From the NCBI GenBank assembly GCA_039630415.1, contig JBCNVB010000016.1, positions 1-57,924 on the forward strand: 57,924 nt of DNA, in the 5' to 3' direction. The translations under genes were made by a program, and so were the position numbers. The notes below the pieces were generated by a model. The model saw only the letters and a list, made by a program, of their open reading frames with translations. It made no database searches and had not been told where the DNA came from. The DNA is from a bacterium (lineage in GTDB: Bacteria; DRYD01). This document shows, one piece after another, positions 1 to 57,924 of the stretch. Every line of letters starts with the position of its first letter. The first letter of the stretch is position 1.

Positions 1-261
1 TCAAATATAACGGATTATATTATAAAACAAGAGGAAATATTAAACGAGTTTCCTTTTGTAGTAGTTAACGATAGGACAGTTTTCAAGGTAAGAAATGGAC
101 ACAGCTTCATAAGCCAAAATGTTATACATATAGAAAAAAAAGGAAAATATAACGATAGGAATATCTTTGTGGTCAAAGACAGAAGAAAAGAAAATCTTGC
201 AATAGCTCAATCAGATAACCTAATAAATTTCAAAGTTAAAAGAGTTCTAAAACCTTACTGA
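1..261 (+). CDS. truB: C-terminal fragment of a probable tRNA pseudouridine(55) synthase (5'-truncated by the window edge)
   Basis: Frame 1 is open from base 1 (SNITDYIIKQEEILNEFPFVVV...KVRNG...KVKRVLKPY) to TGA at 259-261, which overlaps the ribF ATG. truB-ribF order is widely conserved. The catalytic region lies outside the window. Confidence 0.55.
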   Translation, partial: SNITDYIIKQEEILNEFPFVVVNDRTVFKVRNGHSFISQNVIHIEKKGKYNDRNIFVVKDRRKENLAIAQSDNLINFKVKRVLKPY

Positions 262-1130
262 TGACAAAATTAATACTCGGTTTTTTTGACGGAATTCATA
301 AAGGACATCAGGAAGTAATCAAAAACGTTTATTCTCAAGATTCTTATTTGATTACTTTCGATACCAGTCCAAAATTATTTTTCAAAAACGAAAATAATTC
401 CCTTCTTACAACAAATAACGAAAAAGTAGAAATACTAAAAAAAATTTTCCCTGACCTAAAAGTAGAGTTTCTCATCTTTAAAAATATCTGTGATTTATCC
501 CCTGAACAATTTATTAAGTATCTTAAAAATCTATTCGACTTTAAAGTAATTTCTGTTGGATACGACTTTAAATTTGGTAAGAATGCGGAAGGCAATGTAA
601 ATACACTTAAGAAACTATCTAAAAAATATAATTTCGAATTGGTTGTTCAAAAAAAGGTTTTATACAAAAATAGGGCTATCCATAGTTCATTGATTAGGAA
701 CTACCTTATAAACTATCCTTTAAGAATGGAAGATGTTTTTAATATGTTGGGAAGGTTTTACCAAATTAGTGGAATAGTTATCGAGGGTAAAAAGATTGGT
801 AGGAAAATAGGTTTTCCTACGGCAAATATCCTGGTTCCACCTTACAAAGTTATACCTTATTTCGGAATTTATAAGGCAAAAGTGAGAATATTAAATAATG
901 ATTTTAAGGATAGAATTTTTGATGGACTTTTATATATTGGTCCCCGACCAGTTATAAATAACTATGAAATATCTGTTGAGGTTTGGATTAAAGATTTTAA
1001 CCATGAAGTATACTACCAACCTGTTGTAGTCGATATAATAAAATTTATAAGAAAAGTAAAGAGTTTCAAGAATTTAAACGCGATGGTTAAGCAAATAGAA
1101 AAAGATATAGAAATTGCTTTTGTAGATTAA
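261..1130 (+). CDS. ribF: Bifunctional riboflavin kinase / FAD synthetase
   Basis: Motifs GFFDGIHKGHQ, VGYDFKFG, SSLIR, GRKIGFPTAN, and a C-terminal IR..K.F..L..QI..D. Confidence 0.95.
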   Translation: MTKLILGFFDGIHKGHQEVIKNVYSQDSYLITFDTSPKLFFKNENNSLLTTNNEKVEILKKIFPDLKVEFLIFKNICDLSPEQFIKYLKNLFDFKVISVGYDFKFGKNAEGNVNTLKKLSKKYNFELVVQKKVLYKNRAIHSSLIRNYLINYPLRMEDVFNMLGRFYQISGIVIEGKKIGRKIGFPTANILVPPYKVIPYFGIYKAKVRILNNDFKDRIFDGLLYIGPRPVINNYEISVEVWIKDFNHEVYYQPVVVDIIKFIRKVKSFKNLNAMVKQIEKDIEIAFVD

Positions 1131-1230
1131 TCGTTTTTCATATGTAGTATAAATCTAATACTGCTTGTGGATTAAGATGTCATTTCGAATTGGGCAAATT
1201 CTGTAAGGATAAGGCCAAATTCTTGTTTGT

Positions 1231-2793
1231 CTAAATGCTATTCATAGTATTTCCAATAAGTATTTCTTCTACAGAATTGAAATATTTATCTGATTTAAGG
1301 AATACTCCTTCAAGTCCTTTTCCTCCGTTAAACGGACGTTTTGTATCTGCAAATAAACCTTCTTCTATTGCTTTAAACAACCCTTTTTCTTCTACAGTTT
1401 TTAATAATTCGAAAGCCTTTTGCTGCAAATACTTTGCTCTTTCCTCTATCAACCCTTTATCTTTTATTACTATTTCTTTTGAGAAGTCTTTTGCAGCGTT
1501 GAATGTGTATTTTACTGCTTTTAAACTAAGGTATCTGTCTTGTAGAAGTGGAGTATGTATTGCTTCTGTTAACACTCCTATTAGGTGTATGTGCTGATCT
1601 GTTAGAATTGAAACTAAGTTGAACATGTTATCAATGATATGTGTGTGGAATATATTTCCTGTTACCCATCTTGTTGGTGGCATGTATTTTAATGGGCAAT
1701 TAGGGAAAAGATTTCTTATTAGTAGTGCTTGTGCTAATTCATAAAGGAAAGAGTTTTCAATATCTGGCCTTATTTCATAAGCATGCCCTAACCCTATTAA
1801 ATTATCAGGCATGTTGCATTTTTTAGCAAATTCATAATTGATATAATGTGAAGAGATTATCGTATAACCTTTTTCAAACGCATCTGCTGTTGTTAGATAA
1901 TTGTCTTCTCCCGTATTTATTATTATTCCTGCTAATGTTATTATTAATCTTGAAAAATATTGATCTATAAAGGTTCTTTGTGGATTGATGTCTCTAAAGA
2001 GTATTCCATACATACTGTCATTAAGTAGCATATCTAATCTTTCTATTGCTGCTAATGCTGCTATTTCTGGCATACATAATCCTGATGAGTAATTTACAAG
2101 CATCAGGTATCTTTTTTGTTTTTCCATTTCATTATCTAATGCTTCCCTTATTAACCTGAAGTTTGCTTGGGTAGCAAAAGTCCCTCCATAACCTTCTGTT
2201 GTAAGTCCTTCCGGAACATAATCGATTAAACTTTGTGCTGATGATCTTATAACAGCGATACAATCTGCTCCCTGTCTTACTGCAGATAAAGCTTGTAATC
2301 TATCTTCGAAAATATTTCCTGTTGCTACGATTACGTATATCCAGGGAGTTGGAGGAAGTCCGTATTTTGATATTAATTCTTCTCTTTTTTCTTTTTGTTT
2401 TAATATTAAATTAATTCCTTCTTGTGCTAACTTGTTTGCTACCTCTTTGTATTTGTAAATTTCTTTTTTTACTTCTTTTATATGCTGGACTGTTATTTTT
2501 TCTATCATTTCTAAGGTTTTATGTATATCTTGATTTGATTTATGGTAAAGAAATGCTGCTAAATAGGATATTCCATCATTTATGATACCTGCTTGTATTG
2601 CTTTATCTACGAGTATATTTGGATATGGTATTCCTTCTTCGTTTGCTCCATTTATCCCCATTATTCTTAATGTTGCTCTTTCTATACTAACAGTTGATCT
2701 TTGTTTAATAAAATCGAAGACATCATTTACTATTTTTTTTGCTGTTTTATGTGAAAGGTGAGCTATATTTTTATCATAATTAATTTTTATCAT
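1231..2793 (-). CDS. kamD: Lysine 5,6-aminomutase alpha subunit (AdoCbl/PLP dependent)
   Basis: Motifs STVSIER, YVIVATGNIFED, AVIRSSAQSLIDYVP, GGTFATQANF, NYSSGLCMPEIA, INTGEDNYLTTADA and KYMPPT. Start set at ATG 2793 behind a GGAGGT SD; the ORF track starts at 2823. Confidence 0.92.
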   Translation of the reverse strand: MIKINYDKNIAHLSHKTAKKIVNDVFDFIKQRSTVSIERATLRIMGINGANEEGIPYPNILVDKAIQAGIINDGISYLAAFLYHKSNQDIHKTLEMIEKITVQHIKEVKKEIYKYKEVANKLAQEGINLILKQKEKREELISKYGLPPTPWIYVIVATGNIFEDRLQALSAVRQGADCIAVIRSSAQSLIDYVPEGLTTEGYGGTFATQANFRLIREALDNEMEKQKRYLMLVNYSSGLCMPEIAALAAIERLDMLLNDSMYGILFRDINPQRTFIDQYFSRLIITLAGIIINTGEDNYLTTADAFEKGYTIISSHYINYEFAKKCNMPDNLIGLGHAYEIRPDIENSFLYELAQALLIRNLFPNCPLKYMPPTRWVTGNIFHTHIIDNMFNLVSILTDQHIHLIGVLTEAIHTPLLQDRYLSLKAVKYTFNAAKDFSKEIVIKDKGLIEERAKYLQQKAFELLKTVEEKGLFKAIEEGLFADTKRPFNGGKGLEGVFLKSDKYFNSVEEILIGNTMNSI

Positions 2794-2952
2794 AAATCCA
2801 ACCTCCATATTACTCTTTTTCAATAAAAATTCTATGCATTTTTTTACTTACCTTGTCTTATATAAACGAAAGTTAAAAAAATGTTAAAAAAGTTAGTTTT
2901 TTTTAGGAATTGTAAAAAAAAGGTTTAAATAAAAAATAGGGGGTGTAAGAAA

Positions 2953-4578
2953 ATGAGAAAAGCTTATATTCTTTATCTATGGCTTGCCCTCTTTACGATG
3001 TTTATCTCTTTCTTTTCTATTATCCTTTTTAACTACCTCGGCTCAGATATAAAAATAACAAGAAAATTAGTGAAAGATACACAGTATTACAGTATTATAA
3101 AAAGTGTGGTAATTGTAGCTACGGAAAATTATAGAGTAGGACGATACACAGGGGATTACAACTTTAAGGGATATAATTTTTCATTCTCTGCTCGGCGTAT
3201 TTCTCCTACAAGATTACTTGTCGATATTAGTGAAAATGATCAAATGACTGCTAAGGTTATTGTCCAGGACAAACTCCTACTTTCTGATATTAATGTGTAT
3301 TTTGTAAAAAAATCTGAAGGAACTACAACTTTAAGTAGTAATACAACTTTAAGTAGTAATACAACTTATAGTAATTTTGTTACTACCGCTGATTCTATCT
3401 CTATAACAGCAGATCAAAAAATTTTTGACAGAGCTTTTATCGATCCTCAAACTACTGTTAATGGGCAAGGAGTTGAAGAAAAAAGAGATAAAGACAAAAA
3501 ATACTATATTTTCCATAATTTGGAAGAATTAAAAAAGTATGCCAATTATGCTGGTTTTGTGCGTTCTGACTTAGATCAGTTTTTAATTAATTCATATACT
3601 TCAACCAGGGATTTTTTAAGATCAAAAAGTGTAAGTAGCAGAACTTTTCCCGATTTGACTCTTGATCTAACTAAGTATGGCTCTATTTATATAGCTGACA
3701 AAGTAAATCAGAAAGAGGTACAAAGTGTTAGAATAAAATTCTATCCTAATGATAGAAACCAACAAATATTTTTTGATGTTTTTTACAGAGGATCTTATGG
3801 ATGGGGATCAAGCAATGGTGTTGATAGATATAATTATTATCTAATAAATCAACCAACGACGATTGATATAATACCTGCCAATACTGTAACTAATGATCAA
3901 AATTTACAAACTTATCTTGATAGTCTATTAAATCCCCCTCCTGGTTCTCAACCTGTTAACCCAAATTCGCCTTATCCTTTTGAGTTACGACCTGAAAATG
4001 GTTATGTTTACAAAGTTTTGCTTGTTTATGGGCAAGGAGGTAATTTAGAAAGAAGCATTGTTTATAAAACAGCAAATGACAAGACTATGATTTTTTCTGA
4101 TGTTAACGTTGAAATTGGTAGTGATAATCCCAATACATTCAATAGTGGAATTATAAATAACCCTGTTCTTCTTGTAACTAGCCAAAATATAAATATTTTA
4201 GGACATATTGTTTATCAAGAATTTGGTAGTATAGAAAACTTTGTAAATTTTGCAGAAAACAATTCTTTTAATTTCCCTGCTGACTCTAAAGGTAGCTTCT
4301 ATGCTATTGCTAAAAATATAACTGTGAATTCAATCTCATTTACTTCTAATGACTATCTTATTTTAAATGGGAATTTTGTCGCATTTTATGATCAAAATAG
4401 CACAATGAGCATAACAAATAAATACATCAAGAAACTATATTATTTTGGTACTAATATTGCATATAGCAGGTATAATCCTTATAAAGAAAAAGTGATTACT
4501 GATTATAGAGGAGGAGATAATATATTCAATGCAAAATTTTCTACTTGTAGGGTATTAGGTATTTACTTTTTAAAATGA
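2953..4578 (+). CDS. PilX/GspK-like pilus-associated protein with N-terminal hydrophobic helix and large beta-rich domain
   Basis: The N-terminus MRKAYILYLWLALF resembles a prepilin leader lacking Glu+5. The body is Asn/Ser/Thr rich, and the gene overlaps a PilC-type gene. Confidence 0.45.
   Translation: MRKAYILYLWLALFTMFISFFSIILFNYLGSDIKITRKLVKDTQYYSIIKSVVIVATENYRVGRYTGDYNFKGYNFSFSARRISPTRLLVDISENDQMTAKVIVQDKLLLSDINVYFVKKSEGTTTLSSNTTLSSNTTYSNFVTTADSISITADQKIFDRAFIDPQTTVNGQGVEEKRDKDKKYYIFHNLEELKKYANYAGFVRSDLDQFLINSYTSTRDFLRSKSVSSRTFPDLTLDLTKYGSIYIADKVNQKEVQSVRIKFYPNDRNQQIFFDVFYRGSYGWGSSNGVDRYNYYLINQPTTIDIIPANTVTNDQNLQTYLDSLLNPPPGSQPVNPNSPYPFELRPENGYVYKVLLVYGQGGNLERSIVYKTANDKTMIFSDVNVEIGSDNPNTFNSGIINNPVLLVTSQNINILGHIVYQEFGSIENFVNFAENNSFNFPADSKGSFYAIAKNITVNSISFTSNDYLILNGNFVAFYDQNSTMSITNKYIKKLYYFGTNIAYSRYNPYKEKVITDYRGGDNIFNAKFSTCRVLGIYFLK
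3324..3375 (+). repeat. In-frame 18-bp tandem repeat (TACAACTTTAAGTAGTAA x2 plus a partial copy) encoding TTLSSN-TTLSSN-TTYSN
   Basis: Read directly from the sequence. Confidence 0.9.
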
Positions 4579-5591
4579 GTATGAAATCTACGGAAAAATT
4601 AACATTTATTTTAATATTTAGATATTTGTTGGAAAGTGGGATACCTTTGATCCATTCATTAAACATCATTGAAAAAACTTTTAGTAAATATGCAAACAAA
4701 ATAAATCAAGTAAGAAGGATGGTTAATAACGGGCAACCTTTGTTTTATTCTTTGCAGAAATCCAATCTTTTTAATCAATTTGAAACTTCAATTATAAAGA
4801 TAGGAGAAAATACTGAGAATTTGCATTATGCATTGAAGAAATTAGAGGATTTGCTTGTAAAAAGACAAAATTTATCACAAAACATGATAAAATCTCTTAT
4901 CTACCCCCTGATTTTCCTTTTTGTTCTTTCTTTTATAATGATACTATTTAAAAATTTGATAATTCCCGCTTTTACGAATTTGTATGTTGATATGGGTATA
5001 ACTCCTCCTGCTGCTTTTAAATTCCTTAACTTTTTGACAACTATTTTTGATATTAAAGTTGTAACATTTTTGGGTATTCTCATAGGTTCATTGCTTTTTA
5101 TTATTATTAACCTTTTTAAGGCTAATTTAAAAACTTTTTACCGATATATTTTTTCTATTCCTGTAATAGGTAAGATATTTTATAATTCGTATGTGTCTTT
5201 AGTTTTAAATTTGTGGGCTACAGCTTTGGAAAGTGGGTTACCTTATTCTTTAACGTTCAAAATATTGGAAGAAGAAACAGTGGAACCTTTTTCTTCTTTT
5301 TTCTCTAAGATGTTTGATAGAACAAAAAAAGGAGAGTTATATGAAATAGTTAATTTTGATAACACTTTTAAGACAATGTATGTAAAGCAAATGAATGCTG
5401 CTTTGGAAAGTGGGGAGGTGCCTTTTACTCTTAGGAAGTTGGCTGAAATGGCTGAAATTGAAGCTAATGCTGCACTCGATACTTTCAACAGAGTTATCGA
5501 ACCAGCTATGGCCATAATAGCAGGGTTTATAACTGCCACCCTTTGCTTATCCATCTTTTTACCCATAATGTACCTTATAAGGAGTATGTAA
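4575..5591 (+). CDS. pilC: Type II secretion / type IV pilus inner-membrane platform protein (GspF/PilC family)
   Basis: Duplicated T2SSF domains (LLESGIPL..SL, IGENT..L, LIYP; ALESGLP, ESGE, IEP) and a C-terminal SIFLPI. Confidence 0.85.
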   Translation: MSMKSTEKLTFILIFRYLLESGIPLIHSLNIIEKTFSKYANKINQVRRMVNNGQPLFYSLQKSNLFNQFETSIIKIGENTENLHYALKKLEDLLVKRQNLSQNMIKSLIYPLIFLFVLSFIMILFKNLIIPAFTNLYVDMGITPPAAFKFLNFLTTIFDIKVVTFLGILIGSLLFIIINLFKANLKTFYRYIFSIPVIGKIFYNSYVSLVLNLWATALESGLPYSLTFKILEEETVEPFSSFFSKMFDRTKKGELYEIVNFDNTFKTMYVKQMNAALESGEVPFTLRKLAEMAEIEANAALDTFNRVIEPAMAIIAGFITATLCLSIFLPIMYLIRSM

Positions 5592-5592
5592 A

Positions 5593-6144
5593 ATGAGAAA
5601 GGGTTTTACTTTACCTGAATTAATCGTTGCAACAGGACTGGGTATGCTTTTAATCCTTATTATATTCATGTCTACAATAACTATACAAAGAGTTGGTTTC
5701 CAACTTTATAAAAAATATAGCATAGCTCTTTCTTCCAAAACTATGTTAAATAAAATTTCTAAAGAGTTGGCTAAAAATATTTCTCCTATTAGTGGGCAAA
5801 ATCCCATAAGGCAGGTCACGAATAACTCTGTTGAGTTTTACTCGGTAAGAATTGTTCCCAATAATCCCAACCCTGTACCTATTATCCAAACTATAACTGT
5901 AAATAGAAATAGAGTTAATCATGGTATAAGTTACACTATTATAAGTGAAGAGAGAGATTTAAATGGTAATCGTTTGGGACAAAGACAAAGTAGCACTTTC
6001 ATCGAAGCTGAGAATTCCAATTTATGGTTTGGAAATCTTCAAAATGTTGCAATTAGAATTTATTTACTAAATCAATTTAATTATAGGGGGCAAAGATATG
6101 AATTATACTATAGTGTTGATGTTCCTATTAATATTATTCAGTGA
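5593..6144 (+). CDS. Prepilin-type N-terminal cleavage/methylation domain protein (minor pilin)
   Basis: Class III signal KG|FTLPEL followed by a hydrophobic helix. Confidence 0.85.
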   Translation: MRKGFTLPELIVATGLGMLLILIIFMSTITIQRVGFQLYKKYSIALSSKTMLNKISKELAKNISPISGQNPIRQVTNNSVEFYSVRIVPNNPNPVPIIQTITVNRNRVNHGISYTIISEERDLNGNRLGQRQSSTFIEAENSNLWFGNLQNVAIRIYLLNQFNYRGQRYELYYSVDVPINIIQ

Positions 6145-6193
6145 AGGTAAAATTGAAAAGGTGTAGAAAAGAAAAAATAGGTAGTGCTGAATA

Positions 6194-6268
6194 CGGGGTG
6201 TAGCTCAGACTGGTTAGAGCGCGTGCCTTAGGAGCACGAGGTCCGCGGTTCAAGTCCGCGCACCCCGA
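6194..6268 (+). tRNA. tRNA with anticodon UAG (Leu) on a tRNA-Pro-type class I body; CCA not encoded
   Basis: Acceptor stem CGGGGTG/CACCCCG plus A73; D stem GCTC/GAGC; anticodon stem CGTGC/GCACG with loop CT-TAG-GA (anticodon 6229-6231); variable loop AGGTC; T arm CGCGG-TTCAAGT-CCGCG. The tRNA call is solid, but its amino-acid identity is uncertain. Confidence 0.93.
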
Positions 6269-6303
6269 CTTAAACCTAACCAACCACATCCAAAAAAATA
6301 AGC

Positions 6304-6834
6304 ATGAAAATAACAGTTACTTTAATATCATCATCTTTCGAATCTAACCAGTACCCCAAAGGAATTGCCTGTGCACAATGCCATATACAAACTAAAAATA
6401 TCGAACTATCTTTTAGCTATGTAAGAAAAGCTGATGATTCTACAATAGAGGCATTCGTCGAAAACGATAATTTATGCCAAAAATTAGCTATCCAAAAAGC
6501 ACTAAAACAAATCAAATACATTGAATCTGCTGAATTCGAACCACAAGAAATAGAAACACAAGAACAACAAGAAACTAATTTAACTAAAAAAATATCCTAC
6601 AAGCAAAAGGTTATAGAAATCGTGAATCTTCTCAATTGGAACATAGAAAAGCTATCTCGATTTGTATATAGGTACAAGAATAAGAAGCTTAACGAACTAA
6701 CTGAAAAAGAGTGGGCACAAATATACAATCAGCTTTCGAATTTCTTGCAATCTAACCTATCTTTGCCTAAATCTGAACCACAAACTGTACAGGATGAAAT
6801 AATAAAACCAGAGGAGTGGGAGCAAATTTTGTGA
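6304..6834 (+). CDS. Hypothetical protein
   Basis: 176-aa ORF filling the gap between the tRNA and the ABC gene; no family confidently recognised. Confidence 0.7.
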   Translation: MKITVTLISSSFESNQYPKGIACAQCHIQTKNIELSFSYVRKADDSTIEAFVENDNLCQKLAIQKALKQIKYIESAEFEPQEIETQEQQETNLTKKISYKQKVIEIVNLLNWNIEKLSRFVYRYKNKKLNELTEKEWAQIYNQLSNFLQSNLSLPKSEPQTVQDEIIKPEEWEQIL

Positions 6835-6842
6835 TTTAGCAA

Positions 6843-7571
6843 ATGCTTGAAGTAAAGGACATTCACAAAACCTACCGTAGGGGTAAAGAAACCATATATG
6901 CTTTAAGAGGGCTAACCTTTAGTATATCCAAAAACGATGCGTTTGGTTTAATTGGTCCCAACGGAGCTGGTAAAACCACAACTATCAAAGCCATCTTGAA
7001 TCTCATTAACCTGGACAAAGGTCAAATAACCATAGACGGTATAGATGTAAGATCATACGAAGCAAGAAGAATGATAGGATACGCTCCAGAAATACCCTAC
7101 TATCCTATACACATTCCTGCAATTAAACTCCTTAAAACCTACATCTCACTATATAATCTACAGATTCCAAAGGAAAAAATCGAGTACTACTTCGAGCTTG
7201 TTAAATTATCAAAGTTTATGCATCTTCCTTTATCAAACTACTCCAAAGGAATGCAACAAAGGTTTAGTATATTACAAGCTATAATCATAGAGCCCAAACT
7301 ACTAATTTTGGATGAGCTAACAAGTGGACTTGATCCGATCGGACAATACGAAATACTCGAAATAGTTAAGAAACTTAAAAACCAAACCACTATTCTTTTC
7401 ACTTCTCACAACCTAGCTGAAATAGAACAGATATGCGACAAAGTAATGATAATCAACAAGGGAAGAAGCATATTTTACGGTACAGTTGACGAACTTAAGA
7501 ATACCTACAAAGCTGATCTGTACAAGATATTCTTTGACTTGATAACACAGGATAATCAAAGTACGGGGTGA
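6843..7571 (+). CDS. ABC transporter ATP-binding protein (ABC-2/exporter type)
   Basis: Walker A GPNGAGKTT, signature YSKGMQQR, Walker B LILDE, H-loop TSH. Confidence 0.93.
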   Translation: MLEVKDIHKTYRRGKETIYALRGLTFSISKNDAFGLIGPNGAGKTTTIKAILNLINLDKGQITIDGIDVRSYEARRMIGYAPEIPYYPIHIPAIKLLKTYISLYNLQIPKEKIEYYFELVKLSKFMHLPLSNYSKGMQQRFSILQAIIIEPKLLILDELTSGLDPIGQYEILEIVKKLKNQTTILFTSHNLAEIEQICDKVMIINKGRSIFYGTVDELKNTYKADLYKIFFDLITQDNQSTG

Positions 7572-7575
7572 TAAA

Positions 7576-9486
7576 ATGGAAAAATCAATAGAAAGTTCCA
7601 TTGAAAGATTGAAAGTTGCCTATACTCCTTCACAACAAACCATCGAAAATTCAAACATCTATAAAATAATCAGTCAAGAAAACTTGTCATATTGGGAATT
7701 TTACAAAAAGTCGATATCTGATCCCGAATGGTTCTGGAGGAGATTTTTTAAGGATATAAACTTCAAGTGGATAGAAGAGCCAAAGAAAATAGTAGAGGGT
7801 AGTGGGATAGATACTAAGTGGTTTGTAGGTGGTAAAATAAACATATCTATCAACTGTCTAGATACCCCCAAAGAAAAGATCGCAGTAATAGAAGTAGATG
7901 AAAACGGATTCGAAAGAATAATCACATATGGAGAACTCGAAGAAAAAGTTAATAAACTTTCAAACTTTTTAGCCAATTTTGGAATAGAAGTGGGGGATAG
8001 AGTTGCTTTATATATGCCTCTATCAATACAAAGTGTTATATGTTTTTTAGCAATTGCTAGGATAGGTGCTATATGTGTACCTCTTTTTTCTGGATTTGGT
8101 AAGGAGGCTATAAGTGTAAGGCTAAAGGCTTCTAACGCAAAAATGGTCATCAGTTTCTCTCGTAATTGCAGGAGAGGTAAACTAATAGATATGAGAAGTA
8201 TTCTAGAGCAGTCCTTGGAAGAAACAAATGTTTCAAAAGTTTTGTACATAGACACTGATGAAAATTTACCAGATAGATGTTCAAGTTACATAAAAGTTCC
8301 TTCATTTGAATCAGATCATCCGCTTATGATAATATACACGTCGGGTACTACGGGTTTGCCTAAGGGGATAATACATTATCACAGTAGTTTTCCTATCAAA
8401 GCTGCACAAGATATGTACCATGTGTTTGATATTAAGCAAGATGACATTGTTACGTGGATTACTGATATAGGTTGGATGATGGGACCATGGTTGATATTCG
8501 GAACTTTAATAAACAGGGCAACTATATTTATCTATAACGGCTCTCCTGATTATCCCGATATTGACATAATCTGGAAAATGGTTGAAAAATACAAAATAAC
8601 ATGTGTGGGCTTATCTCCTTCGTACATTAGGTCAATATCTGAAAAATCAAATGTTAGTCAACTGGAGTTGAGTAGCTTGAGAATGGTAGGTTCTACTGGC
8701 GAGCCTTGGGATGAATACCATTGGGAGTGGACTTTTAAAAACATTTGTAAATCTACTAAGCCTATCATAAACTATTCTGGTGGGACTGAAATCAGCGGTG
8801 GAATACTTGCTAGTATGGGTATTTTTGATATCAAACCTATGAGTTTCAATACACCCGTTCCAGGAATTAGTGTTAGAGTTTTAAATGATGAAGGTAATGA
8901 TGTAGAAGGTCAGGTAGGGTATTTATGTATAGATAATCATAATCCCGGTCTAGCAAAAACTTTCTGGAATGATCATCAAAGGTATATAGAAACTTACTGG
9001 TCTAAATTTGAAAACATTTGGTACCATGGAGATTTAGCATATATAGATAACGATGGTTTTTGGTACATATTGGGAAGGGCGGATGATACTCTTAAAATAG
9101 CTGGCAAGAGAATAGGGCCTGCTGAGTATGAAACAATCATTAATAGTGTCAAGGATGTAAAAGAATCAGCTGTTGTAGGCATACCTGATCAAATAAAGGG
9201 TATGGTCCCATTAGCTTTCGTAGTAGCAAATTCAGATGATTTTGAGAACATAAAGAAAAATATATTTGAAACAGTTATAAACCAACTTGGTAAGCCTTTT
9301 GCTCTTAAGGATGTCATTTTTGTACCCGATCTCCCAAAAACTAGAAATTTTAAAATAATGAGAAGGATACTAAGAGATTTAGTTGTTTATGGACAAATAA
9401 AAGGAGATACGAGTAATCTTGTTAACCCAGACGTTTGTCAACAAATAGGTCAAATTATAACTGAAAATAAAATATCGTTGAGCTAA
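7576..9486 (+). CDS. Acetyl-CoA synthetase-like AMP-dependent acyl-CoA ligase
   Basis: Motifs YTSGTTGLPKG, DIGWMMG, STGEPW, SGGTE, HGD, GRADD and LPKTR..KIMRR. Confidence 0.9.
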   Translation: MEKSIESSIERLKVAYTPSQQTIENSNIYKIISQENLSYWEFYKKSISDPEWFWRRFFKDINFKWIEEPKKIVEGSGIDTKWFVGGKINISINCLDTPKEKIAVIEVDENGFERIITYGELEEKVNKLSNFLANFGIEVGDRVALYMPLSIQSVICFLAIARIGAICVPLFSGFGKEAISVRLKASNAKMVISFSRNCRRGKLIDMRSILEQSLEETNVSKVLYIDTDENLPDRCSSYIKVPSFESDHPLMIIYTSGTTGLPKGIIHYHSSFPIKAAQDMYHVFDIKQDDIVTWITDIGWMMGPWLIFGTLINRATIFIYNGSPDYPDIDIIWKMVEKYKITCVGLSPSYIRSISEKSNVSQLELSSLRMVGSTGEPWDEYHWEWTFKNICKSTKPIINYSGGTEISGGILASMGIFDIKPMSFNTPVPGISVRVLNDEGNDVEGQVGYLCIDNHNPGLAKTFWNDHQRYIETYWSKFENIWYHGDLAYIDNDGFWYILGRADDTLKIAGKRIGPAEYETIINSVKDVKESAVVGIPDQIKGMVPLAFVVANSDDFENIKKNIFETVINQLGKPFALKDVIFVPDLPKTRNFKIMRRILRDLVVYGQIKGDTSNLVNPDVCQQIGQIITENKISLS

Positions 9487-9511
9487 AAACTTTAACAAAG
9501 AGGGTGAAAAT

Positions 9512-11995
9512 ATGAAAACAATCAACTTTAAGGACATAGAGGAGAAATGGCAAAAATTTTGGGAAGAAAATGAGGTTTACAAAGTAGAAAAAGATGAAAC
9601 CAAAAAAAAGTACTATGTTTTGGAAATGTTTCCGTATCCTAGTGGACAACTTCACATGGGGCATGCGAGAAATTACTGCATAGGAGATGCTATTGCGAGG
9701 TATTATTTTATGAAAGGATACAATGTTTTGCATCCTATTGGTTGGGATGCTTTTGGATTACCTGCAGAAAACGCAGCCATAAAAAATAAAATCCATCCTA
9801 AATTGTGGACTCAAAACAATATCCTTAACATGAAAAAACAGCTCAAAAAACTAGGAATCTCTTATGACTGGGGCAGAGAGATAGATACCTCTTCTCCTGA
9901 ATATTATAAATTTACTCAGTGGATGTTTCTTAAACTATTTGAAAACGATATGGTATACCGAAAAAAGGGAATGGTAAATTGGTGTTATGAATGTCAAACG
10001 GTATTGGCAAATGAGCAGGTTATAGATGGTAAATGCTGGAGATGTAAACAAACTGTTGGAAAAAAAGAATTAGAACAATGGTACATTAGAATAACCAAAT
10101 ATGCTGAAAGCTTACTCGAAGAACTTGAAAAATTAAACGGTTGGAGTAATCACGTAAAACAAATGCAAATCAATTGGATAGGTAAAAGCAAAGGAGCAAG
10201 AATAAAATTTTGGGTACCAGAAATTAATGAGTACATAGAAGTTTTCACAACTAGAGCGGATACTTTACCAGGTGTTACATTTATCTCTATTGCACCAGAG
10301 CATCCAATAGTTAACAAAATTCTAGAGCTTACGAACGATCAAGTGATAAGAGAATATATTCAAAGATCAATGTCCTTAACTACTACTGAGCGGAATAAAG
10401 AAAAGACGGGAGTATTTACGAACTTTTATGCTCAAAATCCATTAAATCAGAAACTAGTTCCCATATGGATAGCAAATTATGTTTTGTGGGATTATGGTAC
10501 TGGTGCTGTGATGGGTGTACCTGCACATGATCAAAGAGACTACGATTTTGCCAAAACCTATAACTTACCAATAATTCCTGTTATAATGCCACCTTACGAA
10601 GTTAACGAGAAAGCATATGAGGAACCGGTGGGACAAATGTTTAACACCGGCTATGTTGAAGAAATAAATGTTGACGGTATGGATTGTAATCAATTCAGAA
10701 AATTTGTTGTCAAGTATCTAGAAAGCAAAGGTTTAGCAAGAGAAGAAGTTGCTTACAAAATAAAGGATTGGTTAATTTCAAGGCAGAGATACTGGGGGGC
10801 TCCAATACCGATAGTTTATTGCGATTCATGTGGTATAGTTCCTGTACCTTACGAAGATTTACCTGTATTGCTACCCGAAAATGTAAACATAACTGGAAAA
10901 GGTGATTCTCCATTGGCATATTGTCAAGAGTTTGTTAACACTACTTGTCCGAAGTGCAAGGGTAAGGCAATAAGGGAAACAGATACAATGGACACTTTCA
11001 TGTGTTCTAGCTGGTATTTCTGGAGATATACCAATCCGAAACTTACAGATAAACCTTTTGACTATGATGATTTGAAGTATTGGTTTCCGGTTGATCAATA
11101 CATAGGTGGGATAGAGCATGCTGTAATGCACTTGCTTTACTCGCGTTTCTTGAGTCACTTTCTTTATGATTTAGGATTAGTACCTTGTAAGGAGCCTTTT
11201 GAGAATTTGTTAAATCAGGGTATGGTTTGTAAAGATGGGAAAGCTATGTCTAAATCGTTGGGTAATATTGTATCTATTGAAGAGGTTGTAGAGAAGTATG
11301 GTGCTGATACGGGTAGAGTATTTGAACTTTTTGTTGCTCCTCCAGAAAAAGATATTGAATGGTCGGATAAAGGAATTGAGGGAGTTCATAGATTTATAAC
11401 CAGATATTTTAAATTCTGTGATGAGTTAATAAATTCCGTACGAAATAATTTATCAACCCCAAGAGTTAATAATAACTCTGAAGAAACCTTACCGGACAAT
11501 GCTAAAGATATTCTAAGTAAAGTTTATCTTACTCTTAAGAAAGTAACTGATGAATTTGAGACGAAAAGATATCATTTCAATACTTCAATAGCTTCGTTGA
11601 TGGAACTTTTGAATTACCTTGAGGATAGGAAGGAATTGGTTGAGAAAATGGGTAGGTATCACAAGGAGTTGATATTAGAGGTATTGATAAAGTCGATATC
11701 TCCATTTGCTCCGCATTTGGCTGAAGAGTTGTGGAGCAGATGGGGTAAAGAAGGAAGTGTTTTTAAGAGTAACTGGCCAGAAATCAAGCAGGAATATCTT
11801 TTCCAACAGAAGGTAATCATACCAATACAGATAAATGGTAAACTGAGGGGACAAGTTGAAGTGGATACTGACACTGAACTAGATCAAATACTAAACATGG
11901 TCTATCATGACCCAAAAATATACAAGTATTTGCAAGGCAAACAAATAAAAAACACTATATTTGTTAAGAATAAAATCCTTAATATAGTTATCTAA
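9512..11995 (+). CDS. leuS: Leucine--tRNA ligase (single chain)
   Basis: MFPYPSGQLHMGH (HIGH), CP1 editing motifs TTRADT and GTGAVMGVPAHDQRD, WLISRQRYWG, AMSKS, and C-terminal QINGKLRG. Confidence 0.97.
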   Translation: MKTINFKDIEEKWQKFWEENEVYKVEKDETKKKYYVLEMFPYPSGQLHMGHARNYCIGDAIARYYFMKGYNVLHPIGWDAFGLPAENAAIKNKIHPKLWTQNNILNMKKQLKKLGISYDWGREIDTSSPEYYKFTQWMFLKLFENDMVYRKKGMVNWCYECQTVLANEQVIDGKCWRCKQTVGKKELEQWYIRITKYAESLLEELEKLNGWSNHVKQMQINWIGKSKGARIKFWVPEINEYIEVFTTRADTLPGVTFISIAPEHPIVNKILELTNDQVIREYIQRSMSLTTTERNKEKTGVFTNFYAQNPLNQKLVPIWIANYVLWDYGTGAVMGVPAHDQRDYDFAKTYNLPIIPVIMPPYEVNEKAYEEPVGQMFNTGYVEEINVDGMDCNQFRKFVVKYLESKGLAREEVAYKIKDWLISRQRYWGAPIPIVYCDSCGIVPVPYEDLPVLLPENVNITGKGDSPLAYCQEFVNTTCPKCKGKAIRETDTMDTFMCSSWYFWRYTNPKLTDKPFDYDDLKYWFPVDQYIGGIEHAVMHLLYSRFLSHFLYDLGLVPCKEPFENLLNQGMVCKDGKAMSKSLGNIVSIEEVVEKYGADTGRVFELFVAPPEKDIEWSDKGIEGVHRFITRYFKFCDELINSVRNNLSTPRVNNNSEETLPDNAKDILSKVYLTLKKVTDEFETKRYHFNTSIASLMELLNYLEDRKELVEKMGRYHKELILEVLIKSISPFAPHLAEELWSRWGKEGSVFKSNWPEIKQEYLFQQKVIIPIQINGKLRGQVEVDTDTELDQILNMVYHDPKIYKYLQGKQIKNTIFVKNKILNIVI

Positions 11996-11999
11996 GTTT

Positions 12000-13016
12000 G
12001 TGGTAAAATCGAGTTGGTATAGTCTTAGAAACCTTGAATTGGAAAAATTCCTAAGAAAACTGAATAAATTTTTTGTTTGTTTTGATAGTGAGGGTGAATT
12101 AACTCATAATACCGATTCGTTTGGTGATACAGTACTGCATCAAAAATTTATAGATCAAATTATAGAAAAGATCAGGATTTTTTACATTGAAAATAGGCAA
12201 GCTCTAAAAAGATTAAAAAAAATTCAGAAAATCGATATACCTTTCGAAATAAATCATTTAACGATTAAACTAAATTTTTTGGTTGTACCTTTAAAAAGCA
12301 GAATTTGCTTTATATTGTGCAATGATTATCATTTAAAATATGAAATTCTGAAGGTAAATATAATAAATGCAATTTCTCATGAGCTTAAAACGCCTTTGAC
12401 TATTATCAAGGGCTATGTACAGTATATTATGAAAGCTCAAATAAAGCAGGAATCTCTTAGGGATATAATGCAAATAATGTTAAGTGAGATATACAGACTG
12501 GAAGAGAGAATATATGAACTTGTAGAAGTATCTAAATTTTATTCAGACTCAGTTTCCATAAAAAAGGATTCATTTTCTGTTAGTAAGTTGATAGATATGG
12601 TGGTAAGTAGGAGTATGCCAAAAATAGAGTCCAAAAAAATAGATCTTAAGGTAGAAATAGAAGGTGATGATTTTGAAATTGTGGCGGATTTTGAAAAGAT
12701 AAAGTATATGCTATCAGAGCTGCTAGAGAATGCTATAAAGTATGGAAGGGATAGAATTGTAATAAAAACATGCAAGGTAAGAAAAGGTTTTCTTTTGAGT
12801 GTCATAGATAATGGAATCGGAATGCCTAAAGAAATTGTTGATAATGTAGTCGATTTATTTATAAGAACTGATAATGAACTGTCTAGAAGGATATATGGTT
12901 TGGGTGTTGGGTTGTTCTTAGTAAAGAAAATAGTAGAGTATCATAAAGGGGAAATACAAATCTATTCCGAGCCAAATAAAGGTACTGAGTTTAAGGTTTT
13001 CATACCTTATAGTTAG
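12000..13016 (+). CDS. Cytoplasmic sensor histidine kinase
   Basis: H-box SHELKTPL, N-box ENAIKY, DNGIGM and GLGVGL; no obvious transmembrane segment. Confidence 0.9.
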   Translation: MVKSSWYSLRNLELEKFLRKLNKFFVCFDSEGELTHNTDSFGDTVLHQKFIDQIIEKIRIFYIENRQALKRLKKIQKIDIPFEINHLTIKLNFLVVPLKSRICFILCNDYHLKYEILKVNIINAISHELKTPLTIIKGYVQYIMKAQIKQESLRDIMQIMLSEIYRLEERIYELVEVSKFYSDSVSIKKDSFSVSKLIDMVVSRSMPKIESKKIDLKVEIEGDDFEIVADFEKIKYMLSELLENAIKYGRDRIVIKTCKVRKGFLLSVIDNGIGMPKEIVDNVVDLFIRTDNELSRRIYGLGVGLFLVKKIVEYHKGEIQIYSEPNKGTEFKVFIPYS

Positions 13017-13054
13017 CATATGGTAAGGAAAGCATTAAGGGTGGGAGGGGCAGA

Positions 13055-14380
13055 ATGGAAATATACAAGTATAAAGTAGCTGAAAAAATTAACATTTTAA
13101 CTGTTGAGCAGAGAGAGAAGCTATTAATACAAGCGGGATACAATCTTTTTAACATAAGTTCTAAATATGTAACGATAGATTTGCTTACTGATAGTGGTAC
13201 GAATGCTTTAAGTGATAAACAGCTTTGTATGATGATGTTGTATGATGAGTCGTATGCTGGTAGTTTGAGTTTTGAAAGATTTATGCAGAGTGCTCAAGAA
13301 TTCTGTAACAAGAGTTTTATAATTCCGGTTCATCAGGGTAGAGCTGCCGAGAAGATCCTCGCTGAAATATTATGCAAAGAGGGAATGTATGTTGTGAGTA
13401 ATGCTCATTTTGATACGGGCTTTGCTATATATAAACATCATAAGGCTATACCTATTAACTTACCTACTCCAGAGTGTATGCAAAATAGTGAGTTTCCTTT
13501 CAAGGGAAATATTGATCTTGATAGGTTTGAAAACTTTATGAAGGAAAATTATTCTAAAGTAAGCCATGTTGTTATGACGATTACAAACAATGCTGTCGGG
13601 GGTCAGCCTGTTGATCTTGATAATCTTATCCAGGCTTACAATATATCGAAAAAGTACGATAAAATCGTGGTTATAGACGGATGCAGAATAGCTGAAAATG
13701 CTATTCTCTATAAAAAGGCAAAAAATTTAAATAGCTCAATAAAGGAGATAATTCATAATTTCACCAAATATTGTGACATATTTTACATGAGTACGAAAAA
13801 AGATGGTATAGCTCATATGGGAGGTTTTTTGGCTACTGATAATGAACAATTTATACCTCTTATTAGAAAGCTAGCCATTTTGTATGAAGGTTTTCCTTCG
13901 TATGGGGGATTATCTGGAAAAGATATGGAGGTAATTGCTTGTGGTTTAAAAGAAGTACTTGAAGAAGATTATCTGGAAGATAGAATAAGACAGGTAGAGT
14001 ATTTAGGTAAGCTTTTAGAAAAGAATGATATACCAGTTATTAAGCCATTTGGTGGGCATGCTGTTTTCATTGACTCAGCTAGTTTTATTTCACACCTTAA
14101 ACCAGAGGATCTTGTTGGCCAATCTTTGGTAGTTGAGATGTATAGGTTGGGAGGAATTAGGGCTGTAGAGGTTGGAACTCTTATGTATGGTAAAGATGCG
14201 ATTAGAAACTTAGTTAGGTTAGCTATACCTAGAAGAACATACACTTATAAGCAATTGGAGTATGTCGCAGATATATTGAATCAAATATCTAAAAATAAGT
14301 ACTCTCTAAAGGGTTATAAAATAGTCCAAGCTGATCCTTTAGTACCTCATTTTACAGCCATTCTCGAGCCTGTAGGTTAG
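13055..14380 (+). CDS. tnaA: Tryptophanase (beta-eliminating lyase family)
   Basis: DLLTDSGT, HQGRAAE and PLP-lysine motif MSTKKDG. HFDT and C-terminal HFTA match tryptophanase rather than tyrosine phenol-lyase (YFTT, FFTA). Confidence 0.85.
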   Translation: MEIYKYKVAEKINILTVEQREKLLIQAGYNLFNISSKYVTIDLLTDSGTNALSDKQLCMMMLYDESYAGSLSFERFMQSAQEFCNKSFIIPVHQGRAAEKILAEILCKEGMYVVSNAHFDTGFAIYKHHKAIPINLPTPECMQNSEFPFKGNIDLDRFENFMKENYSKVSHVVMTITNNAVGGQPVDLDNLIQAYNISKKYDKIVVIDGCRIAENAILYKKAKNLNSSIKEIIHNFTKYCDIFYMSTKKDGIAHMGGFLATDNEQFIPLIRKLAILYEGFPSYGGLSGKDMEVIACGLKEVLEEDYLEDRIRQVEYLGKLLEKNDIPVIKPFGGHAVFIDSASFISHLKPEDLVGQSLVVEMYRLGGIRAVEVGTLMYGKDAIRNLVRLAIPRRTYTYKQLEYVADILNQISKNKYSLKGYKIVQADPLVPHFTAILEPVG

Positions 14381-14535
14381 AGAATTCCAGAATCCCTGGA
14401 TTAGAAAATTCCAATTACTTCTAGATCATACGTGTAAAAATATTGTAAAATTTTTTTATATAAATCTTTACAGAGAATTCTTTTTGAATATTTTAAAGTA
14501 TATAAAAAATAGCACAGCGAGGAGGATTGTACTTT

Positions 14536-15552
14536 ATGTCGTTTGTTATTGATATAGAGAATGCTGAAATCAAAAATTTTATTGAGAAGATTATTAAAAC
14601 TAATTTTGAGGAATGTTTAAGAAATTTTGTTTCTGAGAGTAAATGTAGTATCATACTTACGGATAAGATTTATACTACGATAAATAACCAGAGTTTTATG
14701 TTCTCTTCTTCTGTTAGTTCTCAAAAAGAAAATATTGCTTTTGTGATTAGAATTACTGATCATATCGAAAACGATGATATTAATTGTCCAATTATATTGA
14801 TAGATTATAATAATCCTACGAAAACTATTATAGATTTAAAAAATTTGATTTTTTTGTTGAAAAAAGCAAATGTATTTAATCATATTAGTTTGACACACGG
14901 TATTCAAAATGATTTGAAGGAATTAAAAGAAAATTTGGAGAACAACTGTACTGACTTAGAACAGGTATTGGAAGAAATGATAATGAGGATTTCATTAGCT
15001 GTAGAAGCAAAGGATGCTTTTACAGGTGATCATGTTAAGAGAGTTGCTAATTATTCAATGATTATTGCTGAAAGCTTGGGAATGGATAGTAAATTTTGTC
15101 GTATGTTATATTTATCCAGTCCATTACATGATGTTGGTAAGATTGCTATACCTGATGGTATACTACTTAAACCTTGTAAACTAACTCCTCAAGAATTTGA
15201 GGTTATAAAACAACATACTATAATTGGAAAGCATTTACTAAGTGGTTCGAAGCATGAGGTGATACAAGTTGCAGAGAAAATAGCTCTAACACATCATGAA
15301 AGGTTTGATGGTACCGGTTATCCTCTAGGTTTAAAAGGTGAAGATATACCACTTGAGGGGAGAATAGTTGCTATTTCAGATGTTTTTGATGCTTTAACCA
15401 GCAAAAGACCATATAAGGAAGCCTGGAGTATAGAGAAGGCTCTTCAGGAAATAAAGAATTCTTCCGGATCACACTTCGACCCCCAAATCGTTCAAGCATT
15501 CTTTAAATCATTACATAGAATAGTTGAAGTCAAATGTATGTTCTCGAATTAA
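14536..15552 (+). CDS. HD-GYP domain phosphodiesterase
   Basis: H..RV, LHDVGKI, HHERFDGTGYP and DVFDALTSKRPYK. ATG 14536 follows a GAGGAGG SD; the ORF track uses TTG 14527. Confidence 0.92.
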   Translation: MSFVIDIENAEIKNFIEKIIKTNFEECLRNFVSESKCSIILTDKIYTTINNQSFMFSSSVSSQKENIAFVIRITDHIENDDINCPIILIDYNNPTKTIIDLKNLIFLLKKANVFNHISLTHGIQNDLKELKENLENNCTDLEQVLEEMIMRISLAVEAKDAFTGDHVKRVANYSMIIAESLGMDSKFCRMLYLSSPLHDVGKIAIPDGILLKPCKLTPQEFEVIKQHTIIGKHLLSGSKHEVIQVAEKIALTHHERFDGTGYPLGLKGEDIPLEGRIVAISDVFDALTSKRPYKEAWSIEKALQEIKNSSGSHFDPQIVQAFFKSLHRIVEVKCMFSN

Positions 15553-15950
15553 AGGTTTTCGGATTTTAAGTCTTTCTCTATTGTTATTTCTATAACTTGT
15601 GAATTTTCTTTTAGAACAAATTTAGAGCATAAGTAGTTGAGGATATATATTGTTAAGCCATTTTTGGATAAATTTTTAATTATTTCCTGATTTGCTTGGC
15701 TTTGTATATGAGCTTTAAATTTGATTTGGTTTTCTATTTTAGCTAAATTCATTTTGATTGAGATGATAGTCGTGCTGTCTGGAAGTATTAGTAGGTTAAC
15801 TGCTTCAGATATTATTAGTTTTATGTTTTCTATTTCTTCTATTGTTACTTTCTCGTTTGATAGTAGACCACTTACTACTAAACGGGGTATTATGATTAAG
15901 TTTGATGGGAAAGATAGGTTTACTTCGGTTTGATTAGTTATTTTTTCCAT
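15549..15950 (-). CDS. Degenerate RsbW/SpoIIAB-like anti-sigma factor (HATPase_c-like)
   Basis: LSFPS...RLVVSGL...EEIENIKLIISEA resembles the RsbW N-terminus; the G boxes are eroded. Confidence 0.55.
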   Translation of the reverse strand: MEKITNQTEVNLSFPSNLIIIPRLVVSGLLSNEKVTIEEIENIKLIISEAVNLLILPDSTTIISIKMNLAKIENQIKFKAHIQSQANQEIIKNLSKNGLTIYILNYLCSKFVLKENSQVIEITIEKDLKSENL

Positions 15951-16374
15951 TTGTGTTTATAGTTTTTTTGAATGAAAATTGTTTTTGACACTTTTCACAT
16001 ATACCTTCTGCGTATAAGTTTATTTTTTCTACTTTGAAATTTCTTGCTTTGAAGAGAATTTTTAGTTCTTGTAGGGGTATATCAAAAATTTTTTCGCAAA
16101 CTTGGCAATAGAAGTTAAGGTGTTCTTTTTCTATGTAGTCGAACCTTTGTTCTTTTTTTGTTTTGATGTCCTTAATTATCTTTTTGCTCAGTAGTATATT
16201 TAGGTTGTTGTATATTGATGTTTTAGATAGAGTTGGTATCTGTTTTTTTAGGGTGGTATATATTTCTTCTGCTGTTGGATGTGTTTTGGATTTCATAATA
16301 TATTCTAGGATTTTTATTCGTATAAGTGAAGGTTTTATGTTATTTTTTTGAAGGATAAGCTGTGCTTTACTCAT
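15934..16374 (-). CDS. Fur/PerR family transcriptional regulator
   Basis: HPTAEEIY, LSKTSIYNNL and two CxxC pairs (CQVC, CEKC). Confidence 0.9.
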   Translation of the reverse strand: MSKAQLILQKNNIKPSLIRIKILEYIMKSKTHPTAEEIYTTLKKQIPTLSKTSIYNNLNILLSKKIIKDIKTKKEQRFDYIEKEHLNFYCQVCEKIFDIPLQELKILFKARNFKVEKINLYAEGICEKCQKQFSFKKTINTNGKNN

Positions 16375-16970
16375 TTTTTGTATTCTTCCTTTACTATTTT
16401 TTTGTTGTTTTTTATGACTGTGAGATTTTGATTAATTTTTTTTTCTAGGTATACTGCTAAGCAGAAAATGAGATCAGAGATTCTATTAACCATTGGTAGT
16501 ACTAATGGATTTATGGGGTATTTTTGTTTTGCTTGTACTAGTAGAGGTTCTATTTCTCTGCAAGTTGTTCTGGCCATATGTAGTGAGGAACTATATATAT
16601 CATTACCGGGTACAACAAAGTTTCTTAGGTCTTTAATTTCTTCCCAAAGTTTGTCTATTTGTTCTTCTATTTTTTGTATATCGCTCTCATTGATTCTTTC
16701 TATATTTTCTAAGTTTGTTCCTGCTAGATCTGTCATTAATTTGAAGCATATAAGTTGGATGTTTTCTATTATTTCACATATTTGATGATCGATTTTGTAT
16801 TTTTTGAGTGATTTTATGAAAGATTTTATTAGAGCTTTTGAAAATCCTAAGAAAGAAATTAGGGTATCTATTTTTCCGTAAGCTTTTACTAATGGGTCAT
16901 TTTTAGGAACTTTTTCACCACTATATAGCTTTGTATATCCATTATCTCCTATTTTGGTATATATTTTCAT
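16371..16970 (-). CDS. Cob(I)alamin adenosyltransferase, PduO type
   Basis: KIYTKIGDNGYT, FVVPG, LHMARTTCR and NRISD. Confidence 0.9.
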   Translation of the reverse strand: MKIYTKIGDNGYTKLYSGEKVPKNDPLVKAYGKIDTLISFLGFSKALIKSFIKSLKKYKIDHQICEIIENIQLICFKLMTDLAGTNLENIERINESDIQKIEEQIDKLWEEIKDLRNFVVPGNDIYSSSLHMARTTCREIEPLLVQAKQKYPINPLVLPMVNRISDLIFCLAVYLEKKINQNLTVIKNNKKIVKEEYKK

Positions 16971-16973
16971 TTG

Positions 16974-18125
16974 TTACTTTTTTGATTGTTTGTTTCTGTT
17001 GAATATTTTTGATATGAAATTTTCTGACTTTTTTGTTTCTGATGGTTGGGGTGAGTTAGAGAATAGGTGACTAATACTTTTAAGAGCTTTTATTTGTTCT
17101 GAGGTAAGTTTTGTTGGGAACATGACCTTTATTTTTATGATGAAATCTCCTTTTTTGGATGAGTTTTTTATTGGCATTCCTTGATTTTTTATTACTATTT
17201 CGGATTCTGGTTGTGTTGAGGAGGGTATATCTACTTCTATGTATCCGGTTATATGAGGTACTTTAGCTTTCGTACCTAGGATAGCGTCTATAAAGCTAAT
17301 GGGGTATTCTATGTACAGATTAGAATTTTTTCGTTTTAAGAAGGGATGATCGAGGATATTTATTTTTAGATAAAGGTCGCCATTTTTTCCACCGTTTAAA
17401 CCTTCATGTCCCATACCTTGCAAAATTAATATTTCTCCGTCTTCTATACCTGGTGGTATTGAGATTTCTATCTCTTTTTGTTGTTGAATATACCTATTTC
17501 CATTACATGTATCACAGAATTTTTGGGGTATGTATCCCCATCCTTTGCACGAATCACATGTAAAGGTACTTATAACCGTGCCCCATAGTGATTTTGATCT
17601 GTAGCTAACTTGCCCTGTGCCGTTACACTTAGGACATAGCTGTAAATCTTCTCTTTTAAACCCTAATCCCTGGCATTGTGGACAGGCTTTACTATAGGGT
17701 ATTTTTACTTTTTGTTTTTTACCAAAATATGCATCTTCCAAAGATATGGTTACCGAAAAGTTTATATCTCTACCTCTTTGTGGTCGGTATAATTCATCGA
17801 TAGGGTTTGTTTTAGAGTATGTTTTGCTGTAGGATTTGAATATAAAATCATCGAACATTTCTGAGAATAGATCGAAGATATCGACGGTGCTTGAAGTTTG
17901 TTGATAAGTATTTTGTATAGTGCCATATTTATCATACATTCTTCTTTTTTCGGGGTCACCTAGTACTTGGAAAGCTTCATTTATTTCTTTAAATTTTTTT
18001 TCGGCCTCTTCTTTATTTTGAGCTACGTCGGGATGGTAAATCTTTGCTAGTCTTCTATATGCATTTTTTATTTCTTCATCAGTAGCGTCTCTACTTACTC
18101 CTAGTATTTCATAGTAATCCTTCAT
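16974..18125 (-). CDS. dnaJ: Chaperone DnaJ
   Basis: J domain with HPD, four CxxCxGx motifs and a C-terminal substrate-binding domain. Confidence 0.95.
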
Positions 18126-18160
18126 ACTTTTATCTTCCTAGTTTTATCTTCATAGTTTTG

Positions 18161-20035
18161 TTAGCTTTCTTTTTTCTTTTTAAACCATGACAGTATATCT
18201 TCGTCAGTTACTTTTTTTATTTGTTCTAGTACTGAGGATTCTTTTGTTTTTTGTTGTGTTTGGGTTGAGGTGGTTTGTCTTTGTTCTGATATTTGTTTTT
18301 CCATTAGATTGTATAGTTCTGTACCTAGCGAATAGTTGAGAGCTCTAAGTTCATCGGTTAATTTTTTAATTTCTTCGTATTTTTTTGAGTCGATAGCTAA
18401 TTTGAGTGTTTCTATTATTCTTTTTGATTTTTCGAGCATTTGGGGGTTTAGAATTTCACTGTGGTTTTTTATTATGTTTTCTGCGGAGTCTATTTCTACG
18501 GTTGCTTGTGAAATTATTTGTTGTTCTTCTCTTATTTTTCTGTCTACTTGTGCATATTTGGCTGCTTCCTCGAGCATTCTATTAACTTCTGCTTTGTCTA
18601 GATGGAGAACAGAGTGAACTACTACTTTTTGTTTATTACCTGTTGCTAGGTCTACTGCGCTTACGTGAAGGATTCCGTCTGCATCGATTTCAAAGGTTAC
18701 CTCTATTTTGGGTATTCCTTTTGGTGCTGGTGGGATCCCTACTAGTTCGAACCTTGCTAATGATTTGTTATATTTGGCTAATTCTCTTTCTCCCTGTAGG
18801 ACATGAACTTCTACGCTTGATTGTCCATCTTGTACGGTTGTAAATATTTTTGTTTTTTTGACGGGTATTTGTGTGTTACGAGGGATAACTTTGGTAAATA
18901 CTCCTCCTGCAGTTTCGACTCCTAAGGATAATGATGTAACGTCTAAGAGTACCATTTCTTTGACGTTACCTTCTATTATGCCTGCTTGAATAGCTGCACC
19001 GAGGGCTACTACTTTGTCTGGATCTATGTCTTTTCTGGGTTCTTTATTGAAGATTTTTCTTGCCATTTCTTGAACCATTGGCATTCTTGTTGATCCGCCA
19101 ACAAGAATAACTTCATCGACTTGACCATATCTTAAATTAGCAGCTTTAAAAGCTTCTTCTACAGGATTTCTTAACCTTTCAACTAAATCTTTTGTCATTT
19201 CTTCAAATTCTTTTCTGGTAAGAGTGTAGTTTATGTGTTTAGCTCCGGTTGCATCTGAGGTTATAAATGGGATTTTTATCGTTGTTTCAAGTTTACTTGA
19301 TAGTTCAATTTTGGCTCTTTCTGCGGCTTCTAGAATTTTTTGCATTGCATCTTTTTGGATTCTAAGATCTATGGAGTATTCTTCGTAGAATTTGTTGATA
19401 ATCCAGTTCATGATTCTTTCGTCCCAGTCGTCTCCACCGAGGAAGTTATCTCCTGCTGTTCCTAGCACTTGGTATACTCCGTCTCCGATTTCGAGGATGG
19501 AAACGTCGAATGTACCCCCGCCCAAGTCAAACACTACGATGGTTTGGATTTTTTGTTGTTTATCAAAACCATAAGCCATTGCTGCTGCGGTGGGTTCATT
19601 GAGAATTCTAACTACCTCGAGTCCTGCTATCGTGCCTGCATCTTTTGTAGCTTGTCTTTGAGCATCATCGAAGTGAGCTGGTACCGTTATGACTGCCTTA
19701 TCTATTTTAGTTTCTAAGTAGCTTTCTGCATCTAGTTTTAGTTTTTGCAAAATCATTGCTGAGATTTCTTGGGGAGTATATTCTTTGTTGTCTATTTTAA
19801 CTTTATAATCTGTACCTATTTTTCTTTTTATACTTTTGATGGTTCTTTCTGGGTTAATAATGAGTTGTCTTTTAGCCAAACTTCCTACTATTCTTTCGCC
19901 GGTTTTTGTAAAATTGACGATGGAGGGTGTTAGGTGTTCTCCTTCTGAATTTGGTATTACAGTTGGTTTTCCAGCTTCTATTATTGCCATTACGCTATTA
20001 GTAGTACCCAAGTCTATACCTAGTATTTTCCCCAT
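18161..20035 (-). CDS. dnaK: Chaperone DnaK (Hsp70)
   Basis: [35 protein letters not shown] and VLQGER. Start 20035 lies 7 nt after a GAGAGGTG SD. Confidence 0.96.
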
Positions 20036-20069
20036 ATTCATGCACCTCTCTCATATTATTAATTTTACA

Positions 20070-20960
20070 TCAGCTGTTGTTTTCCATTGTGGTGTGATTA
20101 GGATCTTTTGTTTCTTGCTGAGTTTGTATTTCTTCGTGGGTTTGTATTTCTTCGTGGGTCTGAGTTTTTTCTTGGGTTGGTTTTTTTAGTTTGAATACTT
20201 TAACGGAGGAGGGGCGTAGTAATTTATCCATTAGTTTATAAGCTGGTCTATATTCTTGGATTATGATTTCTTCTTTGGATTCTTCGGTTGTTTCTTCTAT
20301 TTCTATTGCTTCATGGATATTTGGATCGAATTTATCTCCTTCTGATGATCTTATAATTTCTAGACCTTCATTTTTTAGAACTTCTATGATTTGTTGATAT
20401 ATGAGTTCTACTCCTTTTATGACTTCTTCTATGTTTTGAGTATTTTTGATTGACTTTAGTGATATTTCAAAGCTGTCTAAAACTGGGATCAGGTTGGATA
20501 TTATTCTTTCTTTGGATTCTCTTTTGAGTTTTTCTTGATTTTTTTCAGTTCTAAATACAAAGTTTTCGTATTCTGTTTTTAAGTCTCTGTATGCAATACT
20601 TAGTTTTTGATATTTTTCCATTATTTGTTGATTTTTAGTTTGTGTTTCTTCGAGTTGGGTATTGAGATTTTGTATTTCTTGATTTAATTTTTGGATTTCC
20701 TGTTCATATTTTTCTGTATTGTTGTTTGAAAATTCTTCTTGTATAGCTCTGAGTTTCTCTTCTTTTTTGTTTAATTCTTCTCGTAGTTCTTCTATTTTGT
20801 CTTGCAGTGCGATGTTTATTAATCTTAATAGGTCATTTATTTTATTGCTATCGGGATTTTCTTTGAGTTTTTCTAGGGGTTTTTGAAATGGTTTTAGGAA
20901 TTCGTATTTGTTTATCATATTTTCTATATAATCGATGTTTCTTTCTAGTTTGTTTTCCAT
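20070..20960 (-). CDS. grpE: Nucleotide exchange factor GrpE with extended N-terminal coiled coil
   Basis: EYENF..R, LIPVLDSFE, KGVELI, FDPNIHEA and LLRPSSV; lies directly upstream of dnaK. Confidence 0.92.
   Translation of the reverse strand: MENKLERNIDYIENMINKYEFLKPFQKPLEKLKENPDSNKINDLLRLINIALQDKIEELREELNKKEEKLRAIQEEFSNNNTEKYEQEIQKLNQEIQNLNTQLEETQTKNQQIMEKYQKLSIAYRDLKTEYENFVFRTEKNQEKLKRESKERIISNLIPVLDSFEISLKSIKNTQNIEEVIKGVELIYQQIIEVLKNEGLEIIRSSEGDKFDPNIHEAIEIEETTEESKEEIIIQEYRPAYKLMDKLLRPSSVKVFKLKKPTQEKTQTHEEIQTHEEIQTQQETKDPNHTTMENNS
20122..20157 (-). repeat. In-frame 18-bp tandem duplication (QTHEEI x2) in the GrpE tail
   Basis: GTTTGTATTTCTTCGTGG occurs twice in tandem on the + strand. 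Confidence 0.9.
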
Positions 20961-21742
20961 ATTATCCCTCTCTTTCTGTTTATTAGATTGAATGAGAGTA
21001 GTGTTAAGATTAAGGTTATTGTTATTGTTGAGCTTATTGGTAAATTTAGGAAGAATGATATGTAGTAGCCTAGAATTAGAGATATGAAAGTTATAAAAGA
21101 AGAAAGTAAGATACAGTTTTCTATGCTATTAGTTACCTGGTAAGCGATTGTTGGGGGAATCGTAAATAAAGCGATAAGTAAAATTATACCTACTGCTTTT
21201 AGTGTTACAACTATTGCAAGACTTACCATGAATATTATTGCTATGTTAAATACCGTAGTATTTATTCCTATGATTTTACTCTGTTCTTCATCTATCATCA
21301 CGTTTTTTATTTCCTTGGAAAAAAGCAAGTAAAATATTAGGCAGAGTATTGTATAGACTAGAGAGGTTAAAAGGTCTATTGTTTCTACGAATAGTATGTT
21401 ACCAAATAGATAGAAGCTCACGATTGATGAGGTTGTTTTGGATAGATTTAGTAGGATTATACCGATTGAAACACAGAAAGCCCAAATTATTGATAGAGAG
21501 GTTTCAAGATCTATTTTGTTATTTTGTTTTATGTAGTGTATTATTGTAGAGGTTATGAGTACGAAGGGTATAGAGGTTATCAAAGGATTAAGCTTTAGGA
21601 TATTTGCTAAGGCTAAGCTAGCCAGCAGAGAATGAGATATACTACCTGCTATTGATGTCATTTTTTTCAAAACTATCATTGTACCTACTAGACCAACTAT
21701 TATGCTTATATTTGTAAAGAACATTACTAAAACTAGCTCCAC
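20945..21742 (-). CDS. Metal (Zn/Mn) ABC transporter permease, ZnuB family
   Basis: Multi-TM protein with SISHS, YLFGNIL, AVGIILLIAL and IPP motifs; GTG start. Confidence 0.85.
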   Translation of the reverse strand: MELVLVMFFTNISIIVGLVGTMIVLKKMTSIAGSISHSLLASLALANILKLNPLITSIPFVLITSTIIHYIKQNNKIDLETSLSIIWAFCVSIGIILLNLSKTTSSIVSFYLFGNILFVETIDLLTSLVYTILCLIFYLLFSKEIKNVMIDEEQSKIIGINTTVFNIAIIFMVSLAIVVTLKAVGIILLIALFTIPPTIAYQVTNSIENCILLSSFITFISLILGYYISFFLNLPISSTITITLILTLLSFNLINRKRGIIWKTN

Positions 21743-21829
21743 TTTATTTATTTTTGATAATTTTAAGTTTTTACCCTGCTCCTAGACTTTTATGAAGGTT
21801 AATTTTTTTGAGTGTAGAATTGGTTAAGT

Positions 21830-22360
21830 ATGATTAGTGAGATTATTTATGTAGCTTTATTGCTGTGTGTGGTTATACTGAGTTTTGTTGCGATATTTAG
21901 CAGGGAGGTTTTTAAGGCTGCAATTAGTTTGGTTTTCGCTTTTATACTTTTAAGTGCAATTTACTTGCTTTTAGGTGCCGAATTTTTAGCTGTTATGCAG
22001 TTAATAATCTATGCTGGGGCTATAGCTATTCTTATCTTGTTTGCTATAATGCATACTCCCGCTAAAATTGAAGATTTGGGACAAGCAAAGATATTTGATT
22101 TCAAACCTCACTATCTCAATGCTTTTATACTAGGTGTGTTGATATTTACTATTTTGATGATGGTTGGATTTACGGTTATAAGTGAACTAAATATCACTGT
22201 TAATAATCAGAAACCATTGATAAAAGACTTTGCTAATGTATTGTTTAATATCAAAGATGTGAATAACTTGGGTGGGAGATTTGTATTAGTTTTTGAATTA
22301 GCTGGTATACTTATTCTTGCGTCTGTAGTGGCTGCTATTACAGTAGCTAAAAAAGATTAA
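21830..22360 (+). CDS. nuoJ: NADH-quinone oxidoreductase subunit J
   Basis: LGAEFLAVMQLIIYAGAI and FELAG.LIL. Confidence 0.92.
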   Translation: MISEIIYVALLLCVVILSFVAIFSREVFKAAISLVFAFILLSAIYLLLGAEFLAVMQLIIYAGAIAILILFAIMHTPAKIEDLGQAKIFDFKPHYLNAFILGVLIFTILMMVGFTVISELNITVNNQKPLIKDFANVLFNIKDVNNLGGRFVLVFELAGILILASVVAAITVAKKD

Positions 22361-22373
22361 GAGGGGTAGAATT

Positions 22374-22694
22374 ATGGATAGCTTACTAGTTATCACGACG
22401 TTCATAGCCAGTTTGATTATGATAAGTGCCGGAATAGTCGGAATTGTATACAGAAGAAATTTGGTTGCAATTTTGATTTCAATCGAGGTAATATTAAACG
22501 CTATTAATCTAGATTTTATCTTATTTTCAAGACTAAAGAGTAGTCATATTCAGATGATGGATGGTCAAACGTTTGCTTTATTTAATATACTCATTGCTGC
22601 TGTGGAGATAACGGTGGGACTAGCCATAATATTTGCTATTAGAAATGCTTTAAAAACTAGTGATATTGATAAACTCAGTAACATTAAAGAATAG
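22374..22694 (+). CDS. nuoK: NADH-quinone oxidoreductase subunit K
   Basis: RRNL..ILISIE..LNA, GQ.FA and AAVE..VGLAI. Confidence 0.93.
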   Translation: MDSLLVITTFIASLIMISAGIVGIVYRRNLVAILISIEVILNAINLDFILFSRLKSSHIQMMDGQTFALFNILIAAVEITVGLAIIFAIRNALKTSDIDKLSNIKE

Positions 22695-22697
22695 CTT

Positions 22698-23678
22698 GTG
22701 AATATAGTTCTCTTTTCATCTGGATATTTAGCATCTGAAATAGCTCAGTTTCTAATCCAACAATATAAGCAAAAAGTGTATAACTCATTTTATTTGGTTA
22801 CTAAACCTGATAAACCGAAGGGTAGGGGATTAAGAAGCTATCCCAACATAATAAAAAAAACAATTCTTGAAATACTTCCATCTTTTCAGAATAATATTCT
22901 TGAGTTTGATTCATTTAAGAAAATTGATCCATCTAAAAAGGCTGAAAATATTGATCAATTAAGATCCATATTGAGTTTAACTGATATAGCTATATGTTGT
23001 GATTTGGGGTTAATTATTCCGTCGGATTGGCTGGGTTTACCCAAAATTTTTATAAACATTCATCCTTCTTTACTTCCTCTATACAGGGGACCTTCTCCTA
23101 TTCAGTATACACTTTTAAATGGTGATTCTTTAACAGGAATTACAATTTGCCTTGTATCTGAGAAAGTTGATCAGGGAGATATTATCTGCCAGTCTGTTAT
23201 CAAAATAGACCCAAATGATAATTTTTTAACTTTAAGGGATAAACTCTCAATGTTAGCTTTGGAGGAATTAAAAAAATTCATTTATCTATATAATCATTCC
23301 AGAGTATATTTTATCAAGCAAAACGATAGTATATCTTCCTATACCAGAAAAATTAATGATACTTTGATTGATTTATCCAAGTCTGTTATAGAAGTACATA
23401 ATCAAGTAAGAGCCTTTTATCCAGATGGATATATTTATGTAAATCTTGGATCTGATAAAAAGAGAATAAAAATTTTGAAAACGGCTGTAGTTAAAAATGA
23501 TAATTTTGACTATTCCAAGTTCCGAAAGATGGATATCTTTTGGATTTACGGGAAAAGAATTTTCATAGGAAAAGAAGGAGAGAATAATTTACTTGAGGTG
23601 TTTGAACTACAGTTGGAAGGTAGGAAAGTAATGGATGCTGGATCTTTTATTAATGGTTATCAAAGGTATATAAACTAG
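22698..23678 (+). CDS. fmt: Methionyl-tRNA formyltransferase
   Basis: VTKPDKPKGRG, NIHPSLLPLYRGPSPIQ, D.GDI and C-terminal QLEGRK.M...F.NG. Confidence 0.92.
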   Translation: MNIVLFSSGYLASEIAQFLIQQYKQKVYNSFYLVTKPDKPKGRGLRSYPNIIKKTILEILPSFQNNILEFDSFKKIDPSKKAENIDQLRSILSLTDIAICCDLGLIIPSDWLGLPKIFINIHPSLLPLYRGPSPIQYTLLNGDSLTGITICLVSEKVDQGDIICQSVIKIDPNDNFLTLRDKLSMLALEELKKFIYLYNHSRVYFIKQNDSISSYTRKINDTLIDLSKSVIEVHNQVRAFYPDGYIYVNLGSDKKRIKILKTAVVKNDNFDYSKFRKMDIFWIYGKRIFIGKEGENNLLEVFELQLEGRKVMDAGSFINGYQRYIN

Positions 23679-23679
23679 G

Positions 23680-24252
23680 ATGGCTGCAAAAAGGATAGAG
23701 GAGCTAAAGAAAATAGAAAAGGAAATAAAAAAATGTAACAAGTGTATTTTGCATAGTTATAGGAACAATGCAGTTCCTGGTAATGGAGTTTATCAAACTG
23801 ACATAATGATAGTTGGAGAGGCACCCGGTAGAAATGAAGATATTCAAGGGTTACCTTTTGTTGGTCAAGCGGGTAAGCTTTTAGATAAGATGTTAGAATC
23901 TATTGGTTTATTTAGGGATAAGGTTTTTATTACCAATGTTGTTAAGTGTAGACCTCCAGAAAACAGAGACCCTACTGACCAAGAGATAGAAGCTTGTTTA
24001 CCTTACTTAAAGCGGCAAATCGAGTTGGTAAACCCAAAACTAATTATATTGGTTGGTAAACATTCTACCAGAGCTATTTTAGGTATAAATTTAAAAATTT
24101 CTCATCTAAAGGGTAGGCTTTTTATAAAAGATGGAAGGTATATATTTTGCACTTATCATCCCGCTTTTGTTTTGAGAAATTATTCTTCCTATATAGATGA
24201 GTATAGCTACCATTTTCAGTTAATAAGCAAGATTATATCTGAGATTTGTTAA
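23680..24252 (+). CDS. Uracil-DNA glycosylase family 4 (Fe-S)
   Basis: CxxC, GEAPG..ED..G.PFVG.AG, KCRPPENR and YHPA. Confidence 0.93.
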   Translation: MAAKRIEELKKIEKEIKKCNKCILHSYRNNAVPGNGVYQTDIMIVGEAPGRNEDIQGLPFVGQAGKLLDKMLESIGLFRDKVFITNVVKCRPPENRDPTDQEIEACLPYLKRQIELVNPKLIILVGKHSTRAILGINLKISHLKGRLFIKDGRYIFCTYHPAFVLRNYSSYIDEYSYHFQLISKIISEIC

Positions 24253-24269
24253 TCAGGTTGATTTGTTAA

Positions 24270-24968
24270 TCAGGTTGAGGATGTTGTAGTAGTTTTTTGG
24301 AATACTTCTCCTGATTTGAGGATGATGCACTTTGTTTTGGTTTGTTGTTCTACGAGTGTTTTAAATTCATATGGATCTGCTTTTATTGGTTCGAAGGTAT
24401 TGTAGTGCATGGGTATTACGTAGGTTGGTTGGATAATTTTGACAGCTTCTACTGCTTCTTCTATATCCATTGTAAATGTTCCTCCTATGGGTAGCATAGC
24501 TATTTCTATGTTATATCTTGGTAGGAGTTGCATTTCTGCATTAAGGCAAGTATCTCCTGCGTGGTATATGGTTGTATTGTCGATGTGAATTATAACGGAG
24601 GTAGCTACTCCTGCGTAATTTCCTTCTGGTGTGGAGCTTCCGTGGAAAGCAGGAACAAATTTTATATATCCCCATTCGAACTTAATTTTACCACCCATGT
24701 AGGCTCCATTGGCTTGAATTCCTTTGGAAATGAAGTAGTTTGAAAGTTCAAAATTACACCAGATTTGGCTGTTGTATTTTTTATATATGGTTTGTACATC
24801 TGCGATATGATCGAAGTGTCCATGGGTTGTTATGATATAGTCGATTTTAGGAAGATCGGTTATTTTTATAGACGAGTTTGAGGGGTTTGATTCTATCCAT
24901 GGGTCGATAATTATGTTTTTTGATCCTAGGATTAAAAAGCACGAATGACCTATGTACTGTATTTTCAT
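24270..24968 (-). CDS. Metallo-beta-lactamase-fold hydrolase (UPF0173-like)
   Basis: GHSCF, THGHFDH, HAGDT, PIGGTFTM and PMHYNTF; GGGAGGTG SD. Confidence 0.9.
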   Translation of the reverse strand: MKIQYIGHSCFLILGSKNIIIDPWIESNPSNSSIKITDLPKIDYIITTHGHFDHIADVQTIYKKYNSQIWCNFELSNYFISKGIQANGAYMGGKIKFEWGYIKFVPAFHGSSTPEGNYAGVATSVIIHIDNTTIYHAGDTCLNAEMQLLPRYNIEIAMLPIGGTFTMDIEEAVEAVKIIQPTYVIPMHYNTFEPIKADPYEFKTLVEQQTKTKCIILKSGEVFQKTTTTSST

Positions 24969-25099
24969 TTGCTACACCTCCCGAGTATAGAATTTTCTAT
25001 TGTGATTTACTTTATCCTTTATTTTTGTTTTATGTCAGGAATTTTGGTAGGGACGTTTTAATTAATATATGTGAAATGGAAAAGAAAGGGGGCAAAAAA

Positions 25100-26368
25100 A
25101 TGAAAGTAGTAGTGGTAGTGTTGTTAGTAATGGTTTATTTGAGTGTTTTTGCTTTTGCTGAGATAAAGATAAGTTTTTGGCATGCTTTTTCTTCAACTTC
25201 ACCTCGTGGTAAGGCTTTACAAAAAATGGTTGATGATTTTAACAACATGAACGTTATGGTAGGGGATCAGAAAGTAGTTGTGGAGCTTGTTTATAAGGGT
25301 GGGCAAGGTAAGATTAATAATCCTTACAATGTACTTTTTTCTGAACTTCTTAAAGCTTGTTCTCAAAATAGTACACCGAATATATCCATAGCATATGAAA
25401 ACTGGGTCTCACAGCTTAAAGAAATTGGAGTTATTAAAGATTTTGAATCATTTAACAGCCAAAAAATTAATCAATATGTGGACTCTTTGTATCCTCACTA
25501 TAGAGAAGCTTGTATAATAGATGGAAAAACATTTTCACTCAGTTTCAATAAAAGTTTCTTTGTTTTCTATTATAACAAAAAATATTTTAGCGATCTAAAT
25601 GTAGCTGATTTACCAACTAACTTTGATCAATTTGTAAATTTGCTAAGAGAGTTTAAACAAAAAACAGGGTTAACACCACTATATCTTGAGCCAAATGAAG
25701 ATACTTTCATTATTTTTTATCTTTTGGTTGCTTCTGATAAGTTTTTTGATATTACAAACAAAATTTATCCAACATTTTTAGGTAAGAATCTGGATCATAC
25801 TACTAACGTTATAGGTGATTTAGAAAGACAGGGTTTAATAGTATGGACTAATGATTCATATAAAGACTTTATTGACAACAAGGCTCCTATAATTCTAGCT
25901 ACTACTAGTAGGTATACGAACTTAAAGTCAAAGAGTAGGGATTATAGTATTGCTTCTTTGCCAGCTGATCGAGGAAGGATATACTCTGCAGGTACTAACT
26001 TAGTTATATTTAAGTCTTCCCCTGAGCAAGAAACGGCTTCTGTTAAGTTCATAGAATACCTAATAGATGGCAAGAATCTGGAGTATTTCTGTATAAATAC
26101 GGGTTATGTATTACCTACGATGAAACATACTGAGGTTTACAAGAGTTTTCTAGAATCAAATCCGGAGTATATGAAAGTATTGAATTATAGTAAAGACAAG
26201 CTATATGTACAGCCGCCGATATGGGCTTGGGAAAATATAAGATATTTTATAGCTGATTACATGTTTGCCATATTCATAGATAAAAGCCAAGTAAAGGAGC
26301 AACAAAAGAGCCTGGAAGAAAAGGTAAACCAAATAATGCTTAACCAGAACACAAAGTATTTAAAATAA
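25100..26368 (+). CDS. Extracellular solute-binding protein (family 1, sugar/glycerol-phosphate type)
   Basis: Signal peptide MKVVVVVLLV...AFA, then ISFWHA, FYYNK, GTNL.IF and TGY.LP. The real start is likely ATG 25100 after an AGGGGG SD. Confidence 0.85.
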   Translation: MKVVVVVLLVMVYLSVFAFAEIKISFWHAFSSTSPRGKALQKMVDDFNNMNVMVGDQKVVVELVYKGGQGKINNPYNVLFSELLKACSQNSTPNISIAYENWVSQLKEIGVIKDFESFNSQKINQYVDSLYPHYREACIIDGKTFSLSFNKSFFVFYYNKKYFSDLNVADLPTNFDQFVNLLREFKQKTGLTPLYLEPNEDTFIIFYLLVASDKFFDITNKIYPTFLGKNLDHTTNVIGDLERQGLIVWTNDSYKDFIDNKAPIILATTSRYTNLKSKSRDYSIASLPADRGRIYSAGTNLVIFKSSPEQETASVKFIEYLIDGKNLEYFCINTGYVLPTMKHTEVYKSFLESNPEYMKVLNYSKDKLYVQPPIWAWENIRYFIADYMFAIFIDKSQVKEQQKSLEEKVNQIMLNQNTKYLK

Positions 26369-26390
26369 TACAAAATAGGGGGGTAGGAGA

Positions 26391-26651
26391 TTGCAAAAAT
26401 ATAGCAAAAACAAATTATTTCAAATCAGTAAAAGCGAGCCTAAGCAAAAAATAAGTGATGAATTTTATGAAGATGTAAATCCTGATGGGATACTAGAAAA
26501 CTCAGAAAGTATTGAAAAACTAGCTCTGGGAGAAGCAAAAAGTATCATAAGAATATGTGATATGTGTGGAAATGAGATGCTTCTACACGAAGGTAACTTA
26601 TTCGTATGTGAAAACTGTGGATACCATTTTAAAACGATCAAGGATGTTTGA
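26391..26651 (+). CDS. Small zinc-ribbon protein
   Basis: C-terminal CDMC...CENCG; TTG start is uncertain. Confidence 0.6.
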   Translation: MQKYSKNKLFQISKSEPKQKISDEFYEDVNPDGILENSESIEKLALGEAKSIIRICDMCGNEMLLHEGNLFVCENCGYHFKTIKDV

Positions 26652-26677
26652 GTTGATACGTAGAAATAAATAAAATA

Positions 26678-28030
26678 ATGAATGCAAAACAAAAAACGTT
26701 CAGTGTAATAACATTAGGATGCTCCAAAAATACGGTAGATAGTGAACTTCTAATAGCCAAGCTATTAGACAAAGGACTGATATATAAAGATAATATCCAG
26801 GAAAGTGACTACATAATAATAAATACTTGCGGATTTATTAAACCAGCTATTAATCAATCCATAGAAACTATAAAGAATATAATCCAAACTCTAAAGGATA
26901 ATGATCTTAAAGGTAAAGTAATAGTTTCGGGATGTTTGGTTAGCAGGTACAAAGACAGCATAATCAAACGTTTAGAAGATGTATATGCTTTTTATGATAC
27001 CAATTCATTTCTTCAAATAGCTGATGATATTGAACATGAAAGTATTCAAAAAGAGAATAAACCAAATAGATTAAACTTATCTTCTCTAGCCCCCGATTAC
27101 TCTTCAAAGCTATCTAAATTTGTCTCAACTGGTTATTACTCATATGTCAAAATAGGGGAAGGTTGTAATCATACTTGCTCTTTTTGTACTATTCCATTAA
27201 TTAGAGGTAAATACAAATCAAGACCAATAGAGGACATAACAAACGAAGTAAGAAAGTTAGTTGGTATAGGAATAAAGGAAATAATCTTAGTTTCTCAGGA
27301 TACTTCTTTTTATGGGTATGATATATATGGTAGATTATCACTTGATAGATTGCTAGAGTCAATTTGCGAAATAGAAGGTGATTTCTGGGTAAGAATGTTA
27401 TACCTTTATCCAACGACTCTAAGTAAAAATGTTTTAAAAATTATGGCACAGAATGAAAAGGTAGTTAAGTATATAGATATTCCTCTTCAACACGTATCCA
27501 GTAAAGTGCTAAAAGCAATGAGAAGACCAGGTAACAAGGATTACTACAAGAATATGATACAAACAATAAGACAAACAATACCAAATGTGATAATCAGATC
27601 AACATTCATAGTTGGGCACCCATTAGAAGATGAACAGGATTTCCAAGAATTAATAGAGTTTTTGCAAGAAGTTAAAATAGAAAGAGCTGGATTTTTTAAA
27701 TACTATAGAGAAAAAGGTACCTACTCTTACTCTTTACCACAAATTGACTACAAAACAAAGAGTAGAAGATACAAGATTGTTACTTCAGTTCAGCAAAAAG
27801 TTTTGGATGAGTGGTCTAAACAACAAGTAGGAAAGACATTTAAAGTCCTACTAGAAGATAAACAAAATGGTTTTTATATAGGTAGAGCTTATTTTGATGC
27901 ACCAGAAGTAGATTCTGTTATTAAAATACCTGTTCAAAAAAATACAAAAATGAAGCTGAAATTGGGTAACTTTTACAAAGTCAGAATAACTGACTATAAG
28001 GAGTATGATTTTTATGGATGTCCTTGTTAG
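26678..28030 (+). CDS. rimO: Ribosomal protein S12 methylthiotransferase
   Basis: LGCSKNTVDSE, NTCGFI, EGCNHTCSFCTIP..RG, and a TRAM domain with DAPEVD. Confidence 0.95.
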   Translation: MNAKQKTFSVITLGCSKNTVDSELLIAKLLDKGLIYKDNIQESDYIIINTCGFIKPAINQSIETIKNIIQTLKDNDLKGKVIVSGCLVSRYKDSIIKRLEDVYAFYDTNSFLQIADDIEHESIQKENKPNRLNLSSLAPDYSSKLSKFVSTGYYSYVKIGEGCNHTCSFCTIPLIRGKYKSRPIEDITNEVRKLVGIGIKEIILVSQDTSFYGYDIYGRLSLDRLLESICEIEGDFWVRMLYLYPTTLSKNVLKIMAQNEKVVKYIDIPLQHVSSKVLKAMRRPGNKDYYKNMIQTIRQTIPNVIIRSTFIVGHPLEDEQDFQELIEFLQEVKIERAGFFKYYREKGTYSYSLPQIDYKTKSRRYKIVTSVQQKVLDEWSKQQVGKTFKVLLEDKQNGFYIGRAYFDAPEVDSVIKIPVQKNTKMKLKLGNFYKVRITDYKEYDFYGCPC

Positions 28031-29009
28031 TGGTATCAGACCAACTGGGAAACTACATATAGGACATATTTTTGGAACTGTAAAGGAATGGGTTAACTAT
28101 CAAAATAAATACGAATGCTTTTTTATAATAGTTGATTGGCATGCTCTTACCACATCTTATGAAGATACTAAGCAAATAAAAAACCACGTACTTGATTTAC
28201 TTTCGGAATACCTTTCATTTGGTTTAGATCCTAAAAGGTGTACTATTTATTTGCAGTCGATGGTCAAGGAAGTAGCTGTAGTTCATTTGCTAATTTCCAT
28301 GATAACCCCGCTTGGTTGGTTGGAAAGAGTTCCTTCTTTTAAGGACCAGATTCAACAACTGGGAAAGCAAATAGCTACCTATGGTTTTCTTGGATATCCG
28401 GTTTTAATGACCGCTGACATATTAACTTTTGATGGCAAATATGTACCTGTGGGTCAGGATCAAATACCTCATTTGGAGTTAGCCAGGGAAATAGCTAGGA
28501 GATTCAATAATCTGTATGGTCAAATTTTTACAGAGCCTGAACCTATCCTTACTCAAACCCCCTATATACCGGGGTTTGATGGAAGAAAAATGAGTAAAAG
28601 CTATCAAAATGCAATATACATAGATGAAACTGAAAAAGAAACCGAAGAAAAGATTATGAAATATATTACTGACCCACAAAAGATATACAAAAATTCTCCT
28701 GGCAGACCTGAAATATGTAACGTATTCAGTCTACATAAAGCTTTCCAAAATAAGGAGATAAATGATATAGAGGTGAATTGTAGGCAAGGTAAACTGGGTT
28801 GTGTAGAATGTAAAAAGAAGCTATCTAATCTAATAAACTCTACGTTGGCTCCTATAAGGGAGAAGAGAGGGCAAATTAGAAAGGACGAAGGGTATTTGTT
28901 AGACATTCTTTGCGAGGGTTCAAAAAGAGCATCAAATAAAGCAACCCAAAAAATTAACCAAATTAACTCAACTTTAGGACTAGATCTAATGAGAGGTGTT
29001 GCTAGATGA
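28014..29009 (+). CDS. trpS: Tryptophan--tRNA ligase
   Basis: SGIRPTGKLHIGH, YPVLMTADIL, VPVGQDQ and KMSKS; ATG 28014 follows AAGGAG. Confidence 0.96.
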   Translation: MDVLVSGIRPTGKLHIGHIFGTVKEWVNYQNKYECFFIIVDWHALTTSYEDTKQIKNHVLDLLSEYLSFGLDPKRCTIYLQSMVKEVAVVHLLISMITPLGWLERVPSFKDQIQQLGKQIATYGFLGYPVLMTADILTFDGKYVPVGQDQIPHLELAREIARRFNNLYGQIFTEPEPILTQTPYIPGFDGRKMSKSYQNAIYIDETEKETEEKIMKYITDPQKIYKNSPGRPEICNVFSLHKAFQNKEINDIEVNCRQGKLGCVECKKKLSNLINSTLAPIREKRGQIRKDEGYLLDILCEGSKRASNKATQKINQINSTLGLDLMRGVAR

Positions 29010-29413
29010 ATAAAACTCCTAATAAAATACTTGTTGTGGATGATGATCAAAATATTGTTAATCTCGTACAAAGAATTCTGGATCTAGAGGGGTATGAGAG
29101 TATAGGAGTTTTAAGTGCAAATGAAGCGCTTTCTATCCTATCGTCAAATTATCAAGATATTGATATTATCATATGTGATTACATGATGCCTGAAATGGAT
29201 GGATTAAATTTTGTAAAAATGATCAAACAAGAACCCAGATATGAAAACATAAAAATAATAATGTTGACAGCTATAGATGCATTTGATGTTATAAAGCAAA
29301 GTATGGATCTGGGTGTGAAAGACTACATTGTCAAACCTTTTGATCCTCAGGAGGTTCTAAATGCTATAGAAAAACTAAAACATGAGGAACTTAAAAAAGG
29401 ACAAAGAGGTTAA
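29006..29413 (+). CDS. Single-domain response regulator (CheY-like)
   Basis: LVVDDD, D..MPEMDG, MLTA and KPF. Confidence 0.92.
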   Translation: MNKTPNKILVVDDDQNIVNLVQRILDLEGYESIGVLSANEALSILSSNYQDIDIIICDYMMPEMDGLNFVKMIKQEPRYENIKIIMLTAIDAFDVIKQSMDLGVKDYIVKPFDPQEVLNAIEKLKHEELKKGQRG

Positions 29414-29419
29414 AAAGAG

Positions 29420-30085
29420 ATGAGGGAAATACGAATATTAATAACAATAGTTGTGGTGTTTTTAAGTTTGTTTATTGGTTTAAGTGTGGCCACTATTGAA
29501 TTAGCTAAAGAGTATGAGCTCAAGGCTGAAAAATCATACAAACAAGCTAATGATAACTACATAAAGCAAGAATATATAAAATCCCTGGTAAGTTATGTTG
29601 AAGCTATAACCTATTATACCTTAGCTTATCATATATACATTGATAAATACAACGATAAAGTAAATTTCTTTAGAGTATCAGAAATAGTTCTAAAGGTTTC
29701 GTTAGAAAGTGATGAGGTAAGTTTAAAAGCACTTGAACAAGCTAAAAACGTCGAAAAGAAGAATAATATTTTAAACATAAAATCTTCGAACTATCTGAAC
29801 TTTGCTTCTACTTTACAAAAAATGTATGGTGTTGATTATAAAATAGCAACTCAAAAATATGATGAATTGAGGAAAAAACTTGAAACTGAGGATAGTATCA
29901 TAGTTTCAATAGCTAAGTACTTTGCTAAATCTATTGATATCCAACTTTCAGTAAATAACTATGATAAAGCAAAAGAATATTTTCAGGAATTAAATAAATA
30001 CTATCAAACTTTGGATAATAGGATAAGGGATAAATTTGCAGTAAAGAAGATAGTGGACTTTTATAAGGCTAAGGTATCTAAGTAG
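29420..30085 (+). CDS. Exported or membrane-anchored helical hypothetical protein
   Basis: N-terminal hydrophobic signal followed by a Tyr/Lys-rich helical body. Confidence 0.65.
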   Translation: MREIRILITIVVVFLSLFIGLSVATIELAKEYELKAEKSYKQANDNYIKQEYIKSLVSYVEAITYYTLAYHIYIDKYNDKVNFFRVSEIVLKVSLESDEVSLKALEQAKNVEKKNNILNIKSSNYLNFASTLQKMYGVDYKIATQKYDELRKKLETEDSIIVSIAKYFAKSIDIQLSVNNYDKAKEYFQELNKYYQTLDNRIRDKFAVKKIVDFYKAKVSK

Positions 30086-30107
30086 TTGTTTGGGAGGGGA
30101 TTAGAGG

Positions 30108-30797
30108 GTGTCAGAAGCAAAAATACTGATAGTAGATGATGAAAAGAATATAGTTGAACTTATCAAATTTCATCTAAAAAAGGAAAGCTATAAAATAATA
30201 GAGGCATACAAGGGGAGAGATGCAATAGAATTATACAGAAAGGAAAAACCGGATTTGATAATTCTTGATTTGATGCTACCAGATATGGGAGGATTTGAAG
30301 TATGTAAGGCAATAAGAAAGGAAAGTAAAGTACCAATTATAATGCTTACTGCTAAGGGAGAAGAGGTAGATAAAATACTGGGATTTGAACTTGGAGCGGA
30401 TGATTATTTAACAAAGCCGTTTAGTCCCCGTGAGCTAATAGCAAGGATAAAAGCTATTCTTAAAAGATCACGCATGAATCCTAGTGAAGTAAATGAGGTA
30501 TCAATAGGACCATTCAGAATAAATACAACGACTAGAGAAATATATAAGGATCAAAAATTGCTAGAACTTAAGCCTAAGGAGTTTGATTTACTTAAACTAT
30601 TCCTTACTAATCCTGGTAGAGTATTTTCAAGGCAGTATTTACTAGAGCAAATATGGGGATATGATTATTTGGGTGATACTAGAACGGTAGATGTGCACAT
30701 AAGAAGGCTTAGACAAAAAGTTGAAGACAACCCAGATAATCCGATATATATCAGAACTGTCCACGGAGTAGGATATAAATTCGTAATAGAGGAATAA
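30108..30797 (+). CDS. OmpR/PhoB family response regulator (PhoP/WalR-like)
   Basis: Intact REC domain (DDE, LDLMLP, TAK, KPF) plus a winged helix RTVDVHIRRLRQK...TVHGVGY. Confidence 0.95.
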   Translation: MSEAKILIVDDEKNIVELIKFHLKKESYKIIEAYKGRDAIELYRKEKPDLIILDLMLPDMGGFEVCKAIRKESKVPIIMLTAKGEEVDKILGFELGADDYLTKPFSPRELIARIKAILKRSRMNPSEVNEVSIGPFRINTTTREIYKDQKLLELKPKEFDLLKLFLTNPGRVFSRQYLLEQIWGYDYLGDTRTVDVHIRRLRQKVEDNPDNPIYIRTVHGVGYKFVIEE

Positions 30798-30825
30798 AAA
30801 GATCTATATTTGTAAAATTCTTTGT

Positions 30826-32001
30826 ATGAAAGAATCCGAAAAACGTGATAAAAATATTCTTAAAAATTTCTTGAAGTTAGTAGATACACCATTACTTCTT
30901 GTAGATAAAAAACAAAACATACTATCTACAAATGAAAACTTTCTCAAACTGCTTGAAACTACTAATATTTCGAAAAATAACGATCTAAGTCTAAGAATAA
31001 AAAGTTTCATTGAAAATCCTGAAAAATTTGTTAATGTCATAGGTAGTCAAGACAAGGGGAAATACATAAGATCTTTAACAAATAACCCTAAAATACTTAA
31101 TTTGCTTGATATTATTGAACAATTTGATTACAAATTAACTCATATAACATCAATAACTACAAATATAGGTTTTGATCAAGAATTTCTATCACATATTCTG
31201 ATTGTAAGGTTATTTCATTCAAAATCCAGCAAATCAAATGAGTATTTTTTGATAATATTTGATATAGATTTAACTAGTAGCATATTGTATAAATCTGTTT
31301 CAGTGGAACAAGATAGTCATTACATTGAAACTAGCAAAAAGTATACGGTATTAATTCAGGTGATGAACATGGTTTTGTCAGTTGTCAAAGGATTTACAGA
31401 AACTATTCTGCTTGGTAATTATCATGATATAAACTTAGTTCGTAATCTTATAAAAATTATGGATGATGAAGTTTCTAAGGGATTAAAAATTATGCTCAGT
31501 TTTAACTTATCTGATAATATAGGACCTATAAACTTTCAGAATATCAATACCACAGAGTTTTTAAAAAAGATTGTTGATAGGTATACTGAGAAAATTCTTA
31601 CTGAATATCCGAATGTAGAGTTTAGTTTTTATATTCAACCAAACATACCTAATCTTTACACTGATCCATCTAAACTTGAGTTGTGTTTGCATAATATTTT
31701 GGATAATGCTTTAAGATTTAGGGATGATAAAAAGGAGAGAAATAAAATAAAGTTTGAAGCTTTTTTTGATTCTTCGAAATCGATCATAAATATTATAATC
31801 GAAGACAATGGAATAGGTATGAATCAGGAACAGGTAAGTCAAATAGGTCAAATATTCAGAACCTTTTCTTCAAAGTCTGGTGTAGGGCTTGGTATGTATA
31901 CAACTTACAAGATTTGTAGAACGATGGGATGGAATATCCAAATTCAAAGCTCAGAGAATCAATACACCAAAGTAATACTTCAAGTACCCCATGCTTCTTA
32001 G
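30826..32001 (+). CDS. Histidine-kinase-like protein lacking the phospho-accepting His
   Basis: PAS-like N-terminus; HATPase boxes NILDNALRF, EDNGIGM and GVGLG; the H-box aligns as LIQVMNMVLSVVKGF. Confidence 0.75.
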   Translation: MKESEKRDKNILKNFLKLVDTPLLLVDKKQNILSTNENFLKLLETTNISKNNDLSLRIKSFIENPEKFVNVIGSQDKGKYIRSLTNNPKILNLLDIIEQFDYKLTHITSITTNIGFDQEFLSHILIVRLFHSKSSKSNEYFLIIFDIDLTSSILYKSVSVEQDSHYIETSKKYTVLIQVMNMVLSVVKGFTETILLGNYHDINLVRNLIKIMDDEVSKGLKIMLSFNLSDNIGPINFQNINTTEFLKKIVDRYTEKILTEYPNVEFSFYIQPNIPNLYTDPSKLELCLHNILDNALRFRDDKKERNKIKFEAFFDSSKSIINIIIEDNGIGMNQEQVSQIGQIFRTFSSKSGVGLGMYTTYKICRTMGWNIQIQSSENQYTKVILQVPHAS

Positions 32002-32004
32002 AAT

Positions 32005-32982
32005 ATGCAGTTTGATCAAAACATAAAAAAGGTATGTTTAGTAGGATACTATGGTTTTGGAAATATTGGTGACGATATTATATTGATATCAGCTGTTAAC
32101 AAGTACGCTAATTTTTTGGGTCTTGATACACGGATATTGGTTAACGGGAATGACTACGTTGAGAAAATGTTAAAAATTTTTGGGCTTGATAATAAGGTAA
32201 TATTGTATGATAGATGGAATTTATCTCAAATAAGTGAGGCGGTGTATTATTCTGATGCAACTATCTTTGCTGGTGGAGGGATATTTCAAGATAAAACCTC
32301 CCTTAAAAGTTTTATATACTACTTCTATATAGCACTTATTTCGAAACTCATGAAAAAGAAAATTATAATAGAGAGAAATAGTATTGGAGATTTTAATACT
32401 AAGATAGCGAAGTTTCTTTTTAAGTATGTACTTAGTTGGGCTGAAAGTGTTAGTGTTAGAGATAGCTTATCACTGGATTTCCTTCAAAAAAATTATCCAA
32501 CTCTATCAAGTAAGTTCAAACTAGAAGAAGATTTTGCACTTTCTGAATTTGCTCAAATTATAAGGGATTTTTCTGAACAAATTGTCAAAGATAGTAACCA
32601 ATTTGATATCTTATTTGTGCTAAGAAAATTCGATGAAATTCAAAAGTTAAGTGATTTAATTACTAAAATAAGGGACCAGTATAAAGTTAAAATTATTGTC
32701 TTTCAAGAAAATGATCTCTATGATTTAAAGGAATATTTTCAAGATGCTGAGTATCTTGGTGAGGGTAAGGTTTTGGAAATCATAAAGTTAATAGAAAGCT
32801 CAAAACTGGTAATATCTAATAGGTTACATGGAATTGTACTTAGTAACTTGTTAGGTGTGAAATGTATAGGTATAAACATTGATTCTAAGATACGGGGATT
32901 TTGTTTAGATAAGAATATAGAGTGTTTAGATTGCAAAGATTTAGATAATCTAGCTTTATTGATTAAGAAAGTCCTTTCCTAG
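32005..32982 (+). CDS. csaB: Polysaccharide pyruvyl transferase, CsaB-like
   Basis: GYYGFGNIGDD, GGGIFQDKTS..S..YY, SVRD..S and RLHG. Confidence 0.85.
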   Translation: MQFDQNIKKVCLVGYYGFGNIGDDIILISAVNKYANFLGLDTRILVNGNDYVEKMLKIFGLDNKVILYDRWNLSQISEAVYYSDATIFAGGGIFQDKTSLKSFIYYFYIALISKLMKKKIIIERNSIGDFNTKIAKFLFKYVLSWAESVSVRDSLSLDFLQKNYPTLSSKFKLEEDFALSEFAQIIRDFSEQIVKDSNQFDILFVLRKFDEIQKLSDLITKIRDQYKVKIIVFQENDLYDLKEYFQDAEYLGEGKVLEIIKLIESSKLVISNRLHGIVLSNLLGVKCIGINIDSKIRGFCLDKNIECLDCKDLDNLALLIKKVLS

Positions 32983-35023
32983 TTAGGGTAAATCTTCCGT
33001 TTTCATCTATTCTGAGTATTTTTACTACTATTTCTTCATCTATTTTGAAAACTTTTCTAGCATCTGGGATGAATCCCATATCTGCTTCTGATACATGCAA
33101 TAATCCTATTTTTCCTTCAGCTATTTTGACAAATACTCCGTATGGTTCTACCCTGACTATTTTCCCTAGATAAATTTTTCCTTCTTGGATATTGGTAATA
33201 TTTTCGATTATCTCTTTTGCTTTTTGTCCATCTTCGAGGTTTGAGGAGTAAATAATTACTTTTCCGTCTTCTTCTATGTCTATTTTTACGTTTGTTTGTT
33301 CTATAATTTTTTTAATAATTTTGCCTTGTGGGCCTATAATTTCCGGTATTTTTGAGGGTTCTATTTGGACGATAAGTACTCTAGGTGCTCGTGGTGATAA
33401 TTGATTAGGTTTACTTATTTTGGAGTTCATAATTTGGATTATGTTTTCTCTTGCTTCTTTGGCTTGGAATAGTGAGTTGTAGACTATATCGAAGGATAGT
33501 CCTTCTAATTTTGTATCCATTTGTATACCTGTTATTCCATTGGTTGTACCTGCTATTTTGAAGTCCATCTCTCCGAAGAAATCTTCAAAGCCTTGTATGT
33601 CTGTAAGAAGGATGTATTCGTTATCTTTGGTTAGTAGTCCTATCGAGATACCTGCTGCGTGGTAGGGTATTGGTACGCCTGCATCCATTAGAGCTAAACT
33701 ACTTGCACATACTGAAGCCATTGAGGTAGATCCATTTGATTCTAGAACTTCTGATACAACTCTTATGGTATAGGGGAAAGTTTGTTCTGGAGGTATCAGG
33801 GGTTCTATAGCTTTTTCTGCTAGGTAACCGTGTCCTATTTCTCTTCTTGAGGGTGGACCTATTCTTTTTGCTTCTCCTACACAGAATGGAGGAAAGTAAT
33901 AGTGATGCATAAATCTTTTTGCTTCTTCTTCGAATGTTAATCCTTCTATTATTTGTTGATCTGTTTTTGTGCCTAGTGTTACGACGGATAGAACTTGTGT
34001 TTGTCCTCTTGTGAAAATAGCGCTGCCGTGGGGGTATGGTAGAATACCTATTTCTATTTCTATTGGTCTTATTTCCCTTAGATCTCTACCATCTATCCTT
34101 TTCTTTTGATTGAAAACTTGTTCTTTTAGGAAATGTTTAAGGTACTTTTTCTTGATTAGATTGAACTGAAAATCTGAGCATTCCTCAAGTAAGTTCAATG
34201 TTTGATTGTCTTGAATATTTTGTTCATGATTGTTTTGGGCTATTTTTTGTTTGAGATTGTCTAGAGATATTTGTTCAAGATAAATATTTCTTAATTTTTT
34301 ATCTTTTTCGTTTAGGACTTTTACGGTTAATTCTGAAAAGTATTTAAGATACAATTCTTCTAGTATGGGTGGTATTTGTGTTGTAGTGGTTGGTAGTTTT
34401 TCAGGTTTGATGTCGTTTATTATTTTTTCCTGAATTTCGTTTAGTTTTTGATTAATTTTGAATGCATTTTGGATTGCTACGAATAGTTCTTCTTCTTTTA
34501 CTTCTTTTCCTTTGAATTCTATCATTGTGATTTTTTCATTAGTTGAAGCGAGGATTAGTTCTAGTTTTTCAGTTTTGAAAAGGTTAGCGCTTACTACTTG
34601 GGTGATTGGTATTGGGCTGAGATTGAGTGCCAATGAGGAGGCTATTAGTCCCAGAGTTTCTGGGTTTTCATTTATATCTGCGGAGAATACTTGTACGTAT
34701 AGATTTATGTCATTATAAAAGTCTTTAATTAGTGGCCTTATGGTTCTGTCTATTATTCTTGCTTTGATTATTTCGGAGTCTGTGGGTTTACCTTCTTTTT
34801 TTATGAAGCCGCCTGGTATTTTACCGACTGCGTACATTCGTTCTATGTAGTCAACTGTTAGGGGTGTGAAATCTATATCGTTTCTAGGTTTTTCTTCGAA
34901 GGTTACAGTTGCGAGTATCCAGCATGTCCCACTTTTTACCACTACACTACTAGCGGCTTGTTTTGCAAGAGTATTTATTTCAAAGTGAATAGTTTTATTT
35001 TCTATTTCGAAGGAGTATTTCAT
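32963..35023 (-). CDS. pnp: Polyribonucleotide nucleotidyltransferase
   Basis: GKIPGGFIK.EG, RIDGR, HGSAIFTRGQTQ, RREIGHG, ESNGSTSMAS and MDFKIAGT, then KH and S1 domains. Start 35023 follows AAGGAG and overlaps the upstream stop (ATGA). Confidence 0.96.
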   Translation of the reverse strand: MKYSFEIENKTIHFEINTLAKQAASSVVVKSGTCWILATVTFEEKPRNDIDFTPLTVDYIERMYAVGKIPGGFIKKEGKPTDSEIIKARIIDRTIRPLIKDFYNDINLYVQVFSADINENPETLGLIASSLALNLSPIPITQVVSANLFKTEKLELILASTNEKITMIEFKGKEVKEEELFVAIQNAFKINQKLNEIQEKIINDIKPEKLPTTTTQIPPILEELYLKYFSELTVKVLNEKDKKLRNIYLEQISLDNLKQKIAQNNHEQNIQDNQTLNLLEECSDFQFNLIKKKYLKHFLKEQVFNQKKRIDGRDLREIRPIEIEIGILPYPHGSAIFTRGQTQVLSVVTLGTKTDQQIIEGLTFEEEAKRFMHHYYFPPFCVGEAKRIGPPSRREIGHGYLAEKAIEPLIPPEQTFPYTIRVVSEVLESNGSTSMASVCASSLALMDAGVPIPYHAAGISIGLLTKDNEYILLTDIQGFEDFFGEMDFKIAGTTNGITGIQMDTKLEGLSFDIVYNSLFQAKEARENIIQIMNSKISKPNQLSPRAPRVLIVQIEPSKIPEIIGPQGKIIKKIIEQTNVKIDIEEDGKVIIYSSNLEDGQKAKEIIENITNIQEGKIYLGKIVRVEPYGVFVKIAEGKIGLLHVSEADMGFIPDARKVFKIDEEIVVKILRIDENGRFTLTRKGLS

Positions 35024-35598
35024 GGTATACTCACTCCTTGTGTTAGTTTCCATAGTCCTTTTTGATTAGTTTGTGCTTCTTTTTGAGCTTGTATAAATTT
35101 TTCTTGGTATTTGACGTTTGGTGGGATAGTATATACTTTGGCGTAGCCTTCTTTAACGAGTATGTAGTTTAGCATTTGACCATTTTCGAGATATACATAA
35201 GCTAGAATTCTTCCGTATTTATCGTGTTTTTGTATATCGTATTCTAAATAGACTATAGGTGTTATTACATTTTTTGTGAATTGCTTACTTTTTAAGCCCA
35301 TTTGAATTATTTGTTGTTCTGAAAGTTGTGTCCTTTGAGAATCTCTAGTTAACTTTTTATTTTCTGTACTTTCTGGGGTATCTATTCCTATTAGTCTAAC
35401 TGTCTGGATTTGATTATTTATTTTGACCTTTATAGTATCTCCATCGATTACTTGTACTACTGTTGCTTTATCTAGGTTGAGTTTGTTTTCGTTTGGTTTA
35501 TCTTTTGGAGCATATTTTTGTAGATAAAAAGCTATGGGTAGTATGAGTATTATCAGTAGTAGGTTAAAGAGTCTGGAGATATAATTAACTTTTTTCAT
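35020..35598 (-). CDS. Thermonuclease (SNase) family protein with N-terminal membrane anchor
   Basis: VIDGDTI, VRLIGIDTPE, DKYGRILAYVY and GLW. Confidence 0.93.
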   Translation of the reverse strand: MKKVNYISRLFNLLLIILILPIAFYLQKYAPKDKPNENKLNLDKATVVQVIDGDTIKVKINNQIQTVRLIGIDTPESTENKKLTRDSQRTQLSEQQIIQMGLKSKQFTKNVITPIVYLEYDIQKHDKYGRILAYVYLENGQMLNYILVKEGYAKVYTIPPNVKYQEKFIQAQKEAQTNQKGLWKLTQGVSIP

Positions 35599-35605
35599 TT
35601 AAGGT

Positions 35606-37207
35606 TTATATTATTCTTCTGAGGTTTTCAAAATCTTGGTTTTCAAGAAGGATGTTGTATATTATTTCTATTTCGTTAGGGTCTAATTTGTGTATATTAT
35701 CTTTGTACCATTCGAGTGATTGTAGTAGGAGTTTGTATGTTTCTGCTTTATTTTGATTTGATGTGTAAAGTGTTATTATGTATTTGTGTGATATTTCATG
35801 GTCATCTGGATATTTTGAAATGTATTCCCTTATTAGATTTATTTTTTGGTTGGGGTTAGTTATGGTATTTATTTTTTCTATTAGTTGTTCTTTTTCGATG
35901 GTTTGGATTTTTTGTAATGGTATTAGTGTTTGAAATTTTTCTATTAGGAAGGTATATTCTTGTTGTTTCCCTTGATCTTTGAGTTCTTGCATTTTTTGGG
36001 TTATATATTCTGCTATTTCTTGTTCACTTACTTGGTTTGCTATAAGTGATTCTACATACATTGAGATGTATTCTGGATTATTAGGATTTATTGAAAGTAG
36101 ATTTTTAGCTACAATTATCATTTTATCGTTTAATCTTTTTTCTATGCATATTTGGTAAGCTGTTACTAGGGTTGTTTCTTGTTTTGAGGTTAGAGATAGT
36201 GTACCTAGCCAGTTTGCGAATTCTAAATATAAGTTAACGTTGTAAGGATCTATACTTATTCTTTTTTCAAAGGTTTTTATTATTATATCTTCGAATTCAT
36301 TTATGCTATCTGGAAAAGCTTCTAGGATATTGTTTTTTTTGATTATTTCTATTATTTCTATGTAGCTATTTAGTTGTAGGAGGATATTGAAACTTTCGAG
36401 TAGGTATTTTTTAGCTTGTTGTTTTTCTCCTAATTTAAGTAGGATATTAGAGATTTTTACGTAATCTTGAGCCAGTTGTATTTTTTTGGTTTGATCTGTT
36501 TTGAGTTTTTCTATTTTTTTGTAGTATAGTCTTAATAGATCTCTGTATAGTCCTAGTTCAGTGTATATGTTTTCGCAATCTTCGTACCAGCTTATACTTT
36601 GTAATAGTTCACTTATATCTCCCACTAACTCTTGGGCTATTGCTTTTTCTAGATTATTAGGCGAAGTTTTTATTACTTCTATTAAGCTTACTTTATATAT
36701 TGTTGATGATGTTTTTGTTTTAGCTAATGCCAATAGTAGATTGACTTTAGGGTTGTCTGGATAACTTTTTTGAGCTTTTAGAAGTGTATTTTCCATGGCT
36801 TTGGTGTTTCCACCTAGGAATGAAGCTATTGCTGAATATATTGAACTATATAAAAAGTACTCTTGTGGATATTCTTTTTCAATTGAGGTTTTTACTTTAG
36901 ATATCTTTGAAGTTATTTCAGTTATCATTGATTTAGCTTTTTCTTTATAATATTCTTCAAATTCTGTTATTTGTATGAAAGCTAGTTCACTTAGTAAATG
37001 TATTATTGCCAGATGAATAAGGCTATTTTGGGTTTGGAATAACAAATTCAATATATTTTCTAGGATATTTTTAAATACTTCATCATCGAAATATGTACGA
37101 TAGAATAGTGCTAGGTCTCTAACTCCTACTTCATATAGGTATCCTATATCTTCATCTTCTAGCTTTGTTTGGAGTAGATTTATTCTGTTAATCCAAAATT
37201 CATCCAT
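35606..37207 (-). CDS. TPR-like alpha-helical hypothetical protein
   Basis: Repeated helix-turn motifs (YPDNP, IDPYN, INPNNPEY, YPDD). Confidence 0.65.
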   Translation of the reverse strand: MDEFWINRINLLQTKLEDEDIGYLYEVGVRDLALFYRTYFDDEVFKNILENILNLLFQTQNSLIHLAIIHLLSELAFIQITEFEEYYKEKAKSMITEITSKISKVKTSIEKEYPQEYFLYSSIYSAIASFLGGNTKAMENTLLKAQKSYPDNPKVNLLLALAKTKTSSTIYKVSLIEVIKTSPNNLEKAIAQELVGDISELLQSISWYEDCENIYTELGLYRDLLRLYYKKIEKLKTDQTKKIQLAQDYVKISNILLKLGEKQQAKKYLLESFNILLQLNSYIEIIEIIKKNNILEAFPDSINEFEDIIIKTFEKRISIDPYNVNLYLEFANWLGTLSLTSKQETTLVTAYQICIEKRLNDKMIIVAKNLLSINPNNPEYISMYVESLIANQVSEQEIAEYITQKMQELKDQGKQQEYTFLIEKFQTLIPLQKIQTIEKEQLIEKINTITNPNQKINLIREYISKYPDDHEISHKYIITLYTSNQNKAETYKLLLQSLEWYKDNIHKLDPNEIEIIYNILLENQDFENLRRII

Positions 37208-40022
37208 ATTTTATAAGCTTGTAGAAATCGAGTAGTTCTTTTTCTTTGATTTCATCTATTATCAATTCTAGTTTTTGTATTATCTTTTTAGATTCTTCTG
37301 GATCGTATTTTTTCTTATACCATGCTTGAATTAGAGTTAGCATAAATTGTTCATTTGGATTATCGAATTCTTGCAAACCTTTAGCAATGTAATTTTCTAT
37401 CTCATCTTTTTGATCCTGTATAATAAGTTTAAGAATTTCAATTAGCAATCGTTTAAAGTTATCCTCTGTTTGTTTTATTTTTTCTATACAAGTTATCAGG
37501 ATGTCTTTTATCGAATCTATTTCTGTTAGTATCAGGTAAGGATATTTTGATGCGAAAAAGTAAGATACAGTCCAAAAAGCTTTATTTTTAGTTTTATCCA
37601 GATATATCTCATCATCTTTCCCTCGATTCTCTAGAATTGGATATAAAACTATTTTAGTGTTTACATCTTGAATTTCTTCTAATGTGATATTAAATCTTGA
37701 ACTTGTTGAATTATATAATTCTATCATGAGAGATACGACATCTACTGTTTTTTGTAGTACTTTCTCAATGATACTTATTTTTCTGTCTTGTAATGCTTTA
37801 ATTATTATATTTGCTTTGGTTTTTAAATTTATCCTTTCGATAATTTCTACGTATTCATTGTTATTTATTAAATCTTCTATTATTTGCGTGTTTATGTACT
37901 TTACATTATCTATGTTAGAAATATCTAGAAAGATAAAGGCAAAATCTACATTTTTTTCTTCATTTATTACATCTGCAAATATCTTATCTGTTTGGGATAT
38001 ATTTTCTGGAAATTTTTCGTTCATGATTTGATATATTTTTATAAAGCTATATACGAGATTACTTACAATCGTGTATCTTACTATTTCTTTTAGGGCATAT
38101 TGAAGCTGTTGATAATTCGCTTGTGTTGCAATTTCTTCTAGTAGATAATGGACAGGATCGATATACTGGTTTGTTTTTGTGGGCTCGTTTATGTACTCTA
38201 GCACTTTTTGATATCCCAAAGTCTCTAATAGCGTGATTAATTTTTGTTTTATTTTTTGCAAGTTGTATATACTTGCTATTACCAATATTCTGTGTATCCA
38301 TAGTAACAATCTATACTTATTGTCACTTAGTTGGGCTATATTTTCTATTAGTATTATAGAGTTTTTAATAACATTTTCTAATGAATCAAAATTTGATAGA
38401 ATTTCTGATAAAGTGTTTTCATATATTTCTATCTCTATATTTTTAATTTTTTCGTGATCCAAAGTAGTAGTTTCTTGTTCTACTTCTATGTTTTGTTCTA
38501 TTTCGAGCTCTTTTTCTTGTATTGTGGACTCTATTAATGGTTCTGGTGTTGACTCTGCTGTTAGTTCTGGAGCAATTTTTGTTAGTTTAGGTTTTTCCAA
38601 AGTAGGTCTTTCGAAAATAGGTTTTTCAAAAGTTTCTCTTTCTGATGCACCTTTTTCAAGAATCGGTTTTTGTAAAGTTGGTTTTTGTAGTGTGGGTTTA
38701 TCTTGTAGAGTTTTTTCTTGTCTTTGTAGAGTAGGTTTATCTAGGTTTTTGGATTGTAGATTTTCCTTTTTGAATAGGTTTTCTTTTTTAGCAAATGGGG
38801 ATTGTTTTAACCCTACTGCGCTTTCTTTTATTATTAAGGTATCTTTTTTGGATATTAATGTTTTTTTAGGCATTTCTACGGGAGTTTCTTTTTTGATATA
38901 TACTCCCGTACTTCTTTTTGGAGTTCTTGGTAGAGTTTCTCTTTCTTCTAAGTTACGTTTGAATGTGGTTTCTTGTGATATTGCAAATTTTTCTATATTT
39001 GTTTCTTGTTCGTATATTTCTTTGTCTATGTTTTGTTGTATTAGTTCTTGTTGTAATTCTTGTTCTTTTTGCTTGATTTCATCTAGTATGTATTGGTATT
39101 TTTCTAGAAGTGGACTTTTTATAGTTGATAAAACGTTAAGAGCTTCTTTGAGTTCGTTGGTGTATTCTTCTTTTTGGTAAAGTTCTAGTATGATTTGATC
39201 TAGTATTTTTTCTGCTTCATTTTTAGAGCCCATGTTATAGGATATTACGGCTAATAGAAATTTGTATTTAGGATTTTCAGGCTCTATATCTAGGGCTCTT
39301 TTTATTGCTATGTTTGCTCCTCTGTAATTACCTTTTAAATTATCTATTTCCGCTATTTTATATAAAACTTCTGCATCGTTTTGATTGTATCTAAGCAGGT
39401 TTCTTAGCATTTTTGAGGATAACTCATACTCTTTTTTAACCTTGTATAGTTCTACTAATTGCATTATGTTTTCTTTGTTTGCTGGATCTATAACGCTTAT
39501 TTGTTCTCTTAGTTTTATTTTTTCATCTAAGTTTTGTAGTCTATCGACTGCTTTTAGGTAGAACTCTACCGCTTTATCAATATGTCCTTCAGTTTCGTAT
39601 ACATTTGCAGCTAGAATTATGGTATCTACATCATCTGGTTTGGAATTTATTATTTCGTTTATTATATTTATGGCTTTCCCAAATTTACCAACTGTTGATA
39701 ATACTTTGATATATGTCTTGAGATATATACTTTTTTCTTGTTGATCTATATTAATGTTGTTTACTAATGTTACAAATTTTTCAAAAATATCGTCGTCTTC
39801 AGGGAATATTGATAAACTTTTTTGATACTCTTTTAATTGTTGATCTATTTTATTGTTTATGAATTTGGTTATGTATATTACTAGAGCATCTCTTAGGTCA
39901 GCTAGGTAACCGTATTTGGACAAAAAATCTATGATTTCTTGTATTTTCTGCTCATCTGCAACAGATATTGATTCCTTATATTCTTGTAGTTTATCTTGTA
40001 TTTCTTCTCTACTTTCAAACAT
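37200..40022 (-). CDS. Large tetratricopeptide-repeat protein with central low-complexity linker
   Basis: TPR motifs (KPDDVD..LAA..Y, IDPAN, ALDIEPENPKY) and central KPTLQ/KPxxE repeats. Confidence 0.75.
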   Translation of the reverse strand: MFESREEIQDKLQEYKESISVADEQKIQEIIDFLSKYGYLADLRDALVIYITKFINNKIDQQLKEYQKSLSIFPEDDDIFEKFVTLVNNINIDQQEKSIYLKTYIKVLSTVGKFGKAINIINEIINSKPDDVDTIILAANVYETEGHIDKAVEFYLKAVDRLQNLDEKIKLREQISVIDPANKENIMQLVELYKVKKEYELSSKMLRNLLRYNQNDAEVLYKIAEIDNLKGNYRGANIAIKRALDIEPENPKYKFLLAVISYNMGSKNEAEKILDQIILELYQKEEYTNELKEALNVLSTIKSPLLEKYQYILDEIKQKEQELQQELIQQNIDKEIYEQETNIEKFAISQETTFKRNLEERETLPRTPKRSTGVYIKKETPVEMPKKTLISKKDTLIIKESAVGLKQSPFAKKENLFKKENLQSKNLDKPTLQRQEKTLQDKPTLQKPTLQKPILEKGASERETFEKPIFERPTLEKPKLTKIAPELTAESTPEPLIESTIQEKELEIEQNIEVEQETTTLDHEKIKNIEIEIYENTLSEILSNFDSLENVIKNSIILIENIAQLSDNKYRLLLWIHRILVIASIYNLQKIKQKLITLLETLGYQKVLEYINEPTKTNQYIDPVHYLLEEIATQANYQQLQYALKEIVRYTIVSNLVYSFIKIYQIMNEKFPENISQTDKIFADVINEEKNVDFAFIFLDISNIDNVKYINTQIIEDLINNNEYVEIIERINLKTKANIIIKALQDRKISIIEKVLQKTVDVVSLMIELYNSTSSRFNITLEEIQDVNTKIVLYPILENRGKDDEIYLDKTKNKAFWTVSYFFASKYPYLILTEIDSIKDILITCIEKIKQTEDNFKRLLIEILKLIIQDQKDEIENYIAKGLQEFDNPNEQFMLTLIQAWYKKKYDPEESKKIIQKLELIIDEIKEKELLDFYKLIKYG
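38578..38745 (-). repeat. Degenerate 15-bp pentapeptide repeat (KPTLQ, KPILE, KPIFE, RPTLE)
   Basis: Translation DKPTLQRQEKTLQDKPTLQKPTLQKPILEKG...EKPIFERPTLEKPKL. Confidence 0.8.
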
Positions 40023-40073
40023 AAATTATTCTTTTATCCCTTAATTTATATTCAACAGTTTGAAGATTTTTCC

Positions 40074-42059
40074 TCATCTAATGAATAGCAAACAAAGTAT
40101 TACTCCTATTACTATCCAGGTATAGTAGTTGAAAAATAGTCCGTTAAGTATTTTTCTTGCACTTTGAGAAATTGTTATGAATAGGTTTGAAATTAGTATA
40201 ATAAATTGGACTATGATTTTGTTGTCAGTATAGGAGAACGAGGTAGAAAATGGTTTCATAATTTTGGAGTATAGAAGTTCATACGCGTCATCTATGTAAT
40301 ATCTACTATATAGCAACTTATGTACGCCTGCTATTAATTGTGGTATTGATCTATTTTTATTTATCACGTATATGAAGTAACCTAGCATAAATCCCAAAAC
40401 TATCATAATTGTTGATACTATTGCCAGAAATAGATTAAACTTAGCGTATTTGAATGGAATATTTGTATAAACTTCTTCTAAATAATGTCCCATGTAGTGT
40501 TTGGGTAGTATAAGATCAAAAGGTAGATTTATTAACCCACCTACTACAGAAAGTATAGCTAGGATCCACAAAGGCAGTGTCATATTCCAAGAAACTTCTT
40601 TCAAATTACTGTTTATCGTATTGACAGTTTCGTAATCTAGATCATTGGTTTTTTCTATTTCCTGCTTGCTTTTGTCTGTATAGAAAGCCACCCATATTAT
40701 TCTACCCATGTAGAATGAAGTTAAGAGTACAGTTATTACTCCTATTGAAAAGAATATCGGAAAATCTTTGTATACAGACATTAGAATTTCGTCTTTGCTA
40801 AAGAATCCGCTTAATGGGAACAAACCTGCTAATGCTAAGGTTCCTATTGTAAATAGGATAAATGTTTGTTTTAAATTTTTCTTTAGATTATTCATTAACC
40901 ATATATCATTTGGGTCGATGTGATGATGATTGTTATGATTATGTAAATTATGGTGTACTCTTTCTATTGCTGTTATTACATTACCTGCGCTCATAAAAAG
41001 GAGGGCTTTAAAAAAGCCGTGGGTTATTAGATGGAATATAGCTGCTACTAGTCCTACTCCGGAACCTGCTAAGGCCATAAACATATATCCCAGCTGACTC
41101 ATCGTTGAGTATGCCAATATTCTTTTTATATCTCTACTAACTATTCCCATTGTAGCTGCTAGGAAAGCTGATAGAACACCTATCAAACCTACTAAAACCG
41201 TAAGTTTGATACCTGCTATTTCTGTATTATAAAACATAGGATATAGACGTGCTATAAAGTATACTCCTGCAGCTACCATGGTAGCTGCGTGTATTAACGC
41301 AGATACTGGTGTAGGACCTTCCATAGCATCTGGTAACCATACGTGCAAAGGAAATTGAGCAGATTTACCAAATGCAGATATCATTATACCAATTGGTACT
41401 AAAACTAATAATCCTTTTATTAGTTCAACATTAGAGAAATACTTATTGAGTTCTTGTATATCCAGAGATATGTTCTGGGATATCAATATGAAGAGGGCTA
41501 GTAGTAGTCCTAGATCACCTAACCTTGTAACAAAGAAAGCTTTTTTTGCAGCTTTAGCAGCGCTATCTTTATGATACCAGTAACCTATTAAAAGATATGA
41601 ACATAAACCCATTATCTCCCACCCTATTATAAATGTTACTAAAGATGAAGACAAAACCGTTATTAACATACCAGAAGTAAATAAACTCAAATATGCAAAG
41701 AAACGAGGATAATCTCTATCTTTTTCCATATAACCCGTGGAGTATATTTGTATCATGAGAACTACAACAGTTACCATAAGTAAAACAAATAAACTTAGAT
41801 TATCATATAAGAAGCCTATTGATATTGAAAAAGCCCATTGATAGAGCTTTATAACCAATGGATCTTTACCTACTTGATTGAAAAACATGATAAAGCTAAG
41901 TATCATTGACAAAAATATAGCAGAAATTGTTATACCTGAGTATACGTTCTTATTTATTTTCAAGGGATGATTAGGTTTTTCAAATATGAAAACAATTAGT
42001 GCTACTAAAAAGAAAGCTATTAGCGGTAGTAGGGGTATTAGTATACCTATTGTATCCAT
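40074..42059 (-). CDS. nuoL: NADH-quinone oxidoreductase subunit L
   Basis: GWEIMGLCSYLLIG, GKSAQFPLHVWLPDAMEGPTPVSALIHAATMV, AYSTMSQLGYM and THGFFKALLF; GGAGG SD. Confidence 0.95.
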   Translation of the reverse strand: MDTIGILIPLLPLIAFFLVALIVFIFEKPNHPLKINKNVYSGITISAIFLSMILSFIMFFNQVGKDPLVIKLYQWAFSISIGFLYDNLSLFVLLMVTVVVLMIQIYSTGYMEKDRDYPRFFAYLSLFTSGMLITVLSSSLVTFIIGWEIMGLCSYLLIGYWYHKDSAAKAAKKAFFVTRLGDLGLLLALFILISQNISLDIQELNKYFSNVELIKGLLVLVPIGIMISAFGKSAQFPLHVWLPDAMEGPTPVSALIHAATMVAAGVYFIARLYPMFYNTEIAGIKLTVLVGLIGVLSAFLAATMGIVSRDIKRILAYSTMSQLGYMFMALAGSGVGLVAAIFHLITHGFFKALLFMSAGNVITAIERVHHNLHNHNNHHHIDPNDIWLMNNLKKNLKQTFILFTIGTLALAGLFPLSGFFSKDEILMSVYKDFPIFFSIGVITVLLTSFYMGRIIWVAFYTDKSKQEIEKTNDLDYETVNTINSNLKEVSWNMTLPLWILAILSVVGGLINLPFDLILPKHYMGHYLEEVYTNIPFKYAKFNLFLAIVSTIMIVLGFMLGYFIYVINKNRSIPQLIAGVHKLLYSRYYIDDAYELLYSKIMKPFSTSFSYTDNKIIVQFIILISNLFITISQSARKILNGLFFNYYTWIVIGVILCLLFIR

Positions 42060-42285
42060 ATTTTTTCCTCCTAACCAATTGGGTCTATTCCTTTTTGAAA
42101 TTATATTTTCGCTGTTACAACCCTTTTAAATCTGAAAATCAAAATTTGATCATTTCAAACTTTGGGATATTTCAAACTATAGTTTACTCGATTTTTACAG
42201 TTTTTTTACAAAAATATAAAGGTAATGTTAAGATTTATAATGTAATAATCAAAAGGAACCAAGATAGAAAACGAGGTGGTAATTA

Positions 42286-42957
42286 ATGACAGGAATAAAT
42301 CCAAACATAAATCCTAACGATCTGGTCAAAAGGTTATCTCAACAGGGTGCAAAACAAGCTGCATCAACCTACGGCGCAATGTATCAAAAAACCACGGATC
42401 AGCAAAAAGTAGAAAAACAAAGTTATGATGTAAATCAGCAATACCAAATACTAGACAAACATAATCAAGCAAAAGAATTAGAAAAGAATGCTAAAGATGC
42501 TAGCCTTGTTTCGCAAAGTTTAACCAACAAAGAACTTGACGAAGATGCTGTAATGATAGATCAAGATTATCTACTAGAGGAAGGTATAAAAGGTCAGGGA
42601 TTATTAGCTAGGCATGATGCAGCTGTAGAAGATATGGACACTTATAGCGCAACTATATCCGGAACTACTACAGATTCTGCAACTGTTACCAAGGATAATA
42701 AAATATTCCACGAATTGGCTTCTAAGCTAGGAGTATCAGCTGAAAAAATAGAAACTGCAGCAAGACAAGAAGTACAAAACCAATTAGAAACCAACAAAGC
42801 AGAAATGACACAAATAAAATTCCCTCACGAAACTTCTCAAATGGAATTACAAATTTATCAAGATTCTAAACCAGCTTCTGCTGAAATAAAAGAAAATAGA
42901 CTTATAGTTCTTGACAATAACCCTCTTGATATCGACATAGCTGAAAAAGAATTCTAA
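42286..42957 (+). CDS. Hypothetical Gln/Thr/Asp-rich protein
   Basis: 223-aa ORF with a strong GAGGTG SD; no Cys or Trp; no family recognised. Confidence 0.75.
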   Translation: MTGINPNINPNDLVKRLSQQGAKQAASTYGAMYQKTTDQQKVEKQSYDVNQQYQILDKHNQAKELEKNAKDASLVSQSLTNKELDEDAVMIDQDYLLEEGIKGQGLLARHDAAVEDMDTYSATISGTTTDSATVTKDNKIFHELASKLGVSAEKIETAARQEVQNQLETNKAEMTQIKFPHETSQMELQIYQDSKPASAEIKENRLIVLDNNPLDIDIAEKEF

Positions 42958-43023
42958 TTATATCAAATAACTAAAGCCAGATTGTGAAGGTAAAAATTTA
43001 GAAATATAGAATTCTACTACTAA

Positions 43024-45438
43024 ATGGATTTTAGCAATTTTACGAAAAGCGTACAGGAAGCTATACATAGGGCTCAAAAATACTTAGAGCAGTACAGGCA
43101 TAATCAACTAGATGTAGAGCATCTGGTACTAGCCTTCATTGATGACCCAAACAATATAATACACCGTTTGCTACCTAAGTTCGGCATAAACATATCTACG
43201 TTCAAATCTCAAATAAAGTCCAACCTTGAATCATATCCAAAAGTACTGTACACCTCAAACCAAATATATATAACACCCAACCTTGTGGAAGTTTTTGAAT
43301 TATCTCAAAAACATAAAAACTTTCTTAAAGATGATTATATTGCTACTGAACACATCCTAATGGGAATAATAGAGCAATCAAAGAGTTTTACAGCCAAGAT
43401 ATTAAAGAATCACGGTGTTAATCTAGAGACATTTTTGGCTGCTTTGAAAGAGGTTAGAGGCTCTCATAGAGTTGATAGTTCCACTGCTGAGGAAAAGTAT
43501 CAAAGTTTAAAAAAATACGGAATAAATCTGAATGAACTGGCAAAAAAAGGTAAACTAGACCCAGTAGTGGGAAGAGAAAAGGAAATACAAAAATGTATTG
43601 AAGTATTGTCCAGAAGGACAAAAAATAATCCAGTTTTAATTGGTGATCCGGGTGTAGGAAAGACTGCCATAGTAGAGGGCATAGCCCAAAAAATAGTAAA
43701 CAACGAAGTACCAGAAAACATAAGGAATAAAAATATAATAAAGTTAGATTTAACTAGAGTTTTAGCTGGGTCAAAATATCGTGGAGAGTTTGAAGAAAGA
43801 ATGAAAGCAATTATCGATGAAGTAAAGCAATCGGAGGATGTTATTCTATTTATTGATGAAATACATACGGTTGTGGGTGCTGGAGCTGCGGAAGGTGCTA
43901 TCGATGCTTCCAATATTCTAAAACCTGATCTAGCAAGAGGAGAAATACAACTAATAGGAGCTACTACCATAGATGAGTATAGAAAACATATAGAAAAGGA
44001 TGCTGCTCTTGAAAGAAGATTTCAACCAATACTTGTAGAAGAACCTACGGTAGAACAAACAATACAAATTCTTAAAGGACTAAGACCAAATTATGAAAAC
44101 TATCACAAAGTAAAAATAACAGATGATGCTCTAGAAGCTGCTGCTAATTTATCTCATAGATATATCACAAATCGTTTCTTGCCAGATAAAGCAATCGATC
44201 TTATCGATCAAGCATGTGCTAAAATTAAAACTCTTCATCAACATATACCTAATGAACTTAAAAATCTAGAAAAACAAATAAATGAACTAAATGAAAAGAT
44301 AAATTATTACGTTTTCAATTCTATGTATGAAGAAGCAGCAAAAACACAGGTCGAACTAAAAAAACTTCAAAAACAATATGAACAGGAATATGAAAAATTT
44401 AGTAAGCTATACCCACAAAAGAGTGTGGTTGATAAGGAAGCAATTGCTTTGGTGGTTTCTGAACTTACGGGTATACCATTAACTTCATTAACTCAGGATG
44501 AAAAAGAAAAGTTAATGAAGATAGAGCAAATAATGCATAATAGGTTAATAGATCAGGAGGAGGCTATAAAAAGTGTTGCTGATGCTATAAGAAGAGCAAG
44601 AGCTGGTTTAAAGGATCCCAATAGACCCATAGCTGTATTCCTGTTTTTGGGGCCAACTGGTGTAGGTAAAACCGAAACTTCCAAGGCTTTAGCAGAGTTA
44701 CTTTTCGGTTCTGAAAATATGTTAATAAGATTCGATATGACAGAGTATATGGAAAAGCATGAGGTTTCGAAATTAATTGGCGCACCACCGGGATATGTTG
44801 GATATGAAGAAGCTGGGCTATTAACTGAAAGTGTTAGAAGAAAACCATTCTCTGTAATCTTACTTGATGAAATAGAAAAAGCTCATCCACAGGTATTTGA
44901 TATATTCCTCCAAGTATTTGATGAGGGAAGATTAACAGATAGTCATGGAAAAACTGCTTCCTTCACTAATACAATAATTATCATGACTTCTAACATAGCC
45001 AGTGAATTAATAAGAGAACTAAGCAATAATAATGTACCTTATGAACAAATAAAGCAAGAGGTAATAAAAACGCTTGAGAAGAGGTTAAGACCGGAGTTTA
45101 TAAACAGGATAGATGAAATCATAGTTTTTAGACCTCTACAAAAAGAACATATAAAGCAAATTCTACAGATTATGCTCAAAAATCTTAATAAAAAGCTAGA
45201 AGATAAAAAAATAAAGGTTGAATTAACTGATAAACTCAAGGACTATCTTGTAGAAAACGGATACTCATATGTTTACGGAGCAAGACCTTTAAAGAGATTC
45301 TTCTCTAAAACAGTAGAAAATGCAATAGCTAATTTTATATTAGAGGGGAAAATATTACCAGAAACCAGTGTAATGTTAGATATAGACCAAGATGATATTT
45401 ACATAAAGCAGGAATTTAAGGAGGCCGTATCAAAATGA
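43024..45438 (+). CDS. ClpB/ClpC-family AAA+ chaperone
   Basis: Clp N domain, two Walker A motifs ([16 protein letters not shown]), [11 protein letters not shown] and GARPL. The short middle domain is ClpC-like, but no IGF/VGF ClpP-binding loop is evident. Confidence 0.93.
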
Positions 45439-46583
45439 TAAAATACATTGACCAGTGTCCTCAAGACCTATATTCAAAAAGAGTGGTATTAAGAGTAGAC
45501 TATAACGTTCCTATAGAGGAAGGTAAAGTCAAAGACTCTACGAGGATATTAGAAAGCAAAAAAACCATAGATTACTTACTAAATCTTAAGTGTGATATAA
45601 TACTACTGACGCATTTGGGTAGACCTAAAACTGAGGAAGATAAGAAAAAATACACAACTAGACACGTCTGGAAATATCTCAATGAGAGTAAAGTTTTATC
45701 TGTTGAGGTTGACTTTATAGAAAATTTTGATCGTCGAATAAGTTACCAAGGTGGCAAGGTATACTTGTTTGAAAATGTTAGATTTTTTGATGGAGAGACA
45801 AAAAACAATTTAGAGCTAGCTAAAAAATTTGCTGAATACGGTGATTTTTTTGTAAATGATGCTTTTGGTTCTCTTCATAGGGTTCACTCTTCAGTTGCAG
45901 GAATAAGTGAATTTCTACCTACTTTTTTTGGATTTCTTGTAAAACATGAGTTAGAAAATTTATCGAGGTTTCTTAGACCGGAACAACCTTTTACATTAAT
46001 TTTGGGAGGAGCAAAAATATCCGACAAATTGGGACTAATTAAGAACATAAAAGCTCAAAATGTGATAGTTGGGGGAGCTACCTGTCTTACCATCTACAAA
46101 AATAAAGGTAAAAATATAGGTCAGTCATTCTTTGAAGAAATTGATACTAGTGAAATAGAACTAAGAATTACAATGCCTTCTGATTTTATCGTAGTTGATC
46201 AAAATTATCAGAATCCTGTAGCAAGAAATATAGACCATATAGGAGATGGTATAGTAGTAGATGCAATACCTAATGAATTAATTCTAGAGATGATAAGACA
46301 ATCCAGGACTATCTTCTGGAATGGGCCTATGGGTATATTTGAAAAAGGATTTACTCAAGGATCTCTAGAGATACTTCGCGCATTAAATCAAGCTAAAGGT
46401 TTTAGGGGTATAGGAGGAGGGGATACGGTCAGATTTTTCAAAGAAGTTACTAAGTCATATCCTGAACTTTCTGGCGCAATAGATTTTATTTCTACTGGAG
46501 GAGGGGCAACTCTCGAGTTTCTAGAAAACGGGACTCTTCAAGCTATAGAGTATATAAAGAATAAAGTTCAAACAAGGAGGTAA
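45435..46583 (+). CDS. pgk: Phosphoglycerate kinase
   Basis: [41 protein letters not shown] and STGGGA. Confidence 0.95.
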
Positions 46584-46585
46584 TT

Positions 46586-46909
46586 ATGAGTATATTGCAT
46601 ATAAACCAAAACGATTTCTCAACAGAAGTTCTCAATAGCACGTTACCTGTTTTGGTGGATTTTTGGGCACCGTGGTGTATGCCTTGCAAAATGCTTGAAC
46701 CTATTGTAGAAGAAGTAGCTAAAGAATATCATGGGAAAATAAAATTTGCTAAAGTTAACGTAGATGAAAATATAGAAATAGCTCAAAAATACTATATATC
46801 GGGGATACCAACACTTATGATCTTTAAAGATGGAAAAGTGGTAAATACGCATGTTGGTTTCCTTTCCAAGAAAGAATTAGTAAAATTCATAGAAGATAGT
46901 ATCAAATAG
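46586..46909 (+). CDS. trxA: Thioredoxin
   Basis: VDFWAPWCMPCK and GIPTL. Confidence 0.92.
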   Translation: MSILHINQNDFSTEVLNSTLPVLVDFWAPWCMPCKMLEPIVEEVAKEYHGKIKFAKVNVDENIEIAQKYYISGIPTLMIFKDGKVVNTHVGFLSKKELVKFIEDSIK

Positions 46910-47726
46910 GTATTATATTGCTCAAACCAGGAAATTCTGATATTATTTCTTGTGGATCTAGTGAGTGATACATTAAATCCGCATTAAAGGAATTGACAAC
47001 TATAAAGAAACTCTCAGGTTTATTCAGGAAAAAGAAGTTATACTTTTTAACTAAGCCGGGGATTTGATCATAATCTATTATTACTTTACCGGGATTTTCT
47101 AACACATAGTAAGTGTTGGGATTAAGTGAATTAATGTTGGAAGAATTTAATGATTGTAATTCGTGATAGTTTTGTAAATCTTTGGGTAGGACAGGTATTT
47201 GTAGAAGATCTATGATTCCTTTAATAGTTTTTGTTATTTTGTTTTTATCTTGTGAAAAGGTGGGACCTATGATGAAATAGACGGTATCCGCTACTGATAA
47301 ACTTATTCTTCTATCTGCTGCGCCATCTAATACTATCTGATTTATATTGTCTAGCTTCTGAGTTTGTTCAATAAGAATTTTAATTTGCTTAATGGAAGAT
47401 GGACCAGCTATTTGAACTATATCTTCTTCTATCATTCTATAAACACATAGATTGCCTAGGAAATAGTTTTGTATTGGTAAATCTATGATTTTTTCAGAGT
47501 TAGTCGGTTTTAGGTTTGAGTATGTACAAACCAGGGTATTCTTTTTTACTTTTATTGATGGTTTTTTAATTCCAAATAGATGATCAAAAGCTTCTCCATC
47601 CCATCCTATGCTTGTTATTAAGTAACTTTCAAGACTTTTTATGTATTTATTTAGGAAAGTTGTTTTACCTACGTTTTTGCATAAACCTACAAAGCATATT
47701 ATTTGTTTTTTGTCTTTTATTTCCAT
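46902..47726 (-). CDS. KamB-like P-loop protein (lysine 5,6-aminomutase reactivase subunit family)
   Basis: GLCKNVGKTT.LN, TSIGWDGE..D...KP.I, Q.AGP and LDGA.DR match my recollection of the KamB family; kamD is in the same window. Confidence 0.6.
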   Translation of the reverse strand: MEIKDKKQIICFVGLCKNVGKTTFLNKYIKSLESYLITSIGWDGEAFDHLFGIKKPSIKVKKNTLVCTYSNLKPTNSEKIIDLPIQNYFLGNLCVYRMIEEDIVQIAGPSSIKQIKILIEQTQKLDNINQIVLDGAADRRISLSVADTVYFIIGPTFSQDKNKITKTIKGIIDLLQIPVLPKDLQNYHELQSLNSSNINSLNPNTYYVLENPGKVIIDYDQIPGLVKKYNFFFLNKPESFFIVVNSFNADLMYHSLDPQEIISEFPGLSNIIPI

Positions 47727-47747
47727 TATTAATCAACCTCTTTAGGT

Positions 47748-48350
47748 TTATTCTTCAAGAATTTTTTCAACATTTTCTGAATATTCTTCTGGTATAAGTT
47801 TTTGTATTTGGGTTATGTAAAATATTACAAGAGGTATGTTTTCCATTATTTCATCTAGTAGTTGTTGGTTTTGGGTATAGATATAATTATTTAGTTTTTG
47901 AAGTATTTCGTAGTATGTTTTAAAGGCTTCTCCAAAAATTATATCCAGAAAGGTTTTGAATACTATATCTTCGTCTTCCATTATTAGTATATTTGAGACT
48001 ATTTCTGCGTTCATTAGTAGTTTATTCATTTCGTTTTTATAGAACTCTTGTAGTTCTTTAGAGGTTATGAGGTTATTTTTGATATTTGATATTAGAGTTT
48101 CCCAGAATTTGTATGTATTTGTATTTTTGACTTCTTCAAATATTATTCTAAATTCTAGTGTTTTGAGTTCGAGTAATTTTTTATATATATCTTTTTCTTG
48201 GTTTTGTTCTAAGCAGGTATTTATCTGACTTGTGATTTGTTTAGCCTGGGTTATGAGTTTTTTGAGTTCTGGGTTTACTTGTTGGTTTTCTAGTTTTTCT
48301 ATGAGTGTTTGGATGTCCTGGAGGATCAAATAAAGTACGGTATCTTTCAT
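47748..48350 (-). CDS. Hypothetical alpha-helical protein
   Basis: ORF translationally coupled to the radical SAM gene (ATGA overlap at 48347-48350). Confidence 0.65.
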   Translation of the reverse strand: MKDTVLYLILQDIQTLIEKLENQQVNPELKKLITQAKQITSQINTCLEQNQEKDIYKKLLELKTLEFRIIFEEVKNTNTYKFWETLISNIKNNLITSKELQEFYKNEMNKLLMNAEIVSNILIMEDEDIVFKTFLDIIFGEAFKTYYEILQKLNNYIYTQNQQLLDEIMENIPLVIFYITQIQKLIPEEYSENVEKILEE

Positions 48351-49654
48351 TGTAATGTACATGTAGGATCTTTATATCCTATTTTTTGATATTTATCGAA
48401 AGATCTTAGTAAACATCCTCCTTTGCACTCATCAAGATAATAGCAGCCATTGCATTTGGTATCGGTTGGTAGATTATTTAGTTGATTGGTAGTATTTTCT
48501 TTCCATATTTGTCTTAGTGTTTTGTTGTGGATGTTACCAAGAGAGAATTGGTTTTGATATTTTATGAAGAATCCTGATGGTAGGACTTGGCCTGTGGGTG
48601 ATATGTAGATGGTTGTTTTGCCGCATGAGCATCCAAAAGATGAATATAGCCTATTCCTACCAAACTTAAATGGTATACTAAAAAAATCTATCTCTAGTTT
48701 AGTTCTTTGTTTCATGTTTTGTATTATTTTGCCTATTTTTTCTAGGTCTTGGTTAGAGAGCATTAATTCTGGATGATTTTGTGCTCTTCCTATGTTGTAG
48801 ATAGGGTAAAAGATTATTCCATCGGCATTGTACTGCTCTGAAAAACTCAAAAAGTTTGGTAAATAAGTGTAGTTTTGTTTATTTAAAATAAATGAGAATC
48901 TTGTAAAAATATTTTTTGTTTTTTTGTAATCGTTTAGGATTAGAAGGTTTTTTTTTAGTGTTTCGAAAACGTTCTTACCTCTTACATTAGAGTATTCTTT
49001 AGCTGTTACTGCTTCTATTGATATTTTTAATTCGCTTATTGTTATATCCTCTTGATGAAACATTTCTATGAATTTTTCTAGATCTGGGAAAGAGAGTGAA
49101 GTTGAGATTGATATATTCATTTTTTTCTGATCTGCTTTTTTTAGTATCTGTATGAAATCTTTTTTAAGGAAGGGTTCTCCTCCACCGAATGAGATGTAGT
49201 ATATTCCCATTTTTTCGAGTTCATCTATGATTTCAAGGATTTTTTCTGTTTTTAGTTCTTGGTTTAATTCTTCTTGAGTTTTTTTTCCGGAGTTTGAGAA
49301 GCAGTGTTTACATTTCAGGTGACATTCATAAGTTAGTGCGAAGTTAATTTTTAGTGGAGCTGATATAAACTCTTTTTGAATATAGTATTCTAAATCGGGG
49401 TTGTCTATGAATCTAACATTTGAGTTGTAGTTTTGGTCTATTATTTCTACTGATTGTATTAGTTGGAGGAAGCTTTTAAAATTAGGGTAGCTGAATTTAG
49501 AGGAAAAGTATTTGTAGTATAAAATTTGTGGATCAGTATTCGGTTTTAGGTTGAGGATTATGTTTGTACCGTCTTGATCTAGTGGTATATATTCTCTTCT
49601 TATGGTGTCGTATATTAAGCTTCCGAAATGTTCTATTCTACCGATAAATCTCAT
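48347..49654 (-). CDS. Radical SAM/SPASM domain protein with N-terminal RRE/PqqD-like domain
   Basis: CHLKCKHC (CxxxCxxC), GGGEP, LGNI, and CNGC..LDECKGGC...DPTC. Confidence 0.88.
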   Translation of the reverse strand: MRFIGRIEHFGSLIYDTIRREYIPLDQDGTNIILNLKPNTDPQILYYKYFSSKFSYPNFKSFLQLIQSVEIIDQNYNSNVRFIDNPDLEYYIQKEFISAPLKINFALTYECHLKCKHCFSNSGKKTQEELNQELKTEKILEIIDELEKMGIYYISFGGGEPFLKKDFIQILKKADQKKMNISISTSLSFPDLEKFIEMFHQEDITISELKISIEAVTAKEYSNVRGKNVFETLKKNLLILNDYKKTKNIFTRFSFILNKQNYTYLPNFLSFSEQYNADGIIFYPIYNIGRAQNHPELMLSNQDLEKIGKIIQNMKQRTKLEIDFFSIPFKFGRNRLYSSFGCSCGKTTIYISPTGQVLPSGFFIKYQNQFSLGNIHNKTLRQIWKENTTNQLNNLPTDTKCNGCYYLDECKGGCLLRSFDKYQKIGYKDPTCTLQ

Positions 49655-49655
49655 G

Positions 49656-50987
49656 CTATTCTTGTTTTTTTTGTATAACTAGGATTAAGTCCTGTTCTTT
49701 TACTATTAGTACTTCTTCATTTGGGTAAAAGGTTTCTGATGGGTTTAGGGGTACTGCTTGCCACAATATTCCTTCCGCGTTTACTATTATTTTATCATTC
49801 TCTATTTTAACTACTTTTCCTATTTTAGGTATTAGACTTTGCTTAGGAGCTTTTCTTAATGAAGAGACTATATATGCTACCAATCCAAACATTGATAACA
49901 TTGTAAGTGAGGCTAAGACTATTATTCCTATTGGTATTGGGTGGTAGAGATTAACATTTTTAAATGTTAACAGTGATCCTAGAAGAAAGATTACAAGTCC
50001 TATTATTGTCAGAATTCCATAGGTTTGAAATTTTAGTTCTAACAGCATAATTATAAATGAGAAGATTATCAGTATTATGCCTAGTATATTAGCTGATATG
50101 ATTCCCATTCCAAATAGTCCTAAACTTAGACATATGATACCTACGATGAGAGGTACAAAACTTCCAGGATTGTTGAGCTCTATTATTATTGCCCAAAAGC
50201 CTATGGTTAGTAGTAAATATGCTATTGATGGGTTTGATATGAACATAAAGAAGCTTTCTACTATATTTGGTGGATCTCTTATGTATTTTATTTCTTGAAA
50301 TTCTTCTAGTTTTACTAAAGTAAGGGTATCTGTTTTTATTTCAATGTTTTTTATCTTTTGAAATATTTCATCTGGTGAATTTGAGATAAGATCTACTATA
50401 TTTTTTTCTTTGGCTTCTTTTCCTGTGTAAGATATGGACTTAGTTATTGTTTCTTCAACTGCTTGATAGTTTTTATTTCTTTTTTGGCAGAGATTTCTCG
50501 TAAAGGCTAATAGATCTTGGATGATTTTACTTTTCAGTGTTTGATCATCTGTTTGGATTAAGGGTGTTGAGGCTCCTGTAGTGGTTGATTCTTCCATCAC
50601 TGATACGTGACCTGCTATGAGGATAAACATTGCTGCTGAGGCAGCTCTACTGGTTTTAGGATATACATATGTTATCACTGGGTGTGTACTACTGTAAAAT
50701 ATTTTTACGATTTCCATCATTGACGAAAGTAAACCGCCTTCACTGTTTATTGTTGCTAAGATAAAATCGACTTTTTGATCCTTATTGTACTTTTGGAATT
50801 TATTGTTTAGATACATTACTGTTGCTGGTGTTATTGGACCATTTATTTCTAAAACCACTACTCTTATCTCCTTTTGATTTATAACTTTCTTATTTATAGC
50901 ATTTAGTTGGGGGTTGACTATTTTGGAATATGAAAAACAGAGAATTAAAGTTAGAGATATTAAGATAGATTTTGCAATTTCTATCAT
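49656..50987 (-). CDS. nfeD: NfeD family membrane-bound serine protease (long form)
   Basis: INGPI, INSEGG, RAASAA, GASTP, TM domain ELNNPG, and C-terminal OB fold G.LW.A. Confidence 0.88.
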   Translation of the reverse strand: MIEIAKSILISLTLILCFSYSKIVNPQLNAINKKVINQKEIRVVVLEINGPITPATVMYLNNKFQKYNKDQKVDFILATINSEGGLLSSMMEIVKIFYSSTHPVITYVYPKTSRAASAAMFILIAGHVSVMEESTTTGASTPLIQTDDQTLKSKIIQDLLAFTRNLCQKRNKNYQAVEETITKSISYTGKEAKEKNIVDLISNSPDEIFQKIKNIEIKTDTLTLVKLEEFQEIKYIRDPPNIVESFFMFISNPSIAYLLLTIGFWAIIIELNNPGSFVPLIVGIICLSLGLFGMGIISANILGIILIIFSFIIMLLELKFQTYGILTIIGLVIFLLGSLLTFKNVNLYHPIPIGIIVLASLTMLSMFGLVAYIVSSLRKAPKQSLIPKIGKVVKIENDKIIVNAEGILWQAVPLNPSETFYPNEEVLIVKEQDLILVIQKKQE

Positions 50988-50999
50988 ATTTTTCTCAGT

Positions 51000-51494
51000 T
51001 CATTGATTTATTTTTATGTAGGATAGTGCTATTGCTATGGCATCTGTTATGTCGTCTATTAAGTTCTTTGATGATTTGAGTTGATTTTTGAAAATATCTT
51101 TTATTTGTTCTTGTATTTGTTTTTTGTTTGCGTTACCTTTATTAGTTATTATTTTTTTGACCTGTGTTGGATTTATCAGGAATAGGGGAGTGTTTAGTTG
51201 GCAGCATGCTAGGGTTATTACTCCAACTGCTTGACTTACTTCAAAGGCTGTTTTTTTGTTAAGGTAGTAGTACATTCTTTCAATTACTACTGCGTTGGGG
51301 TTGTATTTTTTTATGAGTTTTTTTGTGTATTGGTAAATTTGTTTTATTCTGGTTTGATGGATATTGGATTTGACGGGAAAAAGTCCGTATTCTAGTAGGT
51401 TTATTTTATTGATATTTGATAGATTTTGTATTATTGCGAATCCTACTCTTGTTGTGCCCGCATCTATCCCTAGAACTATCATTTTTTCATTCAT
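51000..51494 (-). CDS. ruvC: Holliday junction resolvase RuvC
   Basis: LGIDAGT...GF, VIE, P.QVKK...GNA.K.Q and DD..DAIAIA. Confidence 0.92.
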   Translation of the reverse strand: MNEKMIVLGIDAGTTRVGFAIIQNLSNINKINLLEYGLFPVKSNIHQTRIKQIYQYTKKLIKKYNPNAVVIERMYYYLNKKTAFEVSQAVGVITLACCQLNTPLFLINPTQVKKIITNKGNANKKQIQEQIKDIFKNQLKSSKNLIDDITDAIAIALSYIKINQ

Positions 51495-51834
51495 TTATTT
51501 TTCTTTCTATTTCTTCTAGCTTCTGGTACTTTAGTTCCTCTGATAATGGGGTTTGCAGATAATTTAGTATTTCATTTGCTATTTCTATATACTTATTATG
51601 TATTTCTAGGACTGATTGGTATATTGTTTGTATTATTCTTTTTTGTACTGGGGTTAGATGAGGTATTGATTCGTGTTTTTTCTTATTTTCAAGTGTTTGT
51701 TGTATTATTTCTTTGATTTTGGATATATCTTTTTGTAAGGTTTGTTTTATTTGCTTTGCTTTACTATCTTGTAGGTCTTTTTGCTGTAGTTCTTTTAGGA
51801 TTTGTTTGTATGATTGTATTATGGACTTGTTCAT
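51487..51834 (-). CDS. Hypothetical coiled-coil protein
   Basis: 115-aa Q/K/I-rich ORF overlapping the ruvC start. Confidence 0.6.
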   Translation of the reverse strand: MNKSIIQSYKQILKELQQKDLQDSKAKQIKQTLQKDISKIKEIIQQTLENKKKHESIPHLTPVQKRIIQTIYQSVLEIHNKYIEIANEILNYLQTPLSEELKYQKLEEIERKINE

Positions 51835-51983
51835 TTAATTTAATGGTTTCCCTACTAATTTAGTTTTATATATTTTGCCGTGAAGTCCTCTATTAAATAT
51901 TGATAAATAGCAATAAATTTGGGACTTTGAATTGAATGATTTGAATTTGTGAAATCGGTACAAAATTAGTGTTAATTGAATGC

Positions 51984-52013
51984 TTGAAAATACTTGCTTT
52001 GACGTTATAGAAT
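51984..52013 (+). promoter_or_regulatory. Candidate sigma70 promoter for the HU gene (TTGAAA-N18-TAGAAT)
   Basis: Near-consensus hexamers in the divergent intergenic region; the AT-rich background lowers specificity. Confidence 0.3.
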
Positions 52014-52150
52014 TTTTAGGAATTAGGTATATTTTATGATTTTGAATATGAAAATTTATCTTTATTGATTTTTGAAGAAGGGAAATTTTTAGTTTCCTTT
52101 AATATCTATATTGTTAAGAGAAGGTAGTACTCAGAGGGAGGTGAATATAG

Positions 52151-52468
52151 ATGCCAAAAGCAAAAACCACTCCAAAAGTGGTTAGTAAGAAGGAAGTAGT
52201 AGACTCCATGGTTAAGTGGGTCGAAAAAAATAAGGAAATGCAAGTAACAAAGAAGGAAGCAGAAGCTCTACTAAAGGCTTTCCTAGAAACTGTAGTAGAG
52301 TATGTTAGAAAAGGTGTAAAAGTCCAATTAGTTCCATATGGAAGCTGGGAAGTAAGACAAAGATCTTCTAGAAAAGGAAGAAATCCAAAAACTGGACAAG
52401 AAATTAATATCCCTGCAAGAAAAGTACCTGTTTTCAAAGTAGGAAAGAGATTAAAGGAAGCTGTATAG
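52151..52468 (+). CDS. hup: HU family DNA-binding protein
   Basis: R.GRNPKTG..I.IPARKVP.FK.GK.LKEAV; strong GGAGGTG SD. Confidence 0.93.
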   Translation: MPKAKTTPKVVSKKEVVDSMVKWVEKNKEMQVTKKEAEALLKAFLETVVEYVRKGVKVQLVPYGSWEVRQRSSRKGRNPKTGQEINIPARKVPVFKVGKRLKEAV

Positions 52469-52495
52469 ACTGTTTTTGCAGTAAAGTCTTTAACC

Positions 52496-52530
52496 AAGGG
52501 GGGAGGTATAGCACCTCCCCCTTAAATTTT
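52496..52530 (+). terminator. GC-rich hairpin, probable intrinsic terminator after hup
   Basis: AAGGGGGGAGGT-ATAGC-ACCTCCCCCTT followed by an imperfect T-rich tail. Confidence 0.7.
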
Positions 52531-52543
52531 AAATTAAGAAAAC

Positions 52544-54301
52544 ATGAGAGGTTTATCTAATCTTCTTATCAGCTTGAAGAATAGATTTCTAAGTGAACTG
52601 GGATATGATAATCAGGTAGCTAAATTCATAAAAAAGCTCAAACCACCCTGGAAATATATCATATTTGTAATTCTATTTACACTGTTGTATAATTTAACTA
52701 CTGTATTACAACCTTTGATATTAGCCAAGCTTTTTGAGATGATATACACTCAAAAGAGCTTGTTTCTTCTAAACTTGATAGTTATTACTGGTTTAGTATT
52801 GTTTATCGTTAGAGGTATTTCCCAATATTTTCAGGGGTATTTACTTTCAAAGGCGTCCCACATTATGCTTAATGAAAATAGAAAAGAGTTTATAGACTTG
52901 CTGTTTAAGCAGCCATTGAATGTGATTGAGAAAAACCATAGTGGACACTTAATTTCGGTGGTTATTTCAAATCTATCTTCTATTGTTTCTGATTTACCAG
53001 GTCTAATTATCGGATATATGAATAGTTTGATTACTTTAATTTTCTCACTAGGTTGGATTTTTTATAAAGATATGACATTAGGTTTTTTGACTATTCTAAC
53101 TTTACCCTTACTTGCTATCATAATGAAGCACTTTTTCAAAAGATTGGAGAATGTTAGTGAAATGATACAAAGTCAAATGTCTAAGATTATTACGGATATG
53201 AACGAGATGTTTAGGTATATAAAAATTGTTAAGTCATTTAATAGGGAAGATGTTGAGAAACAAAGAGTTTTCAATTTACTGGATACATATACGAATCTAT
53301 ATTTAAAATTGGCTAGAATTTCGTTTTTACAGAAACCATCAGCAGAATTTATAGCTTCATTATCTTTAATAATAATAACATGGTATAGTGGTTATTTGGT
53401 AATTAAAGGGGTTTTCAAACCATTTGATGTTTTAGCTTATTGGGGGTATGTGGCGATATCTGTTTCTCCTATTGCAAATTTAGCTGCTGCTATATTTAAC
53501 ACGAAAGTTATTTTTGGTTATATAAGGAAATACATGGAAACGGTAAGTAACCTTAACCAAGACGAGTTCGATTATAGCGCTTACAAATATAATGAAGTAA
53601 TCAAATTTAAGGGAGAAATTGAGTTTAAAAACGTATCTTTTGGCTATGATAGTAAATTAGTTTTAAACGATGTAAGTTTAAAGATAGAGCCTGGTCAGAA
53701 AGTAGCTATCATCGGCAAAAGTGGAATAGGAAAAAGTACGCTAGTTTCTTTGTTGGTTAAATTTTATAAGCCATCCAGTGGAAAAATCTTTATAGATAAG
53801 ATCGATATTGAAGAAATTAATCCTAAAGTTGTTAGGGAAAATATATCGATACTAACTCAGGAGGTGTATATTTTTAACGATAGTATAGCTAACAATGTGA
53901 GGTATTCTAGAATAGAAGCCACTGATGAAGAAATAATCGATGCTTGTAAGAGAGCTGTTATACATGAGGATATACTTTCTCAGAAGGGGGGATATGACTA
54001 TGTATTAATGGAGGATGGTAAGGGTATGTCTGGTGGACAAAGACAAAGAATTGCTATAGCAAGAATATTCTTAAGAAATACTTCTATTGTTATTCTTGAT
54101 GAACCTACTTCTTCTCTGGATCCAGCAATAGCTAACAAAATTATTAACTCTATTTTTGATTTCTTTAAAGATAAAACTATAATTGTGATATCTCATAATC
54201 ACGAAATAGTTAACCTAGTTGATAAAGTATTTTTACTTGAGGATGGAAAAATTATTGAGGTAGTAAAACAGGATAAAACTGACAAAGGAAAAATAATATA
54301 A
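52544..54301 (+). CDS. ABC exporter, fused permease/ATPase (MsbA/MdlB-like)
   Basis: N-terminal TM domain, GKSGIGKST, MSGGQRQRIAIAR, ILDEPTS and ISH. Confidence 0.92.
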   Translation: MRGLSNLLISLKNRFLSELGYDNQVAKFIKKLKPPWKYIIFVILFTLLYNLTTVLQPLILAKLFEMIYTQKSLFLLNLIVITGLVLFIVRGISQYFQGYLLSKASHIMLNENRKEFIDLLFKQPLNVIEKNHSGHLISVVISNLSSIVSDLPGLIIGYMNSLITLIFSLGWIFYKDMTLGFLTILTLPLLAIIMKHFFKRLENVSEMIQSQMSKIITDMNEMFRYIKIVKSFNREDVEKQRVFNLLDTYTNLYLKLARISFLQKPSAEFIASLSLIIITWYSGYLVIKGVFKPFDVLAYWGYVAISVSPIANLAAAIFNTKVIFGYIRKYMETVSNLNQDEFDYSAYKYNEVIKFKGEIEFKNVSFGYDSKLVLNDVSLKIEPGQKVAIIGKSGIGKSTLVSLLVKFYKPSSGKIFIDKIDIEEINPKVVRENISILTQEVYIFNDSIANNVRYSRIEATDEEIIDACKRAVIHEDILSQKGGYDYVLMEDGKGMSGGQRQRIAIARIFLRNTSIVILDEPTSSLDPAIANKIINSIFDFFKDKTIIVISHNHEIVNLVDKVFLLEDGKIIEVVKQDKTDKGKII

Positions 54302-54303
54302 CT

Positions 54304-55101
54304 ATGGAGATTGGCCCTTTAAGTTTTAATATATCAACTAACATTCTGATTTGGATATCCTCCTTACTAATATTGGCTATATATAGCTTTTTATATCGTG
54401 ATAACTTTTACTATAAGTTGGCTGAGCACCTATTTATAGGTGTTTCTGCGGGATATTGGTTTGTTCTAACTTATTGGAGTTTTATTTATCCGAATGTTTT
54501 TCTAGCTTTGGCAAACATTTTTTTTATTAGTTCTGTTCACTATGAGATGAGCTCTTTAAAAATCAATCCGTTGGTAAAGTTTTCCATACAGTTTCCTTTT
54601 GAGTTAACTAAAGAATTGAGTATTGGTTTTCCTGCTATAAACGTATGGGATTTTCTGAACATTATTATTCCAACTATTCTTGGTATAATGGTACTTTTAA
54701 AGCTAGTTCCTTCGATTGGTTGGATTAGTAGAATACCTATAGCTTTTATGGTGGGAGTTACTGCTGGTATAACTATATACTCAATAGGGATAGGGGATGT
54801 TGTTAAACAGATTGGATCAACTATAGATCCATTTATAAATATTACAAATCAGGGGCAAATAAATTGGTTTGTTACCATATCAGATTTGATAGTGTTGATA
54901 GGTGTTCTTAGTAGCTTATTATATTTTTACTTCTCTGCTGAGTTTAAAGGGGGAGTTAATTATATTGTAAGAGTTGGGATTATGTTTTTGATGGTTGCTT
55001 TTGGTGTAGCTTTCGGTTATACTGTTATGGCTAGGATATCTTTAGCTATACAAATATTTGATATACTTATAAACAAATGGCTAGGTATAAAAATCACGTA
55101 G
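54304..55101 (+). CDS. Multi-pass membrane protein of unknown function
   Basis: About six hydrophobic segments; motif SFLYRDN..YKLAEHLFIGVSAGY. Confidence 0.75.
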   Translation: MEIGPLSFNISTNILIWISSLLILAIYSFLYRDNFYYKLAEHLFIGVSAGYWFVLTYWSFIYPNVFLALANIFFISSVHYEMSSLKINPLVKFSIQFPFELTKELSIGFPAINVWDFLNIIIPTILGIMVLLKLVPSIGWISRIPIAFMVGVTAGITIYSIGIGDVVKQIGSTIDPFINITNQGQINWFVTISDLIVLIGVLSSLLYFYFSAEFKGGVNYIVRVGIMFLMVAFGVAFGYTVMARISLAIQIFDILINKWLGIKIT

Positions 55102-55589
55102 TAACAATTCCTGATCCAGTTCTGAGAAAAAAATCCTCAAACTTAAAAAAATCTGAAATAAATTCTAGAAATCTGAATAAACTTTTAGAGCATATGGTTA
55201 AGATACTAGATTTATATGATGGTGTGGGACTTTCTGCTGTCCAAATAGGATTGCCTAAAAATTTATTCATTATAAGAAGTAACCTTGATAAAGAGAAGAT
55301 TAATCTGAAGAATTGGAAAGATGAAATTGAAGTATACATCAACTCGGAAATATTGCAATACCATGAACCTAAAGTAGATAGTTGGGAAGGATGTTTAAGT
55401 ATACCTAATATACAGTGTTTAGTAGAAAGAGCTTCAAAAATCAAAGTAAGGTATATCGACTTGGATGGTAATGAAGTGGTAAGGGAAATAGATGATTTCA
55501 AGTCTATAGTTTTTCAACATGAGTATGATCATACTCAAGGTATATTAATCATAGATAAGGCTAAACAAATAAAACAAGTGGGTGATTGA
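55077..55589 (+). CDS. def: Peptide deformylase
   Basis: GVGLSAVQIG, EGCLS and QHEYDH. Confidence 0.95.
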   Translation: MARYKNHVVTIPDPVLRKKSSNLKKSEINSRNLNKLLEHMVKILDLYDGVGLSAVQIGLPKNLFIIRSNLDKEKINLKNWKDEIEVYINSEILQYHEPKVDSWEGCLSIPNIQCLVERASKIKVRYIDLDGNEVVREIDDFKSIVFQHEYDHTQGILIIDKAKQIKQVGD

Positions 55590-55591
55590 TT

Positions 55592-56467
55592 ATGTCTACT
55601 ACTTTAAAAGAGATAAAGAATAGAATAAAAGCTGCTACTAACATACGCCAAATAACAAAAGCAATGAAGCTAATTTCAAGTATTAAACTAAAAAAAATAC
55701 AAAAAGCTTTTTTACCATTCAAAAATTATCAAAAATCTATTGAGGAACTTATATCTGTACTGGTTAAAAATATTGATTTTAAGTTGATCGTTTCTAATGT
55801 TGAATTTTTCAAAGTAAGAAAATCGAATAAGGATTTGGTGGTTATCTTTAGTTCTGATAAAGGTTTATGTGGAGCTTTCAATACTAACCTATTTATGTTC
55901 TTCGAGAAAAGTTTCAAAAGGGATAATGTAAAGTTGATTACAGTTGGAAAAAAAGCAATATTGTATTTTTCAAGAAGGAATTATGAAATAGTTGATCATT
56001 TTGAAAAAATACCTGATATCCCTTCGTTTGAATTTTCTAGAAAATTAAATGAGCTGGTTAAAAAAATATACATATCAGATTCAAATATAAGCAGTGTGAA
56101 ATTGGTTTATAATAGTTTTATAAGTTCTATCAAGTATGAGCCCAGGATAGAAACATTGCTACCTATATCGGAACAAAATTTTAAAGCTACTAACTATAAT
56201 GTTAACCATTTTATTTTTGAACCTAGCTTGGAAAAAATAGCTTCATACTTGTTTGAGCTTTATATTGATAGTTTAATCTACAAAGTTTTAATGGATTCAA
56301 AATTATCTGAGTTTAGTGCAAGATTTACTGCTATGAATACTGCAACTGAAAATGCTGAAAATTTAATTAAGGAATTAAAGTTACTATTTTTCAAAAGAAG
56401 ACAGGAATCAATAACTAAAGAGTTATTAGAAATATCTGCTGGTGTAGAAGCTCTCAAACAGATTTAA
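55592..56467 (+). CDS. atpG: ATP synthase F1 gamma subunit
   Basis: IK.RI......QITKAMK, SSDKGLCGAFN, SE..AR..AM..ATENA and RQ..IT.EL.EI. Confidence 0.95.
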   Translation: MSTTLKEIKNRIKAATNIRQITKAMKLISSIKLKKIQKAFLPFKNYQKSIEELISVLVKNIDFKLIVSNVEFFKVRKSNKDLVVIFSSDKGLCGAFNTNLFMFFEKSFKRDNVKLITVGKKAILYFSRRNYEIVDHFEKIPDIPSFEFSRKLNELVKKIYISDSNISSVKLVYNSFISSIKYEPRIETLLPISEQNFKATNYNVNHFIFEPSLEKIASYLFELYIDSLIYKVLMDSKLSEFSARFTAMNTATENAENLIKELKLLFFKRRQESITKELLEISAGVEALKQI

Positions 56468-56470
56468 TTG

Positions 56471-57924
56471 ATGTACTTTGGTTTAACTCATAAACTACAC
56501 AATCTTTTTAAAGATCCCATACCTCTGCTCAAAGGGATTCTTATCCTTATTCTTATACCTTTATTCTATTACTTTACAATGAGTTCATATTTTTCTATAA
56601 AACCAAATTATGTAGCTCACTTTGATATTATCCTTCAACAGGATTACAAGGGGTATATCGATGAAAGAGAGTATCTTCTTAAAATTCAGGAGATATATAG
56701 AATCAAGGAGTATAAAGTAGATACAAACATTTCTCGGGAAGTTATTTACCAAGTAGATAAAATTTTCCAGCTTCAAAATCAATTTCCTGAAGTTACACAA
56801 CAAGAAAAGGAGTTTATTAAGAAGGTTATTATTAGCAAGTTGGAGGTGTTTTATAAGAAAGGCATAACTGAAGAGGAAATATATTCTACTCTTAATCAGA
56901 TCGATACTTTTCTTACCGATTATCTAAAAGATTTTGAAAATAGAGAGGCTTTGATTAGGTACAAAAATAGATTGATTATAGAGCTTGCTAGTTTACTAAA
57001 GCCTAATAAGTTTGTGGATATTGCTAAAACACTTCAAAGGCAATCTGAACTAATTCAGAGAATACCTAAAACTTATAGCCTTAGTAAGGGAAGTGTAGTA
57101 GTAAAGAAGGGGGAGCTTATTACTGAAGAATCTTATGAAGCCATAATTAATACTGGAACTAAGGAATTTTATGAAAGTAAGATAAAGCTCAGTACATTAT
57201 TTATTTTTCTTATTTGTTTGTTTAGTTCGATAAATTTTAGTATTTTGGGGGTAAAATTTAGTAACGCTATTTATATTTTGATTTTATTGATTTTGTTGGT
57301 ATTAGGTTCTATTTTTGTTGAGAAACCCTTTGATTACCTTGTACCTTTCTGGACACCATTTTTGATAGGTTACTTTATTGGAGGACTACTTCTTTCGTTT
57401 TTTGTTTTGATTTGGTATTTGATAATATTGAATTTTGTTGATTATCAACTATTTGGGGATATTATTGGTTTTGATTATTTACTTTTTGTTCTATTTTCTT
57501 TTGTTTTTCTTTTCTATTTTTTGATGAAGAATGAGAGTAACAGGTTTGGTATATTTTTGGGTAGGTTTGATTTTAGTATTCTTGTTTTGATTATTGTATA
57601 TTTATTTTTGTACTTTGCTTTTGTTAGGTTATTTGGTTTTGTGGAAAATTTTGCTGTATACTTTTCTTTTTCTATTGTTTCAGTTATAATGTCATTGGTT
57701 TTGGTATATTTTTTAGTGTTACTGTTGGGAATTGGTATAGGGGATATAGATTTAGGTAGGATGAGGTGGTTATTGGATTTAAACAATCCTGTTTTATCGG
57801 ATTTGTCTAGGCTTGCTCCCGGAACTTTCAATCATAGTCTTAGGGTTTCTGAGCTTTCTGAAGCGTGTGCTAAAGCTATCAATGTTAACCCAATCTTAGT
57901 TAAAATAGGTGCATTATATCATGA
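56471..57924 (+). CDS. 7TM-HD (HDIG) membrane phosphohydrolase, PgpH-like; 3'-truncated by the window edge
   Basis: Absent from the ORF track because it has no stop in the window. The frame from ATG 56471 has a TM segment, an extracytoplasmic region (KG....VKKGE.IT), a multi-TM region, and ends LDLNNPVL...APGTFNHS....LSEA.A......V.IGALYH. Confidence 0.85.
   Translation, partial: MYFGLTHKLHNLFKDPIPLLKGILILILIPLFYYFTMSSYFSIKPNYVAHFDIILQQDYKGYIDEREYLLKIQEIYRIKEYKVDTNISREVIYQVDKIFQLQNQFPEVTQQEKEFIKKVIISKLEVFYKKGITEEEIYSTLNQIDTFLTDYLKDFENREALIRYKNRLIIELASLLKPNKFVDIAKTLQRQSELIQRIPKTYSLSKGSVVVKKGELITEESYEAIINTGTKEFYESKIKLSTLFIFLICLFSSINFSILGVKFSNAIYILILLILLVLGSIFVEKPFDYLVPFWTPFLIGYFIGGLLLSFFVLIWYLIILNFVDYQLFGDIIGFDYLLFVLFSFVFLFYFLMKNESNRFGIFLGRFDFSILVLIIVYLFLYFAFVRLFGFVENFAVYFSFSIVSVIMSLVLVYFLVLLLGIGIGDIDLGRMRWLLDLNNPVLSDLSRLAPGTFNHSLRVSELSEACAKAINVNPILVKIGALYH

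Follow-up and report, generated by a model that had tools for sequence, protein, structure and literature searches.

The tRNA gene at positions 6194 to 6268 of the window (the whole 57,924-nt stretch of DNA that was analyzed, contig C8 of its assembly) combines the body of a proline tRNA with a leucine-type UAG anticodon. Is this a genuine tRNA, or has its anticodon been changed in the course of the assembly? We favor the latter, and give a probability of roughly 85% to the reading that the gene is an ordinary tRNA-Pro(UGG) situated at a chimeric assembly junction and that its odd base is an assembly artifact. The two features that raise the question are:

6194 to 6268, plus strand: tRNA gene, a tRNA-Pro(UGG) body with the assembled anticodon TAG (Rfam tRNA, ARAGORN), forming a shared repeat that encloses a switch of DNA origin
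6230, plus strand: single deviant base at tRNA position 35, A in the assembly and G elsewhere examined (runs X1–X4, relatives, and 27-mer scans)

The Rfam tRNA model matches 6194–6268 on the plus strand with 67.7 bits (E 1.2e-12), and ARAGORN calls a tRNA-Leu(tag) at 6194–6269. In the Rfam alignment, the acceptor stem comprises 7 bp (CGGGGUG/CACCCCG) with C1:G72 at its end, followed by A73. The D stem is GCUC/GAGC, the anticodon stem is CGUGC/GCACG with the loop C-U-UAG-G-A, and the T stem is CGCGG/CCGCG. Every stem is paired without mismatch, G15 and C48 are present, and the variable loop AGGUC has 5 nt, which makes this a class I tRNA. The structural part of the original prediction (a proline body, class I, all stems paired, a UAG anticodon, and a 5-nt variable loop) is therefore confirmed by both the Rfam alignment and ARAGORN. 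The same is true for the claim that one base separates the gene from a tRNA-Pro(UGG): it is 75/76 identical to the tRNA-Pro(UGG) of the same assembly at C23:109066–109141, and the sole difference is G35A at 6230. The anticodon in the assembly reads U34-A35-G36 vs the U34-G35-G36 expected of tRNA-Pro(UGG). The gene carries the C1:G72 pair and A73 that mark tRNA-Pro(UGG), and it is orthologous, by both sequence and position, to the tRNA-Pro(UGG) of relatives. By every test except the assembled base 35, the window tRNA is a canonical tRNA-Pro(UGG).

The assembly (1.40 Mb, 31 contigs, 32% G+C) has an estimated completeness of 89% and a contamination of 1.65%. ARAGORN identifies 42 tRNA genes in it. 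The proline tRNAs are Pro(tgg) at C23:109066–109141 and Pro(ggg) on C2; Pro(cgg) is not found among the 42, where gaps in an assembly of this completeness are not evidence of absence. The five leucine tRNAs, 86–88 nt long, include a normal class II tRNA-Leu(tag) at C10:57139–57226 in addition to four others. An inventory of the genome, as the original prediction proposed, thus finds a separate tRNA-Pro(UGG) and a separate class II tRNA-Leu(UAG). The second or altered proS that it also suggested looking for did not turn up: there is one proS (C4:18583–20217; TIGR00409, 597.9 bits), and no second ProRS or ProRSx-like partner in the assembly scored above the cut-off. In passing, ARAGORN makes two "Met(cat)" calls, and between them no tRNA-Ile(cat) is told apart in this 89% complete assembly.

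The original prediction proposed to examine whether A35 is conserved at the orthologous loci of relatives. The search covered 41 genomes including the assembly itself (G000), with matches in 33, and ARAGORN was run on the best 15 loci. Only the window's own locus is called tag. The other 14 (from G001–G010, G016, G018, G030, and G035) are all tRNA-Pro(tgg), with G at the position equivalent to 6230. Each of nine same-family genomes (G001–G009) has one copy of tRNA-Pro(tgg), 93–99% identical to the window tRNA, and the copies in G003 and G004 are identical to it apart from position 35. Identity of the tRNA itself is uninformative on age, since the G003 tRNA is identical to the C23 copy though its flanks are only ~70–73% identical.

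Sequence collections give the same picture. The A35-bearing 27-mer (6217–6243) has 0 exact matches in genome_contigs and 0 in metagenome_contigs; these scans may omit records of the own genome, so that the result means that A35 was not seen elsewhere. The G35 version of the 27-mer, taken from C23, served as positive control and had hits in 35 metagenome records as well as 30 species genomes from several lineages. Because the G35 27-mer is found in many species genomes, the anticodon arm acts as a between-genome repeat, and the scan shows that this part of tRNA-Pro(UGG) is common to genomes of hot-spring and vent communities. The titles of the records name Candidatus Calescibacterium, Desulfurobacteriaceae, Thermovibrio, Peribacteria, Gracilibacteria, Tepidisphaerales, and others. 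An identical 27-nt anticodon arm across such different lineages could reflect strong conservation or further cross-binned or chimeric contigs.

The flanks of the tRNA were compared with contig C23 of the same assembly, with G004, which represents a sister species, and with the genus members G002–G006. This comparison divides the two contigs into four blocks:

C8:1 to 6193, no strand assigned: block A, G004-like DNA attributed to a second population, reaching the contig start, 97% nucleotide identity to G004:C6:27998–34147
C8:6269 to 14380, plus strand: block B', the main-genome version of a block conserved downstream of tRNA-Pro, 65–73% nucleotide identity to G002–G006
C23:89066 to 109065: block X, ~65–76% identity to all five genus members, collinear as far as tRNA-Pro with G003:C11 and G005:C22
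C23:109142 to 116961: block B, reaching the contig end, 98% identity to G004:C6:34224–42043

The genes of the window that lie in the first two blocks are as follows (functions are assigned with Pfam):

261 to 1130: ribF-like FAD synthetase/riboflavin kinase, block A
1231 to 2823, minus strand: D-lysine 5,6-aminomutase alpha, block A
2953 to 4578: ORF without known function, block A
4575 to 5591: T2SS-F-like protein, block A
5593 to 6144: ORF without known function, block A
6304 to 6834: 176-aa ORF without known function, block B'
6843 to 7571: ABC ATPase, block B'
7576 to 9486: acetyl-CoA-synthetase-like protein, block B'
9512 to 11995: LeuRS (leuS), block B'
12000 to 13016: histidine kinase, block B'
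13055 to 14380: beta-eliminating lyase family protein, block B'

Block A shows only 69–80% identity to the other four genus members. Block B' is present as a single, collinear copy in each of G002–G006 (5/5), and the stretch C8:6194–14073 is only ~70% identical to the G004-like copy at C23:109066–116961. In the base-level alignment, both switches of identity, from 97% to ~70% in C8 and from ~70% to 98% in C23, fall inside the 76-nt tRNA. The 5′ flank of the window tRNA is that of G004 up to tRNA base 1, while its 3′ flank differs from that of G004. Moreover, G004 has A–tRNA-Pro(tgg)–B in one continuous 14-kb stretch, which in the present assembly is divided over the start of C8 and the end of C23. 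Since the identity switches at the tRNA in both contigs and A–tRNA–B is continuous in G004, C8 and C23 look like reciprocal chimeras. In G004, the 20 kb that adjoin this stretch on each side have just 66–80% identity to this assembly, so the G004-like DNA is confined to two contig ends.

Both G004-like blocks are redundant. The main genome has its own ~66–77% identical copies of block A genes at C3:68406–72709 and C23:42215–43278, and block B duplicates B' in the same bin. The gene order X–tRNA-Pro–B-type block is conserved in G003, G005, G002, and G001, and corresponds to the body of C23 joined to the body of C8. The locus shows two features of an interspecies chimeric contig: the identity class changes abruptly at a sequence common to both genomes, and the foreign segment duplicates genes of the bin and has its natural continuation elsewhere.

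As to the content of the bin, it carries ~14 kb of a second species at 97–98% identity to G004, namely window positions 1–6193 together with C23:109142–116961. The G004-like DNA gives rise to apparent second copies of ribF, D-lysine 5,6-aminomutase alpha, the T2SS-F-like gene, the ABC ATPase, the acetyl-CoA-synthetase-like gene, leuS, and further genes; the leuS on C23, the "second" one of the assembly, is part of the G004-like fragment.

Two further observations concern the history of the tRNA-Pro locus in the genus. In G004, block A (ribF to the T2SS-F-like gene; C6:27998–34147) immediately precedes tRNA-Pro(UGG), and its orthologs are located elsewhere in G003 (C24), in G005 (C31/C88), and in the main genome (C3:68406–72709). 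These positions indicate that the G004 lineage has been rearranged with a breakpoint at tRNA-Pro, and the block A–tRNA arrangement of G004 is supported by a contig of run X3 from another study. In addition, C23:108699–108812 holds a tRNA-Pro 3′ fragment of ~24 nt (the 3′ side of the T-arm and the 3′ strand of the acceptor), which is situated ~260 nt upstream of the C23 tRNA-Pro and follows a 13-nt unit repeated in tandem about three times. The fragment may be left over from an old duplication or integration event at tRNA-Pro. The flank that follows it is similar to the 3′ flank of the tRNA in C8 and unlike that in C23, which is a weaker pointer toward a chimera as well. The junction sequence of the fragment is also a loose end in run X1.

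Public sequencing runs provide a view of the locus that is independent of the assembly. Words sampled from window positions 5200–7300 were found in 20 runs from 15 studies; X1 has 0.84 of them, and the 19 other runs, mostly from hot springs, have 0.22–0.39, approximately half the stretch. The Logan contigs of X1–X4, which originate from four different studies (X2–X4 are among the 19 lower-share runs), were compared with window positions 5000–7400. G makes up the entire depth at 6230 in each run: 131.5/131.5 in X1 (three covering contigs; this run holds both halves at 100% identity), 147.8/147.8 in X2 (three covering contigs), 16.7/16.7 in X3 (one), and 243.4/243.4 in X4 (three). A occurs in no covering contig of the 4/4 runs; as Logan contigs (k = 31) break at repeats and lose minor bubble branches, they show that G is present and do not prove that A is absent. 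A 9x A variant next to 78x G, for example, could have dropped out of them. The original prediction had asked for the base support at 6230 and had named, beforehand, G in reads or relatives as the finding that speaks against an unusual tRNA; G is what the contigs of all four runs, with rare variants dropped, and the 14/14 relatives' loci carry. Given that G35 is found in all covering contigs of the four runs, the real gene most likely has G35, i.e., the UGG anticodon of tRNA-Pro. The unusual base has no support in any independent data set examined and is most likely not a real feature.

The contigs also bear on the junction. In X1, block A is represented only by contigs of 179–451 nt that are 100% identical to the window, and block B' by a 6588-nt contig that starts at 6240 and has 0 differences to the window; at this contig level, depth across the junction goes from 3.8–5.1 (A) to 8.97 (B'). 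The tRNA core forms a 55-nt unitig with a depth of 78.4, and this depth indicates that it is common to several or many populations. There is almost no contig over 6064–6193 in X1, which leaves the passage from block A into the tRNA hidden there either way, and X1 may or may not be the sample from which the bin came.

In X3, a 5000-nt contig connects block A, via a tRNA with G35, to a diverged B-type sequence downstream. Its joints, 533 and then 394 nt with 6/39 mismatches, are exactly the spacing and sequence of the B block in C23 and G004. The A-block contig of X2 stops within the tRNA (6243), and a separate 15215-nt contig of the same diverged downstream type starts at 6239. The A-block contig of X4 likewise stops within the tRNA (6253). 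None of the 4/4 runs has a contig that joins block A to B', in k = 31 contigs that break at repeats anyway. B' is missing from X2–X4 save short conserved bits; gaps of this kind in contig data are not used as evidence.

These observations can be accommodated in a model in which sequencing covered two related populations of the same genus at once, namely the bin's main genome and a low-coverage G004-like population. Both would have an identical 76-nt tRNA-Pro(UGG), and the assembler would have crossed over within it. The real molecules would then be A–tRNA–B (G004-like) and X–tRNA–B' (main genome), and the assembly would contain A–tRNA–B' (C8) and X–tRNA–B (C23) instead, as reciprocal chimeric joins. 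The A at 6230 would be a sequencing error or a rare variant picked up during repeat resolution. Assemblers do not invent bases, so the source data presumably included one or more reads that carry this A, which counts against this model. Chimeric joins are common in metagenome assemblies: according to the accessible part of a study of CAMI data, interspecies chimeric contigs occur in 69.4% of near-complete MEGAHIT MAGs and in 20.5% of metaSPAdes MAGs (bioRxiv 10.64898/2026.10.15.759294). In the original prediction, a recent mutation or sequencing error was one of four options, and this option survives, sharpened to an unsupported base at a chimeric junction.

The alternative that survives best is a Campbell-type integration, in which circular G004-like DNA recombined at the tRNA-Pro of the main chromosome and produced X–tRNA(UGG)–B...A–tRNA*–B', after which the redundant copy gained G35A. 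The A35 copy would then be a decaying pseudogene, or an expressed CUA/CUG decoder that carries Pro or stays uncharged. The topology of C8 and C23 fits an integration as well as it fits a chimera, both tRNA copies are structurally intact, and with a normal tRNA-Pro(UGG) and tRNA-Leu(UAG) present a second copy would be free to mutate. However, both G004-like pieces are cut off by contig ends, at lengths of 6.2 and 7.8 kb, and the bin has no high-identity match to the adjoining 20 kb of G004 on each side. Block A is fragmented in X1 and has approximately half the depth of B' there. In addition, the contigs of the 4/4 runs have neither A at 6230 nor a bridge from A to B', and X2–X4 have block A within a free-living G004-like genome, with G35 and without B'. 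Taken together, integration is unlikely. Still less probable is the specific case in which A is real and both tRNA copies reside in one chromosome, i.e., that an integration duplicated tRNA-Pro and the spare copy became, by G35A, a class I reader of CUA and CUG.

Alternatively, the assembler might have reported a real minor allele, carried by a subpopulation of one organism with G35A in its single tRNA-Pro(UGG). In favor of this, A must have occurred in some read or reads, and contig data leave room for low-frequency variants. Codon use in the 641 ORFs of at least 300 aa speaks against it: CCA and CCG make up 4616 of 10456 proline codons, and since this is 44%, a genome with A35 in its only UGG-type tRNA-Pro could hardly live. 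These codons would be left without a reader, there being besides only Pro(ggg) and no Pro(cgg) in the assembly. Together with G in all contigs of four runs and at all relatives' loci, this leaves the allele very improbable.

The functional options, taken jointly, all require that the base is real, and the evidence is against it; we regard them as the least probable of the readings weighed here. They are proline mistranslation of CUA and CUG, a class I tRNA-Leu recruited from tRNA-Pro, and editing of A35 to I, for which we know of no deaminase. A UAG decoder that is efficiently charged with Pro would come at a very high cost, because CTA represents 6394 of 29795 leucine codons (21.5%; same 641 ORFs), and ~2% of all codons would be hit. 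The retained C1:G72, A73, and G36 make some charging by ProRS conceivable. In this context, E. coli ProRS is described, in the available part of the report, as relying on G35, G36, A73, and G72, with tRNAProN carrying U35 still weakly charged (PMC10404621). Partial mistranslation of the ProRSx type, one of the original options, fails on both components: the assembly has one proS (C4:18583–20217) and no second copy above the cut-off, and the A33, A34, and A15:A48 that mark tRNAProX are absent from the window tRNA. The original prediction also pointed to leuS, 3.2 kb downstream, as a sign that the gene had been recruited as a tRNA-Leu. The co-orientation with leuS stands, but not as a sign of recruitment: the leuS neighborhood is ordinary conserved synteny in the genus, and a class II tRNA-Leu(UAG) exists at C10:57139–57226. 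A35 is conserved in 0/14 relatives' loci. Recoding, mistranslation, and tRNA recruitment do not follow from the data, since no organism is shown to have a proline tRNA with a UAG anticodon.

Two other candidates were rejected: a recent segmental duplication of the tRNA with its flank is ruled out by copies that are ~70% identical over ~8 kb outside the tRNA and by one copy in each of five relatives, and an integrative element or att site at the tRNA, suggested by the C23 tRNA fragment, does not explain the pattern of 97–98% vs 70% identity, with no integrase adjoining the window tRNA in the Pfam-annotated neighborhood.

With the chimeric junction as the preferred reading, both the tRNA-Pro(UGG) and the genetic code of the organism are probably normal, and as biology the unusual base most likely has no consequence. 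The locus is instructive as a caution, as identical tRNA genes in co-occurring species behave like between-genome repeats, and a misjoin at such a tRNA combined with one wrong anticodon base produces a look-alike of a recoding tRNA. Likewise, the ~14 kb from a second species, with its additional copy of leuS, was not revealed by the marker-based contamination estimate of 1.65%. Scans for identity-mismatched tRNAs in metagenome bins should therefore check the identity classes of the flanks and the read support first. If A were real and located in one chromosome with the normal copy, the gene would represent either natural Leu-to-Pro mistranslation beyond the tRNAProX family of actinomycetes or an early stage of tRNA isotype switching in a thermophile.

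How does the window tRNA compare with known systems? It shares with the canonical bacterial tRNA-Pro(UGG) C1:G72, A73, G36, G37, the 5-nt variable loop, and G15:C48, and also the conserved position in the genus upstream of the leuS-containing block; the only difference is the assembled A35. Its likeness to class II tRNA-Leu(UAG) is limited to the assembled anticodon and G37, whereas it lacks the long variable arm (5 nt instead) and has C1:G72. The assembly's own tRNA-Leu(tag), at C10:57139–57226, has 88 nt and a long arm, and only 55 of its aligned positions are identical to the 76-nt window tRNA.

The tRNAProX/ProRSx system of Streptomyces and Kitasatospora resembles the window tRNA in its combination of a proline-type acceptor end (C1:G72, A73) with a non-proline anticodon, and in being annotated by that anticodon as another isotype. 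According to the part of the report that is available, tRNAProX has A33, A34, an A15:A48 pair, and G21, its anticodons are AGC, AUU, or AGU, and its genes adjoin a full or truncated proSx, which encodes ProRSx (PMC10404621). In contrast, the window tRNA has U33, U34, G15:C48, and A21, and hence none of these tRNAProX features. It is flanked on each side by an ORF of unassigned function, with the ABC ATPase beyond the downstream one and no proSx nearby; the assembly has a single proS, and the anticodon is not conserved in relatives. By these characters, the window tRNA belongs neither to the class II tRNA-Leu nor to tRNAProX.

Interspecies chimeric MAG contigs resemble the window locus in that the identity changes abruptly at a short repeat common to both genomes, a reciprocal partner contig exists, the foreign part is redundant, and the marker-based contamination is low (here 1.65%); going by the X1 contigs, the depths of the two parts would differ as well. 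The accessible part of the study of such contigs makes no mention of tRNAs (bioRxiv 10.64898/2026.10.15.759294). Unlike those contigs, the window junction also carries one differing base midway along the repeat, and this base mimics an anticodon change.
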